Source of the DNA: a virus
Length of the DNA: 64,000 nt
IMG/VR virus record: IMGVR_UViG_3300006925_000007
Coordinates: 32,001 to 96,000 of that record
Reading direction: 5' to 3' (one strand)
This document shows positions 1 through 64,000 of this stretch, piece after piece. Each line of letters opens with the position of its first letter. Positions within the stretch are counted from its first letter, which is position 1. A model generated the notes under the pieces. That model was not told where the DNA came from. It ran no database searches and saw nothing but the letters and a program-made list of their open reading frames with translations. The position numbers and the translations under genes are program-made.

Positions 1-530
1 TGAGATTCTATGTGTTTTTTAGTAGAGTTCCCAATTGTTGGTATCTTATACTGATCCATATATGCACTACTTAGCAATGGGTTAAACTCTAACCAAATTT
101 CACCATTTATTTTTACAAGGTCTAAAAGTTTCTCGACTAAGTTTGAATATTGTCTGTCTGTAGAAATTGGTCCACCTGACTCGCTGTGCATTGCATTTGC
201 ATTTGCAATTATATAATCGTATTGTTCATCTTTTTTAAGTATATCAAAACTAGTGTCTAATCCTGTATATTCCCAAAATATTGGGGTTACATATGGCGAG
301 AGCCCACAATCTATCACTTCATTTTGAGATGAATTTGTGGTAATAACTGTATTGCCTTGTTTTGTTAGATGATGACTTAAATGTCCAGATCCTGCTCCAA
401 TTTCAAGTATAAAACTATGACTTTTTATGCCTATACATTGTATTATTTCGTTAGATTCAATTTCACGCTCTTTATAGTCTACATGCCAGTCCCATACGCC
501 TATATTGATTTGTCCTAATTTTTTGGTCAT
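1..530 (-). CDS. Class I SAM-dependent methyltransferase (partial, runs off the left edge; absent from the ORF track)
   Basis: ATG at 528-530 overlaps the TGA of the upstream gp4-like gene (ATGA). Manual translation gives MTKKLGQINIGVWDWHVDYKERE...ILEIGAGSGHLSHHL...YDYIIAN, with a motif-I-like GxGxG, and stays open to position 1. Confidence 0.7.
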   Translation of the reverse strand, partial: MTKKLGQINIGVWDWHVDYKEREIESNEIIQCIGIKSHSFILEIGAGSGHLSHHLTKQGNTVITTNSSQNEVIDCGLSPYVTPIFWEYTGLDTSFDILKKDEQYDYIIANANAMHSESGGPISTDRQYSNLVEKLLDLVKINGEIWLEFNPLLSSAYMDQYKIPTIGNSTKKHIES

Positions 531-973
531 TTCTTTCTCTTCTTAGAACGAGTAGGTTTATTAAAAATTTGATGTTCGGTTATTACTCTAAAACCCATTC
601 CTTGTTGTCTGCACCATGCTTTTGCTGATTCCCATTTAGCATGATTAACTACTGCTTGTGCTTTATCTATCTGTGTTTTGGCTTCGCCTAATGTTTGCTT
701 TGCTGGTTTAATCTCTACCATTTCTGCATGGTTGCCGCCTTGTTTATCTTTATAAACCAAAAGCAAATCTGGAACATATGTTGATGCTTTACCTGTTAAT
801 GGATTTCTGTATGGAATTCTATGTGTTTCACTGCCCCAACCTAAAACGGCTGGGTGGTTATCACACATACGAAATACTGCTAATTCCCATCCACTTCTGT
901 AGCGTGGTGCTTTTTTACCTAAGTATTTACCTGGGTTAGAAATCTCATATATGCCACTCATATAGTTAGGCAT
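527..973 (-). CDS. gp4: Head completion nuclease, T4 gp4-like (TnsA-type PD-(D/E)xK)
   Basis: YRSGWE, WGSE, YVPD and VEIKP motifs; located in the structural module. Confidence 0.85.
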   Translation of the reverse strand: MPNYMSGIYEISNPGKYLGKKAPRYRSGWELAVFRMCDNHPAVLGWGSETHRIPYRNPLTGKASTYVPDLLLVYKDKQGGNHAEMVEIKPAKQTLGEAKTQIDKAQAVVNHAKWESAKAWCRQQGMGFRVITEHQIFNKPTRSKKRKK

Positions 974-976
974 AAG

Positions 977-1552
977 TTACTGTCCTGAGTTTGAAGATTT
1001 TATTTCGAAGCCTTCGTATACAAAAGTTAATCTGTATTGAACTAACTGGCTGTCTGAATAATCTAGAGTATCTGCTGATATATCTGTAATAAACGGATTG
1101 TAAACAGTTATAGTGTTTATATCTGTTTTACTACCTTGTCTGATGATATTTAATGTTGTAATGTAGTTACGACTTGCTTGTAATTTAAAACCTTTAGGAC
1201 CTGCAAGATGAAATACTTCATCTTGGTCATTCATTGGTCCTTCATAGTAATAGTTTGAATATTCTTTGAGGAAAGATTCAAGTGTTGCCGGGTCTCTTGT
1301 GTCATATGCAACAACAGTAATAGGAGTGTAATCATAAGTAGTTTGAACAACTTTTTTACGATTATAGGCATTCATTGTCATTGCAGACGAAGACCAGCCC
1401 GGCATTGTAATACTTGCTATCTTATCAAGCGGAACATCTCCATCTAGTGTAGTAAGACTGGCAGTAAAATTGAACTTACTTCTTGGTACACCTTTAACAA
1501 TCGAGGCCTTTTGACCTTGATTGTATTTGTCATACGCATAGTTCGTTCTCAT
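977..1552 (-). CDS. Tail tube-like protein (gp19 paralogue)
   Basis: Tube-fold pattern (ITMPG..YNRK..YTPIT..YD..LDYS..LTFVYE); adjacent to the tube gene. Confidence 0.65.
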   Translation of the reverse strand: MRTNYAYDKYNQGQKASIVKGVPRSKFNFTASLTTLDGDVPLDKIASITMPGWSSSAMTMNAYNRKKVVQTTYDYTPITVVAYDTRDPATLESFLKEYSNYYYEGPMNDQDEVFHLAGPKGFKLQASRNYITTLNIIRQGSKTDINTITVYNPFITDISADTLDYSDSQLVQYRLTFVYEGFEIKSSNSGQ

Positions 1553-1599
1553 TTACTGTCCCTTCTTCACTAGAGCTAAATTAACTTAGCTCGGGTTTC

Positions 1600-2226
1600 T
1601 TAAGTAGTGGCTTTGCCTAGGGTATCAGTTTCTACGTTTGTGTCTGCCATGAGTGTATTAGAGGCGTTATCATAACGTATTGTTGCAGTAACCTGCACCA
1701 TATCAGATGTTCCATAGTTTAGATCACCATATTGAACATTTGACAAGTAGCACCCTACTAATTCCCATGAATCTATTACCGTTGGTTTAGCTTGTCCATC
1801 TAGAGTTTCAATTAACATTGTAAATTTGTATGGATTTCCGCCGCCTGCATCGGTTCCGGTTCCTGCTGCACTTGCCGTTGCCTTTATTGCTTGGCCACCT
1901 TGTGTGCTATGATCTAATTGTTCTCTAAGTTGGTTACCAATTTTTTTAATAACGTTAGAATTCATATCGTCACGCATTACCAATGATACTGGTTCCCATG
2001 TGTGCTTACCTGCAAGGTATGTTTTTGAGTTATAAGAATCTACTATAACTTCTTCATGTGTTATTGATGGGCGTCCTATACTGATAACGTTTTGCGTTAC
2101 TTCAGTGATGTTTGCAGCGTTGCCGCCTAAACCAGTAAACGATACACGAAACCTATATTGCAACTTAGGCATTAAAGTTGCATTAGCATTTTCTACCGGG
2201 ACTCCAAATTGTGTTGTTACAGCCAT
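1600..2226 (-). CDS. gp19: Tail tube protein
   Basis: PKLQYRFRV, YLAGKHTWEP, WELVGCY and TIRYDNA motifs; directly downstream of the sheath gene. Confidence 0.85.
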   Translation of the reverse strand: MAVTTQFGVPVENANATLMPKLQYRFRVSFTGLGGNAANITEVTQNVISIGRPSITHEEVIVDSYNSKTYLAGKHTWEPVSLVMRDDMNSNVIKKIGNQLREQLDHSTQGGQAIKATASAAGTGTDAGGGNPYKFTMLIETLDGQAKPTVIDSWELVGCYLSNVQYGDLNYGTSDMVQVTATIRYDNASNTLMADTNVETDTLGKATT

Positions 2227-2296
2227 ATTGTTTTCTCCTTGTAAACTGTATAAGTTTTTCTTCTACTAGAAAAACTTAACGTTTTTCTATATATTG

Positions 2297-2304
2297 TATT
2301 TATC
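2297..2304 (-). promoter_or_regulatory. Late promoter GATAAATA for the tube genes
   Basis: Resembles the T4 late box TATAAATA; the motif recurs upstream of most structural genes here. Confidence 0.65.
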
Positions 2305-2313
2305 AGATTAGAC

Positions 2314-2349
2314 AAAAAAAATAAAGGCTACTTTTAAAAAGTAGCCCTT
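2314..2349 (-). terminator. Rho-independent terminator after the sheath gene
   Basis: GGCTACTTT/AAAGTAGCC stem followed by a T-run on the minus strand. Confidence 0.75.
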
Positions 2350-2380
2350 ATTCGTATCTTATTGTATGATATACAAAATA

Positions 2381-4738
2381 TTAGCTTAATTCGCCAGTAT
2401 TTACAATTCTAATTGGAATGTAAATAAACTCTGCTGACTTTGAAGGCTCAATTGCCACGTCAATCCAAAATTCGTTTGCATCAATTCTTGCTGGTGTGTT
2501 GTTTGATTCATCACATACTACTGCAAAGTCAAAAACACCTCTTGTTTCTAATATACCACTCATAAATCCATCAAATGTTGATTTAGCATTTCTGCGAGTC
2601 GCTTCATCGTTTGGTTCAAACAAGTAAGGTCTTGCAATAACTGAGAATCTTTCACGTAAGTATGCTGTTAAACGAGCAACATTAACACGATCTAATGCAC
2701 TAGCTGATGGGTGTAAAGTCTTTTGACCCCACACTACAACACCTTCTGCAGGAAATCTTGCAATTGGGTTCAGTCTAGCATTATACATTGTGTCTCTGTT
2801 TCCTTGTGTAAGTGAAACTGATGTAAATTCATTTTCAGAAGTTAAATATCCAACACTTGCTGCATTTTGAACTTGACCACGTGTTAAGCCTGCTGGTGCA
2901 AACCATTGGAAGCTCACGTTATCACTGTATGCATATGTGTATAATGCCATGTGTGATGCTGGAGCAACAACGTTGTCGCCAGTTGCTGGGTTAGTTGTTA
3001 ATGCATGTGGATAATAAACTGCACTATAAGTATTTTTAGTAGCTAATCCTGATTCACCGTTTGAGCTTACGCCTACTCCGTTAACCCAGTTAACTGCTTC
3101 TGTTGGAGTTACACGGAATGGAGCATCAATAATAACAAACGCTGTTTCATTGCGATTGCTGTTTAATGTTACCATTTCGTCAGTCATTTCTGGATATCCA
3201 GGTGCTGCAATTAAACTAAATGCTACTGTTTCTTGTTGTAATTCTGAACCTGATGCACTTGCTTGCATTGCCGCTACCACTACTGCTCTTTGGGCATGTC
3301 TACCAAATGAACCTGAACCATCAACTTGGTTAGAAGCATGGTTACGCCATTTCCAAGATGTTGTTAGTGATGAATTATACTTTCTAACTGTTCCGCCTGA
3401 ACGACACATGTTAATACCAGTTGTTCCAACTGGGTGTAACAATGGGTCTGGAGAACCTGCTAATAGAGTTGCTTCAAAGGCAGCTGCTGTTGTATCGTTG
3501 GCAGTAATATCACCAAACACAACACCTGCTGATGTTGTTTGGTCTGCGTTATCTTTCTTAACCCATGCAGCACCGTTTGAACGGTAAATTGCTGGATAGC
3601 CTGCTTCATCAGTGTCAACCCAATAGTCACCTAAGGCGCCTACTGCTGGCTCGCCTGTTGCGTATGAAACGTTAGTTACACGTTGCCATTTTTGTGTTCC
3701 ACTATCGCTTGCAACTTCATAAATTGCTAATTCGTTAATGTCACCATCATGCCAAACTGTTCCATCAACTGGCGTTCCGCCTGGTTGTGTGTTTTGTCCA
3801 ACTACTACTATATCAGCCCAAGCTGAGCCTGTGTATACTTGAACAGCAAGTTTATCTGTTTGGTGGTCTAACCATATATCACCTGCGGCTAATGTTCTGT
3901 CTTTAGCGCCTGTTCCGTTTTGCATTACATCAGCTGTTCCGTTTGGTGCTGAGTCTTGTGCATATGTTACTGCTTTTGCCACAAAAGAACCTGCTGCTGT
4001 TGTGTATTGTGAAACATTTAAGTTAACACCGCTACCTGGTGTAGTAGTTTTAACCCATAAGTCGCCTGCACTTGGTGAACTTGGTTCGCTGTAGTGTGGT
4101 GCAAAGTCATCAACTGCTGCTGTTGCCCATGCGCCACTGGCTTCTTTCCAATATTTAATTTCAGTATCAGCTGCACCTACGGCTACTTCTACTAAGTATC
4201 CACCTGTTACAACTGTTGAAGTTGGATTGCCTTGACCGTCTGTAATTTCTACTGTTGGTGTAACCGCTTCCCAACCTGCTGTTGTTGAGTATTTAAACAG
4301 CCCCCAGTTAGATGTGCTTGGGTTAAGCCAGTATGTGTTGTTTGCTGCAGGACCTGTTGGTGCTGAGCTTTGTGGACGTAATGATGTTAAATCAACATCT
4401 GCTCTAACAATATAAGCTGCCGAGCTTTGTCCTAAAAATGAATATGCGGCTAATAGTCCGTATTCGTTAGTTTCATCACCTTGTGCGACAGAGGCGCCTA
4501 CTTTATGGAAATCAACATTACCGAAGTTTTGTGTTAATTCACGTTGTGATGTTACTAATACAGGTTTGCCTGCTTTTGATTTAACAGTTTGTGCTGCTAT
4601 ATCTGTTGTGCCAGTTGGGTCAACCTTGTCTTGGCCTGTCGCAATGAATAACATTGGAACTGTGCCTGTGCCAGTTGGACCGTAAACTGATTCGTCTGTG
4701 ATTGTTACCTGAACTCCAGGTGAAACAAGATTTGCCAT
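2381..4738 (-). CDS. gp18: Tail sheath protein
   Basis: N-terminal LVSPGVQV; WFAPAGLTRG, LDRVNVARL and VCDESNNTP..ID.NE...EFIYIPI sheath motifs. Confidence 0.95.
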   Translation of the reverse strand: MANLVSPGVQVTITDESVYGPTGTGTVPMLFIATGQDKVDPTGTTDIAAQTVKSKAGKPVLVTSQRELTQNFGNVDFHKVGASVAQGDETNEYGLLAAYSFLGQSSAAYIVRADVDLTSLRPQSSAPTGPAANNTYWLNPSTSNWGLFKYSTTAGWEAVTPTVEITDGQGNPTSTVVTGGYLVEVAVGAADTEIKYWKEASGAWATAAVDDFAPHYSEPSSPSAGDLWVKTTTPGSGVNLNVSQYTTAAGSFVAKAVTYAQDSAPNGTADVMQNGTGAKDRTLAAGDIWLDHQTDKLAVQVYTGSAWADIVVVGQNTQPGGTPVDGTVWHDGDINELAIYEVASDSGTQKWQRVTNVSYATGEPAVGALGDYWVDTDEAGYPAIYRSNGAAWVKKDNADQTTSAGVVFGDITANDTTAAAFEATLLAGSPDPLLHPVGTTGINMCRSGGTVRKYNSSLTTSWKWRNHASNQVDGSGSFGRHAQRAVVVAAMQASASGSELQQETVAFSLIAAPGYPEMTDEMVTLNSNRNETAFVIIDAPFRVTPTEAVNWVNGVGVSSNGESGLATKNTYSAVYYPHALTTNPATGDNVVAPASHMALYTYAYSDNVSFQWFAPAGLTRGQVQNAASVGYLTSENEFTSVSLTQGNRDTMYNARLNPIARFPAEGVVVWGQKTLHPSASALDRVNVARLTAYLRERFSVIARPYLFEPNDEATRRNAKSTFDGFMSGILETRGVFDFAVVCDESNNTPARIDANEFWIDVAIEPSKSAEFIYIPIRIVNTGELS

Positions 4739-4781
4739 AATTTAGCTCCTTTATTAAAAACGTAGAATCGTTGTCTACTTG

Positions 4782-4789
4782 TATTTATG
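4782..4789 (-). promoter_or_regulatory. Late promoter CATAAATA for the sheath gene
   Basis: Motif lies 44 nt upstream of the ATG, with an AGGAG SD in between. Confidence 0.65.
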
Positions 4790-4833
4790 GTAGGTGCTGT
4801 AAAAAGGGGTGGTTACAGAGTTAAGTATATACT

Positions 4834-5451
4834 TTATAGCAGGTATTTTAGCGTTTGTTGACGTAAATCTTCCAATGTGCCGATATTGTTAATCTGTTTA
4901 TCAAATGTCCAACCTGCCCAACTCCATTCACTTGGATGAACGCTTGGGTATTGTGTTTCCATTATATGTGGTGCGTGTTCTATATTTGCCTTACAAGCTG
5001 ATCCCCACCATTCTGGTTCACCGTCTCGCCAAACAACTGCGGTAGTTCCACCGAAACGTTTTATTACGTTTAGTTCATTAAAGAATCTACAATCGCTTAT
5101 AACAACATTCTTTTCGGCCATTGCAATTTGACGTTCACATGCTGCAACCCATATATCTGGATGAAAATGTCTACGCATAACATCTGTGCCTACTTGCTGT
5201 AGTGCTAGTCTGGGTGTGAAGTTAGGAATACTTAAACGCTCTGCCCACCATTCATCAACAGTTTCTCTCCAAACTCTGCTTTCTGGTGTATTGCCTTCTA
5301 GTAGTATTCTATCCCATTGAAATATATTAGCACATGCATCTTTTAATACACCTGCAAAACTAATACGCTGAAACCCTTCTTCGATTAAGAATCCGGCCGC
5401 TGTATCTTTGCCGTGTCCAATAAGTCCACATATACCAATTACTTTTTTCAA
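4834..5451 (-). CDS. gp1: Deoxynucleoside monophosphate kinase
   Basis: GICGLIGHGKDT P-loop; TPRLALQQVGTD, ISDCRF.NE and HPSE motifs. Confidence 0.9.
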   Translation of the reverse strand: MKKVIGICGLIGHGKDTAAGFLIEEGFQRISFAGVLKDACANIFQWDRILLEGNTPESRVWRETVDEWWAERLSIPNFTPRLALQQVGTDVMRRHFHPDIWVAACERQIAMAEKNVVISDCRFFNELNVIKRFGGTTAVVWRDGEPEWWGSACKANIEHAPHIMETQYPSVHPSEWSWAGWTFDKQINNIGTLEDLRQQTLKYLL

Positions 5452-5475
5452 TGAAATCTCCTATAACTTTTATAT

Positions 5476-5504
5476 ATTATAGTAGAATATTAATGATTTG
5501 TCAA
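5476..5504 (-). promoter_or_regulatory. Sigma70-type early promoter for the dNMP kinase
   Basis: Perfect TTGACA-17 nt-TATAAT on the minus strand. Confidence 0.8.
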
Positions 5505-5507
5505 GTA

Positions 5508-6245
5508 TTATCCGATAACAAAACCTAAGCCGCTTTGTCCATCATTATATAATGTTAGCTCAGTTTCTAATTTGTCCATCTCTGCCATTGCATCAGTTCT
5601 AAGTTGATCTGCGTTCATTGTAGTTCCGCCTTGTGGTCCTGCAATCTGTGTAAATTTACCACGTGCTTCTGCTATCATAAGTTTTGCATGACACAACGAG
5701 TAATCTTTAAGCCAAGGACCAGCATATTGATCTGATATTAGTCCTTCATCTGTTCTATAGTTGTAACACCAAAGAACAGCATTATCGTTTGCTTTAAGTT
5801 TACGATGTATAATAAGTTTTTTATCTTGTGGGCGCCAAGTAAACATAAGCTCTGCTCCAAATAAGCGACCCATTGTTTCTCTGCTTTGTTGTAAGAAGTC
5901 AAATGTAGATAAACTACCTTTACGTGATGATCCTAGTAAGTATGTTTGCATGTATGCTGATTGAAATGGCTCAAAGTCATTACCTGAACCTGCACTTACA
6001 CCTGTTGTTCGTCTATAAATGTCACGCACTTCAATAACTTCATTTGGTAATGTGTATTCGCTTTGGTCTTCTAAAAGTTCTAATACAATAAAACTTTCTT
6101 CAACTGCATTTTCACTTCGTTGTCTGTATTTCTCTAGGCTTTTTTTAATGGCTAGTTCGTAATGTTCTGGATCAAGTTCAACATCGACCATTCCTCCGCC
6201 TAAACGAAGTTCAATTTCTTTTTGTAATTCTGCTTTTTTGCTCAT
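5508..6245 (-). CDS. gp13: Neck protein (head-tail adaptor), gp13-like
   Basis: LRLGGGMVDVEL N-terminus and WLKDY..RGKF..GPQGG motif; GATAAATA late box at 6282-6289. Confidence 0.8.
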   Translation of the reverse strand: MSKKAELQKEIELRLGGGMVDVELDPEHYELAIKKSLEKYRQRSENAVEESFIVLELLEDQSEYTLPNEVIEVRDIYRRTTGVSAGSGNDFEPFQSAYMQTYLLGSSRKGSLSTFDFLQQSRETMGRLFGAELMFTWRPQDKKLIIHRKLKANDNAVLWCYNYRTDEGLISDQYAGPWLKDYSLCHAKLMIAEARGKFTQIAGPQGGTTMNADQLRTDAMAEMDKLETELTLYNDGQSGLGFVIG

Positions 6246-6289
6246 GAATACATTCTCCTGGAAGTTCTTTTCCTTACTATGTATTTATC

Positions 6290-6901
6290 TTATTCACTAA
6301 ATAGATTTGTTGCAATTTTTACCATTTCTTCTGCATATTTTTTATCTACAGCATTGGTTGTTTTTAGTTTAGCAATATCTGGTATTTCCCTTGCTGATAA
6401 ATCTTCTAGAAATTCATAATTATCTTCATAAGGGTTTAAATATGTTATATCTAATTGATCCATGCTTACATGTGTTAATTCATCTACTACATTTCCTAAA
6501 AATGGATCTCTAATATCAAAGAACTTATACTTTTCAGTTTCAAATATAAAGAATTTTCTAAAAACAAAATCATCTTTTACAAAAGCACTTAGGTGTGGGA
6601 ACCTTCTAGTAATTTTTGAACTTTTATCTCCAAACAATGTGCCAGAAAATACATATATAATTTTCCATACGCCTATTTTTGTAAGTTCTTGCACTGCTAC
6701 GTCAAAATCAAGTCTATCTTCAAACATTATAATATTATTAAAACCGGCATGTTGAGCAGACTCAAGTGATACTAGCCCTAGCTTCTGATCTAAATCCATA
6801 TCAAGCGAATGAGTTTCTGTATTTTTACAATCTATAATTACACCAAACTTATCATCTTCACTTATGTTAAAAACTTCATAAGGATTAATATAAGTGAACA
6901 T
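6290..6901 (-). CDS. Hypothetical protein (AT-rich)
   Basis: 203-aa ORF coupled by a TAATG overlap to the upstream gene; no motif recognised. Confidence 0.6.
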   Translation of the reverse strand: MFTYINPYEVFNISEDDKFGVIIDCKNTETHSLDMDLDQKLGLVSLESAQHAGFNNIIMFEDRLDFDVAVQELTKIGVWKIIYVFSGTLFGDKSSKITRRFPHLSAFVKDDFVFRKFFIFETEKYKFFDIRDPFLGNVVDELTHVSMDQLDITYLNPYEDNYEFLEDLSAREIPDIAKLKTTNAVDKKYAEEMVKIATNLFSE

Positions 6902-8205
6902 TAAAACACTGCCAATATTACTGTTTCGTTATTGAAGCGACCGTTAAGTTTTGTTTCTGTTGTTTTTAGTGTTTGAAACAACTTCTCTGTCTTAGACTTT
7001 GTAGTTTTTTTAATCATTGGTAAAAACTCATCTGTTTTACGAACTGTGCGTTGCACACTTTTTTCTTCGTTATAACCTTGAAGTGTTGTTCCTTTAACAC
7101 TTAGTCCTGATCCATCTCTACCTAGTTTCAATGGATCAACATTACTTGCATAATATAATCCAATTTTGCGATTTTTACAATTAAACACTAATGCAATATT
7201 GGCTCCAATAATCTTTTCAGGTGGAACACTTGCAATACCATAATTACTATCACTTAGTTTGTAATTAAGTTTTTTAACAAGTTGATCTGCTGACTTGAAT
7301 TTAGCCTTACGTGGCTTGCGTTGTGCTTTACTTTCTACAGAAATAATATCACATGCATCTACAATACGCTGATACATTTCTAATAGAGTTTTTGCTTGCT
7401 TGGCTGATAAATGATCGTATCCTTCTTTAAGTTGAGTATACATATCTTTCTCATGTTCGCTCATCTTCTTTAGTTTAGCACTAGTAGGAAAGTTAACCAA
7501 ATCATAAATTTCATCACGCTCGCCTTGATACCATGTTTTAATTAATCTTGCATGTCCGGCTTTACAATTTTCTCTCCGTAATATTTTTACTGGCTCAAAC
7601 TCCTTTAGTAATTGTGCATCATATTCAGATAGATACGTATCTACAAAATTTTCAATATCATTTGCCATTACAATACATGCTTCACGCATACGTTCTTGTA
7701 TGGTAGGTTGATATGTGTTTGCTTTTTCTTTTACAATTTCTTTCTTTGCAGCAAGGATTGGCTTACCTGCCTCTATTGCAGTATTAATTTGCTTTCGTAA
7801 AAACTCTGTTGCTGGTTTAAGATTGCCCATTGTTCCAGCCAATGATTCCCAATACTTATCTTCTTTTTCATTATAATCTGGCATACCTGCTGATAGTAAC
7901 TTGGCTGTAATTCCTGCTGTTACACTTAGCGAATGTCCTGGTGCGGCCTTAACTGCTTTTATATCTTCTTTAGAGAACTCTTCTCCTTGTTGTTTCATCC
8001 ATTCTTCAACTGCCGGATAAAGATCTACTGGCTTGTAGTTGTGATAATACCATTCACGGGCATGTTGAGCTTTGCGATGAAATTGTTCACCTGTAAGTTC
8101 TTCCCAACCTTCCCAAGTTGGAGCTTCAAGTTTTGCACCTCGCTTAATGTGTGGTGCTCTACGTGGCGCCTTTTTCTTTCGGGGCTTTAAGTTTGTCTTT
8201 GCCAT
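6901..8205 (-). CDS. Phage hypothetical protein, basic, probably early
   Basis: 434-aa ORF with an AGGAG SD; TTGACA-17-TATTAT promoter at 8241-8269. Confidence 0.7.
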   Translation of the reverse strand: MAKTNLKPRKKKAPRRAPHIKRGAKLEAPTWEGWEELTGEQFHRKAQHAREWYYHNYKPVDLYPAVEEWMKQQGEEFSKEDIKAVKAAPGHSLSVTAGITAKLLSAGMPDYNEKEDKYWESLAGTMGNLKPATEFLRKQINTAIEAGKPILAAKKEIVKEKANTYQPTIQERMREACIVMANDIENFVDTYLSEYDAQLLKEFEPVKILRRENCKAGHARLIKTWYQGERDEIYDLVNFPTSAKLKKMSEHEKDMYTQLKEGYDHLSAKQAKTLLEMYQRIVDACDIISVESKAQRKPRKAKFKSADQLVKKLNYKLSDSNYGIASVPPEKIIGANIALVFNCKNRKIGLYYASNVDPLKLGRDGSGLSVKGTTLQGYNEEKSVQRTVRKTDEFLPMIKKTTKSKTEKLFQTLKTTETKLNGRFNNETVILAVF

Positions 8206-8278
8206 GTAGCTTCTCCTATAATGATGAAATTCTTAAAAGTATAATATTACAGTTTATTGGTTTTGTCAACCATTGCGG

Positions 8279-8710
8279 TTAACTACCGGTAACAAGTGCA
8301 AGCGATCCATCGTCTTGCATTTCAAAATCTTCAATGTAAATGTGCCAATCACCAACAGCTGCTTTAGCCTGTTGAAAACAACTTTCAGCGGCACGCCAAA
8401 GTTCGCCAACGGTACCATTTACAGCCATTGAGCTGAACTCAATCCAAGTAACTTCACTTTCTAGTGTATCTCCCATTGATTCAATACACTTGTATGTAAC
8501 TTTGCGTGGCTTGTTAGTAAAGATCTCAAAGTCCAACGGCATTGCAGTATCGCTCATTGACCAAACAGTTTGGTAACCTTGCTGTTCTTTAAGATCATTC
8601 CAATGTTCAATCTCAAGTGTCATATCATCCACGTCTTCAAATTTCACTCCTTCAAAGTGTAATATCATATCATCTACTGTATCGTCAAATTTTCCTAGTG
8701 CTTTAGACAT
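8279..8710 (-). CDS. Acidic hypothetical protein, probably early
   Basis: 143-aa ORF with SD; TTGACA-17-TATACT promoter at 8742-8770. Confidence 0.65.
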   Translation of the reverse strand: MSKALGKFDDTVDDMILHFEGVKFEDVDDMTLEIEHWNDLKEQQGYQTVWSMSDTAMPLDFEIFTNKPRKVTYKCIESMGDTLESEVTWIEFSSMAVNGTVGELWRAAESCFQQAKAAVGDWHIYIEDFEMQDDGSLALVTGS

Positions 8711-8771
8711 TTTTCTTCCTTTTTACTTAATTTACTTATACAGTATAAGATATCTTGGTGCATTTGTCAAG

Positions 8772-8801
8772 AAAAAACCCAAGAAAAGAATCTTGGGTTT
8801 T
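8772..8801 (-). terminator. Terminator after the SbmA-like gene
   Basis: AAAACCCAAGA/TCTTGGGTTTT inverted repeat flanked by A/T runs. Confidence 0.7.
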
Positions 8802-8821
8802 CAATTAGTTACAATTTTTCT

Positions 8822-9793
8822 TTATTTTTCTTTGATTTGTCTTTCAAATTCTCTTAAACGTTTGAACACACTCATTAACTCAATAAGTGTTGGCCACGCT
8901 CTAAAGAGATATTGCATACTACCTTCAACACGTCCAAATGCACGAATAATCTGTTGCATTACACCTAGTGTTACAACGCCGGCTACAATAGCTGGTGCTA
9001 AGAACACATAAGCTGATAACACGTTTGCTTGTAAGTATGTAATACGTCCTACATTAAAATACAAATAACGCAAATAAGACTTAAAGTGAATACTACGAAC
9101 ATCTTGGAAAAGTTCGTTAATAGTTTTTGGTCTCACATTGCCATCATCTTCTGCGATAACAAGTATTTTTCTGTATGCCGCTTCTTTCTTCTGCAAATCA
9201 TATTCAACACCAACTAAGCGTAATATCCAACCTAGTGCTATTAAGAATAATGTTCCGCCTACTGACCAAACAATAGCACCTGTAACAAGTCCATATTGCC
9301 AATCACCAAAGAAGAAGATAGGAATACCTACTGATAGTCCTAATAGAATAGGAACGAACTGAACTAGAACCATAATTGATTCAATAAAACTTGTTCCTAA
9401 TCCTTCCATAATACGACTAAACTTAATAGTATCTTCTTGCACACGCTGAGCGGCGCCTTCGATAGTTCTAGCTTTGTCATATACACTATGATACCATTCA
9501 ACCATTGCTGTGCGCCATCTAAATAGATAGTGTGCTGTAAAGAAACTTACTACTACTGCGATACCTACATAGATAGCCGCCAAGTATAAGAAACTTGCTA
9601 AACTACCCCAATATTCACCTATGGTGATTGCATTGGGTGTTGCTAATGCCTTTTGAATCATATCATAAAATTGGCCGAACCATTCGTTAATCTTAACATC
9701 AATTTCGACTTGTACCCAAAGCGATGATAGGATTATTGCTGATCCTAGCCAGGACCATAAAGCCCATTTTTTTACTGTAAAAAATCTAAACAT
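8822..9793 (-). CDS. sbmA: SbmA/BacA-like inner-membrane peptide transporter
   Basis: Multiple TM segments; INEWFGQFYDMIQKAL, FRWRTAM, IEGAAQRVQEDT.KF and EAAYRK.LV..ED motifs; C-terminal W.TLIELMSVFKRLREFE. Confidence 0.85.
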   Translation of the reverse strand: MFRFFTVKKWALWSWLGSAIILSSLWVQVEIDVKINEWFGQFYDMIQKALATPNAITIGEYWGSLASFLYLAAIYVGIAVVVSFFTAHYLFRWRTAMVEWYHSVYDKARTIEGAAQRVQEDTIKFSRIMEGLGTSFIESIMVLVQFVPILLGLSVGIPIFFFGDWQYGLVTGAIVWSVGGTLFLIALGWILRLVGVEYDLQKKEAAYRKILVIAEDDGNVRPKTINELFQDVRSIHFKSYLRYLYFNVGRITYLQANVLSAYVFLAPAIVAGVVTLGVMQQIIRAFGRVEGSMQYLFRAWPTLIELMSVFKRLREFERQIKEK

Positions 9794-9840
9794 AATTTTT
9801 CCTCTTTATAATGCTAGTTAAGATTAACTACGCATATAAC

Positions 9841-9875
9841 TATTTACCATCTTGGAAGTTCGCAAGTCATAAATA
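9841..9875. promoter_or_regulatory. Back-to-back late boxes: GGTAAATA (-, toward sbmA) and CATAAATA (+, toward gp14)
   Basis: Motifs at 9841-9848 (minus) and 9868-9875 (plus) in the divergent intergenic gap. Confidence 0.55.
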
Positions 9876-9897
9876 CTGTATATAATAGGAAAACCAT

Positions 9898-18558: not shown

Positions 18559-21093
18559 TTACTTTTTAAGTTCTTTAACTTCTGCTGATAGTTCTTTAAC
18601 CGCTTCAATTAATAGACCTGTAATGTTACCATAAGCAACATGATGTAAACCGTTTGCATCTGTGTGAACTGCTTCAGGTAATACTGCGTTTAATTCCTGA
18701 GCAACAACACCTGTTGATACTGAACCGTCTTCTAGTCTTTCAAAAGTAACACCGCGAACTGCTTCAACTCTATTTAGAGCGTTGTCAATTGTTTGGATGT
18801 TAGTTTTCAAACTCTCATCTGAGTAAGCTGTAATATCACCTGTTGCTGTAAAGCCACCTGTGAATGAACCTGACATTGCAATATCGTTTGCATTAACAGT
18901 AATACCGTTACCTGCAATTGCATTTAATGTAACACTTGAGTTTCCAGTTTGGTTAGCAGTGAATGATCCACCACCTGTCATACCAGCACCTGCTGTTACT
19001 GTCATTGTTCCATCACCAATTGTCAATCCACTAATAGCTGCTGAAAGTTCAGCATCTGTTGCCATTGCGTCTTGGATTTCTTTTAGTGTATCAAAAGCCG
19101 CGCCTGCACCGTTAGTTACGTCTGAAACTGCTGCTGCTCTGGCTGCATCTGCTTTAGTAGTTGCATCTGCTGCCGCTGTGCTAATTGCATCTGCTTCGGC
19201 TTGATCTGCATATGTCTGATATGCAGTTGTGATTGCAGTTGTTTGAGCTGTATCTTTAGCTGTTGCATCTGCACTTGCTGTTGCTTCTGCTGCCGCCTGG
19301 GCTGCATCTGCTTTAGTAGTTGCATCTGCTGCCGCTGTGCTAATTGCATCTGCTTCTGCCGTATCTGCATAAGTTTCTAATGCAGTTGTTTGTGCCGCAT
19401 CTGCTGCCGCCCAAGCTGTATTAATTGCAGCTTCTCTTGTATCAGTATATGCTTTTGCATCTACTTCGGCTGCGTCTGCTTTAGATGTTGCATCTGCTGC
19501 CGCTGTGCTAATTGCATCTGCCTCAGCTGCGTCTGCCTTAGTAGTTGCGTCTGCTGCCGCTGTGCTAATTGCATCTGCTTCGGCATTATCTGCATATGTT
19601 CTGTATGCTGATGTAATTGCTACTTCACGTGCATCAATATATGAATGTTCAGCATCTGCTTTAGTAGTTGCATCTGTTGCCGCTGCTGCCTGAGCCGCAT
19701 TTGCTTTAGTAGTTGCATCTGCTGCCGCTGTGCTAATTGCATCTGCTTCGGCTTGATCTGCTTTAGTAGTTGCATCACTTGCCGCTGTGCTAATTGCATC
19801 TGCTTCGGCTTGATCTGCATACGATTGAGCTGATGATAATGTTGCCGCATCCTGTGTGTCAACATATGTAGTTGCTGCTTTTAGACCCAATGCTGTAGTC
19901 ATTGTTGCACTAAAGTTAGCATCATCACCTAACGCTGCCGCTAGTTCATTTAACGTATCAATTGCACCTGGTGCCGAGTCAACTAAGTTAGCAACTTCAG
20001 TATCAGTATATGAAGCAGCTGCTGTTTGTGCCGCATTTGCTTTAGCTGTTGCGTCTGCACTTGCTGTTGCTTCTGCTGCCGTTTGGGCTGCACTTGCTTT
20101 AGTAGATGCGTCTGCACTTGCAGTTGAAATTGCATCTGCTTCGGCTGTATCTGCGTAAGTTTGCATTGCAGTTGTTACTGCTGCGTCACCTGCCGCCCAA
20201 GCAGTATTAATGCTTGAAGTTTGTGCCGTATCTGCCGCTGCCCATGCCGTATTAATTGCTGTTTCACGTGTGTCAGTGTATGCTTTAGCGTCTGTTTCTG
20301 CCGTATCTGCATATGATTCATATGCAGTTGTGATTGCTGTTTCTCTTGTATCAGTATATGCTTTAGCGTCTGCTTCGGCTGTATCTGCATAAGTTTCTAA
20401 TGCAGTTGTTTGAGCTGTATCTGCCGCTGCCCATGCCGTATTAATAGCCGTATCAGCCGCTGCAAATTCAGTGCGGATAGCCGCTCTGTCTGTAGATGCT
20501 GATGCTAAAGCTGTAGTAATAGTTGCCGCATAGTTGGCGTCATCGCCTAATGCATTTGCTATTTCATTCAAAGTATCTAAGGCGCCTGGCGCTCCATTTA
20601 CTAAGTCTGAAATTGCATCATCAACATAAGATTTATTTGCACCATCTGTTGCTGCTGTAGGAGTTCCTACATTAACAATTTTATTTGAATCTGCATCAAT
20701 TTTATCACCAAATACAACCGCTGTTCCACCTGCGTCAGTAATTTTCTTACCTGATCCCATTTGTAACGTTTGTTGGACTGAAATTGGTTGATCTGAAGCA
20801 AATGCAATTTGTCCAGATCCTGTAGTTCTTGTTAATAGACCTTGGTTGTTGTCCGCCGATACGACGATTGTTCCAGAGTCTGAGTGAAGGACTTTTTGTC
20901 CATCAACATATAATGAGCCTTGTGATAAAAACAAGTCTCGCCATTTCTTCGTTGTTGAGCCTAAATCGTAACCTGTGGTTCCATCAGAGTCAACAGTTGG
21001 AAGAATGTGGCCGGTCATTTCCAGATTAGCTGATATGCTTGAATCATCGCTAGTTTGGAAGCCGCCGTCGATTATAAATTTTTTCTGTGCCAT
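18559..21093 (-). CDS. Tail fibre with Ala-rich repeats and S74 chaperone
   Basis: About ten (Y)ADxAExDA repeats; AY|SDESLKTNI..GVVAQEL..VLPEAV..AYGNITGLLIEAVKEL; GGTAAATA at 21144-21151. Confidence 0.85.
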   Translation of the reverse strand: MAQKKFIIDGGFQTSDDSSISANLEMTGHILPTVDSDGTTGYDLGSTTKKWRDLFLSQGSLYVDGQKVLHSDSGTIVVSADNNQGLLTRTTGSGQIAFASDQPISVQQTLQMGSGKKITDAGGTAVVFGDKIDADSNKIVNVGTPTAATDGANKSYVDDAISDLVNGAPGALDTLNEIANALGDDANYAATITTALASASTDRAAIRTEFAAADTAINTAWAAADTAQTTALETYADTAEADAKAYTDTRETAITTAYESYADTAETDAKAYTDTRETAINTAWAAADTAQTSSINTAWAAGDAAVTTAMQTYADTAEADAISTASADASTKASAAQTAAEATASADATAKANAAQTAAASYTDTEVANLVDSAPGAIDTLNELAAALGDDANFSATMTTALGLKAATTYVDTQDAATLSSAQSYADQAEADAISTAASDATTKADQAEADAISTAAADATTKANAAQAAAATDATTKADAEHSYIDAREVAITSAYRTYADNAEADAISTAAADATTKADAAEADAISTAAADATSKADAAEVDAKAYTDTREAAINTAWAAADAAQTTALETYADTAEADAISTAAADATTKADAAQAAAEATASADATAKDTAQTTAITTAYQTYADQAEADAISTAAADATTKADAARAAAVSDVTNGAGAAFDTLKEIQDAMATDAELSAAISGLTIGDGTMTVTAGAGMTGGGSFTANQTGNSSVTLNAIAGNGITVNANDIAMSGSFTGGFTATGDITAYSDESLKTNIQTIDNALNRVEAVRGVTFERLEDGSVSTGVVAQELNAVLPEAVHTDANGLHHVAYGNITGLLIEAVKELSAEVKELKK

Positions 21094-21208
21094 ATTTTAA
21101 TTTTCCTTTTTCGCGAAAAACGGATCTACATTGAGTAGCAATGTATTTACCGTTATCTTTAACATATTAAATGCTTTTATATTCATAATATACTTAACCT
21201 CTAATATG

Positions 21209-21231
21209 GGGTGCAACCTCGGGCTGCACCC
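21209..21231 (-). terminator. GC-rich stem-loop after the 1501-aa fibre gene (terminator or 3' stabiliser)
   Basis: GGGUGCAGCC-CGA-GGUUGCACCC on the minus strand; the U-tail is weak. Confidence 0.5.
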
Positions 21232-21253
21232 TATTAATATTGGTTACCTCAAC

Positions 21254-24200
21254 TTACACATCAATGTATGTTGAAATAACTTTTACTGTTGCTGTTCCTG
21301 AGTTAGTTGTATAGGTTAACTCTACGTTAGCTCCGTTCATGTCAACACTTGCGTCACCCACTAAGCTAGAACCTGTATACACCATCGCATATTCTGTGAT
21401 GTATGCTGTAGTTCCATCGTGTGTAACTAGTGCTTCACGTGTTTCGTAATTTCCATTACCATCGTCTGCTTGTATAATATACTTCGCTGAACGATATGTT
21501 GCTTTAGCAAAGGTATCGATTACATCTCCACCTGTTGTAGTTGAAACATTCGAACCTTGCACGTATGCTTTGATATCAGCTGATAATTTATCAGTTGTTA
21601 CCTGTCCTGCTGTTAGCGTTGGTGATAGTCCTACTTGAGGAGCAATAACAACTGCTTGTGTGCCTACCGGCATTGCAGATGTTAATGTAATCACTTGGCT
21701 AGCAATTGTATAGTGTGTAACTGGATCCTGAATAACACCGCCAACAAATACAAATGCATCCGCTTGATTAATATCTTGCGTTAATGCAAATTGTGTTGCA
21801 ACACCGTCACCTGCAATAGTTTGACGGAAGTTGTTAGTGAATATCAATGAAGGATCTTTAAGTTCCATACCATCTTCGTTTGAATTAACAGTTAAAACAT
21901 ATCCATCTTTGTTAGTATATGCTGTGTCGCTTACATCTGTTAAATCTAGGACTGTTTTATCAGTATCAACGCTAATAACACCTGTGCTATTGTTATAACT
22001 TACTAAACCATCGCCTGCTGTATCTGTTACAGATATAGCTGCTCTTGATCTAGCATCAGTGTAATATAGGTTTGAACCTTCAGCTAAGTCGTCTGTGTCA
22101 AAGTTTGACAAGTCTAGTGCAGAAACTGCCGCATCTAGTTGACTTTTGTTGATGGCATCGCCTGCCGCTGTTCCGTTTGCAAGTCCAGTTACTTTATTGC
22201 TACCCATTGCAATATCACCCGACATAGTTCCACCAGCAAGTGCTAGTTTAAGGTCGATGTTTGATTGTAATGTAGTATCTGCTGCCTTATAAGCTGTATC
22301 TAACGCCGTATCTGCCGCTGCACGATCAATTAGCTCTTGAGCTAAGCCTGCCGTGTTAGTTGCAATATCAGTTGCGTTAGCATTTACTAGTCCAGTCAAT
22401 GTGCTATCAGCACCTTGGAATGCAGTTACAATTTCTGTAAGTGAATCTAGTGCTGCTGGATCAGTGTTGCTTAGAATACCTGCAATTGCTGTTGCGTTTA
22501 CCGCCTCTGCCGCTTGTGCTCTTGTGGCTTCTGCTGCAATTGAGGCTGCGTTAGTTACAACGTCTGCTGCAATGGCGTTTTCTGCCGTTGTAGCTCTTGT
22601 TGTTTCTGCCGCAATTGCGTTAGCATTTGCAACTTCTGCCGCACGTGCTGTAGTTGCCTCTGCCGCTACCGCAGTAGTTCTGTCAGTAACTTCTTGTGCA
22701 ATAGCATCTGCGTTTGCTTTAGCTTGTGCATCAAGTAATAAGTCAACTGCTTTTAAGTTAGAACCAGCATCAATGTAGTTTGAACCACTGTGTGCTGTAT
22801 ATGTTCCGTCTAAGTTCAGTCCACCACTTGCCTGTGTTGCTGTAATTTCTAACAAGTTAGCCGCTGCCGATGCCGCATTTGCCTGCTCAGCCGCTCTGGC
22901 TGTTGATGCCTCTGCTGCTAAACCGTTTGTAAGAACTAATTCTGCCGCTTCTGCTCTAGTCTTTTCAGTTAGAACTTCTGCATCAGTATAAGTTGCCGCT
23001 GCCGTAATAGCATCTGCTTCTGCCGTATCTGCATACGATTGTAAAGCTGTTGTTTGGGCTGCGTCTGCTGCCGTAAATGCACTTGTTACTACTACGTCTG
23101 CCGCAATATAAGCCGCTGTAACAACACCGTCAGCTGCTGCAAATTCTGTGCGAATTGCCGCTCTGTCTGTGTTTGCTGCCGCTAAGTTAGTATCAACTTC
23201 ACCGTGAACTTCGTTTACTGCTGCAACTAAATCAGATGCTGTAGTATTTAAGTTACCAATTGTGCCTATATTAGTAGTATTAGTGTTTACTTCACCATGC
23301 ACTTCGTTAATAGCACCAACAAGTGTTGTTGCTGTTGTGTCTAGTGATTGTCCACCTGTTGAAACTACTGCTTCTAAACTATCTAAACGACCTTCTGCTG
23401 CGTCCATTTCTGTTTCTAGTGTTACAATGTCAGCTTCGTTAGTTGTTAAACGTGTTCCGTTAGCTGTAATTAGACCTTGTAAAGTTGAATCAGCGGCTGC
23501 AAAAGCATCACCAATTTCTTTTAATGTGTCTAATGCACCATCGGCATTTAACAAGATAGCGTCAACACGAGCTGATTCAGTATCAATGTTACTTTGTAAC
23601 GTTGCGTCTGCTGCCGCTCTGGCTGTTGATTCAGTTGTAATAGCTGCTGCGTTTGTAGAACCAGTTACTGTGTTAGCGTCTACGTCTGTGCGTAAACCTG
23701 CTTCAATACCAGTTGCACGTGTTACTTCATTTGTAATAGCAGTAGTGTTTGCACCTTCTGCCGCTCTAGCAGTTGTGGCTTCCGCCGCAATTGCGTTTGC
23801 GTTTACAAGTTCTGCTGCTCTGGCTGTTGTAGCTTCTGCTGTAATGTTAGCTTGTAACGTGTTATCTGCAGATGTTCTATCTGTAACTTCTTGTGCAATT
23901 GCTGCCGTGTTAGTTGCAATGTCACTTGTGTTAGTTGATATGTCACCAGCGTTAGCTGTTACTTGAAGTTGAATAGCTGCGTCTGCCGCCTTATAAGCTG
24001 TATCTAGAGCCGTGTCAGCTGTTTGAAACGCTGTAGTTACTGCCGCGTCACCACTATCAATACGAGCTTTTACAGTGTTACCATTTGTTCCGTCTACAGT
24101 TGCATCACCAATTAGTGCTGCGTCTTCTGTATCTGCATGTGCAATCGCTGCCGCCTGTGCCGCGTTTGCTTTAGTAGTTGCGTCTGCTGCCGCTGTTGCC

Positions 24201-25744
24201 ACAGATGCCGCATCACCACTAATTCTTGCAGTTTCTTCTGCAGTGATATTAGTTTGTAATGTAGTGTCTGCTGATGCACGTGAAGCCGCTTCAGTGTTGA
24301 TATTACCTTGTAATGTAGTATCAGCACTTGCTCTTGCAGTTGCTTCAGTTGAGATAGCTGTAGTATTTGACGCAATTAAGGCACTAAAGTTACTGTCAGC
24401 TGCCTGGAACGCCGCTACAATTTCTGTTAACGAGTCTAATGCTGCTGGATCTGTATTGCTGATAATGTCATCAATACGTGCTGTTTCTGTGTCAATGTTT
24501 CCTTGTAGAACACCTTCGCGTGTGTCTGTGTATGCTTTTGCGTCTACTTCGGCTTGGTCAGCATATGCTTCCCAGGCTGTAGTATTTGCAGTTGTTTGAG
24601 CTGTGTCAGCCGCTGCCCACGCCGTATTAATACTTGTAGTTTGTGCCGCATCTGCTGCCGCCCAAGCTGTATTAATTGCTGTTTCACGTGTGTCAGTGTA
24701 TGCTTTAGCATCTACTTCTGCTTGATCGGCATATGCCTCCCACGCTGTAGTATTTGCTGTTGTCTGAGCCGTATCTGCTGCCGCAAAATCAGTTCTGATA
24801 CTTGTATCAGCGTTCTGTCTTGCAGTTTCTTCAGAAGCGATATCAGCCGCGTTTGCCGCCTCAGCTCCTCTGGCAGTAGTTGCCTCTGCCGCTAAATTTG
24901 TTGTTAAGGTTGAGATATCTGCGTTAGTGGCTGAAATTTCAGCTGCTAATCCATTTGTTAATGTTGTGATATCACCTTCATTTGCAGTAACACGAACGTC
25001 TAAGGCATTATCTGCCGCTGTTCTTAATCCTGCTTCAGTAACTACCGCTGCTGCGTTAGTTGCCTCAACTCCTTGTGCTCTAGTAATCTCAGCCGCAATA
25101 TCACTTGCGTTTTGAGTTTCAGCTGCTGTTGCTCTAGTAACCTCATTTGAGATTGCTGTGGCGTTTGCTGCAATACCTGCCGTAAATACTGAGTCTGCAC
25201 TTTGGAATGCAGTTACAATTTCACTAAGCGAGTCTAGTGCTGCTGGATCTGTGTTACCTATAATATTTGTAATCTGTGTTTGTAATGCCGTATCTGCTGC
25301 CTTATAAGCTGTATCTAGGGCACTCTCAGCCGCTAATGCACGTGTTTCCTCGTTTGAGATAGCAGTGGTGTTTGCACCTTCTGCCGCACGAGCCGTAGTA
25401 GCTTCGTTTGTAATTGCTGTTGTATTAGCCGATTCTGCTGCTGTGGCGCGATTCGTTTCTACTAAAACTGCTGCTGCGATATCTGAAGCAACTGCTGTCT
25501 TGGCTCTAGCATCAGTAAAGTATAAGTTTGAGCCTTCTGATAAATCATCGGTATCATATGAACCAATAAGATCAGCTGCTGAAACTTTCTTCAAAGATGA
25601 TGAAGCTGCGACGTGTAATAGAATTGTATCTAACGAATTAACTGAACTTGCACCTGTTTGGCCAGAAACGGATGCTGCGTCTAGTTTGGATTCGGTTACT
25701 GATGCGTTAGCAAGAGCCGGCGTTTTTATTTGTCTAAAAGCCAT
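21254..25744 (-). CDS. Long coiled-coil fibre / appendage protein (about 1496 aa)
   Basis: E..RA.AAE repeats and three TDPAALDSL.EIV motifs. The likely start is ATG 25744 (MAFRQIK) behind a GGAG SD; late box at 25833-25840. Confidence 0.8.
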   Translation of the reverse strand: MAFRQIKTPALANASVTESKLDAASVSGQTGASSVNSLDTILLHVAASSSLKKVSAADLIGSYDTDDLSEGSNLYFTDARAKTAVASDIAAAVLVETNRATAAESANTTAITNEATTARAAEGANTTAISNEETRALAAESALDTAYKAADTALQTQITNIIGNTDPAALDSLSEIVTAFQSADSVFTAGIAANATAISNEVTRATAAETQNASDIAAEITRAQGVEATNAAAVVTEAGLRTAADNALDVRVTANEGDITTLTNGLAAEISATNADISTLTTNLAAEATTARGAEAANAADIASEETARQNADTSIRTDFAAADTAQTTANTTAWEAYADQAEVDAKAYTDTRETAINTAWAAADAAQTTSINTAWAAADTAQTTANTTAWEAYADQAEVDAKAYTDTREGVLQGNIDTETARIDDIISNTDPAALDSLTEIVAAFQAADSNFSALIASNTTAISTEATARASADTTLQGNINTEAASRASADTTLQTNITAEETARISGDAASVATAAADATTKANAAQAAAIAHADTEDAALIGDATVDGTNGNTVKARIDSGDAAVTTAFQTADTALDTAYKAADAAIQLQVTANAGDISTNTSDIATNTAAIAQEVTDRTSADNTLQANITAEATTARAAELVNANAIAAEATTARAAEGANTTAITNEVTRATGIEAGLRTDVDANTVTGSTNAAAITTESTARAAADATLQSNIDTESARVDAILLNADGALDTLKEIGDAFAAADSTLQGLITANGTRLTTNEADIVTLETEMDAAEGRLDSLEAVVSTGGQSLDTTATTLVGAINEVHGEVNTNTTNIGTIGNLNTTASDLVAAVNEVHGEVDTNLAAANTDRAAIRTEFAAADGVVTAAYIAADVVVTSAFTAADAAQTTALQSYADTAEADAITAAATYTDAEVLTEKTRAEAAELVLTNGLAAEASTARAAEQANAASAAANLLEITATQASGGLNLDGTYTAHSGSNYIDAGSNLKAVDLLLDAQAKANADAIAQEVTDRTTAVAAEATTARAAEVANANAIAAETTRATTAENAIAADVVTNAASIAAEATRAQAAEAVNATAIAGILSNTDPAALDSLTEIVTAFQGADSTLTGLVNANATDIATNTAGLAQELIDRAAADTALDTAYKAADTTLQSNIDLKLALAGGTMSGDIAMGSNKVTGLANGTAAGDAINKSQLDAAVSALDLSNFDTDDLAEGSNLYYTDARSRAAISVTDTAGDGLVSYNNSTGVISVDTDKTVLDLTDVSDTAYTNKDGYVLTVNSNEDGMELKDPSLIFTNNFRQTIAGDGVATQFALTQDINQADAFVFVGGVIQDPVTHYTIASQVITLTSAMPVGTQAVVIAPQVGLSPTLTAGQVTTDKLSADIKAYVQGSNVSTTTGGDVIDTFAKATYRSAKYIIQADDGNGNYETREALVTHDGTTAYITEYAMVYTGSSLVGDASVDMNGANVELTYTTNSGTATVKVISTYIDV

Positions 25745-25885
25745 GTTAGATTTCTCCAATCAATATATTGATAAAAACATATAAATTCTTTTATATGCCC
25801 AAGACAATGAGCTCACACTCATTGCATAATGTTATTTATCAATATATTGTGAAGATTATAACGTATGAAAATGATATTTATGACT

Positions 25886-27469
25886 TTAATTTGGTAAGTA
25901 TCTAAAGTCAACTACTGCGTTAGTGGATGGTGCAGTAGTAATGGTTAGCGTTGATCCGCTAATGCTGTATTCAGTTGGTGGTAGAATTAATCCGTCTACA
26001 ATAACCAATACACTGTGAACAGTATGTCCAGGTTGTATTAAGTAATCTGTAGTGGAGTTGTTTCCTGTATACTGACTACTAGTATATATCAAATTTAAGT
26101 GATGGTTTTCTATACTGTTATTGGCAGGTGATGACATTGTTGCATATGGATATCTATACTTGACATAAATGTTAAATCCAGAATCTGGTAACACATTAAA
26201 TGTTAGCGTAGTTCCACTTACAGAGTAGATGCTAGGTCGTTGTAAGACATCGTTAACATACACATCAATTTCTTCTTCTCCTGCTGGAGCATCAGTAAGT
26301 GTAAATGAGTAACCTATACCGTCTGCTGTAAATTCTTGTGATGCTGGAAGTGACGACTGTGTTAGTTGTCCGTCTACAAAACTAAATCCGCCATTACCAT
26401 CTGTTTGTAGTATTTGGCCGTTTGTTCCGTCACTGATACCTAAGTCAAGTATTCCACTTACATCACTAGCAATTGTTATGCCTTTTGATCCAGGTGTTGT
26501 AACTGGTGTAATAGTAATATTATTACCAGCACGAATATCAATTTCGTCAACAGCACTTGCAACAATATCAGTTGGTGTTAAATCACTTACCGTATCGTAT
26601 ATGTGCCACGTTTTAAACGTTGACTCAAGTGTAATTGTAACTGTGCCATCGCTGTTGTCTGTTAGTGCAAAACCACCATCAACATCAAATTTCAATCCTG
26701 TTACATCTGCTACACTTACGTTTGATGACGGGTCGTTAATTTCTTCAACTGTAAGTGCCAAATCGCTTCGTATAGCGGTGTTTACGTTAGCAAGCTCTGT
26801 TGATGTTGCGAACGTTCCATCAGCTGTTTGAAACGCATTTACGATCTCTGTAAGCGAGTCTAGTGCTGCAGGATCTGTGTTTGTAAGTATGCTTTGAACT
26901 TGAGATTGTAGTGTGCTAATATCAGCTGATATACTTGCTGATGCTACGCCAAACTGTCCGCTGTATGTAGCACCTGTAATATAAACACTTTTACCTGTAA
27001 ACGATTTACCATCTGGTAAGTTTTCACCAATAAAGTTTAATACACCTGATTGATAATCAAAGAACCATTCATCGTTATTACCACTACCAGTAGTAAAGAC
27101 TTTGTTGGACATTGTTTCAGCACCAGCAGAATCTCCGCTAGTGTGAATATAAACGTTTACAAGATATGTTGATCCAAATTCTGTTGGAATCCAGTCTGTT
27201 ATTCCTGTTTTCCATGTTCTGTTTGTTGACGCTGTAATATCAGCTGTAGTTTCAACTGCCGTTTGTAGCGTTACATAGCTATTAGAAGCAGAAGGTTTTA
27301 CACTTGGTATTTGTGCCGACTCTGCCCAAATCGTATCACCACGTATCAGTAGTGGACTTGGTAAACTTTCGTTGGCCGCTAATTTATTAAAGACTGTGTC
27401 AGTCTTAGTGGCACCGAATCCAACTTTCTTAAATAGATAGTCTAACTTTTGATTATCGGATATTGCCAT
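25886..27469 (-). CDS. Virion structural protein
   Basis: Shares TDPAALDSLTEIV with the fibre gene; two C-terminal V.V.G/D.L..P..YS.SG.TLT beta modules. Confidence 0.7.
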   Translation of the reverse strand: MAISDNQKLDYLFKKVGFGATKTDTVFNKLAANESLPSPLLIRGDTIWAESAQIPSVKPSASNSYVTLQTAVETTADITASTNRTWKTGITDWIPTEFGSTYLVNVYIHTSGDSAGAETMSNKVFTTGSGNNDEWFFDYQSGVLNFIGENLPDGKSFTGKSVYITGATYSGQFGVASASISADISTLQSQVQSILTNTDPAALDSLTEIVNAFQTADGTFATSTELANVNTAIRSDLALTVEEINDPSSNVSVADVTGLKFDVDGGFALTDNSDGTVTITLESTFKTWHIYDTVSDLTPTDIVASAVDEIDIRAGNNITITPVTTPGSKGITIASDVSGILDLGISDGTNGQILQTDGNGGFSFVDGQLTQSSLPASQEFTADGIGYSFTLTDAPAGEEEIDVYVNDVLQRPSIYSVSGTTLTFNVLPDSGFNIYVKYRYPYATMSSPANNSIENHHLNLIYTSSQYTGNNSTTDYLIQPGHTVHSVLVIVDGLILPPTEYSISGSTLTITTAPSTNAVVDFRYLPN

Positions 27470-30400
27470 TAGTTAGCTTCTCCTATTGATAGACTGTTTA
27501 TTTGTTTGCCACTAGCAATTGCTATTCTAACCAACACAACATTGTTTGTTGCATTACTCATGTTTTCAGCACCTAGTGTCATTGTGTAGCTTGAGTTAAT
27601 GCTTGTGTTTGTTGGAACAACATCTGCACCTGTTAATGCACAGCCATCTGATCCGTTACCTCCGTTTCCAGTATCACTACCAGGAACACCTGCACCTGCA
27701 TATTGACTTGTGCATTCGATCCAACCATTTAATCCACTTGCAGTATCTATGCCAGTTCCAGGAGCTGCAATCCACATACCTGCAATGCCCGTAGAGTTAA
27801 TGCTAATGTCGAAGTTAGCAACAACTTGTCTACGGAATGCAAATGTAAAGTATTGTGTTCCTGTATCTGAACTTCTATCAGGACCAACTGGTAGGTAGCC
27901 TGTGCTATAATCTGCAGTGTCGTGTTTTAACACACCCCATCTTACAGTAGCTTCTTGACTTCCACTTACACTAATTGCACCAGTAAATGGTGTAGCAGTA
28001 TAATCAGTTGATCCGACAATAGTAGGAGTGTCCGTAGAATCCGCCACAAAGTCTGCAATACGAATTGCATTGTCTGTGACTACCCCATTACCTAAACTGG
28101 ATTCTACAGGTATGGACGACTCAATTATTCCAAATGGTGTCGCTGTATGCACTTGAACTTTCTCGGGAAGAGAAACAAAGTTTCCAGTGCCATTGACATT
28201 ATATGCTCTAACTTTCAAAGTTTCCACAGCCGCTATACTTGAATTAGTAATATCGATTGTTTGATCAGCAAATTGATAAGTTAAAGTGTTCGCTGTTGGA
28301 ATGCCAGCGTTTAGGTAAGGGGTATTCTCTAAATCTGAATAACTCTTATATTGAGTGCTAATAGTTGCGCCACTTGTGCTTTCTAAATTAGCACCATTAG
28401 ATATTTCAAACACATTATTTGTATCTCTATATGCCTGTCCAATCCAATTGTTTACTGTAACACCAGCCATTGTTAATTTTGGACTTCCTGTGTTATAGTA
28501 TGGTATGCCCGAAATATATCTATAGCTACCGGCAACATCTTCTGTAAGTGTTGCACTAGCTACATCAATAGTTGGGCTACTTGTTAGGTCGTCACAAACC
28601 ACTGTAACATAGTTTGTGTTGCCTGTTTCACTGTGTTCTATACGTTGGTCGTTAACACCAATTGTATATTCAGAAAATGGTTTAGAAATTTTTGAATCAA
28701 ATGTTTGATAAAAACCTGTAGGATAAGTTGAAGAACTTATACTATCGTTTGCATCTCTTTGATCACTAACAACAAGACTTCCAAAAGTGCCGTTTTCGTT
28801 TAAGGAAGTTGTAAAGTTTTGAGAACCATCGTCGACGCCATTGACAACTGATTTTACTGTTCCACTTAATCCATTATATGAATTTTGTGCAACACTAGTG
28901 TCAAGGTTTCCACTTGTGTATCGTCTTGCTGTAGTTGTTTCCAAACTTGCACCTGCTACTAATGGAGCTGATGCACTGTTTTCTGTGAACCCATGTGCCA
29001 GTTTAGGACTAAGTCCTTGTGCTGAGTCTGTTAGTGAAATTGTTTTGCTACTTAATCCGCTTGGTGCATTTGGAACTGCATTTACTTGAAAGGTTAAGTT
29101 AGCTGAATCTGTTTGTGCGGTTATATCCGGTGTTCCGCTTGCTGTAAAGTCTAATTGGTAGTTACCTGGTGTAACACCTGTAAAGTCATGTTGGACACTG
29201 TTTAGTCCTGCTTCATTATCATTAGCACTGCTATCGTTCCAATCATATTCATGATTGTCACCATTTTCACTTGTGTTACTTACAGTAACTAATGCTCTGT
29301 TTACGCCGTCATAATCTACGCCGTCATATACGTCATATTGATTATCGCCATTGCGATCTGAAACTGTATCTGCACTACCTGAGATGCTTGCTCTAACATC
29401 TGGCTCAACATGAATTGTAAAGTTTGAACTTGAGAAAGGACTGTTACTATGATCGTTTATAACTTGTAAGTTACCTGTAAAGTCTTGAGGTGTATTATTG
29501 CTTGAAAGTGTATACTTATGTGATATTGTTTGTCCTGTATCACCAGATTGATTACTTCCTGCGTTTACTGTTGTGATTGTTCCATCGCCAAACGCCCATC
29601 TATACGTTGTTCCAAACTGTGTGTGATTACCAATTGTATTTTCTGTATTGTTTGTAAATATTACAGTAAGACCGTTATTGGCTTCTTCGTTAATACCTGT
29701 AGTAAGATCAGAAGTTGTGTCGGGCGTGTGTTCATCATAAATTTTATATGAAGCATCGTCGTCAATTGGGAGTAATGATGGCGTAGCTGTGCTATGACTG
29801 TCTAATGTTAGTGTAACGGTTCTTTGCACTTCTGCTTCTGTGCTAAGAGCAAACGTGTGGGCTAAACGTCCTCCACCAACACCGCCTGCTACACTATCGC
29901 TATTAATAACTTCATCTGATGAGCCATCACCCCAATTCCATGTGTATTGAATTGTTGCTCCTGATGTGTTAGTTGTTGTATTTTCAAAATAGACAGTATC
30001 GCCATCATCCCAATATGTAATTGCGTTGCCACCTGTTGGTGCATCGTATACTACAAATGAAACTGCTGGGTCGCCTGTAAAAATGGCTATGTAGTCTTCT
30101 CTTATTTTTTGTGCTGAGCTACCTGCTCCTGTTCCTGTATTGTTAAACGCTGTTACGTCTACATCAAACGGAGATCCGCTATTAGAAGCATATGTATGTG
30201 TGGGAGTTGAATCTGTTGTGGCTGTGGTTGTATTTCCGTCACCCCAATCAATTGTATATCTGTTTGGATTACCTACTGAGCTAATAGTTAGTGTTGCTGT
30301 TAATCCTGCACCACCTGATGTTAAGTCAGAAACAAAGTCTACGGACTTAACATAAGAATCTGTTCTTATATTTTCAATGATTTCAAGTATGTCATCTGTG

Positions 30401-30603
30401 TCAGCGTCATTTCCGCTATCAACAGCCGTAAGTCTAGTTTCTAAAAATATTTTTGTGACAGCATCTTGATCATCAACAGGATCTACTACATCAACGATTC
30501 TGTTTGTTTGGGCACTAATATTGTTATTGCCCTCTGCATCAAGTTTTAAATCTTTATCACTTGTTGATATCTTTCCACTATTGTGGTTAATATTAATCGA
30601 CAT
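27469..30603 (-). CDS. PKD/Ig-like domain virion protein
   Basis: Repeated YT.DWGDG, W.WGDG and W.FGDG...H.Y PKD-type motifs. Confidence 0.75.
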   Translation of the reverse strand: MSININHNSGKISTSDKDLKLDAEGNNNISAQTNRIVDVVDPVDDQDAVTKIFLETRLTAVDSGNDADTDDILEIIENIRTDSYVKSVDFVSDLTSGGAGLTATLTISSVGNPNRYTIDWGDGNTTTATTDSTPTHTYASNSGSPFDVDVTAFNNTGTGAGSSAQKIREDYIAIFTGDPAVSFVVYDAPTGGNAITYWDDGDTVYFENTTTNTSGATIQYTWNWGDGSSDEVINSDSVAGGVGGGRLAHTFALSTEAEVQRTVTLTLDSHSTATPSLLPIDDDASYKIYDEHTPDTTSDLTTGINEEANNGLTVIFTNNTENTIGNHTQFGTTYRWAFGDGTITTVNAGSNQSGDTGQTISHKYTLSSNNTPQDFTGNLQVINDHSNSPFSSSNFTIHVEPDVRASISGSADTVSDRNGDNQYDVYDGVDYDGVNRALVTVSNTSENGDNHEYDWNDSSANDNEAGLNSVQHDFTGVTPGNYQLDFTASGTPDITAQTDSANLTFQVNAVPNAPSGLSSKTISLTDSAQGLSPKLAHGFTENSASAPLVAGASLETTTARRYTSGNLDTSVAQNSYNGLSGTVKSVVNGVDDGSQNFTTSLNENGTFGSLVVSDQRDANDSISSSTYPTGFYQTFDSKISKPFSEYTIGVNDQRIEHSETGNTNYVTVVCDDLTSSPTIDVASATLTEDVAGSYRYISGIPYYNTGSPKLTMAGVTVNNWIGQAYRDTNNVFEISNGANLESTSGATISTQYKSYSDLENTPYLNAGIPTANTLTYQFADQTIDITNSSIAAVETLKVRAYNVNGTGNFVSLPEKVQVHTATPFGIIESSIPVESSLGNGVVTDNAIRIADFVADSTDTPTIVGSTDYTATPFTGAISVSGSQEATVRWGVLKHDTADYSTGYLPVGPDRSSDTGTQYFTFAFRRQVVANFDISINSTGIAGMWIAAPGTGIDTASGLNGWIECTSQYAGAGVPGSDTGNGGNGSDGCALTGADVVPTNTSINSSYTMTLGAENMSNATNNVVLVRIAIASGKQINSLSIGEAN

Positions 30604-30656
30604 ACTCTTCCCTTTTTCAACTTTACCATAATGGTTATGTTACTTACGCAACGATA

Positions 30657-31244
30657 TTAAACGTTTACGCTAGAACGGAAGTGCGAAACAATGTTCCAAC
30701 TGCCATTTACAAATACTAATGTTGCACTATCGCCTTTTGCTGTAAAAGTGATTGAAGTAAAACCTGCTCCATTTGTTGGAGTAACTGTAGCAGGACCTGA
30801 TGGGGTATCTGATACAGTAATAATTTTTTGTTGGCCTTCTGTGCCATCTGCTAAAACAAGAGCAACCGCAGTAGAACCATCAATTGCTGATAATGATGTG
30901 CTTGCTGTAATTTCTGTTGTTTCAGTTGTTGTGCTTACAATAACTGTTTGTATATTGAGTTGATCCCACATATTGGAACTACTACCAATATCGTGTGTTT
31001 TTGTAACGCTTGGCAGTAAGTCAGTTGATATGTTGCTGTTAAATGCTACAGATCCACTTGCGTTTCCTAGTGTTATAACATCACCAGATGAAACTATTGT
31101 GCCTCCAATATATAAACTTCCACCAACCCATGCGCCGCCTTCGACATGCAGAGCAGAGTCTGTGCTACTTAAAGCATTTAAATCAAGATCTTTAATACTT
31201 TTAATTACTAATTGATCGTTATCTGGTTTTATATATGATGCCAT
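30657..31244 (-). CDS. Virion structural protein
   Basis: ALHVEGGAWVGG.L.IGG and LADGTEGQ.K.I motifs; late box at 31279-31286. Confidence 0.65.
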   Translation of the reverse strand: MASYIKPDNDQLVIKSIKDLDLNALSSTDSALHVEGGAWVGGSLYIGGTIVSSGDVITLGNASGSVAFNSNISTDLLPSVTKTHDIGSSSNMWDQLNIQTVIVSTTTETTEITASTSLSAIDGSTAVALVLADGTEGQQKIITVSDTPSGPATVTPTNGAGFTSITFTAKGDSATLVFVNGSWNIVSHFRSSVNV

Positions 31245-31314
31245 ACGTTATTCTTCCTTATGTTCTCTTTACAATATGTATTTATCCAAAAAAAGAATAT
31301 ATATATTTAGAATT

Positions 31315-31338
31315 AAAAAAGGGCCCGTTAAGGCCCTT
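31315..31338 (-). terminator. Terminator after the porin gene
   Basis: AAGGGCC/GGCCCTT stem followed by a T6 run on the minus strand. Confidence 0.75.
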
Positions 31339-31365
31339 AATTATTGCAATAATTTTTAAATTAAT

Positions 31366-32175
31366 TTAAAATTTAAATGATGCACCGATTGCCGGTGTTA
31401 AACTTTCTGCATCTGTATCATACGATGCTTCTGCATAAAGATCAATTCCCTTGAATGAACTTTTAACTCCTGCACCAACGTGTTGAAGTTTATTATCTTC
31501 GTCGCCGTTAACAAACACTGAAATTACTCCAGCATTTGCATTTACTTCATATCCTAGCTTATCAGCAGAATATGTTGCTGTGCCACCCACTGACATGCTT
31601 GATGTAAGGTCAAGTGATGAACTTACGCCATAAGATTTTGCTTTAGTGTCAGTGTTATAATCAATTGCTGCACCCATTCCGATAACACCGACTTTAAAGT
31701 CGTATGCTGCCTGAACGTTATCAAGATCAGTTACGTCAGTTGATAAACTGTCAAAACCGGCCATTAATGAAAGACCACCTGCTTTAGCCATCACTGATTC
31801 GTTTACCGTAGGATTAGCAAGTGTAGTTGAACCTACTACTTCTAGTCCTGCTGATGGGAACAAGTCGCCTTGCTTACCTAGTGATACTGTTGCACCTGCA
31901 ACTGCTGTTCCGATCTGCCAATCACCTAATGCAATTGTGCCATCTGTAATTTTAAGATCAAACCCACCAAACGCTGGACCAGTTGAATCTAGGTCAAGGT
32001 TAAGTGTTGTGTTACTGACATACTTGCCAGTTGTTGAGTTTTTAGAAACATCAACATCAATAGTTGTAGTCAACGGAAGAACCGGTGATGCCGCTACTGT
32101 GGTTGTTGTTGTTTCGGCCTGTGCTGCAACTGATGTTGCAAACAGAATAGCCAAAACGCTTACTGTTGTTTTCAT
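31366..32175 (-). CDS. Outer-membrane beta-barrel porin-like protein
   Basis: Sec signal peptide (MKTTVSVLAILFATSVAAQA), alternating amphipathic beta strands, and a C-terminal GASFKF BAM-type signal ending in Phe. Confidence 0.75.
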   Translation of the reverse strand: MKTTVSVLAILFATSVAAQAETTTTTVAASPVLPLTTTIDVDVSKNSTTGKYVSNTTLNLDLDSTGPAFGGFDLKITDGTIALGDWQIGTAVAGATVSLGKQGDLFPSAGLEVVGSTTLANPTVNESVMAKAGGLSLMAGFDSLSTDVTDLDNVQAAYDFKVGVIGMGAAIDYNTDTKAKSYGVSSSLDLTSSMSVGGTATYSADKLGYEVNANAGVISVFVNGDEDNKLQHVGAGVKSSFKGIDLYAEASYDTDAESLTPAIGASFKF

Positions 32176-32252
32176 ATTTTTTCCCTCTAAAATGCTAACT
32201 TCGTAGTCAGCTTCTATCCATTAGTTAACTCAATAACCAAATGTAACTTTTA

Positions 32253-32307
32253 ATTATACGTGTATATGTGAATCTTGTCAACCGAAATGTTGACTTTTTT
32301 ATTTATC
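32253..32307 (-). promoter_or_regulatory. Tandem early (TTGACA-17-TATAAT, 32281-32253) and late (GATAAATA, 32307-32300) promoters for the porin
   Basis: Both consensus matches lie downstream of the capsid terminator. Confidence 0.75.
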
Positions 32308-32336
32308 AAAAGAACAGGCCCCTTAAAAGGGACCTG
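32308..32336 (-). terminator. Terminator after the major capsid gene
   Basis: Imperfect CAGGUCCCUU/AAGGGGCCUG stem followed by UUCUUUU on the minus strand. Confidence 0.6.
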
Positions 32337-32362
32337 CTCCGTCAATATATCTAATTTAAGTA

Positions 32363-33523
32363 TTACTTAAATGATAGGTTACCTGCATTAACGTCAATTT
32401 TCGCTAAGTAGTCAGCCGCGTTACCAAGAGATGAAGCTTGGTTGTTAAGCTCTACATAACCATAACGTGTCATGAATGACACTGTTGGCTCGAAAGTTGC
32501 CGGGTCTAATACTGTGCCTGAAGACATAAGTGGGATGTATGGGCAATAGAACGCTGCTGCGTCGATTTCGCCTTCACCTTTATATCCAACAAGAACTGGT
32601 GTAGAATCTGATGCATATTGATCAACAAATACACGAACAGTGTTATTCAAAGTTCCAACAAATTTAGTGTTAGTTGGTGCTTCAAATGGACCTTCAGTTG
32701 TTCTTGCGAACGCTGAAGTTGTCGCACTTTGTAGAACAGTTAACATAGTTGGTGAAACAACTACGTAGTTACCTGCGCCACGACGTGTTCTTGCTGCGAT
32801 CAAGTTAGCTGCTCTGTTAATAAGAACTGCTAGTGCGGCATGCTGGTCACCAACGAAAGTTGCTTGACCTGATACTGCTGCTTGATCATATGAGTCAGTA
32901 GCTGTGCCTGCCAGTGTGCGTAATGAAGTTAGAACTTCTTGGTCAATTTCAGCAGTAATTTCTTGTGCAAGTGCTTGCATAATTTCTGCTTCTACGTCTA
33001 GACCGTGCATTGAATTGGCATCTTGTGCCGCTTCAAAAGTCCAACGTGCTGACAATTTACGTGTTTTAGCTTCAACTGTTTGTTTCAACACTTGAATTGA
33101 CATTTTACGTCCTGCTTCAGCTTCTAATGAGCTTGTTGAAGATGGACCACCTGTAGCCGCATCACCTGAGTAACCTTTTGCAATTGCAAATGGGCTAAGT
33201 GCTTCATCACCAGCGGCAACACCTGCTGCTGCTTGTGAATAACGGATACGTAAAGTGTGGATCTGGCCTACTGGACCAGTCATTGGTTGAACACCAACTA
33301 ATTCGTTCGCAATAACCGTCGGCATTACACGTCTGATTACTGGTAGAATTACTTTGTTTAATGTTGCGATGTTGCCTGACATAGTTGATCCGGCAGCTGC
33401 TGATTCTGAAAGATAGCTCTTGGTATTCTCAAGAACTGACTCCATAACAACCTTTTTATTGCCGTCTAAACCGTCAGTTAGGGCGCCTTTAGTTACGTCC
33501 CAATTTTCAAATAAGTTTGACAT
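32363..33523 (-). CDS. gp23: Major capsid protein
   Basis: GVQPMTGP, VEAKTRKL.A.WT.E.AQD..HGLD.EAE, YCPYIPL and F.TRYG motifs. Confidence 0.97.
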   Translation of the reverse strand: MSNLFENWDVTKGALTDGLDGNKKVVMESVLENTKSYLSESAAAGSTMSGNIATLNKVILPVIRRVMPTVIANELVGVQPMTGPVGQIHTLRIRYSQAAAGVAAGDEALSPFAIAKGYSGDAATGGPSSTSSLEAEAGRKMSIQVLKQTVEAKTRKLSARWTFEAAQDANSMHGLDVEAEIMQALAQEITAEIDQEVLTSLRTLAGTATDSYDQAAVSGQATFVGDQHAALAVLINRAANLIAARTRRGAGNYVVVSPTMLTVLQSATTSAFARTTEGPFEAPTNTKFVGTLNNTVRVFVDQYASDSTPVLVGYKGEGEIDAAAFYCPYIPLMSSGTVLDPATFEPTVSFMTRYGYVELNNQASSLGNAADYLAKIDVNAGNLSFK

Positions 33524-33533
33524 GGTATACTCC

Positions 33534-34643
33534 TTAATTTGTAATGATACCTGCTAATTTTTTGAGGTTAATAATTTCAGCTTCGCTGCTAGTTTCCTGC
33601 GTAGTTGCCTGCTTATCACCTGTGATCTCAGTCTTCTGAGTCTCATTTAGCTGTGTTTTGTTTGTTTCTGCTTTCTTTACTGTTTCATTTAACACTGTTG
33701 GCAGATATTTATTAAATGCTGCTTTCAGTTTTGGTGTATTAACTGATTCAAGTAAGTTTGACATCAACTTACGTTTGTCTTTTGACAAAGGTGCTAATAA
33801 TTCAGCCATTGCTGTTTCACGTGCTCGGCTTTCGTTGATTGCTGCAACTTCTTTAGTTGCTTCTTCAATTTTAGCCTCTCTGTCAGTGATCTCTTTTTGT
33901 GATTCCTCTAATTGAGTCTTCACGTCTAAAAGTTCTGTTGAAAGTTTAGAGATATGTGTGCCTTCTGCAAGGTGTGAACCCATGAATTCAGCTGCAAATG
34001 TTTCGAAAATTTTGCGACCGAACATGTTTTCTTTAGCGGATTTTATATCCTCTTTAAGCATACCTAGTTCTGTTTTAATTGTAGATTCTACAATGTCAGC
34101 TAGTTTGCCTGAAGATTTATCAATAAAGTCTGCTTTTGCTTTAGCAATCATATCTTTACCTTCTGAGACAAGTTTAACCTTCTGTTCAATAAGGTCTTTC
34201 TTGTCCTGGTGGAATTCGTTAAGTTCTGAAGTAAGTTGTTCCATAACAAAGTCTTCCAACTTCTCAAAGTTTCCTTCTTGAAGTTTTCTGTCTTCGCGTA
34301 GTTCTGTAACCTCTTTTTTAAGAGTTTCCATTACAAAACCATCAAGTAGTTCTGCATGTTCTGAAATCTTACGCTTATACTCTACCTGAGCCTCAACTGC
34401 TTTTTGTTTATCTGCTTGGAATTCTTCTAATTCGCCTTTTATTGTTTCAGATAACATGCTATCAAGTGCGGACACCATCTGCTCTTTATCTGTTTCATAA
34501 CGATTAGCGAATTCTTCGCGTAATTCAGTTGTGATCTCTTCACGAGTTTCTGCTAGTTTCTCATTCCATGCTTCGGAAAGTGTTGAACGCACTTCTTCTG
34601 ATAGGACTTCTGAACTTAGGAGTTGTTCTATTGCATGAGCCAT
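33534..34643 (-). CDS. gp22: Prohead core scaffolding protein
   Basis: Glu/Lys-rich coiled coil between the protease and capsid genes. Confidence 0.8.
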   Translation of the reverse strand: MAHAIEQLLSSEVLSEEVRSTLSEAWNEKLAETREEITTELREEFANRYETDKEQMVSALDSMLSETIKGELEEFQADKQKAVEAQVEYKRKISEHAELLDGFVMETLKKEVTELREDRKLQEGNFEKLEDFVMEQLTSELNEFHQDKKDLIEQKVKLVSEGKDMIAKAKADFIDKSSGKLADIVESTIKTELGMLKEDIKSAKENMFGRKIFETFAAEFMGSHLAEGTHISKLSTELLDVKTQLEESQKEITDREAKIEEATKEVAAINESRARETAMAELLAPLSKDKRKLMSNLLESVNTPKLKAAFNKYLPTVLNETVKKAETNKTQLNETQKTEITGDKQATTQETSSEAEIINLKKLAGIITN

Positions 34644-35281
34644 TACTTTCTCCTAATATCTAGTGATTCAATGAACTTCAATACCTCTTCCTGGAGATAT
34701 TTTTGTGCTGCATCATCTTTTGTTTTAGCTGCGGCAACGTCTAGTAAAATATTACCTCTTTTGCCATTCATAATTTGTTCATAAAGTGGATCTGGATACG
34801 CATCGGGAGCCGATGGGTTTGCAACTATGTCAACCGTTTGGATTTCAAAGTCGCTTACATTTCCACTTTCTGTAACATTACCACTACCGCGTGATGATAC
34901 ACCAAGTTTAACGCCGTTCTCTAATAGGGTAATACAAATATTTCCCATTGGAGTTGGCAACAATTTTAGTCTTCCATAACCATCGCTACCTTGCATCCAC
35001 ATACGTTCAATCATATGTGACACTCGGTCCAAATTAACTTGTAAGTCATCTGGGTGGTCAGCTTCGCCTAATACTGTAAAACCCTCGTCAATTTTACTCT
35101 GAACTGAATTAACAGCTTTGGTAATTTCATTAACGGGGTAAATTCTTTGGTTCTGATTTTGTTTAGCACCTTGGACAAAGATACCTTCCATGAACAAGTT
35201 TTTACCGCCTTTGCCGTTATCCACGGCTTCGGTTACGATTTTAGCTTGGTCAAATGTAAGGTGTTCTTTAAGTGTAAACAT
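34643..35281 (-). CDS. gp21: Prohead protease
   Basis: GEADHP, RVSH, GVSSRG.G and D.VANPSAP motifs. Confidence 0.95.
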   Translation of the reverse strand: MFTLKEHLTFDQAKIVTEAVDNGKGGKNLFMEGIFVQGAKQNQNQRIYPVNEITKAVNSVQSKIDEGFTVLGEADHPDDLQVNLDRVSHMIERMWMQGSDGYGRLKLLPTPMGNICITLLENGVKLGVSSRGSGNVTESGNVSDFEIQTVDIVANPSAPDAYPDPLYEQIMNGKRGNILLDVAAAKTKDDAAQKYLQEEVLKFIESLDIRRK

Positions 35282-36165
35282 TACGCAGATTTACCTTTTT
35301 TCTCAGCGCCATGGCCTTTAGTCTCCGGTGATAGTTTAGCACCATCTCCTGGATGAGCTACGCCCATATCTTTTGCTGATTTGTCTGATAAACCTTTGTC
35401 AGATCCTTTGCTGTCTTTTGTCATGTCAACTGCTTTGCCGCCCATGTCATTTTTACCTGCAACTGGTGATGCTTTACCATCATCGCCTGCTGGCATGTCT
35501 ACTGGGTGCATTGCGCCGTCTTTACCGACTTTCTTTAGATCAGCTGCTTCTTCAAGTTCTTCTGCATCATCGTCTGATTCTGCTTCTTCAGTAACTTCGT
35601 CCGCTTCTTCTTCTTTTGCCTCTACAAACGCTTCTTCCATTTCTGGTTCCATGTCCATTTCTGGTTCCATGTCCATTTCTGGTTCCATGTCGCCTTCAAC
35701 TTCGTCGTCGCCCATAATTTTGGCAAATTCTGCTTTAAGATCAGATAGTGCGTCTTCCACACTAACTAATTTGTCTTCGATGTCACCATGCTCTTCGTCA
35801 TGTGCGTCTATATCGCCGTCCATGTCTATGTCTGCTGGTGTTTCTTCATCTCCGCCTAACTCTTCTGCTGCTTCCAAGTCGTCCATTTCTGGCTCCTCAT
35901 CTTCACCAAAAGCCTCTTCGGCCTCAATTTCTGCTTCATCTGATTCGATGTCATCTAGGAAATCATCAGCTTCTTCATTGCCGATAGCTTCTTCAATTTC
36001 TTCTTCTGCTACGCCATCTTCAACGATTTCATCTGCTTCGACGATATCATTCCAGATTTCACGTGCTTTTTCAACGAAAGCCTCATGTAATAGATCTGAA
36101 GCTGATGCTTCGTCTCCGTTCACTAAGCTCTCGATTATCTTTGTATAACGATCTCGAGTACTCAT
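35281..36165 (-). CDS. Highly acidic prohead core protein (gp67/68-position analogue)
   Basis: Asp/Glu-rich ORF between the portal and protease genes. The likely start is ATG 36165 (MSTRDRY) after AAGGAG; CTTAAATA box at 36205-36212. Confidence 0.7.
   Translation of the reverse strand: MSTRDRYTKIIESLVNGDEASASDLLHEAFVEKAREIWNDIVEADEIVEDGVAEEEIEEAIGNEEADDFLDDIESDEAEIEAEEAFGEDEEPEMDDLEAAEELGGDEETPADIDMDGDIDAHDEEHGDIEDKLVSVEDALSDLKAEFAKIMGDDEVEGDMEPEMDMEPEMDMEPEMEEAFVEAKEEEADEVTEEAESDDDAEELEEAADLKKVGKDGAMHPVDMPAGDDGKASPVAGKNDMGGKAVDMTKDSKGSDKGLSDKSAKDMGVAHPGDGAKLSPETKGHGAEKKGKSA
35637..35691. repeat. 18-bp tandem repeat x3 (DMEPEM)
   Basis: ccatttctggttccatgt occurs three times. Confidence 0.85.
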
Positions 36166-36243
36166 TGTTTTGTTCTCCTTTAACAAGTCAGGTTGTAACA
36201 TATATATTTAAGAAGTCTTGGTGTAGACCAACATATAATACAT

Positions 36244-36266
36244 AAAAAACCGCACTTTTGATGCGG
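36244..36266 (-). terminator. Terminator after the portal operon
   Basis: CCGCA/TGCGG stem followed by a T6 run on the minus strand. Confidence 0.6.
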
Positions 36267-36294
36267 CCCGTATTATATTTACCATTTTAGGCGA

Positions 36295-36495
36295 TTATTC
36301 GCCGTCGTTACCTGCAGATCCGTAGATATCTTTATAACTTTCTACACGTTCTGCATGTTCTGCCTTTGCAAGCTCTTTCATGTTACGTAGCTTATGCAAA
36401 TGACGTAATGTTAACTTAGGACGTCTAGTATCATCTAGATCCCATTTGTTATAGTTATCATCTTCGGCGTTTTGCGCCATGTCACTAAATCTCAT
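36295..36495 (-). CDS. Small head-module protein
   Basis: 66 aa, DTRRPKLTLRHL.KLR...IYG; overlaps the end of the portal gene; GGAG SD. Confidence 0.7.
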   Translation of the reverse strand: MRFSDMAQNAEDDNYNKWDLDDTRRPKLTLRHLHKLRNMKELAKAEHAERVESYKDIYGSAGNDGE

Positions 36496-38149
36496 CTGTA
36501 TCTCCTTCTAATCCTGCATCATTTCCTAGTGGAGATGTGTCAGCACCGGCATCAAAGTCGCCTTCTCCTTCTTCGTTTTCGGCGTCTACATCTGTTGGTT
36601 CAAATGTGTCTAGGTCTGTGTTTCTAATACCCATACCACCTAAATCTGTCTGTGAATCATTAGTAAACGAGTTTTGAGAATTTTCTTCTTTCCACATACG
36701 CTCGTTATTAATAAGTTCATCTTCAGTTAATCCAAGATACTTACTTAATATAAATCTCTTAGACATGTATGGTGTTGCTTCAACTTGTGAGAATAGACTT
36801 GCACGTGCTGTGTCAAGTTCTAGCTCTCTGTATTGACTAAAGCTCTGTGGTTCAATAAAGTTTAATTCAAATAAACTACTCGAAACTTCAATACCTCTGT
36901 TCTTTAAGAACATTTTAAACTCTTTGTCCAATGGTGGAAGTATTGTGTCTTGTAATCTTTCACAGTATTTGCTGAACCTAAATTCTTGTATCATTGCTGT
37001 GCCAACTCGTCCGTCAGTATATGATGCTGATCCGTCCTCAGCTCCTGTTGGTAAGTAACTACTTGGTATACGTAGTCCACGCATTAGTTTGTTATTGAAA
37101 TATTTTAGGTCATCAATTTCGCCTAGGTTTTCACCACCTGGTAAAACTTCAACTTTAGATCCACGTCCTTCTGCCGTTTGGGCAAAAAAGTAATCTTCCA
37201 TGATTGACAGCGGGTTATACGCTGCATCCATAACCTTTGTTCCACCACCACTCATATTTGGAATACGTGTTTGGTGAACTTCGTTCTTTGTTCGCTCAAC
37301 AAAACTCATAGCTTTATGCGGTGGTAAGTTACCAACGTCTACATAAAATACTCTACGTTCTGGAGCTCTTTGAACACGATAGATAATAATACTATCTTCT
37401 AATAATTCTTTTTGTTTGTATACTTTAAATACACTATCAAGGATACTGTTACCAAATGGCCATGCATTTGTTAATCCATCACTTAATGCGATATGTAATA
37501 CGTTTGCTGAATCAACAGCATACTCGGTTGTTCCGCCACCCGGTGCACCTGTTTGTATAACGCCTGCGTTGGATTTGTTGCTTGTTAATACTGTAGAACT
37601 TTGTGATACATCAGATGTTTGTTTTGTATCTACTACAACCATATCATGTAAGTTAAGACTGATATTTTTAATTAGATACTGCTCAATGTCTTTGCCTGTG
37701 CTTTCGTTAATAATAGCCTTGGAAACATCTTGCACATTAACCCAAAATAATTTATAGTTTTCTGGATCTCTAATAAAAAACTGATCGCCATATTTAATAG
37801 TTGCTCTGAATAATCCATGTATTCTTCTATCAAAGTCATTTATGTTGACCCATTGTCTAAGTGCTGTTTCTAATGCATTTACTTCAGATTCTGTTGCTTC
37901 TTCTTTATAATGAACTTTAAATGGTAACTTTGTATCTGGGTCTGATTGTGTGGCAAATTCAGCAATAGTATCTAGGGCTGAGTTAATTTCACTGTCTTGA
38001 TCCATAATATCGTATTGAGTATAACGTTCAACACGATTTGGTTGTCCGCTATATACTTCAGGAAGCCAACTGGCCCATCTGTTTGTTTTTTGTCCAAATG
38101 ATCCACTACCTGATGGATCGTATTTTGTAAAGTGTTTTTTCCAGCTCAT
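36485..38149 (-). CDS. gp20: Portal vertex protein
   Basis: LEDSIIIYRVQRAPERRVFYVDVGNLP, EDYFF and LPGGENLGEIDD.KYF motifs; GATAAATA at 38176-38183. Confidence 0.96.
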   Translation of the reverse strand: MSWKKHFTKYDPSGSGSFGQKTNRWASWLPEVYSGQPNRVERYTQYDIMDQDSEINSALDTIAEFATQSDPDTKLPFKVHYKEEATESEVNALETALRQWVNINDFDRRIHGLFRATIKYGDQFFIRDPENYKLFWVNVQDVSKAIINESTGKDIEQYLIKNISLNLHDMVVVDTKQTSDVSQSSTVLTSNKSNAGVIQTGAPGGGTTEYAVDSANVLHIALSDGLTNAWPFGNSILDSVFKVYKQKELLEDSIIIYRVQRAPERRVFYVDVGNLPPHKAMSFVERTKNEVHQTRIPNMSGGGTKVMDAAYNPLSIMEDYFFAQTAEGRGSKVEVLPGGENLGEIDDLKYFNNKLMRGLRIPSSYLPTGAEDGSASYTDGRVGTAMIQEFRFSKYCERLQDTILPPLDKEFKMFLKNRGIEVSSSLFELNFIEPQSFSQYRELELDTARASLFSQVEATPYMSKRFILSKYLGLTEDELINNERMWKEENSQNSFTNDSQTDLGGMGIRNTDLDTFEPTDVDAENEEGEGDFDAGADTSPLGNDAGLEGDTDEI

Positions 38150-38178
38150 ATGTTAGGTTACCTTTATTATAAGTGTAT

Positions 38179-40893
38179 TTATCTCGAGTTCATCATATCG
38201 ATGTCAATATCTAAATTATATTTTTTATTGAGTCTCTTAACTATTGTTCTAAGTTGAACTAATGCCTCAATGGTATGTCTTTTACTATTGATAATTTCTG
38301 TTAATTCTTGACTATTGTTTATTTTACGCGATATATTTGGATTTGTCAAGTTATTTTGTATCATTTCTAATATCTTGCTTCGAACTGGTGAATTGCCAGG
38401 CATCATTTCCATTGATTTTGCTATTTCTGGCATTAGTGCTTGCATTATTTCTATATTACTAGAAATTGTTCTGTCTGGTGACTTGCCATGTATCGTTTCC
38501 TGATTCATGCTCTTTGTTTCTTTATTACTAAGAATTGTTCCGTCTGTGTTTGGAACAAATAGCTCTGCTGTGTTTAGTCCTAACTGATCTCCAACAATGT
38601 AAGGATTTCCTGCGTCAACTGGTCCACCATGTTTTCTTGTTTCTGCAGGTTGGATTGTTAAATGTCCACCAGTGTCACCTGATTTAAAATTATTAATAGT
38701 TTGACTTTTAGCTTCTTGTGGGACTATTTGTCCGGTTCCTGCGCCTGTGTCGTTTATTAAGTTATTATTATTAAGTATAGATGCTAATTCTTTAGAATAC
38801 ATTCCGGTATCATCATTAGTTACAATCTGATCACCCTGTAGTATAAGAATACTAGCACCCATTGAGTTATTAGCCCATGTATCTTTATCTCCTGTTTGCT
38901 TTAACGTGCTACCAGTTGTTACTGTCATCTTTGTGTCTGTGTCTTTATACTTTTCATCAAACTCCTTCATTGCATTTAACATACGTCTACGCATTTCTGG
39001 TGCAAGTGAATTTAACTGCATTAATGAATTTTCAACATTTTCAATTTGTGTTAGTCCTTCAATATCTTCTTCTGTAATGTATCCGACCGATCTATTGGCT
39101 TTTTTTGCTTCTTTAACTTTTGCAGTATCGCCTTCCTCATCTGCAGCTGATTCATATTGAGGACGATATGCTACGCCACCTGTTACTGCAATTGTGGCAT
39201 CTTGCATGTCAACGCCAATTTTCCCACCAAAGTTGTTTGTCTCTTGTTCACTTTCAGATAGAGCCGCAAGTGATGTCATTTTATTACTTGTTTTACCAAA
39301 CAAATCATATACACCATTAAATATAGTAGCCACTGTTTCCATGTCCATAGTAAGTGTTTCTTGCACTTCCAAGAAACGCCTAGTCATGTTATTCATTTCC
39401 ATTGTAACTTTACCTGCTTCCTTTAAATTTTTCTTCATATTTGCTTTTTCTTTTGCAAATTCTTCTGGGTTTCCTAAATTACCAAATTTACGTTTTAATA
39501 CAATTGCATTTGCTGCCAATCGTTGTGTTTGTCCAGATATAGTATCTGCTGCCGCATTAAATGTTGAAAACCTTGTTGTATCTGCAGTGTTAAGAGCATT
39601 AAATATAAAGTCACGAACATCATCATTTGATGCTTCACCTGTTTGCATCATTGCTTCTATACCTTCAACGAAATTAGGATAAACATTTGCCAGTGCGGCC
39701 TCAGAACCTTTCATCATTTCCTGCATTCTGCCGCTTAGATCAAAACTAGTAAAATCACCAGTTTTTGATTTTTCAAATGCTTCTTGTTGGAATGCATCCA
39801 ATAATACTTGCATATGCTCATCGTCTGGTGCTAATAATCCTACATTCTTAGTTATAGCTTTAAGAGTATCTGCCTTATTTGATAAGCCTAGATCTTCCAA
39901 TGACATTGCTGCCGCTTCGCCAAATTCATCAAAGGCGCCAAGTTGCCTACGCATTGCTTCGTTTCTAGTTAATGATGTTAAACTGGCAACTGTGCCTGCT
40001 TCTATTTGTAAGTCAATAAATGACCTATTAACATCTTCAGCACTATTATTCAAATCTGAATTTATCATTCCTGTTCTACGTGCATAATGTATAAACTCAC
40101 CGTATTGTGATTGCATGTCTTTACTAGACAATCCCAAGTCTCCAAAGTTTCCTGCTGTCTCATCTAACGCTTGATAGAATCTTGTAAATTGTAGAACACC
40201 TTCGCTCATTGTTCCGCCTAGTCCTAACATACCTTCGCCAAAGTTATGAACATTGTCAATTAATGATGTGTATGATACACCTGTTGATAATGTGTTTTTT
40301 CGTAATTCGTCAAATGCAGCTGCGCCGCCGTTATATACAACACCTGCATCAATTATTTTTGACTGAGCTCCTGCAAACTGTTCTATCTTAGCTGCATTCC
40401 AACCTGCATATGCTAACATGGCATCAACTGCTATATTACCTGCTGTTCCTAGTGCGTTTGACCATAAACTACCTGATTTCATAAGACCGTCAAACAGTTT
40501 TAATCCACCCGATGAATCTTTTGCTCCTTTGACTAGAGAGCCGCCTGCACTTACAATTGCACTAAGTGGTTTTTCTGTATTACCAAAGAAAGTAGCAGTT
40601 TTCATTAGACCTTCTGAATTTTTAACTAATAAGGTGGAGAATCTTTCAGATTTCTTTTCTTGTTGTTGATCTTGCACATTATCTTTTTGTGTTGCTGTTA
40701 GCAATCCGGAAATTTCTTTTTGAAGATCATTTACATTACCGCCTACCTTAGACATCATCTTATTAAGATCTTTAGATGTTTTATTTTCTGCAGACATATA
40801 CGAAACAACTCTATTCATTGTTTCTTCGCTTGCCCACTGTGGCACTTGAACTTCCATTCCACCCAAGTTTAATGTTACCATTCTGTCTGCCAT
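38179..40893 (-). CDS. Tape-measure-like protein 2
   Basis: Long helical Ala/Gly/Met-rich protein with a GGPV..G.PY.VG...ELFVP motif of the kind found in tape-measure C-termini. Confidence 0.6.
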   Translation of the reverse strand: MADRMVTLNLGGMEVQVPQWASEETMNRVVSYMSAENKTSKDLNKMMSKVGGNVNDLQKEISGLLTATQKDNVQDQQQEKKSERFSTLLVKNSEGLMKTATFFGNTEKPLSAIVSAGGSLVKGAKDSSGGLKLFDGLMKSGSLWSNALGTAGNIAVDAMLAYAGWNAAKIEQFAGAQSKIIDAGVVYNGGAAAFDELRKNTLSTGVSYTSLIDNVHNFGEGMLGLGGTMSEGVLQFTRFYQALDETAGNFGDLGLSSKDMQSQYGEFIHYARRTGMINSDLNNSAEDVNRSFIDLQIEAGTVASLTSLTRNEAMRRQLGAFDEFGEAAAMSLEDLGLSNKADTLKAITKNVGLLAPDDEHMQVLLDAFQQEAFEKSKTGDFTSFDLSGRMQEMMKGSEAALANVYPNFVEGIEAMMQTGEASNDDVRDFIFNALNTADTTRFSTFNAAADTISGQTQRLAANAIVLKRKFGNLGNPEEFAKEKANMKKNLKEAGKVTMEMNNMTRRFLEVQETLTMDMETVATIFNGVYDLFGKTSNKMTSLAALSESEQETNNFGGKIGVDMQDATIAVTGGVAYRPQYESAADEEGDTAKVKEAKKANRSVGYITEEDIEGLTQIENVENSLMQLNSLAPEMRRRMLNAMKEFDEKYKDTDTKMTVTTGSTLKQTGDKDTWANNSMGASILILQGDQIVTNDDTGMYSKELASILNNNNLINDTGAGTGQIVPQEAKSQTINNFKSGDTGGHLTIQPAETRKHGGPVDAGNPYIVGDQLGLNTAELFVPNTDGTILSNKETKSMNQETIHGKSPDRTISSNIEIMQALMPEIAKSMEMMPGNSPVRSKILEMIQNNLTNPNISRKINNSQELTEIINSKRHTIEALVQLRTIVKRLNKKYNLDIDIDMMNSR

Positions 40894-40894
40894 T

Positions 40895-43816
40895 TTATTG
40901 TTCTCCGCTCATTTCTATTTTTAACTTTCGCATTTCATCTGCCAGTTGTGCTTCTAGTGTTGCCAATTCAGTTTCTTGGCCTTCTGTTAAAGGAATGTCG
41001 CCTTCTACTATTTTTAGTATATCTATAATTTGCGTTTGTAATGCTTGTATTTCTGGTGTTACTTGTTTTGCTTCAGTTATCTGCCCTGTATTCATTGCAT
41101 TTAAAAATTGATTTGCATAATCTGTTCTCTGGTTTAAATCAGCAGTGCGTCCAGAACTTGTTGCTGTTTTTCCATACACAACTCTATACACGGTATCCAT
41201 ATTTCCTAAATCTGACTTGTATTCTTGCCACCAAGGCAAATTAAAATAGGCAGCACTTGCTGCCGCTGAAATATTTGGGTCTAACATCAAGTCTGGATTA
41301 CCTACTAAATCTTGACCAATCATTTCTCCAACAAGTTTATAATTTTCTTTACCTGTTAATTGTATAAAGCCTCGTCCTCTATACTTATAACCTTCACCTT
41401 CGTTGCCCATGTCACCACCATATACATAATCAAAAAATGCCTTAGGATCTTTTTTCAATTTGTCTAGTTGATCATCATTTAAACCTTTAACACGATTGCC
41501 CAGTGCTGCTCTAATTCTAATATTAGATGTTTTTGCATATGATTGTTCTTCTATCACTCTAAATGCTGATTCGCCTTGTATCATTCCTAATATATTTGCT
41601 TGTGCGACAGGGTCAGTAATTCCTTGTTCTTTTAATTGTGCTATAACTATACCTTGTAAGGAAGACCCTTGCTCATACTCGGATAGTCTATTTCTTCTTA
41701 TTTTTCCCTTGTCTCCAATATATGATCCCAATTGGTCTTGATACGATGCTAAATGCCCAATTCTTTCTTTAAGCATATCTCGTTGATCTATTAATGGTTG
41801 TGCAATAGCTTCGGCCTCTGTAAGTTTTTTCTGTGCGTTAACTAACTCTAACTGAAGCCCAGAAATATCTTCACCTTTAGTTGATGCTGTTTTAATCTTA
41901 GCTTCAATATTGGCTACTTCGTCAACAAGTGTTTTATATCCTGTTTTCTTTATATCGCTACTTACAATATACATTTCATCTTGTGTAGTTTTTATAAGTG
42001 TTCTAATACTGATCATTTCTTTATATGCAGCTTCTTTATTCGCTTTGTCTACAATGGCGTTACTTTCATCATCATACCCCGGAACTGTGTTTGTTTTAAT
42101 CGGTGCTGATCCGCCAACAGAATAATTATGATCTATATAGAACCGCTCGCCTGGACCAATATGTTTTTTGTCTTTTTCCAATGCTAGTTCCATACTAGTT
42201 TCTGCCGTGCGATCTAATCCAAATATATCTCTCCAGAAGTCAGCAAATGTTCCTACTGAACTTTCCAACACTCCCATCACTGTTCCCATTGTTTCAAATC
42301 CTGGAGTAAAGGTATGTTGAGCTTTTAAGAATGCTTTACTTAGTCCACCAAGAATTTCAATTGAATCGTCTGCTCCATCAATTGCCTCGCTTGCTGATTC
42401 CATCTTTGCTCTCATTTCTGCTTCGGTGCCTGAGAAATATTCTTCTGGCAATAGATTCATGCTTGCTATTAATCTATTGACTTCGATACTTGTGGGATCT
42501 ATACCTGATAGAGTAGGAGAGTTTTTTATAAGTAATAGTATTTCTCTAAATTTTGCAGCATTTTCTTCTGGTCCATTAATTTTTCCTTGTGCACCAGTAG
42601 ATAAAAAGTCCATCATGCCTTCAAAGACTCCTGGATCAAGTCGTTGTAGCATTGCTGCAAGTTGTTCATTTTGTATATTATTAATCGCTGAAGTATCATA
42701 CTGAATGTCTGAAACTGTGCCAGTGAATGTATCTGTTAACATTTTTGTAATCGTTTCGCCTAGTGTTGCATTGCCTAGCATAGCAAGCCAGTCTGCTGAT
42801 TCTTGAACCTTCTTTGCTGCTCCCTCACCATATGTTTTATTTAAATATGCAGAATTTTGATGCATCGCTAATTGAAAGTCTGCATCTTCTCTTAGCATTT
42901 TTCTTGATTCTAATAAAGCACTACGTTGCACACCCAATGTATCAGCTAGATATATTCCCATAGAGTTTGCTGCTTCAAAACTGTCTATAACTCGTGTTTG
43001 ATCAGCGTCATTAAGTTCATTAATTTGATTAAGTTTATACAACTGTTCTGATTCTTCTGCTAGTAAGCCTGATAACACTTTTGGACTATATCCAAAATTT
43101 TTAACTCTTTTTATTTTCTTATCATCGGTTAAAAAATTACTCATCAATCCTTGTCCTGATACTAAATTGTTCTGTCCTATATTAACTAAAAATTCTGATG
43201 TATTCTGAACCATTGCTGCATAATCTGTTAATGACATACCGGCTGCAACAGCATTACCACGCATGTGTGTATAATCTGATGTATTACCTAATACCATTCC
43301 CATATCAATCATTGTTCGTAGATCTTTTTCTTGCGTTGTTATTATTTTGGCAAAGGCTGCGCCGACACCTGTTAATGCAACTGCACCGCCTGTTGCCCAA
43401 GAAAATCCACTTGCTACTTTACCTATTTTACCACCTGCTGATGCTAAAGAGCTTGCTGCATGATCCATTGCTTCAGCACCTGCACCAGCAAGTTCGATCA
43501 TTGATTCGAGTCCAGATTGTGAACTGCCGGATAATGATGCTCTGCCCAGCCTTCGTATGTTTTTGTCTGCCTGTTGCAACTTCTCCCTGCCGTCTATTAC
43601 CGACTGATCAAGCTGGTTTGCTGTTTCTTTAATATTATTAAGCAATGCTTTAGCATCAGAAGCCGAGTTCAATCTAACAATAGCAGTAGCCAAAGCCGTA
43701 GTTTTTATACTGTTTGACCTTGTTAAACCGGCTAACTGTTCTGCGGTTTCTTCACCTGCCCACGGATATTGTGAGTAGACTGCTTTCATTGTATATTGTA
43801 ATTCGTTCTGATCCAT
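40895..43816 (-). CDS. Tape-measure-like protein 1 with a C-terminal GH19-type lysozyme-like domain
   Basis: Helical N-terminal two-thirds; ILGMIQGES and G.KYRGRGFIQLTGKENY...NPDL..P motifs. Confidence 0.7.
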   Translation of the reverse strand: MDQNELQYTMKAVYSQYPWAGEETAEQLAGLTRSNSIKTTALATAIVRLNSASDAKALLNNIKETANQLDQSVIDGREKLQQADKNIRRLGRASLSGSSQSGLESMIELAGAGAEAMDHAASSLASAGGKIGKVASGFSWATGGAVALTGVGAAFAKIITTQEKDLRTMIDMGMVLGNTSDYTHMRGNAVAAGMSLTDYAAMVQNTSEFLVNIGQNNLVSGQGLMSNFLTDDKKIKRVKNFGYSPKVLSGLLAEESEQLYKLNQINELNDADQTRVIDSFEAANSMGIYLADTLGVQRSALLESRKMLREDADFQLAMHQNSAYLNKTYGEGAAKKVQESADWLAMLGNATLGETITKMLTDTFTGTVSDIQYDTSAINNIQNEQLAAMLQRLDPGVFEGMMDFLSTGAQGKINGPEENAAKFREILLLIKNSPTLSGIDPTSIEVNRLIASMNLLPEEYFSGTEAEMRAKMESASEAIDGADDSIEILGGLSKAFLKAQHTFTPGFETMGTVMGVLESSVGTFADFWRDIFGLDRTAETSMELALEKDKKHIGPGERFYIDHNYSVGGSAPIKTNTVPGYDDESNAIVDKANKEAAYKEMISIRTLIKTTQDEMYIVSSDIKKTGYKTLVDEVANIEAKIKTASTKGEDISGLQLELVNAQKKLTEAEAIAQPLIDQRDMLKERIGHLASYQDQLGSYIGDKGKIRRNRLSEYEQGSSLQGIVIAQLKEQGITDPVAQANILGMIQGESAFRVIEEQSYAKTSNIRIRAALGNRVKGLNDDQLDKLKKDPKAFFDYVYGGDMGNEGEGYKYRGRGFIQLTGKENYKLVGEMIGQDLVGNPDLMLDPNISAAASAAYFNLPWWQEYKSDLGNMDTVYRVVYGKTATSSGRTADLNQRTDYANQFLNAMNTGQITEAKQVTPEIQALQTQIIDILKIVEGDIPLTEGQETELATLEAQLADEMRKLKIEMSGEQ

Positions 43817-43848
43817 TGGTTTCCTTTAATTAACTGGTATTTTAATTA

Positions 43849-43881
43849 GATAAATACATTTATACTGTAACAGTATTTATG
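43849..43881. promoter_or_regulatory. Face-to-face late promoters (GATAAATA +, CATAAATA -)
   Basis: Plus-strand box at 43849-43856 and minus-strand box at 43874-43881, between divergent genes. Confidence 0.6.
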
Positions 43882-43891
43882 GAGATTAAAT

Positions 43892-44722
43892 ATGACAAAC
43901 CCATTAATACAGGCTTATAGAAAGCCTGTTTTGTATGTATCGCTCCCAAGTGGTGGGAAATTTTACGATACAAAGCCAAAACTTAGTGTAGACGGTGAAT
44001 TAGCCATTTATAGCATGACTGCTAGAGATGAGTTAGTTTCAAAAACACCAGATGCATTATTTAATGGCGAAGCTACGTTCAGCTTAATTCAAAGCTGTGC
44101 GCCTGATATTGGCAATCCAACTGAAATGCCAGTGAACGACCTTGTTGTTATTTTAATTGCAATACGTATGGCAACTTACGGAGATGCAATTGATGTGGAT
44201 GTAAAATGTCCAGAATGCGACAATATGAACCAATTGACTGTGAGCACAAATGCTCTATTAGGTTCAGTTAAAGAAAATGTTGCATTAGATAAGGTTACAC
44301 TCGATAACAAGTTTGTAATTAAGGTCAAACCTTATAACTTGCACGATAGAACTAAGTTACAAATACAACGACTTAAACAACAGAAATTAATTCAAAACTT
44401 AGCCGATGCAGAACTAAGTGATGAACAACGTCAAAAACAATTTGGCGAAACGTTTTTAGAAATTGCAGATTTAACTGTAACTCTTATTGCAAATGCAATT
44501 ATACAGGTTAAGCCACCAGAAGGCGATACAGTCGAAGATGAACATCTTATACTTGAATGGCTGAAAAGTATAACCAAAGAAGATTATGATAAGATCAGAG
44601 AAACAGTTGAAGAATTAAGTGAAAGTGGTGTTGATACTAAGTTTGATGCTGAGTGTATTGAATGTAAACATACATGGAACACTAACATAGATTTGGATAT
44701 TGCAAATTTTTTCGCGGGTTGA
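43892..44722 (+). CDS. gp26: Baseplate hub / tail assembly chaperone, gp26-like
   Basis: LPS.G, ILIAIR.ATYG, two CxxC pairs and a terminal NFF. Confidence 0.7.
   Translation: MTNPLIQAYRKPVLYVSLPSGGKFYDTKPKLSVDGELAIYSMTARDELVSKTPDALFNGEATFSLIQSCAPDIGNPTEMPVNDLVVILIAIRMATYGDAIDVDVKCPECDNMNQLTVSTNALLGSVKENVALDKVTLDNKFVIKVKPYNLHDRTKLQIQRLKQQKLIQNLADAELSDEQRQKQFGETFLEIADLTVTLIANAIIQVKPPEGDTVEDEHLILEWLKSITKEDYDKIRETVEELSESGVDTKFDAECIECKHTWNTNIDLDIANFFAG
44707..44713 (+). other. Candidate -1 programmed frameshift heptamer T TTT TTC
   Basis: Correctly phased X XXY YYZ just before the stop codon; the -1 frame is the downstream ORF. Confidence 0.6.
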
Positions 44723-44958
44723 TAGCATCCCGACAACCCGAAGAAATAACTAAGTTAGTCGAAGACTACAATAAAGACTTAGAGAAAACAGAAGCCAGCT
44801 ATTTAGATATAATTATCAAATCGGGAGGACTGTTATCATATAAAGATGTTATGACGATGCCAGTTGGCTCGTTAACAAAATTTGTTGAAAGGTATAATGC
44901 TCACACCGAAGAGCAAAACCAACAAATGAAAGCTGCTCAATCCAAGGGCAGAAGATAG
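44719..44958 (+). CDS. gp51-like short ORF, probably the frameshift extension of the gp26-like gene
   Basis: LSY.DVM.MP motif; only a TTG start and no clear SD. Confidence 0.6.
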   Translation: MIASRQPEEITKLVEDYNKDLEKTEASYLDIIIKSGGLLSYKDVMTMPVGSLTKFVERYNAHTEEQNQQMKAAQSKGRR

Positions 44959-45402
44959 TTATTGATCAAGCATTATGCGTTTATAATACTCTGCAGGCCA
45001 ACTATCGTAATAAGATGTTTTATGTAATGATGCTCTGCGTCTAAGTAACTCAGGTCTTATTTGAATTAAAATCAAATCATATATATTTTTAACAAAATGC
45101 CCAGAAGTTTTTGTGCTTTTAAAATACATCAAGTCTGGGTTAAGTTCTTTGATTGTAGTTAGATCAATAGTATCTAAATCTATTTCATCACCGAAGTAAC
45201 ATACACCTACCATTTTTATTCTAGGGTCAAACTCAAGCATAGCTTCAGGATTAGGACCACTGCAATCTATAAATTGTAGTTTATTTTGGACTCTGGCAGT
45301 CTTTGCATACGGACATACAGGATATCCATCATCTTTTAAGGGTTCAACTTTGGTTATCACCCATTCTAAGAAGTCTTTTTGGAATTGTTCAAATTTACTC
45401 AT
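44959..45402 (-). CDS. Hypothetical protein (CPYAK motif)
   Basis: 147-aa ORF; CATAAATA box at 45545-45552. Confidence 0.65.
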   Translation of the reverse strand: MSKFEQFQKDFLEWVITKVEPLKDDGYPVCPYAKTARVQNKLQFIDCSGPNPEAMLEFDPRIKMVGVCYFGDEIDLDTIDLTTIKELNPDLMYFKSTKTSGHFVKNIYDLILIQIRPELLRRRASLHKTSYYDSWPAEYYKRIMLDQ

Positions 45403-45577
45403 AGCTATTCATTATCCATTATGTTGTTGTTTATATCGATGTCTTACGACATCATCATTATCGTATTGCTAACGCAATACTCAATGTATGTTTTTAACTC
45501 TATATTAATATCTATTAACAATAAGAACTAATTAACTACTATGTTATTTATGTTAGCTTATTTCCTAGATTTTTTAT

Positions 45578-45916
45578 TCACACTTAGCTTGTTACAGCCA
45601 AGTGCAAAATATTCATTTCCCGTCAAGAATACCCACTCGTTATAGTAAAACCTTATTAGCACAAGGTAGTGGCGGTTAAGCGATACCACTTTACATACTG
45701 CTTATTAACGCAGAAACACTCTAAGCCATAACGACGACTGTCGAGCTATCCGTAAGTTCCAATTGTCAGGAGAGCTTACTCATTTCGGTTTGTCAAACCA
45801 ATGCATTGACAAGGCACACCAGTTCCAGACACTTATGTATCTTCAAGGTGAGTCGAGCTTATCCCGACCAATCGGAGCCATGTGAGCCTGTGTTAGTTTT
45901 GTGTTAGTTTTGTGTT
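45578..45916 (-). ncRNA. Putative large structured non-coding RNA (family not recognised)
   Basis: ORF-free, GC-elevated island with about ten helices; at least five contain G-U pairs only when read on the minus strand. Confidence 0.6.
45889..45916. repeat. 11-bp tandem repeat TGTGTTAGTTT x2.5
   Basis: Read directly from the sequence. Confidence 0.85.
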
Positions 45917-46015
45917 GGTAGATATTAGCGTTGTAATAGTAATTATGTGATACTTTAATTATCTGCTGATAATAACGTTAAAACGTTATTTCTTGTTATT
46001 AGCATAACATATGTG

Positions 46016-46468
46016 TTATAGCTTGTCGACCTTTTTTAAATGTTCTGTGAGAATCTTTGAACTGCCAACTCTCACATTAATGATACCATTGTAGTATTCA
46101 TCTGATTCTAAAACTTTACGATCAAATTGTTCTTTTGCTTCCAAATAACTTAGAACTCCTCTACTAGGACAATAATACAAAATTTCTCTTGTAAACTTAT
46201 CTTCTCCTAGTTCAAGGACATCTGCATTTAAGTGATCTGAAGAACCCCAATAAGTTTTCCAATCACTTTCTTTAGTGCCACGTCTTTTGTTTTTTTTGCC
46301 TTTAAGAGGCGGTTTGGTTGTTTTAAACTTTGCCAGCTTCTTACCTATATATTTCCGGCCGTTGGTAGTATTTGTGATTAAATACACAAATCCTTCTGCC
46401 TCTGGAGGTATTTCATCAACTATTATATTGTTATGAGTCCAATCGCTAGTTTTTCTTTTGCTTGTCAA
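46016..46468 (-). CDS. Compact GIY-YIG family endonuclease
   Basis: GFVYLITN..NGRKYIG, YWGSS, F.REIL, YLE and YYN motifs; TTG start. Confidence 0.8.
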   Translation of the reverse strand: MTSKRKTSDWTHNNIIVDEIPPEAEGFVYLITNTTNGRKYIGKKLAKFKTTKPPLKGKKNKRRGTKESDWKTYWGSSDHLNADVLELGEDKFTREILYYCPSRGVLSYLEAKEQFDRKVLESDEYYNGIINVRVGSSKILTEHLKKVDKL

Positions 46469-46589
46469 TGTTTGTTTCTTTTAATAGTTTTTGCAAAATG
46501 TCATGGCCAATTAAATTCTCATTAATTTTTATTGCAGGCCAAAATTCCCATTGCAACGGCAGTTTCTTTATTTCTGCGTGATCACGCAT
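46446..46589 (-). CDS. Small 47-aa ORF (below the ORF-track cut-off)
   Basis: ATG overlaps the end of gp46; translates to MRDHAEIKKLPLQWEFWPAIKINENLIGHDILQKLLKETNIDKQKKN and fills the gap. Confidence 0.5.
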   Translation of the reverse strand: MRDHAEIKKLPLQWEFWPAIKINENLIGHDILQKLLKETNIDKQKKN

Positions 46590-48357
46590 CAATAACTTCT
46601 AACTCTACGTTAAAAGTAGTGAAACCGTTTTCTTTAGTAACTTGTAAAACATTATCAACTCTACCCACTAGTTCATCTCTATGACTAATAAGTAAAATGT
46701 TTTTATGTCTTTCTCGTTCCATCTTCTTTAATACACCTAATGCACTTTCAACACCAATTGTATCCATTCCGCTGTCAACTAATTCGTCAATACAAATTAA
46801 GTTAATAGGATGATTCATACTTTCGAATACATCACGGAAGCTCCAACTGAGTCCAAGTATAAGTCGATTACGTTCACCACGTGATAAGTTATCAAAATCT
46901 AAGTCTTGTCCTAACTGTGTAATTGTTACAGTCAAGTCGCTTTGGAATTGCACTTCATGTGGTAAGCCTAAACGTGTAATATAATACTCTAATCGAGTAT
47001 TTAAGAATTGTAAGTTTTGTTCAATAATTTTCTTACGAACAAAACTATCCTTGTTTGTAAGTAGCTTCAATAAAAAGTCTTGATGCTCCTTTAGTTCTGT
47101 AAGTCTATTTACCTCTGACCAGTCAACTTCCTGCAAACCAGTGTCTTTTAATGCGGTTATTTGTTCATCATATGGATTTTGCTCATCTTTAATGCGAACT
47201 AACTCTGTTTCAACTAATCCGAGTTTACCTTGATGTTCATACGCTTCTTTAACACTATTGTAATGCATCGTGGGTGCTTTGTTAAGTGGTCCTATGTCAT
47301 TTAATGCATTATTATACTCATTAATCTTAGTATTATAATCATCTATATGCTCTTGGCTTTCTGTTACTGCCTCTGTTTTTTGCTTAACAAGTTCTTCATG
47401 TTTCTCATCATGTAGTTCTTGTCCACATGCATAACATTTATGATCTAACGTATCATTAAGATCCTTTTGTGCTTTGTTTAAGCGTTTTTGTTCTCTATCG
47501 TTAGTGCTGGTTAGTCTTGCTATTTCGGCAGTTAACGTATCTATTTGTTGCTTCTGACTAGTAAATTCTTCATAGTCTGTGTGTGCTTTTAGTTCAACTT
47601 CAATATCAATATGTTGCAAGTTTAACAGCTCTGTTTCTAAGTCTTGCAAGTCTTTATCACGCTTTGATTCCCATACTGTTTGCCTGCGTTCTAAGTCTGA
47701 TATACTTTTACCAATACGTTCGTTTGCTTCTTCTGTGCCACGAATACGATATGTTTCTTCTGTTATTTTGTCTTTACTAATCTTTGTAAGTTCTTTTAGT
47801 ATTTCTGCCTTTTCGCTAAGTTTAGTAATACCTAGTAACTGTTCAATCATATCACGTTGATCAGTTGCTCGCATACTAAGGAAAGGTTCTGTGTAAGTAT
47901 TCAATGCAACAATGTGCTTAAACATTGTATGACCCATACCAATTACACGTTCAATTACACGTTGACTTTCACGGCCTTCGCCTTGCATTTCATCAGTAAT
48001 TTCTCCGTCACTGCCTGCGCCATTAACAAGGAATTTAAAAATGTTTGGCTTACGCCCACGCTCTACACGATACTCAATTCCATTCATTTCAAAGTCAACA
48101 GTAACTAACATACCTTTGTTGTTTGTTTTATTAACTAAGTTATCTTTCTTAATATTATATAATGCGTTGCCAAACAATGCATAACTTAATGCATTAATGA
48201 TTGTTGTCTTACCTGTTCCGTTACGTGACCCATCGCCACCCAAGTCCATGTTGTTACCCAACACAAGTGTTAGTCCTGCATTATCAAAATGGACAGCCTG
48301 TGTGACATTGCCCACACTCATAAAATTTCTTACAGTGATATTTTTAATTCTTAGCAT
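46582..48357 (-). CDS. gp46: Recombination ATPase, Rad50/SbcC-like
   Basis: NGTGKT Walker A, CYAC zinc hook, LSRGE signature, IDELVD Walker B and ISH. Confidence 0.95.
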   Translation of the reverse strand: MLRIKNITVRNFMSVGNVTQAVHFDNAGLTLVLGNNMDLGGDGSRNGTGKTTIINALSYALFGNALYNIKKDNLVNKTNNKGMLVTVDFEMNGIEYRVERGRKPNIFKFLVNGAGSDGEITDEMQGEGRESQRVIERVIGMGHTMFKHIVALNTYTEPFLSMRATDQRDMIEQLLGITKLSEKAEILKELTKISKDKITEETYRIRGTEEANERIGKSISDLERRQTVWESKRDKDLQDLETELLNLQHIDIEVELKAHTDYEEFTSQKQQIDTLTAEIARLTSTNDREQKRLNKAQKDLNDTLDHKCYACGQELHDEKHEELVKQKTEAVTESQEHIDDYNTKINEYNNALNDIGPLNKAPTMHYNSVKEAYEHQGKLGLVETELVRIKDEQNPYDEQITALKDTGLQEVDWSEVNRLTELKEHQDFLLKLLTNKDSFVRKKIIEQNLQFLNTRLEYYITRLGLPHEVQFQSDLTVTITQLGQDLDFDNLSRGERNRLILGLSWSFRDVFESMNHPINLICIDELVDSGMDTIGVESALGVLKKMERERHKNILLISHRDELVGRVDNVLQVTKENGFTTFNVELEVIDA

Positions 48358-48363
48358 ATTATA

Positions 48364-49386
48364 TTAATTACTTAATCCTTGATAAATGTCAATCAACATT
48401 TGTTTCTTGATAGTTTCACTTTGCACAGATTCTAATTGCGACAACACAATTGTATCTACATTTTCCACTTCGATATCAACACCTTGTTGCCAGTCGTTTG
48501 TGTGTTCTTCTTTTTTACTTGGTATCAAACTAATCTCACGTAAGTCATATTGTTTAGCAAATGTTTCTTTAATAAAGTTTGCTTCTTCATATGTAATACC
48601 TACATCAAGTGCCACACGAGCATATGTTTTGTCTGCTAGATATTTTTCTGGGCTATCAATAAGTTTGCTTAATGGCAGTGTGCGATACTTTGGTGCCTCT
48701 GGCCAAGGTAGATAATCTATCTTACCAGCCCAGTCTAAGAACATACAACCTCTATCATCATCCCATGCATCACTAAAGTTATGTGGGAAGCAGTTGCCCG
48801 GATAAATTACATTACCACGTTCTTGTCGTTTGTGAAAGTGTCCACTAAAAACTTTTTCAGGGCCTCTTAGGTCTTCTGCTTTAAGTCCACCATGGTCTGG
48901 CATTTGAACTAATGCATTCATATAAAACTGTGGAAGTTCAAAATGTCCAAACATATATTTGCATTTTACTTCCTTTACTTTCTTCCATTCATCATCAACA
49001 AGCCAGGGGATAAAAGCAACATCATCTTCAATTAACATAGTATCATTTACAATGCGTATGTTAGGATATTCCTTACCCATTGGGATACTATGTATCTCAC
49101 GCTTTTCTCGATAATATAAATCGTGGTTGCCCATAATCATAATAACCTCATCAAAGTTATCATTGAGTCTACGTAGATTACTTACTGTATAATTTAATGT
49201 GCTTACATTAATTGTTGCTCTGTGATGATGCCAATCTCCCAAAAAGAAACATTTTTTAATTCCTCTTTTGTGTGCTTCATCAATCATCCATATAATAAAA
49301 TCTTCACAGTCTTGATTATGTAACCGTGAATTGTTTTTATTACCTAAATGAATGTCAGTGAATATTACTGCTTTATCAAATAGCAT
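48364..49386 (-). CDS. gp47: Recombination nuclease, Mre11/SbcD-like
   Basis: DIHLG, GDW, GNHD, GHFE and SGHFH metallophosphoesterase motifs. Confidence 0.95.
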   Translation of the reverse strand: MLFDKAVIFTDIHLGNKNNSRLHNQDCEDFIIWMIDEAHKRGIKKCFFLGDWHHHRATINVSTLNYTVSNLRRLNDNFDEVIMIMGNHDLYYREKREIHSIPMGKEYPNIRIVNDTMLIEDDVAFIPWLVDDEWKKVKEVKCKYMFGHFELPQFYMNALVQMPDHGGLKAEDLRGPEKVFSGHFHKRQERGNVIYPGNCFPHNFSDAWDDDRGCMFLDWAGKIDYLPWPEAPKYRTLPLSKLIDSPEKYLADKTYARVALDVGITYEEANFIKETFAKQYDLREISLIPSKKEEHTNDWQQGVDIEVENVDTIVLSQLESVQSETIKKQMLIDIYQGLSN

Positions 49387-49404
49387 ACTTGGTGTTACCT
49401 CTTT

Positions 49405-50289
49405 TTATTTTTTAGCTGCGGCGTTTTCGGCGTTCATTTGCCTAATCTTCTCAATCTCTTTTTTCTCTTTGCCTTCCCATTCAGCATTAAATGTTCTAGT
49501 GTGACTTGGATTAAGACCTGCTTCTTCTAGTAAGTCGTCTCTAATATTTTGACTACGCTTTTCTAAATTCAATACTCTAGTAAAGCTATTGTTAATAGCC
49601 GCAGTGTAATACGCAAAAGGGTTTTGCGATTTAAACTCATTAAACTGTAATCCAATTTGACTAAGTTGAACTAATGCCTGCCCACGCATCTCATCTACAT
49701 ATGTGTAACCACGCCAGTTGCCTCGCATACTATAACGTTCACATAGTTTAATATACATTCCGCCTAGTTGATTTGTTGTGCCACCGTGTGTAGTGTTAAA
49801 GTAACCATTATCTAATCCACCTTCCCAATGACTTCTAGCGACTTCTTTGAGGTTTCCTTCTTGATAAGCATAATGCTTAAACGGAGGGAAGTTACATTTA
49901 CTATGTAAGTCTGCCTCTGTTTTGGGTTTGTTTTTTCTATTCTCTAATGGAATGTGATCAAATGTCATTACACGAATAACAATATCTGTGTCTAGTATTG
50001 TGTCTACTTCAACTAAGAAATCTGCTACTCTTGGTTTAGTTTTCTTGCCTGTTAGTCCTTGCTCCCAACGTTTAACTTCGGCTTCATGTGCTTTCTTTTG
50101 TAAACGTGTTGCACGTGATTGTTTTGCTTCTGCTACAGCATCCGGTGTAATATCTTCAAATGTTTCAACGATCAAATCATAATCTGCATACTGATCATCA
50201 TTCACATAACAATAGGACATCTTAGATTTATGTATTTCTTTTAACAACTCTTTGTTTGTTAAGTAAAATTGTTTTGGTGCTCTTGCCAT
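49405..50289 (-). CDS. gp55: Late-transcription sigma factor, gp55-like
   Basis: Y..NKELL, NWRGYTY.DEM and KSQNPFAYYT..I.NSF motifs; upstream of gp47/46 as in T4-like phages. Confidence 0.8.
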   Translation of the reverse strand: MARAPKQFYLTNKELLKEIHKSKMSYCYVNDDQYADYDLIVETFEDITPDAVAEAKQSRATRLQKKAHEAEVKRWEQGLTGKKTKPRVADFLVEVDTILDTDIVIRVMTFDHIPLENRKNKPKTEADLHSKCNFPPFKHYAYQEGNLKEVARSHWEGGLDNGYFNTTHGGTTNQLGGMYIKLCERYSMRGNWRGYTYVDEMRGQALVQLSQIGLQFNEFKSQNPFAYYTAAINNSFTRVLNLEKRSQNIRDDLLEEAGLNPSHTRTFNAEWEGKEKKEIEKIRQMNAENAAAKK

Positions 50290-50313
50290 AATTTTATTCC
50301 TCTGTTCTTAACT

Positions 50314-50364
50314 ATTATAACTGAATGCGTGTAAAAGTCAACCGGTTTTTGCAAGTCATAAATA
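50314..50364. promoter_or_regulatory. Divergent promoters: early TTGACT-16-TATAAT (-, gp55 operon) and late CATAAATA (+, baseplate operon)
   Basis: Minus-strand site at 50341-50314; plus-strand site at 50357-50364. Confidence 0.6.
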
Positions 50365-50380
50365 CTAATGGAGAATAGAC

Positions 50381-50989
50381 ATGATTATAAATGAAATTAT
50401 ACAAATTAGAGAAGACGTAGGTAGCATTGCAGTATTTTATGGTGGTCGTTTTCAACCTATGCACCAAGGACACCGAGATGTATATCAACATCTTGTAGGT
50501 AAGTTTGGTGCAGACAATGTATTTATCGCCACAACTTTTAGTCAAAAAGCTACAAAGGCCCATGCTGCAGGCAACTACAGTGATGATCCATTTACGTTTG
50601 ATGAAAAGAAAAGTATCATGTCTACAATGTTTGGCATACCAGCAGATAAAATTGTAAACAGCAATCCATACAGAAGCGAACCGTCTACAGTAGGCAGAGA
50701 TAATAATACAACAGGTATTGTATTAGTGTTTGGTGCCAAAGATGCAGGACGCTTAGGTGGATCAGCAAATGTTCAAAAGCTGCCAGACAACCTAAAAGAC
50801 ATAAAGCCTCAAAGCGAAATGATATATTATTATGAAGCACCACTAATGCAAGGTGGAATGAGTGCAAGTGAATTCCGTGCAGCAATGGCAAGTAATGCCA
50901 CACCGGAAGCAAAACAAAAAGAATTTACAAAGTTCTTTGGAAAGTTTGATGAGAAAATATTTAGATTCATCGAAGAGAGGTTGACATAA
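50381..50989 (+). CDS. HxGH nucleotidyltransferase (cytidylyltransferase/NMNAT-like)
   Basis: GGRFQPMHQGH, PF.F.EK and MSASEFR motifs. Confidence 0.75.
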   Translation: MIINEIIQIREDVGSIAVFYGGRFQPMHQGHRDVYQHLVGKFGADNVFIATTFSQKATKAHAAGNYSDDPFTFDEKKSIMSTMFGIPADKIVNSNPYRSEPSTVGRDNNTTGIVLVFGAKDAGRLGGSANVQKLPDNLKDIKPQSEMIYYYEAPLMQGGMSASEFRAAMASNATPEAKQKEFTKFFGKFDEKIFRFIEERLT

Positions 50990-51630
50990 TGAGTTTCAGA
51001 TCAGGAATACAAAATAGTAGCAATGAAAATAAAAGCTCGGATGTAACTGGTGTAGTTTCATTATTAGTAAGGCCCAATAATCCATTTACCTTAACAGAAA
51101 CACTATCGCCTTTGGCTGCAGACCACGGATTGGTATTCCCTTACACACCAACTGTTATGGTAGGTCATAGTGCTACTTATGGAACATATGATATTACACA
51201 TACAATATATCAGCCGCAGTATTATATTTCAACACCAAATCCTAGCATAAGTATTACAGCAAACTTTACAGCAAATAGTATTGCAGAAGCAAAACACACA
51301 GCGGCAGCAATACAATTTTTAAAAACATGCACTAAGTCAGACTTTGGTGAAAGCAGACTTACAACAGCAGGCACACCACCTCCGATACTAAGCCTTAAAA
51401 TCTATGGAGGATCAACGCTTAATGCTCAAAATACACCAGTAGTAGTCAGAAGTATGAACTATACAATGCCAGAAGATGTTAACTATGTTGAAACAGAATA
51501 TGGGACAGTTCCTACAATGTTATTGATAGCATGTGAACTATCAGTTCAACTTTCGCCGAAAACAGTTAGAAAAGGATTTGACATAGGTAAGTTTGCACAA
51601 GGTAATTCACTTGGCGGAGGATTTATCTAA
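50989..51630 (+). CDS. Baseplate / tube-initiator protein (gp48/gp54-like position)
   Basis: FPYTP, GTPPP.L and PVVV.S.NYT.PEDV.Y motifs. Confidence 0.55.
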   Translation: MSFRSGIQNSSNENKSSDVTGVVSLLVRPNNPFTLTETLSPLAADHGLVFPYTPTVMVGHSATYGTYDITHTIYQPQYYISTPNPSISITANFTANSIAEAKHTAAAIQFLKTCTKSDFGESRLTTAGTPPPILSLKIYGGSTLNAQNTPVVVRSMNYTMPEDVNYVETEYGTVPTMLLIACELSVQLSPKTVRKGFDIGKFAQGNSLGGGFI

Positions 51631-51914
51631 TGGTAGAATATCGAAGAGATAGTTTATATAGACACACTGAGGTAGAGAATAAGCAGTATCTTAGCATATG
51701 GGAACCAACGGTTACTGAAATTTCATCACTTACTACTCAGCCATATACAATAGAAAACAAATATCATCAACGACCAGACACATTAGCAGACAAGCTATAT
51801 GGTAACGCTAAACTTTGGTGGGTATTTGCAACAATAAATCAAGATATATTAAATGATCCTATTACTGATTTTGAAGCAGGATTAACTATTCAAGTTCCAT
51901 TAAGGTTTACATAA
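51630..51914 (+). CDS. gp53: Baseplate wedge protein, gp53/LysM-like
   Basis: RPD.LA..LYG..LWWVF..N...P motif. Confidence 0.75.
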   Translation: MVEYRRDSLYRHTEVENKQYLSIWEPTVTEISSLTTQPYTIENKYHQRPDTLADKLYGNAKLWWVFATINQDILNDPITDFEAGLTIQVPLRFT

Positions 51915-53764
51915 TGTTAAGAGATAATTGGCTTAATACAGTCTCATCTGGGTCTTATAAGTTTACATTTATGATTGTAGACAAAGATACCTGGAATGAC
52001 GCATCTAAAGGATCATTCAATAAAGAACAAACACTTGCACAAGGCAAAGGAATTATTGTTGCTGAAGATGGAGTTGAAAGTGCGTATGCTGTTCAAAATG
52101 TAAACATAATGACAAGCCAAGGCGCAGTATCCAATGGTTATTCTAAATCTACATTAGTTCATTTTGATATAATGGAACCTCTTGGATTTGGACTTTTAGA
52201 AAGATCACTAACAGTATCAAGGATGCTCGGACAAGCTCAAAATTTTAAATCAATTAACTGGGTATTATTATTAGATTTTATAGGAATAGATCCAGTTAAC
52301 GGAGCAAGTAGAAAAAGAGAAGGCACATTTGTTTATGCATTAGTATTAAAAGATGTTAGTGCAACAATAGGCGAGGCCGGAGCAAAATACTTTTGTGAAT
52401 TTAATAACATGGACACAGAGGCTAAACTTGATACAGTTACTAAAACTGACATGACAGTTAAAAATGTAACTACGGTAAAAACATTCTCTGAAAATTTAGA
52501 AACAGCATTAAATAAAAATGCACAGGCTATACGACCAGACTCGACAGTAGGCGGGCCTGCAGGACGAATGGTGCAAACTGAAGTTGAATATAAAGTTGTG
52601 CTCAGCTCATCAATGACTACACAAGCACAAGATTATTTTAGATTACCAAGTTTTAATTTAAGTGAAGCACCTTGGGGCGGAACTGTTGATACTTCAACGT
52701 CTGGTGCTCAAAGTGAATCACTTGAAGCGTTAGGTATAAGAGATATAACAATCAATAACAATACACAATTATGTGCAAAAATACGTGAGCTTATTGCTGA
52801 AGTTCCAGCTTACGCTCAGCATAACGCACGAGCGTCAAAAAACGGAATTACATATGAGGTCGTTGTTACGCCAAAAATGGAACTACTAGATGGAGTTGAT
52901 ACGACTGTTAATTTACAGCGTAAAAGAATTACATTGCATATAGGTCTTGTAACACACGCTACACAAATTCCACAAGACAAAGTTAGTATTACACAGTTAA
53001 GAAACCAAAAAGCCGCACAGACAGAAAGATTCAATGACCTTATTCGTCCCAATCTTGTTAAAAAATATACATATCAATATACAGGTGAAAACACAGAAGT
53101 AATGGATATTGATTTAAACCTTAATCAATATTTTTATAACGCATTGTCACCGCAGGCAGGAGTTTATTACGCAGATAATCATAGTATGTTTGAAGCAAAC
53201 ATAGTAAATGTAGATACTATAAATGATCCAGAATCGTTAGACGCTAACCCGCACGATGGACAACGTGTTCCACTTCCTGCCAGATTTTTAAGCGACATGC
53301 CATTAGTAAAATACAACGTTGAACAAAGCCCAATATTCAGAGTGCAACCAGTTGGTCCACATGGACAACAAGTGAATGAATCAACAAGTGTAGATACGAT
53401 TGCAAATTTATCATTACTTGACCACGCAGCAAGAACACGTGATGCAGCAGAATTAACACTAGAAGTAAGAGGCGACCCTATATTCTTAGGCAAAAGTGGG
53501 AATGATCTTTTTTCCGAAGAAGAAGGAGATAGTCCAAAGTCAGCATATATGGCATTTTTAAACTTTACACCTAATCCAGAAGATTTATTAGGCAAGCAAA
53601 GAAAAGGCCCAGTTGACATGATAAGTACAGGTATATATAGAATTAACGAAGTTAACAGTAAATTCCAACAAGGAAGTTTTACACAAACAATAAAAACATA
53701 CAGAGATGGAAATAGTAATACGTATTTGTTACTTGATCAAATAGTAGAATTAAAGGTAGATTAA
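51914..53764 (+). CDS. Baseplate hub protein (gp27-like)
   Basis: C-terminal LEVRGDP and G.YRI..V.SKF..G.FTQ motifs; immediately upstream of the spike gene. Confidence 0.55.
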   Translation: MLRDNWLNTVSSGSYKFTFMIVDKDTWNDASKGSFNKEQTLAQGKGIIVAEDGVESAYAVQNVNIMTSQGAVSNGYSKSTLVHFDIMEPLGFGLLERSLTVSRMLGQAQNFKSINWVLLLDFIGIDPVNGASRKREGTFVYALVLKDVSATIGEAGAKYFCEFNNMDTEAKLDTVTKTDMTVKNVTTVKTFSENLETALNKNAQAIRPDSTVGGPAGRMVQTEVEYKVVLSSSMTTQAQDYFRLPSFNLSEAPWGGTVDTSTSGAQSESLEALGIRDITINNNTQLCAKIRELIAEVPAYAQHNARASKNGITYEVVVTPKMELLDGVDTTVNLQRKRITLHIGLVTHATQIPQDKVSITQLRNQKAAQTERFNDLIRPNLVKKYTYQYTGENTEVMDIDLNLNQYFYNALSPQAGVYYADNHSMFEANIVNVDTINDPESLDANPHDGQRVPLPARFLSDMPLVKYNVEQSPIFRVQPVGPHGQQVNESTSVDTIANLSLLDHAARTRDAAELTLEVRGDPIFLGKSGNDLFSEEEGDSPKSAYMAFLNFTPNPEDLLGKQRKGPVDMISTGIYRINEVNSKFQQGSFTQTIKTYRDGNSNTYLLLDQIVELKVD

Positions 53765-53765
53765 A

Positions 53766-54971
53766 ATGGGTGTATCAGCAGGTTCAGGGTTTCAAACAGA
53801 TGGCAATAAAGTAGCCAAACGTGCTCACGCATCAACTTCATACAACAGTAATATTCTTAACGGTTTATATGTTGGTGAAGTAATAAACAATAGTGATGCA
53901 CAACACAATGGCAGAGTTACTGTTAAAATTCCAGAATTTGGAGCAGATTCAGAACGTATTGTGTTGCTGACTACTCCGTTCGGTGGCAACACAGAAATTA
54001 AAACTGAAATTAAAGAGCCGGATATAGAAGAAGGTTCAGCTATTACATATGGCATGTGGCCACAACCACCTGAAATAGGATCAAATATTTTAGTGGGATA
54101 CACAGGATCAATGGCACAAGGATTTTTCTTAGGTTATCTTCCACCCAAGGATAGAAATGCAACCATGGGCGGCAACGCAAGTAATGAAGCGTATGATGGT
54201 GACGGTAATATTATATTATCTCAAACTACAGAAAAAAATAGTCTAGATGAGTCTGATTCAGTAACAAAAGCAGCCAAACAAAAACAACTCGCTCAATTAC
54301 TTGAGTCTGGTCTTATATTAGACTATGTTAGAGGACACAGTCAAAGTAGTGCAAGAAGAGAATCACCTAGTAAGGTATTTGGAATCACAACAAAAAGTGG
54401 ACATACAATTAGTATGGACGACCACGAGGAAAATGATAATATTAGAATTAGAACTAGTGGTGGTAATCAGATTTTGCTAGACGATACTAGTGGATTTATA
54501 TTCATTAGTAATAACAAAGGTAATGCATGGATAGAAATGGATGCAGATGGTCGTGTTGATGTTTATAGCCAAGGTGGTGTCAGCGTAGCAACAGACGGAG
54601 ATTATAATGTTCATGCAAAAGGATCCATTAACATGCAAGCAGATCAAGGAGTTAATATTAAAAGCACAGGATCAGAAGGCCTTAAATTAGAAAGCAGTTC
54701 TGGATCAATTGATGTGCATAGTAATCTTGATATTAACAATAACGCCGATGGAAATATTAATATAACTGCAGGCCCGAGTTATATTTTAAAAGCAGACCTT
54801 GTAGAGATTAACGGACCACAACCTGGTGAAACAAGTAAAGCAGCAGTTCAGGCACAGACAGTAAACACAAATGTAACGGAAAGTATTAGTAGCAGAGTTC
54901 CTGAGCATCACCCATGGAAAGGTGTATCTATACGAGAAAAAATGGAAACGGGTAAAGGAAATTCAGGCTAA
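53766..54971 (+). CDS. gp5: Baseplate central spike (gp5/VgrG-like OB fold plus beta-helix)
   Basis: GEVINN.D..GRV.V.IP, YGMW.QPP.IG, T.SGH.I.MDD and beta-helix repeats. Confidence 0.7.
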   Translation: MGVSAGSGFQTDGNKVAKRAHASTSYNSNILNGLYVGEVINNSDAQHNGRVTVKIPEFGADSERIVLLTTPFGGNTEIKTEIKEPDIEEGSAITYGMWPQPPEIGSNILVGYTGSMAQGFFLGYLPPKDRNATMGGNASNEAYDGDGNIILSQTTEKNSLDESDSVTKAAKQKQLAQLLESGLILDYVRGHSQSSARRESPSKVFGITTKSGHTISMDDHEENDNIRIRTSGGNQILLDDTSGFIFISNNKGNAWIEMDADGRVDVYSQGGVSVATDGDYNVHAKGSINMQADQGVNIKSTGSEGLKLESSSGSIDVHSNLDINNNADGNINITAGPSYILKADLVEINGPQPGETSKAAVQAQTVNTNVTESISSRVPEHHPWKGVSIREKMETGKGNSG

Positions 54972-55696
54972 TGGCAACATATACTTTACCTAATATAATA
55001 ACAAAGGAAGATTTACTACCTTTTGATCTATTTCCAGTTGCTGATAATACATTAGCTAAAACAATAGTTCCTATTAGAAATCTAGAAACTAGTCCAGCAA
55101 TGATTAACTTAATGTTAAGAAATATTGGCTGGAGTGGATTCGCATACAAAGATGTTGACAATATTGTAAAAATAGGATATAATCTAACAGATGGTGTCGG
55201 CAGTGTAGGATTAACTGAAGCAGATGCATTTGAAAAATGGATTAAACATTTCAAAGACGCTGAGAGAAGATTCAAAGAAATATTTGTGTTAGATTCAATT
55301 AGTCAAAGTCAGTATGATGGTATGGTAAGCATGTATTACTTTACAGGTGACTGGACTAGAGTTGGATCAGAACAAAGAACATTTCAATTATACGATTACG
55401 TAAAAAATAGAGAATGGGAATATGTAGCAACTGCTATGACCAGCAGTGGAGTTAATAGAATTCAACGACAGTTGGAAGCAAAAGTTATTATGCTTGCAGA
55501 CTATGGAATAGTCAAAGATAGATCATTAATTAAAAGACAAGGTATACAAGACATAGCAAATAAATATCCAGCAAGAATGCTAGATGATAAAAGCAGATCT
55601 CAAGCGGAATATGTATACTATGCTGAAACAAAAAGGTTTTTGCCAAATATAGCAGAATCTAGACAACGGATACTATCCTCTAAATTAAATAGGTAA
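54971..55696 (+). CDS. Lysozyme-fold (GH24-like) baseplate protein, possibly inactive
   Basis: AYKD...IGY and SQSQYD.MVS..Y..G motifs align with phage lysozymes. Confidence 0.55.
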   Translation: MATYTLPNIITKEDLLPFDLFPVADNTLAKTIVPIRNLETSPAMINLMLRNIGWSGFAYKDVDNIVKIGYNLTDGVGSVGLTEADAFEKWIKHFKDAERRFKEIFVLDSISQSQYDGMVSMYYFTGDWTRVGSEQRTFQLYDYVKNREWEYVATAMTSSGVNRIQRQLEAKVIMLADYGIVKDRSLIKRQGIQDIANKYPARMLDDKSRSQAEYVYYAETKRFLPNIAESRQRILSSKLNR

Positions 55697-55730
55697 TTAT
55701 ATAATCATTATATTAGCCGATAATGAATTA

Positions 55731-55738
55731 GATAAATA
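55731..55738 (+). promoter_or_regulatory. Late promoter GATAAATA 5 nt before the gp25 ATG
   Basis: Read directly from the sequence. Confidence 0.6.
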
Positions 55739-55743
55739 CTAGT

Positions 55744-56127
55744 ATGAACAGTATAGTAGGCTACACAACAATAAATCAGCAAAATGGAAGTCTAAGACTA
55801 GATGGTCTTGAACTTGCTAAACGCGACTTAGTAAATCATTTCCATATTCGCAAAGGCGAGAAATGGACAGACCCAGATTTTGGTAGCAACCTACTTGAAT
55901 ATGTGTTCCAACCACTAGATGAGTTTACAACAGATGCAATAAACGAAGAAGTATATAATATTGTATCATATGATCCACGTTTTGAATTAGATAAGCAAAG
56001 TATTGTTATTGATCAAGACGCTCATTCAGTTACAGTAACAGTCAAATTATTATATCTACCCACAACAACTGCAACAGAATTGCAGATTCAATTTGACAGT
56101 GATTTCACAGAACAGGCAGAGTTTTAA
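55744..56127 (+). CDS. gp25: Baseplate wedge / sheath initiator
   Basis: RKGEK..P.FGS....F.P and YDPR motifs. Confidence 0.85.
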   Translation: MNSIVGYTTINQQNGSLRLDGLELAKRDLVNHFHIRKGEKWTDPDFGSNLLEYVFQPLDEFTTDAINEEVYNIVSYDPRFELDKQSIVIDQDAHSVTVTVKLLYLPTTTATELQIQFDSDFTEQAEF

Positions 56128-56129
56128 TT

Positions 56130-59100
56130 ATGGCACAAAATATTAGACAATCAAAACTTTTTGCAGCTGAAGACTATGTAGCAGTATACGAATCATATAT
56201 CAATGCTAACTTACAAGCATATGATTATGATACTATTCGCACAGCGATGGTCGAGTATGTAAGAAGCACATATCCAGAAAACTATAATGACTGGATTGAA
56301 AGTTCAGAGTTTGTTGCACTACTTGACGTAGTAGCACAAATGGGACACAACTTAGCATTTAGAGTTGACCTAAACTCACGTAATAACTTTTTAAGCACAG
56401 CAGAAAGACAAGATAGTGTTTATAAACTAGCAGAATTTATTGGCTACACACCAAGACGTAATGTGCCAGCATTTGGTGAGATGAAAGTAATTAGTGTAAA
56501 AACAAACGAGTCTGTAATTGGCAGTGCAGGAACCAGTTTAGGCGGGCAAGATATTAAATTTGAATCAACAAGTAATGTAAACAACTTGGATGATTTCATT
56601 GCGGTAATGAATAGTGTATTACAATTTGGTAATCAATATGGTAGTCCTAAAAAACAAACATCAGTAAATAATATCGCACAACAGTTTTATGAATTAAACA
56701 ACGACGCAAATCAAATCAAGTTTGACGTAACAGGTATTGCAAATGGTAAATCATCCACATTTAATATTGTGAGTGTAGATTATGCAGACGGCATTGTATA
56801 CGAAAAATCTCCTAATCCTAGTAATGCATTTGGATTATATTATAAAAATAGTGGGTTAGGTTTATCAAACAAAGATACAGGTTTCTTCTTTGGAGTAAAA
56901 GAAGGAACACTAGCATTCCAAGATATTCAAATTACAGAAGCAATTGATAATCAGACTATTGATATTAATGTAGATCACATTAATAATAGTGACGTATGGG
57001 TGCAAACAATTACATCAGCAGGTAATGTTGTTAAAGATTGGACCAATGTAAAAAATGTGGATGCGTATGCAAATACATCATACAATGGAGTAGTGGCTAC
57101 AACTAGAGATATATACTCAGTTAAGACACGCAAAGACAACCAAATATCAATTAACTTTGCAGACCAAACATTTGGTAATGCACCAAAGGGAATTATACGT
57201 GTTTGGTATCGTGTAAGTAAAAACGAGTCTTATGTAGTTAGACCAGACGATTTATCAAACAAAAAAATTACAGTTCAATATAAAGGCATTGATGGTAATT
57301 CTTATACTGCAACATTTACGTTGCAATTAAAAACAAGCATTACAAACGGAAGCAGTGCTGAGTCATTAGATAGTATTAAACAAAATGCTCCAATGGCATA
57401 TGCAAGCCAGAACAGATTAGTCACAGCAGACGATTATAATACAATAATTGGATATCAAACATCAAGTGTTGTAAAAGTTAAAAGCCTTAACAGAACATTT
57501 AGTGGACATAGTAGATATGTTGACTTTACAGATCCAACAGGAGAATACAGTAACTTATTGTTACACGGAACCGATGGTCGTTTGTATGAAACAGATACAG
57601 TTAAAAGTAAAACCACAAGTGTAGGACAAAATAAAGATTACATCTTTGAAAAATACGTAAAGCCACAACTATCAGACTTTGATTTAATTAACCTTTACTA
57701 TACAAAATACACAACCGCATTTGATAATTTAAAAAATACATTTAATGCAGAAACATTTTATTGGGATGCACCAGGAACTAATTTATATACAGCGAACACA
57801 GGCAAATTACAAAATGCAAATTCAGTAGTTCAACGAGTAGGCAAAACTGCAACAAGCACAAACTATTTGAATCAGTTCAGAGTAGGAGCAATGGTTAAGT
57901 TTACACACCCAAGTAATGGAAGTCATAAATGGGCAAAAGTATTAAATGTATTTGCTTACGGACTTGGTATAGACAAGACTGGAGTTCAGCTTGGTGAAGC
58001 AAGTGGATTAAGATCAAACGGACTTGGTGCAATTACATTAGATGCAAATATTCCAACTGGTTGGACTGTTGATACTATTATCCCATCGTTCCCACGTTTA
58101 TTTAAAACAAAAGAATCAAATATTATTACAACATATTTAGAAGCAAAAAGAACATTTGCTCTTTCGTTTGATTATCAAAATCAAAGTTGGGAACTAGACA
58201 GCAACCCTGGATCTTATAATGTAACACCTGGTTCATATGATAAAGATACATGGCTTATTTACTTTAACTTCACTGGAGGAAAGTATAACATATATACAAG
58301 AACAACACAATACGTTTTAGAAAGCAACGATGTTGCATTTACAAATGTTAGCATGAACAGTGGATTAGATTCATTAACAAAGAAAAAAGCAAGAGATACA
58401 GTTGAATTTACTAGTGTAGTAGATGGAGTATTAACGACTAGCGGTAAGATGCATGTAAGTGGTATAGAACAAGACTCTAATGGAGTTATTGATGCTTCCC
58501 ACATCTTCTTATCATTGGTTGATGATAATTTTGACAACAGACCAGATAATCCATTAGTGTTTACTGACATTGTTGGAGATTCAACAGCTATCGTTGATGG
58601 CATAGAGCGAGCTGATAAAAGTAATTTAAGATTTGAATGGCGCCATGTTGCAGCAGATAGAGAAATTGTTGATCCAAGCTACACAAACATTATCGATGTA
58701 TATGTGTTAGATAAAACATATGATACAGATTATAGAAATTGGTTAATGACAAATGTAGGCGAAGAACCAATTGCGCCATCCAGTGATTCGTTAGCCACTA
58801 ACTTTACAGGCATAGAAAAACAAAAAATAATTAGTGATACTATTTTATATAAGCCAGTAAAATATAAAACATTATTTGGACCAACTGCTCATTCATCTCT
58901 ACGTGCAACATTTAACGTAGTTAAAGTAAAAGGCAGCAATATAGTTGACAGTGAAATTAGAGCAAACGTAGTAAAAGCAATTAATGAATTCTTCGATGTA
59001 GGCAATTGGGAATTTGGTGAAACATTTTACTTTACAGAATTGGCAGCATATGTTCATAAAGAACTATCTATGTTAATTAGTAGTTTTACTATTATACCAC

Positions 59101-59225
59101 ATGGTGCATCAAGTGTGTTTGGAGAGTTATTTGAAATTACACCAAACATAGATGAGATGTTTATACCAGATGTAAGTATAGACGATATTAATATCGTTAG
59201 TAACGTTAACGCTGTTGCAAAATGA
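56130..59225 (+). CDS. gp6: Baseplate wedge protein
   Basis: YDYDTIR, LLDV.A, FLSTA..DSV.KLA..GY.P and ES..SIK.NAP..YASQNR.VTA.DY motifs. Confidence 0.85.
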   Translation: MAQNIRQSKLFAAEDYVAVYESYINANLQAYDYDTIRTAMVEYVRSTYPENYNDWIESSEFVALLDVVAQMGHNLAFRVDLNSRNNFLSTAERQDSVYKLAEFIGYTPRRNVPAFGEMKVISVKTNESVIGSAGTSLGGQDIKFESTSNVNNLDDFIAVMNSVLQFGNQYGSPKKQTSVNNIAQQFYELNNDANQIKFDVTGIANGKSSTFNIVSVDYADGIVYEKSPNPSNAFGLYYKNSGLGLSNKDTGFFFGVKEGTLAFQDIQITEAIDNQTIDINVDHINNSDVWVQTITSAGNVVKDWTNVKNVDAYANTSYNGVVATTRDIYSVKTRKDNQISINFADQTFGNAPKGIIRVWYRVSKNESYVVRPDDLSNKKITVQYKGIDGNSYTATFTLQLKTSITNGSSAESLDSIKQNAPMAYASQNRLVTADDYNTIIGYQTSSVVKVKSLNRTFSGHSRYVDFTDPTGEYSNLLLHGTDGRLYETDTVKSKTTSVGQNKDYIFEKYVKPQLSDFDLINLYYTKYTTAFDNLKNTFNAETFYWDAPGTNLYTANTGKLQNANSVVQRVGKTATSTNYLNQFRVGAMVKFTHPSNGSHKWAKVLNVFAYGLGIDKTGVQLGEASGLRSNGLGAITLDANIPTGWTVDTIIPSFPRLFKTKESNIITTYLEAKRTFALSFDYQNQSWELDSNPGSYNVTPGSYDKDTWLIYFNFTGGKYNIYTRTTQYVLESNDVAFTNVSMNSGLDSLTKKKARDTVEFTSVVDGVLTTSGKMHVSGIEQDSNGVIDASHIFLSLVDDNFDNRPDNPLVFTDIVGDSTAIVDGIERADKSNLRFEWRHVAADREIVDPSYTNIIDVYVLDKTYDTDYRNWLMTNVGEEPIAPSSDSLATNFTGIEKQKIISDTILYKPVKYKTLFGPTAHSSLRATFNVVKVKGSNIVDSEIRANVVKAINEFFDVGNWEFGETFYFTELAAYVHKELSMLISSFTIIPHGASSVFGELFEITPNIDEMFIPDVSIDDINIVSNVNAVAK

Positions 59226-59241
59226 AATAGGATAAGATTTA

Positions 59242-62200
59242 ATGTCTAAGAAAAAATCAGGAAGTTATAAAACTCCAAATATAAAATCGGCAAATTTATT
59301 ACCTCAGGTCTTTAATACTGATGTAAATAAAAAATGGCTTGACAGCACATTAGACCAAATGATTTCAAAGGGTCGCCTAAAGAATGTAGAAGGCTACATT
59401 GGTGATAAATCTGGAAACAATAGATCTCAAGGCGATGTTTATTTAGAAAATGGAAAATTAGATCCTGCAATTGTAATTACAAATACTGATAACAAATTAG
59501 TAGACGCAATTACAATGGACGACATTGCAAATGCAATTAACATAAACTTTAGCGAATACAATTATAATACAGCATACGCAACAAAATCATATAGTTACAG
59601 ACCTCCTATTAACATACACAAGTTTGTAGACTATCAAAATTATGCGTGGGTTGATCAAATGCCTACATACGAAAGTATTAGAACACTTGATGCTGCAACT
59701 GTAGGGACAGTAACATCGGGCTCATCATATCCTGCAAACCCATCACATGGTGATTACTTTGCACTTAATGATGGAGTAAGCACAAAAACTTATCAATGGG
59801 ATGACAATGTTAAAGTTTGGCAACCAAGCGGAACAACAGATGCAATTTATACTAGGAACAATAATAATGCAGGATTTACAAGTGTAGTTAATCCAGTAGA
59901 AATGTTAACTGATCAATTATCTTATACAATTATAGATAACAACAATACATTTGATCTAGCAGACCAAATGCTTATTAAATTTGTTGGCGATGGATGGCAT
60001 TCAGATTCACGCACAAAAACATATCTTGTTACAGGAACAGGCAAAGAGCTTAAACTGATCAACATATATAGCTGGCCAATGCGACAGACATTATATCCGG
60101 AGACAACAAAAACTACAGTAACAGTAGGTGGAATATGGGATAAAAGTAAAATAACTGATGTTGATCCTAACAAATCAAGTTCATTATATAGTCCTGCCAC
60201 AACACCTAGTGAGATGAAGGGAAGTTATAATGTAGACGCTAATCGCTTACCAATATTTGATGGATTTGTATTTACAAACGAAGAGTCAAACAAAACACAA
60301 TTTATAGAAGGAGAGCTAATATCATTCTCAGATAGCTGGAGCATTATCGATCCCAATGGGATAAGTCAGCCAATTCTACCCGATGCTGACTATCATAAGA
60401 TATGGTATACAACAGTAGACAATGTAACAGGTGATATTGATTTTATATTAATTGTTGATGCAAAGCAAATAGGAACAAATCCTGGCAAGTGGGAACAGTT
60501 TATTGTGCCGGGCACAGACGAAACAGTATGGGCAAAATATAAAGATAGACTAGAAGGATTTGATACACAAAATTACGACAAGTCTACAGTAATCTTTACT
60601 GAAAAAGATTATCAAGTAATAGAAACAGATAGCCCATTTAGAACCGCATGGAGCAGAAACAACAAATGGACAGATATTGATACTCTTAAAAAGGTCAACG
60701 AACTTATATACGGTGGTATTAATATTGAAGCATTAACTGATACAAAGTTTATTGCAAAGAGACCTATTATTGAGTTTGACGGCAAATTAAATATGTGGCA
60801 GTGGGCAAATTACTCACCAGACTTAGGCGATAGTCATTGGACTGGTGTAATTGACTTTATGGTTAAACCTATTGGTGATTATGCACCAACAGAATCAGCT
60901 GGACCAGTCTACTCGTTAGATTTAAGTAAGGTTGAAATAAAAGGTAACCAGAGAATTGCATTCACAGAAGGTGACTTATCAAATAAAATTTGGGAAGTAG
61001 GTTCTAATGGAGTATTAACAGAAGGTATTTCTTTAACAGAAAATAATTGTGCATATGTAAGGGAAGCATTACCGGATACTGAAGATAAGATTTGGTCAAA
61101 TAGTGATGTGTTCTTTGATGGAACAAAATGGAGCACTGGGCAACAACGCACAACTATTAACCAAATGCCACTGTTTAAACTTTATACAACTGGTGGATTA
61201 GCAGTAGAACAACTAGAAGGCGGCAAGTTTCAAGGTAGTAGACTTTTTAACTACAAAATAGGAACAGGCACAACCGATCCTGAATTAAGCATACCATTAT
61301 CATATAAAGACATTAATGGCATTGGTGAGTATCAGTTTGAAAATTATTTGTTTACTGAAACACAATTTCAAAGTATTACATCTCAATTTAATAAAGACAC
61401 AAATTACCATAGACAGATAATAGGACAAAACTTATTTAAAGTTAATGATAAATTAACTAATCTATACAAGCAAAGTGAAGAAATTAGTGGAGCAGAAACA
61501 TTAGAAACATATGATGTAGATAGTGTAAGTTCAGACTTTACAATTAATACTGGACACAGTTCATGGAGAGCAGATAGACGTATTGCATTACATCAGCAAA
61601 ATAAAGAATGTGTAGTAACAGAAATACAAAACGGTGTTTACTTAGACAAAACAAATGTAGACCACACAAACATATATGTAGGTAAAAATATACCTGTTGT
61701 ATTTAACAACTTATTGGAAACTGGTGATGTTAGATTTAAAACTGTAGCTGGTGTTGACATTGAAACAACTCCACAAGCAGGTGTAACTGTAACAAGAAGT
61801 GGAAATGATATTACCTTATCACTTACTACATACAGTAGCAAAATTATTATTGACCCAGCAGATGCAACATTAACAAATGACTATACAATTATACCACTTG
61901 ACAACTATGATAGTATTCAGCATACAGTAGAAGTTAATGGTAAGCAGTTAAGTCCTAATAATTATACAATCAATGCAGATACAATTGTTATACCAAAAGA
62001 AAAACTAAATGTAGATGATGTTGTTGATTTAAAATATGCAAGTAATAATAATAAAAACAGAACCACAAACCTGTCATTACCTAAAACTTTAAAACATAAT
62101 CCAAATAACGAAATATTAAAAACTTTTACAATGGGTGAAACATTAACACATTGGCAAGACATAATAACTTCTACTCCAGGATTTGAAGGTGATGTATTTG

Positions 62201-64000
62201 GTGTCAACAATTATGATGCAATTAATAAGCAACATTACTTTGGTGGTCAAATTTTCATTCATACTGATTTAAGTATTGTGCATGATGCCTTGTATGCCAA
62301 CGATTCAATTAACATTACAAACGCATTAGCAACTACCGGAGAAGATTGGGATAACTTTAAAAATAGATTTAGAAGTCAAGTAGTTAGGTTATACGAAGCT
62401 AACACTTATAAAAGTATTAACGACTTAGTTGATGATACAATTAAAGCAATTACAGTTACTAGACAGGGCGGAGAATTATTTAAAACATCTAACATGGTTT
62501 ATACAAATAGTTCTCGATTAGAAAAATTTGTTTGGACAGATATCAATAACAATCCTAGAATATTTTTAAAAGATAATATTCACAGCGATGACAACATACA
62601 AGATCATGTTTATGTTTACTTGACAGACTGGAATGGAATCAAACTAGAAACTCGATTATTAATTAAGGATGTTGACTATAGGCAAGCAGGAAATTTAATT
62701 GAATTTACATTTCAGCCAATTGCAACACCAACTGAAGTTAAACCAACAATTATAGTGCATCATCACGCAATGGATAATGCCTCATATGTTCCACCAAGTT
62801 TAACAAAACTTAAACTTACCTCTGGTATGATTCCAACATGGGACACTTCAACGAATACATTAATCGGACACGATGGAACACAGTGGAACTTAAGATCCAC
62901 TGCAAAGTTAATTGATATGAACTCTGAATCATTTGATGTTATAAATGCATGTCAGTTTGAATTAGAAAAAAGAATTTATTCAGGATTAGTTATTAGTGAT
63001 CGTATTAATACAGATGACGCATGTGTTGAAAGTTTACAGTATGGATTTACTTCTAAGTTTATACCAAACGCAACAAGAGAAACATGGTATACATTAGAAA
63101 CAATTAATGATGCAATGTATAAATCATTCACGCAGTGGAAAGAAAAAAATAAACGTAGCGATATAAAAATTAATTATGATTCACTTGATGTAGATACTTG
63201 GAACTTTAGTTCGGTTGCACCGGGTGGTCGATTTGGAACTAATAAACTTCCTGGTCAGTGGAAAGGTGCATACGAAGTTTTATTTGGAACAAGCACCCCA
63301 CACTCAACACCGTGGCAAATGTTAGGATATGCATTTAAACCATCATGGTGGTTTGCAAAATATAGCTGGACTGATGTAACAAAACGTGCTGCACTTATAA
63401 GTGCATTAAAACGTGGACAAGTATCAACTGACAGACAAGACATAGAATGGGCAAACCATATGTGGGATTGGGATAATCATTGCCCAGTTAATACATATGG
63501 CGCATTAGTGTCAATCGAAACAGTATTAGATCCTAACAACAATATTACAAATGAAGGAAAGCAAAAACGTTTTACGTTTGGAGATTATGCAGGATTAGAA
63601 GCTGAATGGAGAAATAGTGCAAGCGGTAAAGCTGCATTAATTGATGCAATTGTAAAATTAAATCCAACAAAAGCATCCAGTATATTCTATTCGCCTAGTT
63701 TACGAGTTACTAAAAAGCAACTAGATTATTTAAACAAAGACAATTTAAATACTTACACAACATCTTCTATTGCAACACCAGGTAAAGTATATGGCAGAGT
63801 AGTTTCTGATGTTGAAATTAAAACAATTGATAGATTTTATACAAATACATTTGTAAGATTAGTTGGAGCTGATAGTGTTGATGCTGAAGTTACATTAGCA
63901 TTTGACAACAGACAATCAAGTTACCCAGAAATATTTGGCACCGCAGGAGATGACGGTAAGCGTTATGTAGTTGGAGCAAGTTTATCACAGCGTGGTAGAA
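59242..64000 (+). CDS. Giant virion/baseplate protein (partial, >1580 aa; absent from the ORF track because there is no stop in the window)
   Basis: ATG at 59242 gives MSKKKSGSYKTPNIKSANLLPQVFNTDVNKKWLDSTLDQM...; follows gp6, and the ORF track lists no closed plus-strand ORF in this span. Confidence 0.8.
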   Translation, partial: MSKKKSGSYKTPNIKSANLLPQVFNTDVNKKWLDSTLDQMISKGRLKNVEGYIGDKSGNNRSQGDVYLENGKLDPAIVITNTDNKLVDAITMDDIANAININFSEYNYNTAYATKSYSYRPPINIHKFVDYQNYAWVDQMPTYESIRTLDAATVGTVTSGSSYPANPSHGDYFALNDGVSTKTYQWDDNVKVWQPSGTTDAIYTRNNNNAGFTSVVNPVEMLTDQLSYTIIDNNNTFDLADQMLIKFVGDGWHSDSRTKTYLVTGTGKELKLINIYSWPMRQTLYPETTKTTVTVGGIWDKSKITDVDPNKSSSLYSPATTPSEMKGSYNVDANRLPIFDGFVFTNEESNKTQFIEGELISFSDSWSIIDPNGISQPILPDADYHKIWYTTVDNVTGDIDFILIVDAKQIGTNPGKWEQFIVPGTDETVWAKYKDRLEGFDTQNYDKSTVIFTEKDYQVIETDSPFRTAWSRNNKWTDIDTLKKVNELIYGGINIEALTDTKFIAKRPIIEFDGKLNMWQWANYSPDLGDSHWTGVIDFMVKPIGDYAPTESAGPVYSLDLSKVEIKGNQRIAFTEGDLSNKIWEVGSNGVLTEGISLTENNCAYVREALPDTEDKIWSNSDVFFDGTKWSTGQQRTTINQMPLFKLYTTGGLAVEQLEGGKFQGSRLFNYKIGTGTTDPELSIPLSYKDINGIGEYQFENYLFTETQFQSITSQFNKDTNYHRQIIGQNLFKVNDKLTNLYKQSEEISGAETLETYDVDSVSSDFTINTGHSSWRADRRIALHQQNKECVVTEIQNGVYLDKTNVDHTNIYVGKNIPVVFNNLLETGDVRFKTVAGVDIETTPQAGVTVTRSGNDITLSLTTYSSKIIIDPADATLTNDYTIIPLDNYDSIQHTVEVNGKQLSPNNYTINADTIVIPKEKLNVDDVVDLKYASNNNKNRTTNLSLPKTLKHNPNNEILKTFTMGETLTHWQDIITSTPGFEGDVFGVNNYDAINKQHYFGGQIFIHTDLSIVHDALYANDSINITNALATTGEDWDNFKNRFRSQVVRLYEANTYKSINDLVDDTIKAITVTRQGGELFKTSNMVYTNSSRLEKFVWTDINNNPRIFLKDNIHSDDNIQDHVYVYLTDWNGIKLETRLLIKDVDYRQAGNLIEFTFQPIATPTEVKPTIIVHHHAMDNASYVPPSLTKLKLTSGMIPTWDTSTNTLIGHDGTQWNLRSTAKLIDMNSESFDVINACQFELEKRIYSGLVISDRINTDDACVESLQYGFTSKFIPNATRETWYTLETINDAMYKSFTQWKEKNKRSDIKINYDSLDVDTWNFSSVAPGGRFGTNKLPGQWKGAYEVLFGTSTPHSTPWQMLGYAFKPSWWFAKYSWTDVTKRAALISALKRGQVSTDRQDIEWANHMWDWDNHCPVNTYGALVSIETVLDPNNNITNEGKQKRFTFGDYAGLEAEWRNSASGKAALIDAIVKLNPTKASSIFYSPSLRVTKKQLDYLNKDNLNTYTTSSIATPGKVYGRVVSDVEIKTIDRFYTNTFVRLVGADSVDAEVTLAFDNRQSSYPEIFGTAGDDGKRYVVGASLSQRGR

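Follow-up and report, generated by a model that had tools for sequence, protein, structure and literature searches.

Introduction

Large RNAs that combine a pseudoknot, long-range loop contacts and invariant unpaired bases are usually ribozymes, cores of ribonucleoproteins, guide RNAs or self-assembling cages, and to our knowledge few classes of this kind remain undiscovered. The omega RNA of IscB and TnpB (formerly the HEARO motif) and the bridge RNA of IS110 are guide RNAs of mobile-element enzymes. Phage group I introns of the T4 td/I-TevI type carry GIY-YIG endonuclease genes, and Seg-type enzymes act in T4 as free-standing homing endonucleases at conserved sites. GOLLD, ROOL and OLE are large, intricately folded, conserved non-coding RNAs that occur in phages and sporadically in bacteria; they were found by comparative genomics, have no known function and display prominent loop–loop contacts (PMC12286853). 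Transcripts with a part in replication include the structured RNA of ∼550 nt used by ColE1 (PMC5043065). T4-type phages prime replication from transcripts, at origins that consist of a promoter and an AT-rich unwinding element, with iterons in oriE, and the formation of their R-loops needs no specific RNA sequence or structure (PMC3016281). More than 10,000 candidate viral RNAs are held in an IMG/VR catalogue (PMC10690425), which may contain, unnamed, the RNA described here.

The element that we analysed lies in a window of 64,000 nt, part of a 112-kb IMG/VR viral contig; with an estimated completeness of ∼30%, the full genome would run to a few hundred kb. GOLLD, ROOL and OLE are the closest known things to it by kind, without homology: the element resembles them in all the respects named above, a likeness of fold and distribution, but it has no sequence or model similarity to them, is shorter (∼340 nt against 580–800 nt), occurs in marine settings of Gram-negative type and carries covarying direct repeats, which those RNAs are not known to possess. 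With omega and bridge RNA, for which the model search was that of Rfam, the element shares a scaffold joined to a short lineage-specific segment, a place in mobile DNA beside small enzymes that cut or join DNA, and a variable segment that matches its own locus; it differs in having no single effector family and a variable segment of 6–12 nt that is duplicated, the second copy lying inside the conserved block. The td/I-TevI introns are similar in their phage setting and in the GIY-YIG gene beside a structured, pseudoknotted RNA, whereas our element does not lie in a gene, the endonuclease gene is outside its fold, and topology and Rfam scores do not fit. As in ColE1 RNA II and the R-loop transcripts of T4, a structured transcript would be followed by an AT-rich stretch (PMC5043065, PMC3016281), and pairing of an upstream RNA with a downstream template in the manner of ColE1 RNA II would appear as a direct repeat; the differences are the lack of homology, a skew minimum that lies elsewhere, and the lone copies of the element in bacterial chromosomes.

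Results

The RNA stands in a run of minus-strand genes, behind those for a gp47-like phosphoesterase, a gp46-like ATPase and a small nuclease and ahead of a 147-aa ORF, after which come convergent baseplate genes (Table 1). The nearest named relatives of the gp46 protein, at 46–48% identity, belong to PA5oct-type, Atu_ph07 and Phosso jumbo phages. The flanking ORFs are complete, with starts and stops of their own, and differ between lineages; the RNA interrupts no gene. The original prediction had placed it in the only long ORF-free gap of the window, which does not hold, as gaps of 696–1044 nt between ORFs of at least 60 aa occur at 59.2–63.3 kb. The GC enrichment that it reported is real: GC content is 0.41–0.455 within the element and 0.27–0.33 beside it. 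TATAAATA is the T4 late promoter, and the predicted box CATAAATA probably serves to transcribe the 147-aa gene that follows and delimits the RNA unit on its 3' side. The GC skew has its minimum and turning point at ∼50 kb, ∼4.5 kb from the RNA, and tracks the direction of transcription; it was discarded as a marker of the replication origin.

Table 1. Features of the RNA locus, in window coordinates
Feature	Position	Strand	Remarks
gp47-like phosphoesterase	48364-49386	minus	
gp46-like ATPase	46582-48357	minus	
SegE-type GIY-YIG nuclease	46016-46468	minus	150 aa, without DNA-binding domain; outside the RNA; Pfam PF19835 (5e-34); phrog_447
ORF-free stretch	45403-46015		holds the RNA element
Whole RNA element	45560-45907	minus	∼340 nt; limits as defined by blastn/nhmmer conservation
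CA-rich leader	45887-45907	minus	two CTAACAC copies 11 nt apart (45907-45901, 45896-45890)
Leader motif CUAAYAYAGG	45896-45887	minus	includes the second CTAACAC copy; CUAA core invariant in alignment A1
H2, GGUCGGG/CUCGACU	45851-45869	minus	hairpin; closing pair switches between GC and CG in 15 of 39 sequences
H3, CACC/GGUG, around H3b, AGAUAC/GUGUCU	45817-45850	minus	5 of 7 inner pairs change on both sides
H4, GUCAA/UUGAC	45792-45810	minus	hairpin; loop GCAU (45804-45801) pairs with H9 loop
H5, GUAAG/CUUAC and UCC/GGA	45752-45779	minus	98% paired; 6 of 8 pairs change on both sides
Helix X, GCUC with GAGU	45746-45743 with 45721-45718	minus	91.8% paired; 4 of 4 pairs change on both sides
H6, CGUUAUGG/CUAUAACG	45733-45726 with 45645-45638	minus	long-range helix; 7 of 8 pairs covary
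H7, CUGC/GCAG	45713-45698	minus	almost invariant
H8, AGUGGU/GCCACU	45690-45668	minus	4 of 6 pairs covary
H9, CCUU/AAGG	45666-45651	minus	loop GUGC at 45662-45659; 3 of 4 pairs covary
Loop–loop (kissing) contact L4–L9			GCAU (H4 loop) with GUGC (H9 loop); 91% paired; 3 of 3 core pairs covary
H10, here UAUUC/GAAUA	45610-45631	minus	variable hairpin; carries R1
R1, GGAAAU	45620-45615	minus	in or beside the H10 loop, upstream of H11
H11, UUUGCACUUGGCU/AGCUAAGUGUGAA	45577-45608	minus	3' hairpin of 13 bp, nearly invariant; no U-tract behind it
R2, GGAAAU	45560-45565	minus	10-13 nt 3' of H11 in all lineages; mostly single-stranded
Late-promoter-like box CATAAATA	45545-45552	minus	just past R2; recurs there in close relatives
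147-aa ORF	44959-45402	minus	without Pfam family

The minus strand of the element folds with −96 kcal/mol (z = −2.73), and none of 100 shuffled sequences folds as well; for the plus strand (z = −0.93), 21 of 100 shuffles do as well, so that only the minus strand beats its controls. G-U pairs are frequent and conserved, for example a U-G pair of H8 that is present in 57 of 58 sequences, and the folded molecule is therefore the minus-strand RNA, with the defined polarity that had been proposed for it. No intrinsic terminator was called at the element.

To find related loci we scanned IMG/VR and obtained 80 loci with gp46 and 9 more with the 147-aa ORF. In ∼70 of them blastn recovered the element at the same position and at 70–95% identity. 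A scan with a pattern of the invariant core gave at least 117 stretches, and all but two of the pattern-scan loci checked by nhmmer hold the element, which is present in ∼180 IMG/VR loci at 70–95% identity. It is found in 50 of 50 gp46 loci that have at least 2.5 kb of downstream flank, after gp47–gp46 and a small nuclease, and is kept in phages whose gp46 is only 52–64% identical. The RNA is thus a core gene of one lineage of uncultured marine T4-like/jumbo phages. A blastn search of 50,697 phage records with the element returned no match, a covariance model of the RNA found none in the genomes of Melnitz and PAC2, and in PA5oct-type phages convergent genes come directly after gp46. The downstream side varies. 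The 147-aa ORF follows the RNA only in the closest group; elsewhere its place is taken by unrelated ORFs (NT5C-like or 126-aa HTH-like) or by none, and several phage groups have no start of an ORF of 40 aa or more in the first ∼330 nt, the next recognised gene being a convergent gp26-like baseplate gene.

From 5' to 3' the element consists of a leader, a 5' domain, a pseudoknotted core and a 3' module that runs through R2. RNAalifold, applied to 39 distinct copies, predicted 68 pairs, 32 of them with compensatory changes. A hand-built structure, with a core of 152 positions, was then scored on 63 representatives. In it 85.8% of cells are paired against 73.8% after shuffling, a value that none of 500 shuffles reached in a kind of test that related sequences inflate; 54 of the 76 pairs change on both sides, and controls with slid partners are 33–42% paired. 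The core taken by itself has 93.6% of its cells paired, against 32–43% for slid partners, and 24 of its 34 pairs change on both sides. Helix X and the kissing contact were found by an all-against-all search for stacked covarying columns. Since helix X crosses H6, the two form a pseudoknot.

The comparison shows a conserved, pseudoknotted core of H5, X and H6, the last of which closes a junction of H7, H8 and H9. It likewise shows a lineage-variable 5' domain that docks onto the core through the loop–loop contact, and a 3' module made of a variable hairpin, the invariant 13-bp hairpin and a tail. The joiners UGCGUU, GCAG, UAA and AACCGC are invariant, as is the asymmetric internal loop of H5 (GCUCU/AAC). 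H11 is 95.9% paired, with changes on both sides at 7 of its 13 pairs and numerous G-U pairs. Four lineages (L055, L021, L057 and L145) lack both the H4 hairpin and the GUGC in the loop of H9. H2 is specific to phage clade 1, and in distant phage groups and bacteria the whole 5' domain (H2–H4) is replaced by other sequence, while the core and the 3' hairpin persist. The leader may act like a −10 element or form a single-stranded 5' end; its motif is not enriched elsewhere in the window. A pairing of UGG with ACC 3' of H4 was left out of the model: 28% of cells pair as placed, and a variant proposed by RNAalifold covaries at one pair only.

Every helix listed in the original prediction is present in the sequence where it had been placed, most of them with compensatory changes. 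Its hairpin ACCUUGU/AUAAGGU stands only in the inner part, CCUU/AAGG; the outer GU/AU is unsupported, and part of the loop pairs with the loop of H4. The covariation among homologues on the minus strand (RNAalifold, column counts, and slid and shuffled controls) and the folding energy agree with the large phage ncRNA of possibly undescribed class that it had suggested, as do the conservation in ∼180 loci and the searches for known families. No Rfam family matched the window or ten distant phage loci, either by gathering score or at E ≤ 10, or four bacterial loci by gathering score or at E ≤ 1. The models without a match include those of RNase P RNA, SRP RNA, 6S RNA and other universal RNAs, and also GOLLD, ROOL and OLE. 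ARAGORN, run also with -m, called no tRNA or tmRNA, and no frame encodes a peptide ending in AA before a stop. A group I intron was rejected as well, as there is no match to Intron_gpI (P3–P9 core) and no interrupted gene. The P3/P7 topology does not fit either: only ∼9 nt separate the 5' strands of X and H6, and the 5' domain lies outside both.

The 3' module carries the same short sequence twice. R1 and R2 are 6–12 nt long and lineage-specific, and both copies change together. Their heptamers come in 24 variants, such as GGGAAAU, UGUCAAG, UGCCAAG, UGGUAAU and GCGAAAA, and across these variants R1 and R2 agree at 6.37 of 7 positions within a genome, against 4.71 ± 0.11 in shuffled cross-genome pairings. 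The repeat is kept in all three clades of the RNA that we describe; among the bacterial copies the duplicated sequence is GUGGAAUGCC for the GC-rich clade and GGUAAG for locus L284. In local folds R1 is ∼56% and R2 ∼77% unpaired. Concerted change of two direct repeats is rarely seen, and it hints at a function in base pairing.

Searches for a partner of the repeat covered several scales. Within ±700 nt there is no full-length complement of R by Watson–Crick and G-U pairs; a search of alignment columns gave no third strand that covaries with R, and the only partial complement by column lies in the 5' strand of H11, where the match is weak and not shared by all copies. In loci of up to 14.6 kb R has no exact reverse complement and the variable segment matches only R2 of its own locus, which leaves the antisense strand of the locus as the only complement of R in evidence. 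As no complementary target was found in the loci searched, it is the concerted change of the two copies that points to pairing by R. On the simplest account the two copies would share one complementary strand; alternatively, R1 would meet it as RNA and R2 as DNA. R1 is identical to R2 and could, as a property of the sequence only, pair with the template strand near R2 in the manner of ColE1 RNA II. For 47 of 63 cases the length of the unit from R1 to R2 (49–77 nt) is no multiple of three, and a repeated coding template is thereby ruled out; a rolling-circle template of the DRT2/Neo kind was rejected on these lengths and for want of a conserved open concatemer frame. In the GC-rich clade homology runs ∼75 nt beyond R2, so that R2 is neither an element boundary nor a target-site duplication.

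Copies of the RNA also occur in bacteria. When the core pattern was run against 185,579 species genomes, two true hits came out, one in the complete Njordibacter chromosome (Ca. Njordibacter sp. Uisw_056) and one in a GC-rich contig of 3 kb that had been binned with a Flavobacteriales MAG. The Njordibacter copy belongs to an island that is bordered by two TRAP-transporter operons and also carries two tyrosine integrases and an excisionase-like HTH gene. On one side of the RNA is a divergent serine invertase of 182 aa, on the other an HTH-like ORF of 126 aa. Of 150 further genomes from the same order, none has the RNA. Metagenomes, scanned with a pattern adapted to the bacterial variants, added 18 copies, which fall into two clades. 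In clade 2 (GC content 0.42) the order is recombinase, RNA and an ORF of 126–128 aa; in loci L292 and L296 of this clade a 185-aa tyrosine recombinase replaces the serine one, and the RNA block is still 84–94% identical. Clade 3 (GC content 0.56–0.59) has a block of ∼625 nt at 91–98% identity that contains the RNA only, with varied chromosomal neighbours (CN hydrolase, MFS transporter, IS transposase). Both clades share an upstream motif that ends in TAAATAC and resembles the phage motif CUAAYAYAGG; it may be a promoter element. An invertible switch was considered for the bacterial copies and rejected, as no inverted repeats around the RNA are shared. The RNA thus travels in marine bacterial genomes and mobile DNA, and the named cultured carrier, Ca. 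Njordibacter sp. Uisw_056, gives a route to experiments.

In the phage loci a nuclease of 140–180 aa that has the catalytic domain only always stands immediately upstream of the RNA. It is a SegE-type GIY-YIG enzyme in most loci and PDDEXK_15, of the PD-(D/E)XK type, in two groups (L148 and L169). The GIY-YIG protein belongs to phrog_447, a family of stand-alone phage proteins of ∼148 aa, and its conservation exceeds that of the core genes. The Methylophilales phage Melnitz has a protein that matches it at 78% identity and stands there in another context, in a genome without the RNA. Because it is replaceable and occurs without the RNA in an unrelated phage, the nuclease looks like a homing endonuclease, probably a free-standing one, and not like an obligate partner. 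We infer that the RNA gene serves as a landing site of such enzymes and that the locus is a hot spot for them, and as such it would illustrate unrelated homing nucleases converging on a conserved RNA gene. In two of the three clades an enzyme that cuts or joins DNA adjoins the RNA, which could reflect more than a landing-site effect.

Discussion

The data show a new RNA-level element, widely conserved and compactly folded, that has a defined polarity and tertiary contacts and is independent of any one neighbouring gene. As a core gene of an abundant phage lineage that also crosses into bacteria, it probably has a role of a general kind, exerted during infection or in the biology of mobile elements. 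With moderate confidence we lean towards a new family of stand-alone, highly structured ("ornate") ncRNAs, in which the core would be a scaffold and the twin repeats would act by base pairing. Such an RNA would be trans-acting, its core supporting a protein, an RNA-only assembly or catalysis. The 3' module would display the same lineage-specific sequence of 6–12 nt twice, once near the H10 loop and once in the tail, for pairing with one complementary nucleic acid, for which the only candidate in evidence is the antisense strand of the locus, as DNA or as a transcript. The adjoining phage nucleases would use the RNA gene as a landing site and would not be partners of the RNA. A bolder version, which we regard as unlikely, sees in the RNA a programmable subunit that confers specificity on a nucleic-acid-targeting system, not described so far, in phages and mobile elements, with a conserved scaffold and two identical guide-like segments that co-evolve rapidly. 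If this were true, the RNA would join or mark two copies of one complement and could, for example, provide a symmetric bridge for recombination, replication priming or interference.

The twin repeats would also be expected of a primer RNA at a replication origin, similar to ColE1 RNA II or a T4 R-loop, in which R1 pairs with the template at R2 and a persistent hybrid in the AT-rich tract primes synthesis; RNA pairing with the antisense DNA strand should yield just such a covarying direct repeat. The fixed distance of 10–13 nt between R2 and a stable hairpin without a U-tract, the AT-rich tract downstream and the evenly spaced CTAACAC repeats upstream fit this scheme, for which the T4 origins (PMC3016281) and the ColE1 RNA (PMC5043065) are precedents. 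In bacteria the RNA lies beside small resolvase-type recombinases, as plasmid origins often do. Yet the GC skew turns at ∼50 kb and not at the RNA, R-loops of T4 form independently of RNA sequence and structure (PMC3016281), and the GC-rich copies in bacteria, which stand alone, are surrounded by metabolic genes and not by genes of a replicon. The need for R1 would also be unclear, since the nascent R2 RNA would itself pair with the template. We consider an origin primer quite unlikely.

The constant presence of a catalytic-domain-only nuclease immediately upstream in phages, and of a recombinase of 182–185 aa in the Njordibacter-like clade, could mean that the RNA is a subunit of the adjacent DNA-cutting or DNA-joining enzyme. 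The core would bind the enzyme and R1/R2 would give specificity, as in omega RNA or bridge RNA, which also have a short variable segment beside a conserved scaffold. This is decidedly improbable. The neighbour may come from any of four unrelated families (GIY-YIG, PD-(D/E)XK, serine recombinase and tyrosine recombinase), the RNA block changes little across the swap of serine for tyrosine recombinase (84–94% identity), and the GC-rich clade has no such neighbour; a guide RNA with one obligate effector was rejected on this succession of neighbours, or their absence. The GIY-YIG homologue in Melnitz (78% identity) does without the RNA, and R, at only 6–12 nt, has no target except its own locus in the loci of up to 14.6 kb that were searched.

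Regulation in cis is a highly doubtful account. The RNA would then be a leader, riboswitch or attenuator of the downstream gene, R1 and R2 competing for a partner strand as a toggle. In many loci a downstream ORF does lie on the same strand, and in L015 and L137 the minimum-energy fold pairs the 5' strand of H10 with R2 instead of R1. The segment upstream of R1 slightly favours its own R1 (−4.18 against −3.54 kcal/mol, p ∼0.015), but the corresponding signal for R2 is not significant (p ∼0.065), and we did not retain the toggle. A leader of one gene family was rejected because the downstream genes are unrelated (147-aa ORF, NT5C-like, 126-aa HTH-like) or are lacking within ∼330 nt, because a late-promoter-like box intervenes between the RNA and the next gene, and because there is no terminator. 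At 340 nt, with a pseudoknot and a kissing loop, the element also exceeds known aptamers.

A degenerate or novel self-splicing intron or mobile ribozyme tied to a homing endonuclease gene, with R1 and R2 as its excision or insertion junctions, is scarcely credible, even though homing-type endonuclease genes adjoin a pseudoknotted core, the RNA moves between phages and bacteria (its GC-rich copies forming a discrete block of ∼625 nt in varied contexts) and direct repeats bracket a unit of 49–77 nt, for the group I and II models have no match at E ≤ 10 (window region) or E ≤ 1 (bacterial copies), the order of helices misfits the P3–P7 topology, no gene is interrupted, no locus among those examined lacks the R1–R2 unit, and in the GC-rich clade homology passes R2 by ∼75 nt, so that R2 is no boundary.

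One variation of the phage locus counts against the stand-alone RNA that we favour. In some close relatives the nuclease ORF reaches the start of the RNA, with no separate promoter region between the two, and the RNA may there arise by processing of an operon transcript.

The nuclease slot upstream of the RNA

Methylophilales phage Melnitz-3 (Kyanoviridae) encodes a hypothetical protein that shares 78% identity with the GIY-YIG protein, a SegE-type nuclease read as a probable free-standing homing endonuclease; the Melnitz-3 protein lies in a different context, after an RNR gene. Comparison across the distant groups of phages puts conservation of the GIY-YIG protein at 56-80%, mostly above that of gp46, the ATPase gene upstream, at 52-71% (gp46 values above this range in these groups come from truncated matches). 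The close match in another context, together with conservation mostly exceeding that of gp46, suggests from sequence comparison that the probable homing endonuclease has spread recently by horizontal transfer among marine phages. In two phage groups (L148 and L169) the slot directly upstream of the RNA is occupied by a PDDEXK_15 nuclease of 172-176 aa in place of GIY-YIG; in L148 a DHO_dh-like gene additionally separates this nuclease from gp46.

Sequences flanking the RNA in phages

The spacer following the GIY-YIG stop codon is independently conserved, at about 80%, in many relatives. It contains the motif AUCAGCWAAUAAUUAAAGCAUCAGAUAAUUA as well as an AAUAACG/CGUUAUU hairpin. The spacer may combine a terminator with a phage promoter from which the RNA would be transcribed; it is missing in relatives with a nuclease ORF of 181-183 aa.

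On the other side of the RNA, an AT-rich spacer directly upstream of the 147-aa ORF contains GUAUUGC-GUUA-GCAAUAC and GAUGUC-GUAA-GACAUC, a pair of hairpins with perfect Watson-Crick stems, spaced 9 nt apart; similar hairpins with GUUA/GUAA loops occur at the equivalent place in distant relatives. The ORF itself is conserved (65-84%) only within the closest phage group. It matched no family in Pfam or PADLOC, and its PHROG matches were weak and partial only.

Elsewhere in the window, several stretches of 500-1000 nt are free of tRNAs and of ORFs that reach 60 aa; small early genes or additional RNAs could lie there.

Coordinates of features in the window and in the other loci compared
Feature	Sequence	Position	Strand
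Conserved spacer, 64 nt	window	45937-46000	-
Hairpin pair	window	45425-45480	-
147-aa ORF	window	44959-45402	-
GIY-YIG protein, 150 aa	window	46016-46468	-
Region of stretches without ORFs of 60 aa or more	window	59226-63254	
GIY-YIG protein	L207	4498-4938	
PDDEXK_15 nuclease	L148	5733-6263	+
PDDEXK_15 nuclease	L169	1842-2360	-
Serine invertase, 182 aa	L275	12571-13119	-
Tyrosine recombinase, 185 aa	L292	3780-4337	-
Tyrosine recombinase, 185 aa	L296	3172-3729	-
Njordibacter island features	L276	1086-3932 and 5605-6105	

RNA-bearing bacterial islands

Related marine bacterial islands show a cassette swap, with a serine invertase (L275) or a tyrosine recombinase (L292, L296) at one position. The conserved sequences on either side of this position are the RNA block and a 92-nt block. 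The RNA-bearing island of Ca. Njordibacter is flanked by two TRAP-transporter operons. At its end stand an excisionase-like HTH_17 gene and a pair of tyrosine integrase genes, and its other contents include an inverse-autotransporter gene and large ORFs without a family.
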